Positions 1 to 11,130 of a stretch of DNA of 11,130 nt are shown piece by piece. Positions within the stretch are counted from its first letter, which is position 1; the number at the start of each line of letters is the position of its first letter. A program made the translations under genes and the position numbers. The stretch lies in IMG/VR virus record IMGVR_UViG_3300033463_000046. One strand, written 5' to 3'. The notes beneath the pieces were generated by a model. The model saw nothing but the letters and a program-made list of their open reading frames with translations, was not told where the DNA came from and searched no databases. This DNA comes from a virus (lineage: Duplodnaviria; Heunggongvirae; Uroviricota; Caudoviricetes).

Positions 1-359
1 TCACCATCTGTCACATAGATAGTTTCATAATATTCACGATAATCATTACTTGAAGTTTCATACCACTCCATATTTGGAAGAATAAGATGATCAACTGTAT
101 AATATCCGTCAGAATCAACATGGAAAGTAACAGAGTCTAAATCTTCCGAATGATCATCAAGAAGTACATCTATTAACGTTATCTTTTTTGTTTCCACTTT
201 TATAATAGCATTTAGAGAAGCTGTCTAACTATATTTAAATTCATCATATGAATATACTACAGAAGCATCTTCATCTAAATACTAATTATATTCTTTAGAG
301 AAATCTTCGATAATAATTTCTCCATTCATGGAAGTGTGAATATCAATACTAAATTCCAT
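1..359 (-). CDS. Hypothetical protein, probably virion-associated; runs off the window; TAG-recoded
   Basis: ATG at 359 lies just after the TAA of the upstream gene (362-364). MEFSIDIHTSMNGEIIIEDFSKEYNQYLDEDAS...YETIYVTDG stays open to base 1 if TAGs at 282-284 and 225-227 are read through, with no TAA/TGA in frame. Acidic protein two genes downstream of the portal. Confidence 0.8.
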
Positions 360-361
360 AA

Positions 362-994
362 TTATGATGTCATTGGGTACATAGCAAATAATGATATATT
401 CCATACAGGTTTATTTTCTTCTAATGGAAAGGCTTTACCTGCGTCTCTATGTCTTACAGCCATATAACCAAATGGTTGTTGAGGTCCTATACCTGGGAAA
501 TAATTATGCCATACTACATTATTAGCATTTTGATCGTTTACATTTGCTCCATAATCGCTAGGTCCCTTAACTGTATTCGGAATAACAGTAGCTAATGCTG
601 TATACATAATTTGTGTTTCCGGATACAAAGCAGTAGCAACTATTGTATATACTGTTTTTACTAAGTCATTATCCCAATAATATTGAGTTCTCTGCCATGT
701 ATACGGAGCATTTTCACTAGGTAATACAAAGTCTTCCTGATATGTTAAAGTTTCTGCTTCAGATTTACTATTAGAAGCACTAATCGCAAATCCCACTCTA
801 ACACCAAGGCTATTAGCAAGTTGATATCCTCCAGTAATCATTGTACGTAGAGTTCTCAATTGGTCAAGCAAAGCCTTAAGGTCATCATAAACAGAATTAC
901 CACCTATTACTACTCCACTTTCTACATTTCTACCATAGGTAAAAGGATATATGGGTTGCGAATTGGCATCATATAATTGTGTTCCGTTTGCCAT
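362..994 (-). CDS. Hypothetical protein (210 aa), possibly structural
   Basis: ORF track 362..1000. The ATG at 994 (MANGTQLYDANSQPIYPFT) follows the portal TGA (997-999) by 2 nt, and the gene ends in TAA. No in-frame TAG. The structural role is inferred from position only. Confidence 0.8.
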   Translation of the reverse strand: MANGTQLYDANSQPIYPFTYGRNVESGVVIGGNSVYDDLKALLDQLRTLRTMITGGYQLANSLGVRVGFAISASNSKSEAETLTYQEDFVLPSENAPYTWQRTQYYWDNDLVKTVYTIVATALYPETQIMYTALATVIPNTVKGPSDYGANVNDQNANNVVWHNYFPGIGPQQPFGYMAVRHRDAGKAFPLEENKPVWNISLFAMYPMTS

Positions 995-996
995 AA

Positions 997-3162
997 TCAA
1001 ATGTGTCTTACTTTGTCATTATATGGATTACCATCATGGATTTGAGCTTCTTCAATAGCAGTACGTCTATCCTCAATATCCATTTGTCTATCTTTATATG
1101 TTCTATCAGATTGAGCCTGGAACCATTTAACTTGATACTCTAATTGTATCTTGTTACCTTCAAGTTCAATCTTCTTTTCATTAAGTGTCTCAACCTTAGT
1201 TTGAGCCTTTTCTAACTCTTGTTGTAATTGCTGATTTTGCTTTTGAAGTTCTTCAACTTGTTGACTAAGTTGTTGAAGTTGATTATTTTCTTCCTTCTAA
1301 ATCTTCAATGCTTTCTGAACTTTATATTTAAGATCAGTAAGAGATTTAGCAGTTAAAGCTTCAAATATAATATCAGCTGGGAGAAGTTGACTCTTAATAA
1401 GTTCTGGAATAACTGCTTTAAGATTCTCTAACTCTTGGATAATTTCTGTACTTGCTGTAATGTGAATATCAAAATCAGTAAGTGTAAAATGTTCCGGGAG
1501 AGCTGTAAATATTCTCTAATATTTATCTCCAAGAATTATAGTTCCTGTAAGACCTTTCTTATATGCTATCTTAGCTTGATTAAGAGAATCAAGCAACATT
1601 TCGCAAACAATTAAATCCATTTGTTGGAAGTAATGTTTAGTAACAATATATGAGTTTCTTACACCTTGTTTAATATTTGTTACAGCATCCTATTGCTCAA
1701 TACCATTAAGTCTTTCTCTGAAGACTCCCGTAATAGAAGAAGTAGTTTGTTCTACAGATTGAATTGCAACTTCAATTGCTTGAACAGCTTGTGCTTTTAA
1801 GGTATCATCAAATCCATTAAAGATTGTGTTCATAGGAGCATTACCATTATCGTTACGTCCTTCTTGAGTTGTATCAATCCATTCAATACCTGCTTTCTTA
1901 TACGCTAACCATTTTTGAATACGTTCAGGCCATTTAACTCCAAGGTTAGTTGGAATAAGTGACATATCCATAATTGTACCGGAAGTACCACTATTAGCAA
2001 TTAAATTATCACGATAATAGATAAGTAAGTCATATCTATCTTGTAAGTGAGCACATTTAAGAATTAATGAATATGGTTTTCTGGAACGATTTAAGAAATA
2101 TACACCATTTACAGATAAATCACATTCATTAGGTCTATCTTTAGAACGAATAGCAGTTTTATCTTCTCCTCTAAGTATATATATTTCTTCTCCGATTCTT
2201 ATACAATTATAACGTTTCATTTTAAAATCGTCTCCTGTTTCTAACCATTCAACATCATAAACAGGAATTAAGCGGAATCGATGAGAAGCTGAATATTCAT
2301 CGTCAGGGTATCCAGGTATAGTATCAAAGTCTACATCTTCTTCCTATGGAGCAAAATCAGCATAGGAACGTCTATATACTGCTTGACCTTCATACCATTC
2401 TTCTTTAAGTTGTTTTAAATCCTCTTTTGGAATTTCCTTTCCAAACTTCGTAAGAATCTGACTCTTTGTCATCCATTTACGAACAACACATCTATATGAC
2501 TTACGTACATAAGGTGAATCAGGATTTCTATCAACAAAAGTATTAAGAGGATCTAAAACTTCTACGTCAATATTTTGACCACTCGGAGAAGCTTTAACCC
2601 TAAAGAATGTATATCCAGTTATAAGTAAATCTGTTAATAACTGTCTAAGTTTAGTGATAAAATCAATCTCTCTCGATTGCATAATATACTGAACAAGATT
2701 TTGTGCAGCTATTTCATACTAAGAAACAAAGGATTGATCAATATCCTAAACTATTTTATCTAGCTATTGTTTGATAGCCGCATCAGTAGGGTCTTTACCT
2801 TGTATCATCTAAACTAACGAATTAGTCAAATGTTCTTTTAAGAATTTAACAATACCATTAGTAATTTCAAGTTGCTTTTCTCTTGTTATTGCACTAATAG
2901 TATCAGAATCCTTGCATGAGATTTTTGGAATGATAGGAGTACCTAAATACTCGCCAACCAAAGCATCCACGTGCTTTTTTAATAAAGGTGTAAACTCTAC
3001 TGAAGTAGGACTACCTATTCCGAAGTTTTCCTCTAAGTATTTAAACTGTTCCGGATCTCTTTTACCGTTATAATAATTATAAGCCTTTTGGAGCTCATGC
3101 TTATCATAAACAAGTTCCGCAATGACTTCGTTCGTTTTGTCTACAAGTTCTTTCTCGCTCAT
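997..3162 (-). CDS. Portal protein, crAss-like (721 aa with TAG=Gln)
   Basis: Track ORFs 2809..3162, 2344..2682 and 1690..2220 share one frame. They join through 8 TAGs (2809, 2764, 2746, 2719, 2344, 1690, 1516, 1297) to a TGA at 997-999. The N-terminus YNYYNGKRDPEQFKYLEENFGIGSPTSVEFTPLLKKHVDALVGEYL and the Gln/Glu-rich C-terminal coiled coil ending HDGNPYNDKVRHI resemble crAss-like portals as I recall them. The gene lies downstream of TerL. Confidence 0.88.
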
Positions 3163-3439
3163 TGCAAATATTAATTGTATTACCTGGAACTTTCGTAGCT
3201 AAGTAATGTTTTACTTTATGTAATTTACGACTACGTATCTCCTCTCGCATAAACTCGAGGAACTTATCATCTGGTAAGTCGGCAATTAAAACTAAAGGAT
3301 TCTCTGACCTATCAAGATTCAAAGATACCTTATAGCCAATAGGGTCTAGGTCTTCAATTTTGATTTCACCTATAAACTCCATCTTGTACAACTGCCTAAT
3401 ACAGTCTAGTATCGCTTGTTTCAAATCTGTATGTGTCAT
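3104..3439 (-). CDS. Small hypothetical protein between terminase and portal (111 aa)
   Basis: Track ORF 3104..3451 starts at TTG. The first ATG is at 3439 (MTHTDLKQAILDCIRQLYKMEFIGEIKIEDLDPIG) and the gene ends in TGA. It overlaps TerL by 74 nt and the portal by 59 nt. Confidence 0.7.
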   Translation of the reverse strand: MTHTDLKQAILDCIRQLYKMEFIGEIKIEDLDPIGYKVSLNLDRSENPLVLIADLPDDKFLEFMREEIRSRKLHKVKHYLATKVPGNTINICNERERTCRQNERSHCGTCL

Positions 3440-5717
3440 CTTCGTTTTCAACCTTTAGTCTATACTCTACTTTCTATTTCTTAGGAATTATTCCAAAATG
3501 TTTAATTCCTTTTTCATCTTTCCAATAACCGAAGTCTTCAAAAGTAGCCTCATCATTTTCTACTTTAACAGGCTAACGGCCAGATAATTCTTGATCGGCA
3601 AGTTCCATCATACCAAATGCTGCTACAATATCGAACTTACCTTTATTTTCATCATTGTAACTAGTTAACTAGTCTAGTATTTCCTCAAACCATATATTGT
3701 GACAATAATCTTCTACATAATCTGCAGTTAAATCAGTATGCATTTCGATTATAACCTTTGTTGCAGGTGTACCATATGATTTAGTAGTACCGTATTTAAC
3801 ATCAGTAAGCGTAGCTCTTGGTCTTTTCATAAAGTATTGAAGTCCGTGATTTTCACGAGCCCAAGTAATCATACCCATACGGGTAGCCTCTATGTTTATT
3901 TTACAATTATAATATCTTGCAAGACACATAGCTATCTTATATGCTTCTCTGATATTTCCAGGTCTATCTTTATACATAGCTACTATTTGGGGTTCATTCA
4001 TTCCGAATGCTCTCCTCTTTATTACCATACAGAAATCAGATGGGTCTTTGGTTTCTTTTGAAGTTTGGTTTTGACCAATGTCAATACCATCGATACCTGC
4101 TACATATAGGTTTTCCATTTCTTTGTAGACTGGCATCTCAAATTCTTCTCCCTTCTCTTCCGCAATAGCCTTTTTCTTTTGCATTTCCTCCATGTATAAA
4201 TCAGACCAGACTGGATGTTCCAGAATTTTAACCTTACCATCAGGATGAGGTATCCATTTAATACCGTCGATATTTTCATAAGTATGTTTTCCGTTCTTAT
4301 AGAAATAATCTATATATCCTGATACTGGACGTGGTCCAATTTTATGTAATCTGATGGCTGCTAGTTGCTCAGAAATTTTTATCTTGTTAAACTTGTTAAC
4401 ACCTTCTAAGTTGAAGGCTTCTTCTGCAAACCAGCATCGCTCAGCGCATTTCTTATAATATTCTTCTGGAACTGCAAGTAGATTATCACGTTCTTCTTGT
4501 AATTCCTTTTTATATTCTTCTTGTTTACAGACTCCTCTATTATCCATAAATTCAGATCTAAGAGACTAAATAAAATATGGAATGAAGAATCCGCTTTCTA
4601 TATAAGTTCCGTCTTGTGTGTAATTATGTCGGAATGGTAAAACTTTAAAAGCTTTAGGATGATAATATATTTTTTTAAGTCCTTCAAGTGGAGCACCCAT
4701 ATCACCACCAGTTCCACCATATAACATAGTACCACGAGGAACACCTTGTACTTCACAAAGTTCTTGTCCCTGCACAATAGCTGTTGTAAGTCCAGGCCAA
4801 GAACCGGCCTCATCATAGATCAATAAATCAACACGATCACCACGAATATTAGATGGTTTAGCTGCATTGATTCCTATACATTCAGATTTAAATCCAAAGT
4901 CTTCAAATTGTCCTTGAACCTTCTATTGATAACCTGACTTCTTATGTAAGATTTTATCAATAATACGAGGTTCAAACATTCCTCCACCAGTACATGTATT
5001 TAAGAATGTAAGAGCATGATCAAACTTACTAAATGTACCATTTAAGAAAGTATCATTATAACAAGTAATCATTGTTCTACTTCTTCTAATTATAGTATAC
5101 ATACGAGCGGCAAGAGAAGCATTAATTTCTGAGAAACCAATAGAACGTGCTTTAAACAAAGCAGCATGCTTATGTAATACTCTTGCCATCTCTAAATAAT
5201 GGAAGAACATGTAATGTGACGCAAAGAAAATTGGAAAACCTTCATCAAGGCCAGAGCCTGATGCTTTAGTTTCATCTACGAGAGGTAATCTATAAAAGTT
5301 TAAGAAGAAATAATTATCACCTGTAATACGATAACCATTAACAGTCATTCCGTATTTACAGCGCTTGTATTGCTCAAGCCAGAACTCGTTATATCGTTTA
5401 CTACCTCTAAGATAAGTACAATATTTATGATCTTTTTCAAATACCTATCTTGTTTCTGTAAACCAAGTTGGATCAAAGTCTAATCCTTGAGTTTCTGTTA
5501 TTGGACGATAACCTGTAAGTTCGTAAGAGAGGGTAGGATCAAAGACTTCTATCTTCTAATCCTTTGGAACATCCCAATAATCTTTATTGGCATCTCTTTC
5601 CTCTCTTACTTGCTATACATATTCTCGTGCTTCCTGAGCATCTTCTTCTATTTCTTTATTTTGTACGTCATCGATAATATCCTGAATTTCTTCAGGTAAT
5701 TTTCTTTTGCGTGGCAT
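3366..5717 (-). CDS. terL: Terminase large subunit (783 aa with TAG=Gln)
   Basis: Track ORFs 4923..5348, 4566..4823 and 3669..4547 are in one frame from ATG 5717 to TGA 3366-3368, with 9 in-frame TAGs (5613, 5556, 5445, 4923, 4566, 3669, 3573, 3474, 3396). Motifs: Walker A-like LFKARSIGFSE, Walker B IRGDRVDLLIYDEAGS, coupling motif YGGTGGD, RNase H-like nuclease YVAGIDGID...IEATR...KFDIVAA. Confidence 0.95.
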
Positions 5718-6277
5718 TAGAAGTCTCCTGGATCAAATCCTTCTTCGATACCTGCTCTAATTGTAGATTGTTCTGTAAGTTCTTTCTTAACCTGTTCCTC
5801 TAAAGTTACTAGTTCTTCATGAACTTTGTGTAGTTGGGACATTTCTTTCATAACTTTTTCAGCAGAAAAAACAGGTTTACCATTCTAATCACGTTCATTC
5901 AAATCTACAATTGTATCGAAGTAATCTATGAATTGGTCTGCAGCACGTTTAGCAGACTCTAATAATTTAATAGATTTATTAGAATCTTGTAGTGCTCTAT
6001 ATTTTCTACAAGCCGCTCTAAAGATAGGGTCATTGAACTATTCTTCGGATAAGCCGGAATCGTTTAGAGCCTCCTCATGTTTCTCCTATTCAGTATACTG
6101 ATTATAGGGGCTCTTCCAATCGATAGCCAAAAATATATATGTAAATTCAGCCCAAGCTCTATCTTTAGTTTTTGACTTGTCTCTTTTTAATAAGTCGTTA
6201 AATTCTTTTACTAATAGTATTTCTGGTTCATTTAACTCTAGTACCTTCGTAAGGTTATTATACATAAACACATTCAT
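5717..6277 (-). CDS. Helical phage protein directly upstream of TerL (186 aa); candidate terminase small subunit
   Basis: Track ORF 6086..6277 continues through TAGs at 6086, 6038 and 5885 to TAA 5717-5719, forming a TAATG overlap with the TerL start. The CDS is solid; the TerS label rests on position, size and helical/charged character only. Confidence 0.75.
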
Positions 6278-6301
6278 AATCCTAACCAGTTTTATTGTTA
6301 A

Positions 6302-6928
6302 TCAAAATCCTATAATTCCACCAAATTGATGTTTCTTTAACTTAGAACCTCCGCAGTTCTTTCCGATACCCTTATTAATATGAGGTGGAGTTGTTTCTTC
6401 TGTAGTCTTATTAGAGGCTAATTGTTTCTCTCTATCCTTCATACCTTTTTTAGATCCAGTGGCATCTGCTAATCTTCCAATAGAATCTCCTGAAGTTTTA
6501 CCACCTGGTTGGAATTTAGCTTTTAATCCACCACAAGCTTTCTTCTTCTTAAAATCAGAAATCTCCTTCTTTCCATCTTTTACTTTTTCGCCTCCGGCGG
6601 CTTTTACAAATCTTTTCTTAGTTTGTCCACCACACTTATAATATTCTACTACCATTCCTTCAGGAGCATTACCTTTAAGAGTACGAATATAATTAAGTTT
6701 AGCACCAAGTCTAGCTTTAGGTGCTTGCTGCATTTCCTGCAAGAATTGACCCATAGCTTGTTCTAAAGCTTGTTCATTACCCTGTAATTGTTGGACATTT
6801 ATTCCTTTAGCTTGAGCCCATTTTCCGAAAGCAGTCATGATTTTCTTTTGTTGGTCTTGTGGAAGTTTAGCAATTTCCTATAAGATGCTGCCCTATGCAG
6901 GACCTCCCATTTGATATTTATTAATCAT
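6302..6928 (-). CDS. Basic, Gln/Lys/Gly-rich protein with repeated Kxx(x)GG motifs (208 aa)
   Basis: Track ORF 6302..6838 extends upstream through TAGs at 6893 and 6878 to ATG 6928 (MINKYQMGGPAQGSILQEIAK). This ATG forms a TAATG overlap with the upstream stop. The gene ends in TGA. Confidence 0.8.
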
Positions 6929-7149
6929 TACTATTCTACTTTAATAAGATCCTTAGTATTAAATACGGCTTCTTGCATTAATCCGTCTTTTGTAAACCAT
7001 CTACATTTAATACCCTTGAGTCCGGAACTATCTTTAAATAATGCCTGTTCTTTACGAAGAACAAGCATAACTGGAGCTACCATCGTTCCACGTTGTCTTA
7101 ATGTAACGCAATCTCCAGGTTTAAAATACACTTTCTCATTTTCTTCCAT
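6928..7149 (-). CDS. DUF2158/YodC-like small protein (73 aa)
   Basis: The pattern YFKPGDCVTLRQRG..APVMLV...CRWFTKDG...AVFNTKDLIKV matches the F.PGD.V.L..G.P.M.V...C.WF signature of YodC/DUF2158 proteins. The gene ends GAA TAG TAA, so read-through adds one residue before TAA 6928-6930. Confidence 0.7.
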
Positions 7150-7714
7150 AATCTTCTTTACGCTTTGTTAGATTTTCATTAACGATAGCCATGACTCTAT
7201 TTTCTGCAACAGTTACAAATCCTTGACGGAAGAAAGGAACCATAGTAGCACTAGCTATAGTATAAAAAACAACATCACCAGGTTTAACAAATTTGCATTC
7301 GTAGCCTGTCTCAATAACGGTACCTACCTTGATGAATTGTTCTTCTTGTTCAATCTCACCAGTCTCATTAGATTTATATTGAGGTGTCATTCCGCCTAAG
7401 TCAGTAATAATTCCGCCTTCCACTTTAACTTCTTGGAAAGGATTAATATCAAAAGGTTTAATAAGTAAATAACTTGTTCCTGGCATAATTTCTAAACCAT
7501 TAATGTCATGAGAAATTGCTCTAGCATATTCCATTAACGCTTCATTATGCTTTTCAAATTTATCATTAATTTTACTTACGCCTTCATTTAATTTTGTAGC
7601 TTGTTCTTCTAATAGCATATCATTAGCATCTTTACCATTCACAGTAAAGGATTTTCCTGTACCTTCCATCCCAATTAAGTCTTGGGCCAATTTTTCATTT
7701 TTATTCATACTCAT
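7136..7714 (-). CDS. GroES/Cpn10-like co-chaperonin with N-terminal extension (192 aa)
   Basis: The C-terminal ~120 aa show the Cpn10 pattern: IMPGTSYLLIKP, mobile-loop-like EGGII, KVGTVIETG, VKPGDVVFY, FVTVAENRVMAIV. Ends in TGA. No in-frame TAG. Confidence 0.75.
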   Translation of the reverse strand: MSMNKNEKLAQDLIGMEGTGKSFTVNGKDANDMLLEEQATKLNEGVSKINDKFEKHNEALMEYARAISHDINGLEIMPGTSYLLIKPFDINPFQEVKVEGGIITDLGGMTPQYKSNETGEIEQEEQFIKVGTVIETGYECKFVKPGDVVFYTIASATMVPFFRQGFVTVAENRVMAIVNENLTKRKEDYGRK

Positions 7715-7936
7715 TTACCATTTATCAATTATACAATGTTCATCTTCAACTCTTACTTTACTCTCTATAATACAACCACATTGATCACAAATATATTGAC
7801 CCATGAACATTATCCTATGTTCACATTTGTTACAATATTGTAATCTGGTGGTAGCCAAATCTTGATTTTTATTGAAAATATTTCTATATGTTCCAATTAT
7901 TATATGCTATATTTTAATTAATATTTTCTTTACCAT
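7715..7936 (-). CDS. Cys-rich putative Zn-binding protein (73 aa), not in the ORF track
   Basis: MVKKILIKIQHIIIGTYRNIFNKNQDLATTRLQYCNKCEHRIMFMGQYICDQCGCIIESKVRVEDEHCIIDKW has one TAG at 7907-7909 (codon 10). ATG 7936 overlaps the upstream stop (ATGGTAA), and TAA 7715-7717 abuts the ATG of the GroES-like gene. Confidence 0.8.
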
Positions 7937-8145
7937 TTTCCTGCTGGACATTTAGACTTAATATTAGCTATCTTCCACTTGAGATGACATCCGCATCCTT
8001 TTATATAACCATCTTTAGAATAAGTTGAAATATCATTTGTTTCCGGGTTTAAATAAAGTCCAGCATTACACATTTCATTAACTGTATCACATATTGGACA
8101 TTTTCTACAAATGATAGTCCTTTCAGTAACGTATTCAGGAACCAT
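7930..8145 (-). CDS. Cys-rich putative Zn-binding protein (71 aa)
   Basis: Track ORF with CRKC...C...GCGC...K......C..GKW; ends in TAA. It has the same Cys layout and KW terminus as 7715-7936. Confidence 0.8.
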   Translation of the reverse strand: MVPEYVTERTIICRKCPICDTVNEMCNAGLYLNPETNDISTYSKDGYIKGCGCHLKWKIANIKSKCPAGKW

Positions 8146-8147
8146 AA

Positions 8148-9062
8148 TTAATATTCTATTCTTTGACGTTTCTTTTTACTATCATCTAATATAGTCTTCT
8201 TTTTAAAGTATCCTAACATAAGTCCGACTTCTTTTTTAAGATATGGCATATGATATACTGTCATATGACCTTCATGATCGAAGTGAACTAAAACAAGATC
8301 CTCGATTTCATATTCTGAATTCAATTGTTGTATCATCCATGCATATGTAGAAAGTTGCATGGCATAATGCCAATAATTAACATCATCCAAATTATTAAGA
8401 GGATATTGCATCTTAACTGAAGTCTTTGTTTTAGTATTAAAAAAACTCTTAGTTTCAATTTTCTTATTAGTTTTCCAGTCAGCAATAGTAATTTTATTAC
8501 CTTTTTTAACTAATAAATCAATTTGCCCAGCTACAGCCATTCTTCCATCCTTAGTTACATAAGAAATCAGATATTCAGGATATACAGCATTCTCTATATC
8601 TAAATCAGTATAATCCTTTCGGCATTCAAACTTTCCTCCAATTTCATACTTAGATAAGTTAATGTCTTTAGGTTTGGAGTAAAAAGAGTTTTCTAATTCT
8701 GCATGAATCTTAGTTCCTCTTTCGCAAGATATCCTTTTCTCTAAGTCCCAAGCATCTAGTATAGCTTGTTGTTCTCTATTGAAATCATTGTCTGTAATAC
8801 CATAGGCATCAAGTAAACCTATGTTAAATTTCTTAGTAGCTAGTAATGCCTTTTTCTCTATTGCCCAATCTTCTTTAGGTAAGAGTTTTTCTAAAGCCTT
8901 ATAGGCTGACCAAAACTGCTCATCAAAAGGTTGGGTAAAAGAATGAATCATAGTAGTCACAGAAGTAAACTTCAGATCCGGATTAGTAACATCATAATAA
9001 ATATGAGCATCCTCTTCAAAAGCTATATTTCCGTTTTGTTTTGTAATTTTACTTTTATCCAT
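8148..9062 (-). CDS. PD-(D/E)XK superfamily nuclease (exonuclease/Cas4-like fold, 304 aa)
   Basis: Motifs FEEDAHIYY..SVTTMI, GTKIHAELE, PEYLI, AGQIDLL, IADWKTN and YAMQLSTY fit the E...D...(D/E)xK plus Q-x-x-x-Y layout of phage PD-(D/E)XK exonucleases. Ends in TAA. No in-frame TAG. Confidence 0.85.
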   Translation of the reverse strand: MDKSKITKQNGNIAFEEDAHIYYDVTNPDLKFTSVTTMIHSFTQPFDEQFWSAYKALEKLLPKEDWAIEKKALLATKKFNIGLLDAYGITDNDFNREQQAILDAWDLEKRISCERGTKIHAELENSFYSKPKDINLSKYEIGGKFECRKDYTDLDIENAVYPEYLISYVTKDGRMAVAGQIDLLVKKGNKITIADWKTNKKIETKSFFNTKTKTSVKMQYPLNNLDDVNYWHYAMQLSTYAWMIQQLNSEYEIEDLVLVHFDHEGHMTVYHMPYLKKEVGLMLGYFKKKTILDDSKKKRQRIEY

Positions 9063-9167
9063 TTGTCATAAATCATTAAATCATTAAACACATTTATCTA
9101 GAATTATTTTATACTTTTCAAGTATAAGCATATTATTTGTCGAGAACAAATCAATTATTATAATTAT
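9063..9167. promoter_or_regulatory. Divergent intergenic region; likely holds promoters/operators for both operons
   Basis: This is the only sizeable non-coding gap, and it lies between divergent starts (9062 minus, 9168 plus). It is very AT-rich and contains a direct repeat TAAATCAT x2 (9069-9084) and inverted repeats TTATACTT-ttc-AAGTATAA (9109-9127) and ATTTGT-cgaga-ACAAAT (9135-9151). No exact promoter consensus was identified. Confidence 0.55.
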
Positions 9168-10019
9168 ATGTTGAATTTAAATTTCGGAATAATTTTCGGC
9201 TTAGAAAATATCCCATCTTTTAAGAATGGATCTGGAATTCATATAAAAAAGAAAAATCGAGGAAAATTTACTAAGTCAGCAAAAGCAGCAGGAGAATCTG
9301 TTCAAGAACATGCTGCTCATGTATTATCAGATCCTAATGCTACTCCTCTATAGAAGAAGAGAGCCAATTTTGCTAGAAATGCTGCTAAGTGGAAACACCA
9401 ATAGGGAGGAACACTAAAGTTAACTCCTGAAGAATAGAATTATTTAGCTTGGAGTAAATTATCTCCAGAATAGAAACGTCAGAGAAATACTAACATAGCT
9501 AAGAGTTTTATTAATAGAGGACCTTCAGTAAGTAATTATTGGAATGCTGCTAAAGCATATTTCGGAGGTTTTAATCCTACTAATCCGAATTTAAATACAG
9601 GTAATGCTCCAGCTGTAATGATGCAAGCTGGAAGTGCTGCATCTTTCGCTAATGCAATATCCAGTGCACGTAGAGCTTACTCAGCTACTGGTCCAAATAA
9701 CGCATTTAGTCTTACTAAATTATGGAGAATGGTAAATAAAAAAGTAGGACGAAACTTGGACTCTGAAGAGTTAATAGATATTATTCATAGTACTCTTGGT
9801 GATGATGTTAGAATTGAAGGAGCTATGGGTAATAATGGTTTTCCGATAATAAGAATAACAGAAGAACAAGCTAATAATCTTGTTAATTCTTTAAGACCTG
9901 AAACTATGTTAAAGAAGGGTGGTAAAACCCATAAACCATTTGGACATAGAAGTATATTAGATAATGGATGGCAATCAACTAAATAGTTAAAGAATAAGAA
10001 GAATGTATATGGGAAATAA
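9168..10019 (+). CDS. Basic hypothetical protein with GG motifs (283 aa with TAG=Gln)
   Basis: Track ORFs 9168..9353 and 9618..9986 are one frame, joined by TAGs at 9351, 9402, 9435, 9471 and 9984 and ending at TAA 10017-10019. It contains GSGIHIKKKNRGKFT...ATPLQKKRANFARNAAKWKHQQGG and a C-terminal KKGGKTHKPFGHRSILDNGW. Confidence 0.85.
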
Positions 10020-10293
10020 ATATGGAAACATATATTATAATCCCGTATCAAGTTTACGAACTCCTCCAGAATAGAAAATTCCTTTAAGAACTATCTTCTA
10101 GGCAAAAAGTGGAGGATTTAGTTCTAAACGAGTATGTGGGGTTATAGGATGGCTAGTGCTTATGTTCTGCTTCGTATGGTGCGTAGTTAATGGATCACCT
10201 GCTCCAGAATTCTCAGTGGAGTTAGTAGGAGGATGTGTTGCACTATTAGGTGTAGATAAAATATCAGAAGCAATTAGTGGATTAAGAAGATGA
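10009..10293 (+). CDS. Putative holin / small two-helix membrane protein (94 aa)
   Basis: The frame runs from ATG 10009 (overlapping the upstream stop) through TAGs at 10072 and 10099 to TGA 10291-10293. It reads ...SSKRVCGVIGWLVLMFCFVWCVVNGSPAPEFSVELVGGCVALLGVDKISEAISGLRR, with two hydrophobic segments and a basic tail. The start is less certain than the C-terminal part. The holin function is inferred from size, topology and context. Confidence 0.62.
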
Positions 10294-10547
10294 AAAAATT
10301 ATTATTAATACTTGTTGCATTTTTAATATCCTGTAGTACTACTAAAATAGTACCAAAATATTAGAGTTATGAATAGTTAGATTCTATTTTTAAAGCTGAA
10401 AGGATTTTAACATATGATAGTTTACCTTTACAAGATTATGAAACTAAGAAATGGTTTTACGAATACTTCTTTATAAGAGATTCTTTAGTAATACGCTGGA
10501 TACCAAGAGGAGACAGCGTTCAAATATTTAAGAGGATAGACAAATGA
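10290..10547 (+). CDS. Lipoprotein (85 aa), possible o-spanin-like or host-envelope protein
   Basis: MKKLLLILVAFLIS-C has a basic N-region, a hydrophobic core and a lipobox Cys15. TAGs at 10362 and 10374; TGA 10545-10547; ATGA overlaps at both ends. Confidence 0.8.
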
Positions 10548-11095
10548 ATTTCGGATTAATTAAATCTAATTTAACTGGAGATGAAAAACATTTTTATTCT
10601 ACATAGCCTGTAAGTATGTAGTTTACACATAGAATAGATAAAGTATTTAATCAAGGTTCTGACCCTATCTGTGCTGCTTGTGCTACATGTAACTATTTAA
10701 ATTGGAGATATCCAGAGAAATAGTGGGATCCTTGGGAATTATTCCATAATGCTGGAGGTACTTCCGAAGGTATATCTTTTAAAGAGATTCTCTCTTATCT
10801 ACGAAAGAAAGGAATAATCCAAGAATATGCTTTAGTACATTCCGAACAAGCTTTAAAAACAGCTATTAGAGTTAATGGTCCTTGTCTCGGAGCTTTAAAT
10901 GTTTATAATTCTAATGATTGTAACTTCTGGGATGGAAGAAGGTTAGAAGGTGGTCATGGTATATCTTTAGTTGGATGGTAGAATGATGACTTCATTATTC
11001 AAAATAGTTGGGGAGAAGAGTGGTGTAAGAATGGTAACACTATACTACCTTCTAATAGATTTAGTTTATTATTAGAAACTTGGACAATAATCTAA
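10544..11095 (+). CDS. Papain-family (peptidase C1) cysteine protease (183 aa with TAG=Gln)
   Basis: The full catalytic layout is in order: VFNQGSDPICAAC (oxyanion Gln37, catalytic Cys43, with papain's 6-residue spacing), GGHGISLVGW (His138) and FIIQNSWGEEW (Asn154). TAGs at 10604, 10619, 10721 and 10979; TAA 11093-11095. Confidence 0.9.
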
Positions 11096-11130
11096 AAAAT
11101 AAGCGGACTCTCTTAATTGAGGGCCCGCTT
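11095..11130. terminator. Intrinsic terminator hairpin, possibly bidirectional
   Basis: AAGCGG-A-CTCTC-TTAATT-GAGGG-C-CCGCTT (11101-11130) forms a stem-loop with one mismatch and one G-U pair, 5 nt after the peptidase stop. The preceding A-rich run gives a U-tract on the minus strand. Any plus-strand U-tract would lie beyond the window edge. Confidence 0.7.

Follow-up and report, generated by a model that had tools for sequence, protein, structure and literature searches.

Short Gly-Gly peptides in two late basic phage proteins: candidate joints or docking elements of cargo-type virion proteins

Introduction

Two basic proteins encoded in an 11,130-nucleotide stretch of a tailed-phage genome (IMG/VR record IMGVR_UViG_3300033463_000046; the whole of this stretch is referred to here as the window) carry repeated short motifs in which a lysine is closely followed by Gly-Gly, and a papain-like cysteine peptidase is encoded nearby. 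A sequence-only reading of the window had offered two explanations: that the motifs are sites at which the basic proteins are cut into short peptides, with a link to this peptidase that the reading itself called speculative, or that they are a signal for loading proteins into the capsid. Which of these, if either, do the motifs serve? Crassviruses, which outnumber all other phages in the human gut, pack megadaltons of protein that are injected ahead of the DNA. The window belongs to a crAss-like phage with a recoded stop codon, distant from the classified crassviruses: its large terminase is 27-29% identical to theirs and 44% identical to that of the nearest GenBank record.

Results

The first protein, P0001, belongs to a large family without a name (∼1,000 clusters), whose gene lies invariably two genes upstream of the large terminase. 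Under translation table 11 its gene gives only 178 aa (6302-6838); with TAG read as glutamine the start is at 6928 and the product has 208 aa. At the positions of its two TAG codons (12 and 17), relatives have CAA or CAG, so the N-terminal KYQMGG is real.

6302..6928, minus strand: P0001, 208-aa basic protein, read with TAG as glutamine
6902..6919, minus strand: KYQMGG, P0001 residues 4-9, a motif conserved at the family N-terminus
6626..6643, minus strand: YYKCGG, P0001 residues 96-101, turn of a predicted beta-hairpin
6590..6607, minus strand: VKAAGG, P0001 residues 108-113
6500..6544, minus strand: KKACGG-LKA-KFQPGG, P0001 residues 129-143
6317..6364, minus strand: GKNCGG-SKLK-KHQFGG, P0001 residues 189-204

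P0001 runs from an N-terminal KYQMGG tag through a helical domain and a degenerate zinc-ribbon hairpin to a Lys/Gly-rich tail ending KHQFGG-IIGF. Long members of the family, encoded at the equivalent syntenic position, have this N-terminal motif directly before the same helical domain and carry PG_binding_1 and hydrophobic segments in addition. A CPEG...GG..CxxC pattern lies on the YYKCGG hairpin in 165 of 258 relatives. Within the tail, KKACGG-LKA-KFQPGG is one copy of a repeat unit, K-C-G-G-x-K-x-K-[FH]-x-x-G-G, that differs in copy number among relatives (CKEFGG repeats), and GKNCGG-SKLK-KHQFGG, four residues before the C-terminus, is the best-conserved tail unit.

The second protein, P0002, opens a divergent late operon on the other strand.

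9168..10019, plus strand: P0002, 283-aa basic modular protein, read with TAG as glutamine, first gene of the operon
9222..9392, plus strand: module A, P0002 residues 19-75, three-helix, ending ...NAAKW
9393..9410, plus strand: KHQQGG joint, P0002 residues 76-81, linking module A to the module that follows
9552..9569, plus strand: KAYFGG, P0002 residues 129-134, within the second module
9909..10016, plus strand: C-terminal module of P0002, LKKGG-KTHKPFGHRSILDN
10003..10293, plus strand: 96-aa membrane protein, with one strong hydrophobic segment and a second, weaker one
10290..10547, plus strand: 85-aa predicted lipoprotein, MKKLLLILVAFLISC...
10544..11095, plus strand: C1 (papain-family) cysteine peptidase, 183 aa, last gene of the operon

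P0002 is built of three modules; it gives no Pfam match up to E 0.1 and has no recognisable hydrolase or enzyme domain. In relatives, module A is found fused with hydrolases or with an HExxH domain. The module-A family comprises ∼1,000 clusters, and module A forms the N-terminal part of hundreds of proteins whose further domains are enzymatic, of the tail-lysozyme type or otherwise (Phage_lysozyme2, Glucosaminidase, M15, YkuD, lysozyme). For one such catalytic domain the best fold match, a weak one, is the phi29 tail lysozyme gp13 (E 0.016, TM 0.64). Where module A stands at the C-terminus of a protein or forms an ORF of its own, the chain ends with KWKH, immediately before Q-x-G-G. The second module of P0002 opens a protein in other phages as MQTAAGG..., and the LKKGG-KTHKPFGHRSILDN module is 85-97% conserved across relatives with differing bodies (112, 379 and 847 aa). 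Three Suoliviridae genomes have a gene for a module-A mini-protein between the portal and major capsid genes, and in cr127_1 a 576-aa glycine-zipper protein, whose gene lies among giant ones, begins with module A. Peptidases of other classes repeatedly adjoin module A or are fused with it, so that some form of processing may yet occur.

All seven motifs listed for P0001 by the sequence-only reading are present where it placed them, given TAG as glutamine, as are the three in P0002, and both proteins are indeed basic (pI 10.0 and 10.3, respectively). Against 20,000 composition-preserving shuffles, K-x2-3-GG occurs seven times in P0001 where 1.26 are expected (p=0.0003), [KR]x1-3GG eight times against 2.1 (p=0.003) and K[FYH]QxGG three times against 0.005. 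Bare GG is not enriched (7 observed, 4.2 expected; p=0.10). In P0002 the loose pattern is found three times against 0.8 (p=0.06) and K[FYH]QxGG once against 0.001. Conservation in homologues was also borne out for most GG pairs: across 74 aligned homologues, in which column identity averages 24%, G8, G9, G100, G101, G113, G134, G194, G203 and G204 of P0001 are at least 90% conserved, and KFQPGG is less conserved.

The strict motif is narrowly distributed: among ∼90 gene products in five related loci it is limited to P0001 homologues, products of the divergent operon and a single exonuclease site. Counted over 1,444 and 294 motif instances, K stands at -4 in 40-44%, F/Y/H is preferred at -3 and I/V/L follows GG at +2 in ∼50%, preferences that imply constraint on both sides of GG. 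The P0001 and P0002 families have no detectable sequence similarity, yet they share this pattern. The motifs occupy protein ends and module joints in linkers predicted to be disordered, except that YYKCGG is a predicted hairpin turn. AlphaFold2 likewise places them in low-confidence linkers beside confident modules: in P0143 module A has pLDDT 87-97 and linkers 74-91 and 106-110 fall below 50, and in P0074 the score drops below 50 at the N-terminal tag, in the tail and at the C-terminus.

The peptidase scores 29.0 bits against PF00112 (cut-off 20.7), and its closest solved relatives are cathepsin B chains. Its catalytic set, Q37, C43, H138 and N154, is invariant or at least 90% conserved among 38 family members; the spacing of six from Q37 to C43 is papain-like, and H138 lies in GGHG and N154 in NSWG. 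The enzyme looks active. It begins ∼36 residues before the active-site Gln, has no signal peptide or propeptide, and has a peak 19-residue hydropathy of 0.65 with an N-terminus that is not hydrophobic, in agreement with its initial description as a complete peptidase that lacks a signal peptide. Pfam searches returned only Peptidase_C1 and a sub-threshold C70 match, and no C5, C16 or C63. That the plus-strand operon ends at the peptidase, as first read, follows from the convergent Cpn60 gene that comes next in relatives.

A peptidase with conserved catalytic residues closes the operon in the window and in the related loci L012, L006, L016 and L017, and the family comprises 41 clusters. The motifs persist without the peptidase: in L008 the peptidase is a catalytically dead 106-aa remnant and the motifs are kept; they are also kept in L020, where no peptidase is found in 19.8 kb of sequence that includes the syntenic operon end; and five complete crassvirus genomes that have module A with its GG flanks contain no C1 peptidase in searches where the PF00112 control did return matches.

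The operon middle differs between close relatives and the terminal peptides are retained, the variable bodies including kinase-like, HD-like, HExxH and NlpC-like proteins (motifs read by eye) of up to 1,108 aa. The 96-aa membrane protein, holin-like by shape only, has IFQAKSGG ahead of its first hydrophobic segment. Given the holin-like protein and the lipoprotein beside it, the peptidase more probably serves as a lysis accessory or as an effector. The P0001 and P0002 genes are TAG-rich, a mark of late genes, and the exonuclease-to-GroES block is not.

A module A profile matched one solved protein only, crAss001 cargo protein 1 (gp45; PDB 7QOG chain M and others, Pfam PF25725; Bayfield et al. 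2023, PMC10172136), over gp45 residues 365-430 (7QOG_M, E 1e-9). By BLASTP, P0002 is 40% identical to gp45 over 57 aa (E 5e-7), and an intermediate protein connects to gp45 at 7e-21. Module A is thus homologous to gp45 ∼365-430, and the GG that trails it falls at the aligned place, on G427-G428. In the published virion model the portal-bound domain of gp45 begins at A425, and residues 425-552 are contiguous (PMC10172136); since the modelled chain starts before the aligned pair, it is uncut there. gp45 has aromatic-GG peptides of its own beside its two resolved segments, SAYGG ahead of 214-245 and AFGG at 425-428, and its GG-containing tail is rich in Lys; gp45 and P0002 are both late, basic and partly disordered. 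They differ in size (283 aa against 842 aa) and in the position of module A, which is internal in gp45 and N-terminal in P0002. Unlike gp45, P0002 lacks the glycine-zipper segment and has no match to the portal-binding domain PF25725 (crAss_CARG1), to which gp45 scores 2.3e-66 and one of 106 module-A relatives weakly, 2.4e-4. gp45 has been found in virions by mass spectrometry and cryo-EM (PMC10172136), and P0002 is a putative virion protein.

Discussion

We consider the best explanation, one to which we give an even chance, to be that the GG motifs are joint or docking peptides of cargo-type virion proteins. P0001 and P0002 would be late, basic and largely disordered proteins of the kind packed in crassvirus virions as cargo or ejection proteins, P0001 perhaps as a DNA-associated internal protein. 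Both consist of small folded modules linked and capped by a short conserved peptide (Lys, aromatic or His, Gln/Lys/Glu, any residue, Gly-Gly, any residue, aliphatic). This peptide most likely serves both as a flexible joint and as an element for docking or addressing; it would bind repeated sites inside the particle, at the portal wing and tail barrel, so that strings of modules could be loaded and afterwards pass out as unfolded threads. The peptide is probably not cut by the neighbouring C1 peptidase. This interpretation draws on motifs that are non-random, conserved and confined to these proteins and their operon mates, on the constraint on both sides of GG, the gp45 homology with its aligned GG, the linker placement, the enzyme proteins headed by module A, the Suoliviridae and cr127_1 contexts, the polymorphic operon middle with retained terminal peptides and the late TAG-rich genes, and on the long P0001-family forms that add PG_binding_1 and hydrophobic segments. 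Against it, neither crAss001 nor any of four further classified crassviruses has a homologue of P0001, P0002 lacks PF25725, peptidases of other classes recur with module A, and the enrichment of motifs at termini is confined to the P0001 family and may reflect one inherited architecture. The holin-like protein and the lipoprotein fit a lysis cassette, which also counts against a cargo role.

It is unlikely, though worth weighing, that the plus-strand operon is such a cassette, in which module-A proteins would be endolysin-type or otherwise envelope-acting, the 96-aa protein a holin, the lipoprotein spanin-like and the peptidase an accessory; the GG peptides would then be flexible basic linkers or envelope- or peptidoglycan-binding elements with no virion role. 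The order of holin-like, lipoprotein and peptidase genes suits this, as do the peptidoglycan hydrolase domains on many module-A proteins, the PG_binding_1 segments of long P0001-family forms, and Thermoanaerobacterium phage THSA-485A, in which a weakly related C1A peptidase directly follows a GH25 lysozyme gene; a TAG-rich operon suits lysis genes as well as virion genes. However, module A is part of a cargo protein detected in virions by mass spectrometry and cryo-EM (PMC10172136) and lies between portal and capsid genes in Suoliviridae, the best fold match is a tail-associated lysozyme rather than an endolysin, P0002 has no recognisable hydrolase domain, and the variable operon bodies, which reach 1,108 aa and include kinase-like, HD-like and HExxH proteins, do not resemble lysis proteins. 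We think it quite unlikely that the motifs have no common function and are a mixture, passed on by descent, of structural beta-turns such as zinc-ribbon knuckles and of low-complexity sequence rich in Lys and Gly. Bare GG is indeed no more frequent than composition predicts, YYKCGG is a predicted hairpin turn with Cys ligands around it in those 165 relatives, and a KWK...GG.. string forms a blade turn in unrelated beta-propellers too; yet a six- to eight-residue pattern is common to two dissimilar families and other operon proteins, at ends and joints, and is conserved where its flanks vary.

Cleavage after Gly-Gly by the co-operonic C1 peptidase, acting on the basic proteins and modular cargo, appears improbable. 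C1 peptidases usually favour a hydrophobic residue at P2, not Gly. The aliphatic residue after GG is conserved too, many proteins begin or end at a motif, so that the extreme N- and C-terminal motifs leave 0-9 residues to remove and thus little or nothing to cut off, and the peptidase family has 41 clusters against ∼1,000 for each of the two motif-bearing families. The persistence of the motifs in L008, L020 and the five peptidase-free crassvirus genomes points the same way, as does the position of the aligned GG of gp45 inside a contiguous modelled virion chain (PMC10172136). The one positive indication for this particular enzyme is its place at the end of the same late operon, with conserved catalytic residues, in the window and four relatives. 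Cutting in general would suit motifs in disordered linkers at module borders, module A as a separate ORF that stops just before Q-x-G-G, and tandem FGG-ending units that look like multi-copy peptide precursors, and peptidases have been proposed to process packaged multidomain proteins (PMC5512222). On this reading, modular cargo and the Lys-rich P0001 would be precursors cut by phage-encoded peptidases, in this lineage the C1 enzyme, and would yield short basic peptides and free modules inside the head or after injection, much as adenovirus core proteins mature or packaged polyvalent proteins would be processed. Of the two original explanations, capsid loading has gained indirect support, through the gp45 homology, the enzyme proteins headed by module A and the linkers at ends and joints, and cleavage by the peptidase has lost ground.

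Known systems resemble the locus in part. In polyvalent proteins, strings of modules travel with the DNA and peptidases are proposed to process them (Iyer et al. 2017, PMC5512222). These share with the present proteins swappable modules and associated peptidase domains or genes, and operon content here likewise differs between close relatives; the modules here are, however, often split over several small genes, the peptidase is a separate C1 enzyme rather than a fused zincin, and the modules are bounded by a specific conserved GG peptide, of which we found no mention in the passages of that paper considered here.

Adenain cuts adenovirus core proteins at (M/L/I)xGG-x, and there, as would be the case here, basic, DNA-associated virion proteins with several xGG sites are paired with a virus-encoded papain-fold cysteine protease. 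The enzyme here is a C1 peptidase, not C5, C16 or C63 as in adenain and other GG-cutting viral proteases, its candidate sites have K and an aromatic upstream rather than an aliphatic P4, and the motifs persist without the protease. Were the candidate cleavage real, the phage would have its own version of the maturation that adenovirus core proteins undergo. The internal proteins of T4 carry an N-terminal capsid targeting sequence that is removed by the prohead protease gp21, which cuts after Glu. In both cases a short N-terminal peptide would address unrelated proteins to the head interior, but the T4 tag is N-terminal only, whereas the peptide here is also found at C-termini and internal joints. 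Double-glycine leaders, cut by the C39 peptidase domains of ABC exporters, similarly pair Gly-Gly with a papain-fold cysteine peptidase. In contrast, neither the window nor its relatives encode an ABC transporter, a C39 domain or a 15-30-aa leader with spaced hydrophobic positions; the N-terminal tags have 6-9 residues, and the motifs are multiple and internal.

In no fewer than two unnamed families, each of ∼1,000 clusters, swappable modules are thus bounded by a short conserved peptide, and a signal for loading or docking is a concrete candidate role for it. The present analysis also gives a first functional handle on module A. This module lies outside Pfam coverage, and GenBank records label it a transcriptional regulator.

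Genetic code and gene order

The window's portal and large-terminase genes are broken into pieces in the standard bacterial code, and reading TGA as tryptophan (code 4), which leaves these fragments unjoined, was ruled out; with TAG read as glutamine each gene is one uninterrupted frame (721 aa with 8 TAG codons and 783 aa with 9, respectively). We accordingly assign the window to a crAss-like phage with TAG recoding. Large-terminase identity is 44% to the nearest GenBank phage record and 27-29% to classified Crassvirales. Against GenBank phages, neither megablast (5.4 kb) nor tblastn with the first motif protein gave a match, and the window's table-11 product was not found by exact look-up. 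The genes form a minus-strand series and a divergent plus-strand operon, in this order:

Minus strand, exonuclease
7930-8145 and 7715-7951, minus strand, two overlapping small genes for Cys-rich products with CxxC pairs
7136-7714, minus strand, 192-aa GroES-like protein
Minus strand, 73-aa protein
6302-6928, minus strand, first motif protein (208 aa, basic)
5717-6277, minus strand, 186-aa acidic protein, directly ahead of the large-terminase gene
Minus strand, large terminase, then portal
9168-10019, plus strand, second motif protein (283 aa, basic, modular)
Plus strand, 96-aa membrane protein
Plus strand, 85-aa lipoprotein
Plus strand, C1 peptidase

TAG use is uneven across both strands (997-11095). 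The exonuclease, one small Cys-rich gene and the GroES-like gene (7136-9062) are TAG-free, with a single TAG in the other small gene; each gene in the stretch from 6928 to the portal, and each in the plus-strand operon, carries 1-9, a pattern that would fit recoding limited to late genes. No tRNA genes were found in the window. The two Cys-rich proteins, kept in all relatives, look zinc-finger-like in sequence. The phage lineage encodes its own chaperonin pair: the GroES-like protein of the window (weak Cpn10 and PHROG 3188 matches) and, in relatives, Cpn60 proteins of 491-493 aa, whose genes are adjacent and convergent to the C1 peptidase gene in the three relatives in which that flank was read (L012, 3648-5126; L016, 14175-15650; L017, 4255-5736).

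The GG motifs

All ten Kxx(x)GG motifs that the sequence-only reading had placed in the two proteins are present at those positions. The N-terminal KYQMGG of the first protein requires two TAG codons to be read as glutamine, and we regard this extension as real because relatives have CAA or CAG at both positions. The expected enrichment over composition held for the patterned motifs, with K-x2-3-GG occurring 7 times in the first protein against 1.26 expected from shuffling (p=0.0003) and K[FYH]QxGG 3 times against 0.005 (1 against 0.001 in the second protein), but not for GG dipeptides alone (7 against 4.2, p=0.10). Conservation was also borne out: at a mean column identity of 24% over 74 homologues, six of the seven motifs have glycines that are at least 90% conserved. 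No tandem DNA repeats were found beneath the motifs.

The strict motif is confined to homologues of the first protein, products of the divergent operon and a single exonuclease site (∼90 products from five related loci). Sequence logos built from 1,444 and 294 instances show constraint on both flanks of the GG, with K at -4, F/Y/H at -3, Q/K/E at -2 and I/V/L two residues past it. The literature text accessible to our searches, broad ones included, held no description of such a motif.

The first motif protein and its family

An exhaustive profile search placed the first protein in a family of 1,024 representative clusters, characteristically small, basic, terminase-proximal and bearing the basic-aromatic-Gln-x-GG tag; the family profile had no match in five classified crassvirus genomes (crAss001 and four others). 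AlphaFold2 models were made for database relatives, P0074 and P0143, rather than for the window's own proteins. P0074 is a first-protein homologue encoded on a 140-kb contig. In its model, residues 17-87 form a helical domain (pLDDT 74-84), a beta-hairpin with YYKCGG at its turn comes next, and pLDDT falls below 50 in the tag at the N-terminus, in the Lys-rich tail and at the C-terminus. The hairpin corresponds to a CPEG...GG..CxxC zinc-ribbon pattern present in 165 of 258 family members and lost in the window's copy; this makes one of the seven motifs a structural turn. Units of the form K-C-G-G-x-K-x-K-[FH]-x-x-G-G make up the tail and differ in copy number among relatives, where they appear as CKEFGG repeats. 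Some members reach 550-900 aa, with the shared domain at the C-terminus and [FY]-[QK]-x-G-G directly before it, often twice. Both long forms that were checked occupy the same syntenic place, ahead of the 186-aa protein and the terminase, and one of the two has a peptidoglycan-binding domain and hydrophobic segments.

The neighbouring 186-aa acidic protein matches PHROG 16390, a family without known function, and may be the small terminase; it is 91-98% identical across relatives, against no more than 56-69% full-length identity for the adjacent motif protein in the same relatives. A distant relative (L020, 12695-16219) has a LAGLIDADG-type gene between the parts of a divided large-terminase region, likely an intein or homing endonuclease insertion.

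Module A and the second motif protein

Module A, the first ∼80 residues of the second protein, is shared at 70-90% identity by about a thousand clusters of proteins whose bodies differ widely, and 21 of 106 aligned members carry Phage_lysozyme2, Glucosaminidase, YkuD, M15 or lysozyme domains. In the model of the module-A relative P0143 it forms a confident three-helix unit (pLDDT 87-97) and the catalytic domain is also confident, its best fold match being a weak one to the phi29 tail lysozyme gp13 (E 0.016, TM 0.64); the stretches containing KIHKPxGHRSILDN and KKHQKGG are disordered. Judged by eye, module A may be of a ribbon-helix-helix-like type, in which the strand IHIKKK precedes two helices around a G-x-S turn.

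Where module A is a C-terminus or a separate ORF, the protein stops at ...KWKH, directly ahead of Q-x-G-G. The second module can itself start a protein, as MQTAAGG..., and the C-terminal module (KKGG-KTHKPFGHRSILDN...) keeps 85-97% conservation when attached to bodies of 112, 379 and 847 aa. The GG peptides thus mark module starts.

Mid-operon content is polymorphic among close relatives (L012, 6632-7771; L008, 5006-7549; L016, 7109-9531 and 10001-13327; L018, 2159-6701). Motifs read by eye indicate kinase-like (DVHPGNFG), HD-like, HExxH and NlpC-like bodies of 232 to 1,108 aa, which share terminal peptides, such as an N-terminal GYIRQKNNHPISFD... and a C-terminal PIGITTYGFKNK. In L008, module A (7537-7770) and its 847-aa partner (5006-7549) lie in separate, overlapping frames, which may reflect gene fission or a frameshift; the joint motif there has decayed to KYQQGD, and the same phage has a remnant peptidase.

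Homology to a virion cargo protein

The single solved protein matched by the module-A profile was crAss001 cargo protein 1 (gp45, PDB 7QOG chain M; E 1e-9). The second protein aligns to gp45 371-423 with 40% identity, the GG after module A aligns with gp45 G427-G428, and the module-A joint coincides in the alignment with the first modelled residues of gp45. In the virion structure, gp45 residues 214-245, downstream of SAYGG-PLE, are modelled on the tail barrel's inner wall, and peptides from stretches between modelled segments were detected (PMC10172136). A single-sequence phmmer search of gp45 424-555 against the module-A set gave no match, and the ten long module-A members scanned with Pfam did not include the one with a weak crAss_CARG1 match.

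Three Suoliviridae genomes encode a 72-83-aa module-A protein between the portal and capsid genes, preceded in two of the three by an HExxH peptidase gene; cr127_1 has module A at the start of a 576-aa glycine-zipper protein, amid giant genes. Module-A mini-proteins in GenBank MT774375.1, MT774379.1 and MT774382.1 (L001, L024 and L025) are labelled "transcriptional regulator".

Proposed roles of the motif and of the C1 peptidase

As the sequence-only reading had it, the peptidase is a complete C1 member (PF00112 above cut-off; Q37, C43, H138 and N154 conserved in 38 relatives) that lacks a signal peptide, and it also lacks a propeptide; it looks active. It is the last operon gene, after the membrane protein and lipoprotein, in the window, L012, L006, L016 and L017.

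The motifs are real, conserved, constrained on both sides, disordered and placed at joints and ends, and there is homology to a proven cargo protein; on these grounds we give about an even chance to the GG motif serving virion-internal proteins as a joint or docking peptide, with virion presence and the binding partner being inferred. The earlier proposal that this C1 peptidase cuts the motifs appears very unlikely. Shared operon membership is the one point for it, whereas at the only site with a structure the gp45 chain runs uncut through the aligned GG. The expected co-occurrence with the peptidase broke down: motif-rich proteins persist in L008, whose syntenic gene is a 106-aa remnant without the Cys half and the His, and in L020, where no peptidase was found in the 19.8 kb available and another protein, itself ending ...KKRGG, closes the operon. 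Neither the family profile nor PF00112 detected a C1 peptidase in five complete crassvirus genomes with module A (a control search gave matches), and the profile had no match in the IMG/VR records, themselves fragments, behind L008, L010 and L005. The peptidase family is also narrow, at 41 clusters against 1,024 for the first protein and about a thousand for module A. Complex prediction for the peptidase and the C-terminal 52 residues of a same-contig first-protein homologue scored 0.00, which speaks neither for nor against binding. Other peptidase classes recur near module A, and PMC5512222 puts forward that peptidases process packaged multidomain proteins, so some form of processing may occur.

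That the plus-strand operon is instead a lysis cassette would account for the membrane protein, the lipoprotein and the hydrolase fusions, but we consider it rather unlikely, as it leaves the gp45 homology and the portal-capsid location unexplained. It is quite improbable that the motifs have no common function; that reading suits the zinc-ribbon turn but fails for the remaining motifs.

A Thermoanaerobacterium phage encodes a weak peptidase relative directly after a GH25 lysozyme gene, a placement that hints at a possible lysis role for the peptidase. Prevotella Lak megaphages (e.g. MK250019.1, 139877-140221) encode a 36-38% identical relative of its C-terminal half.
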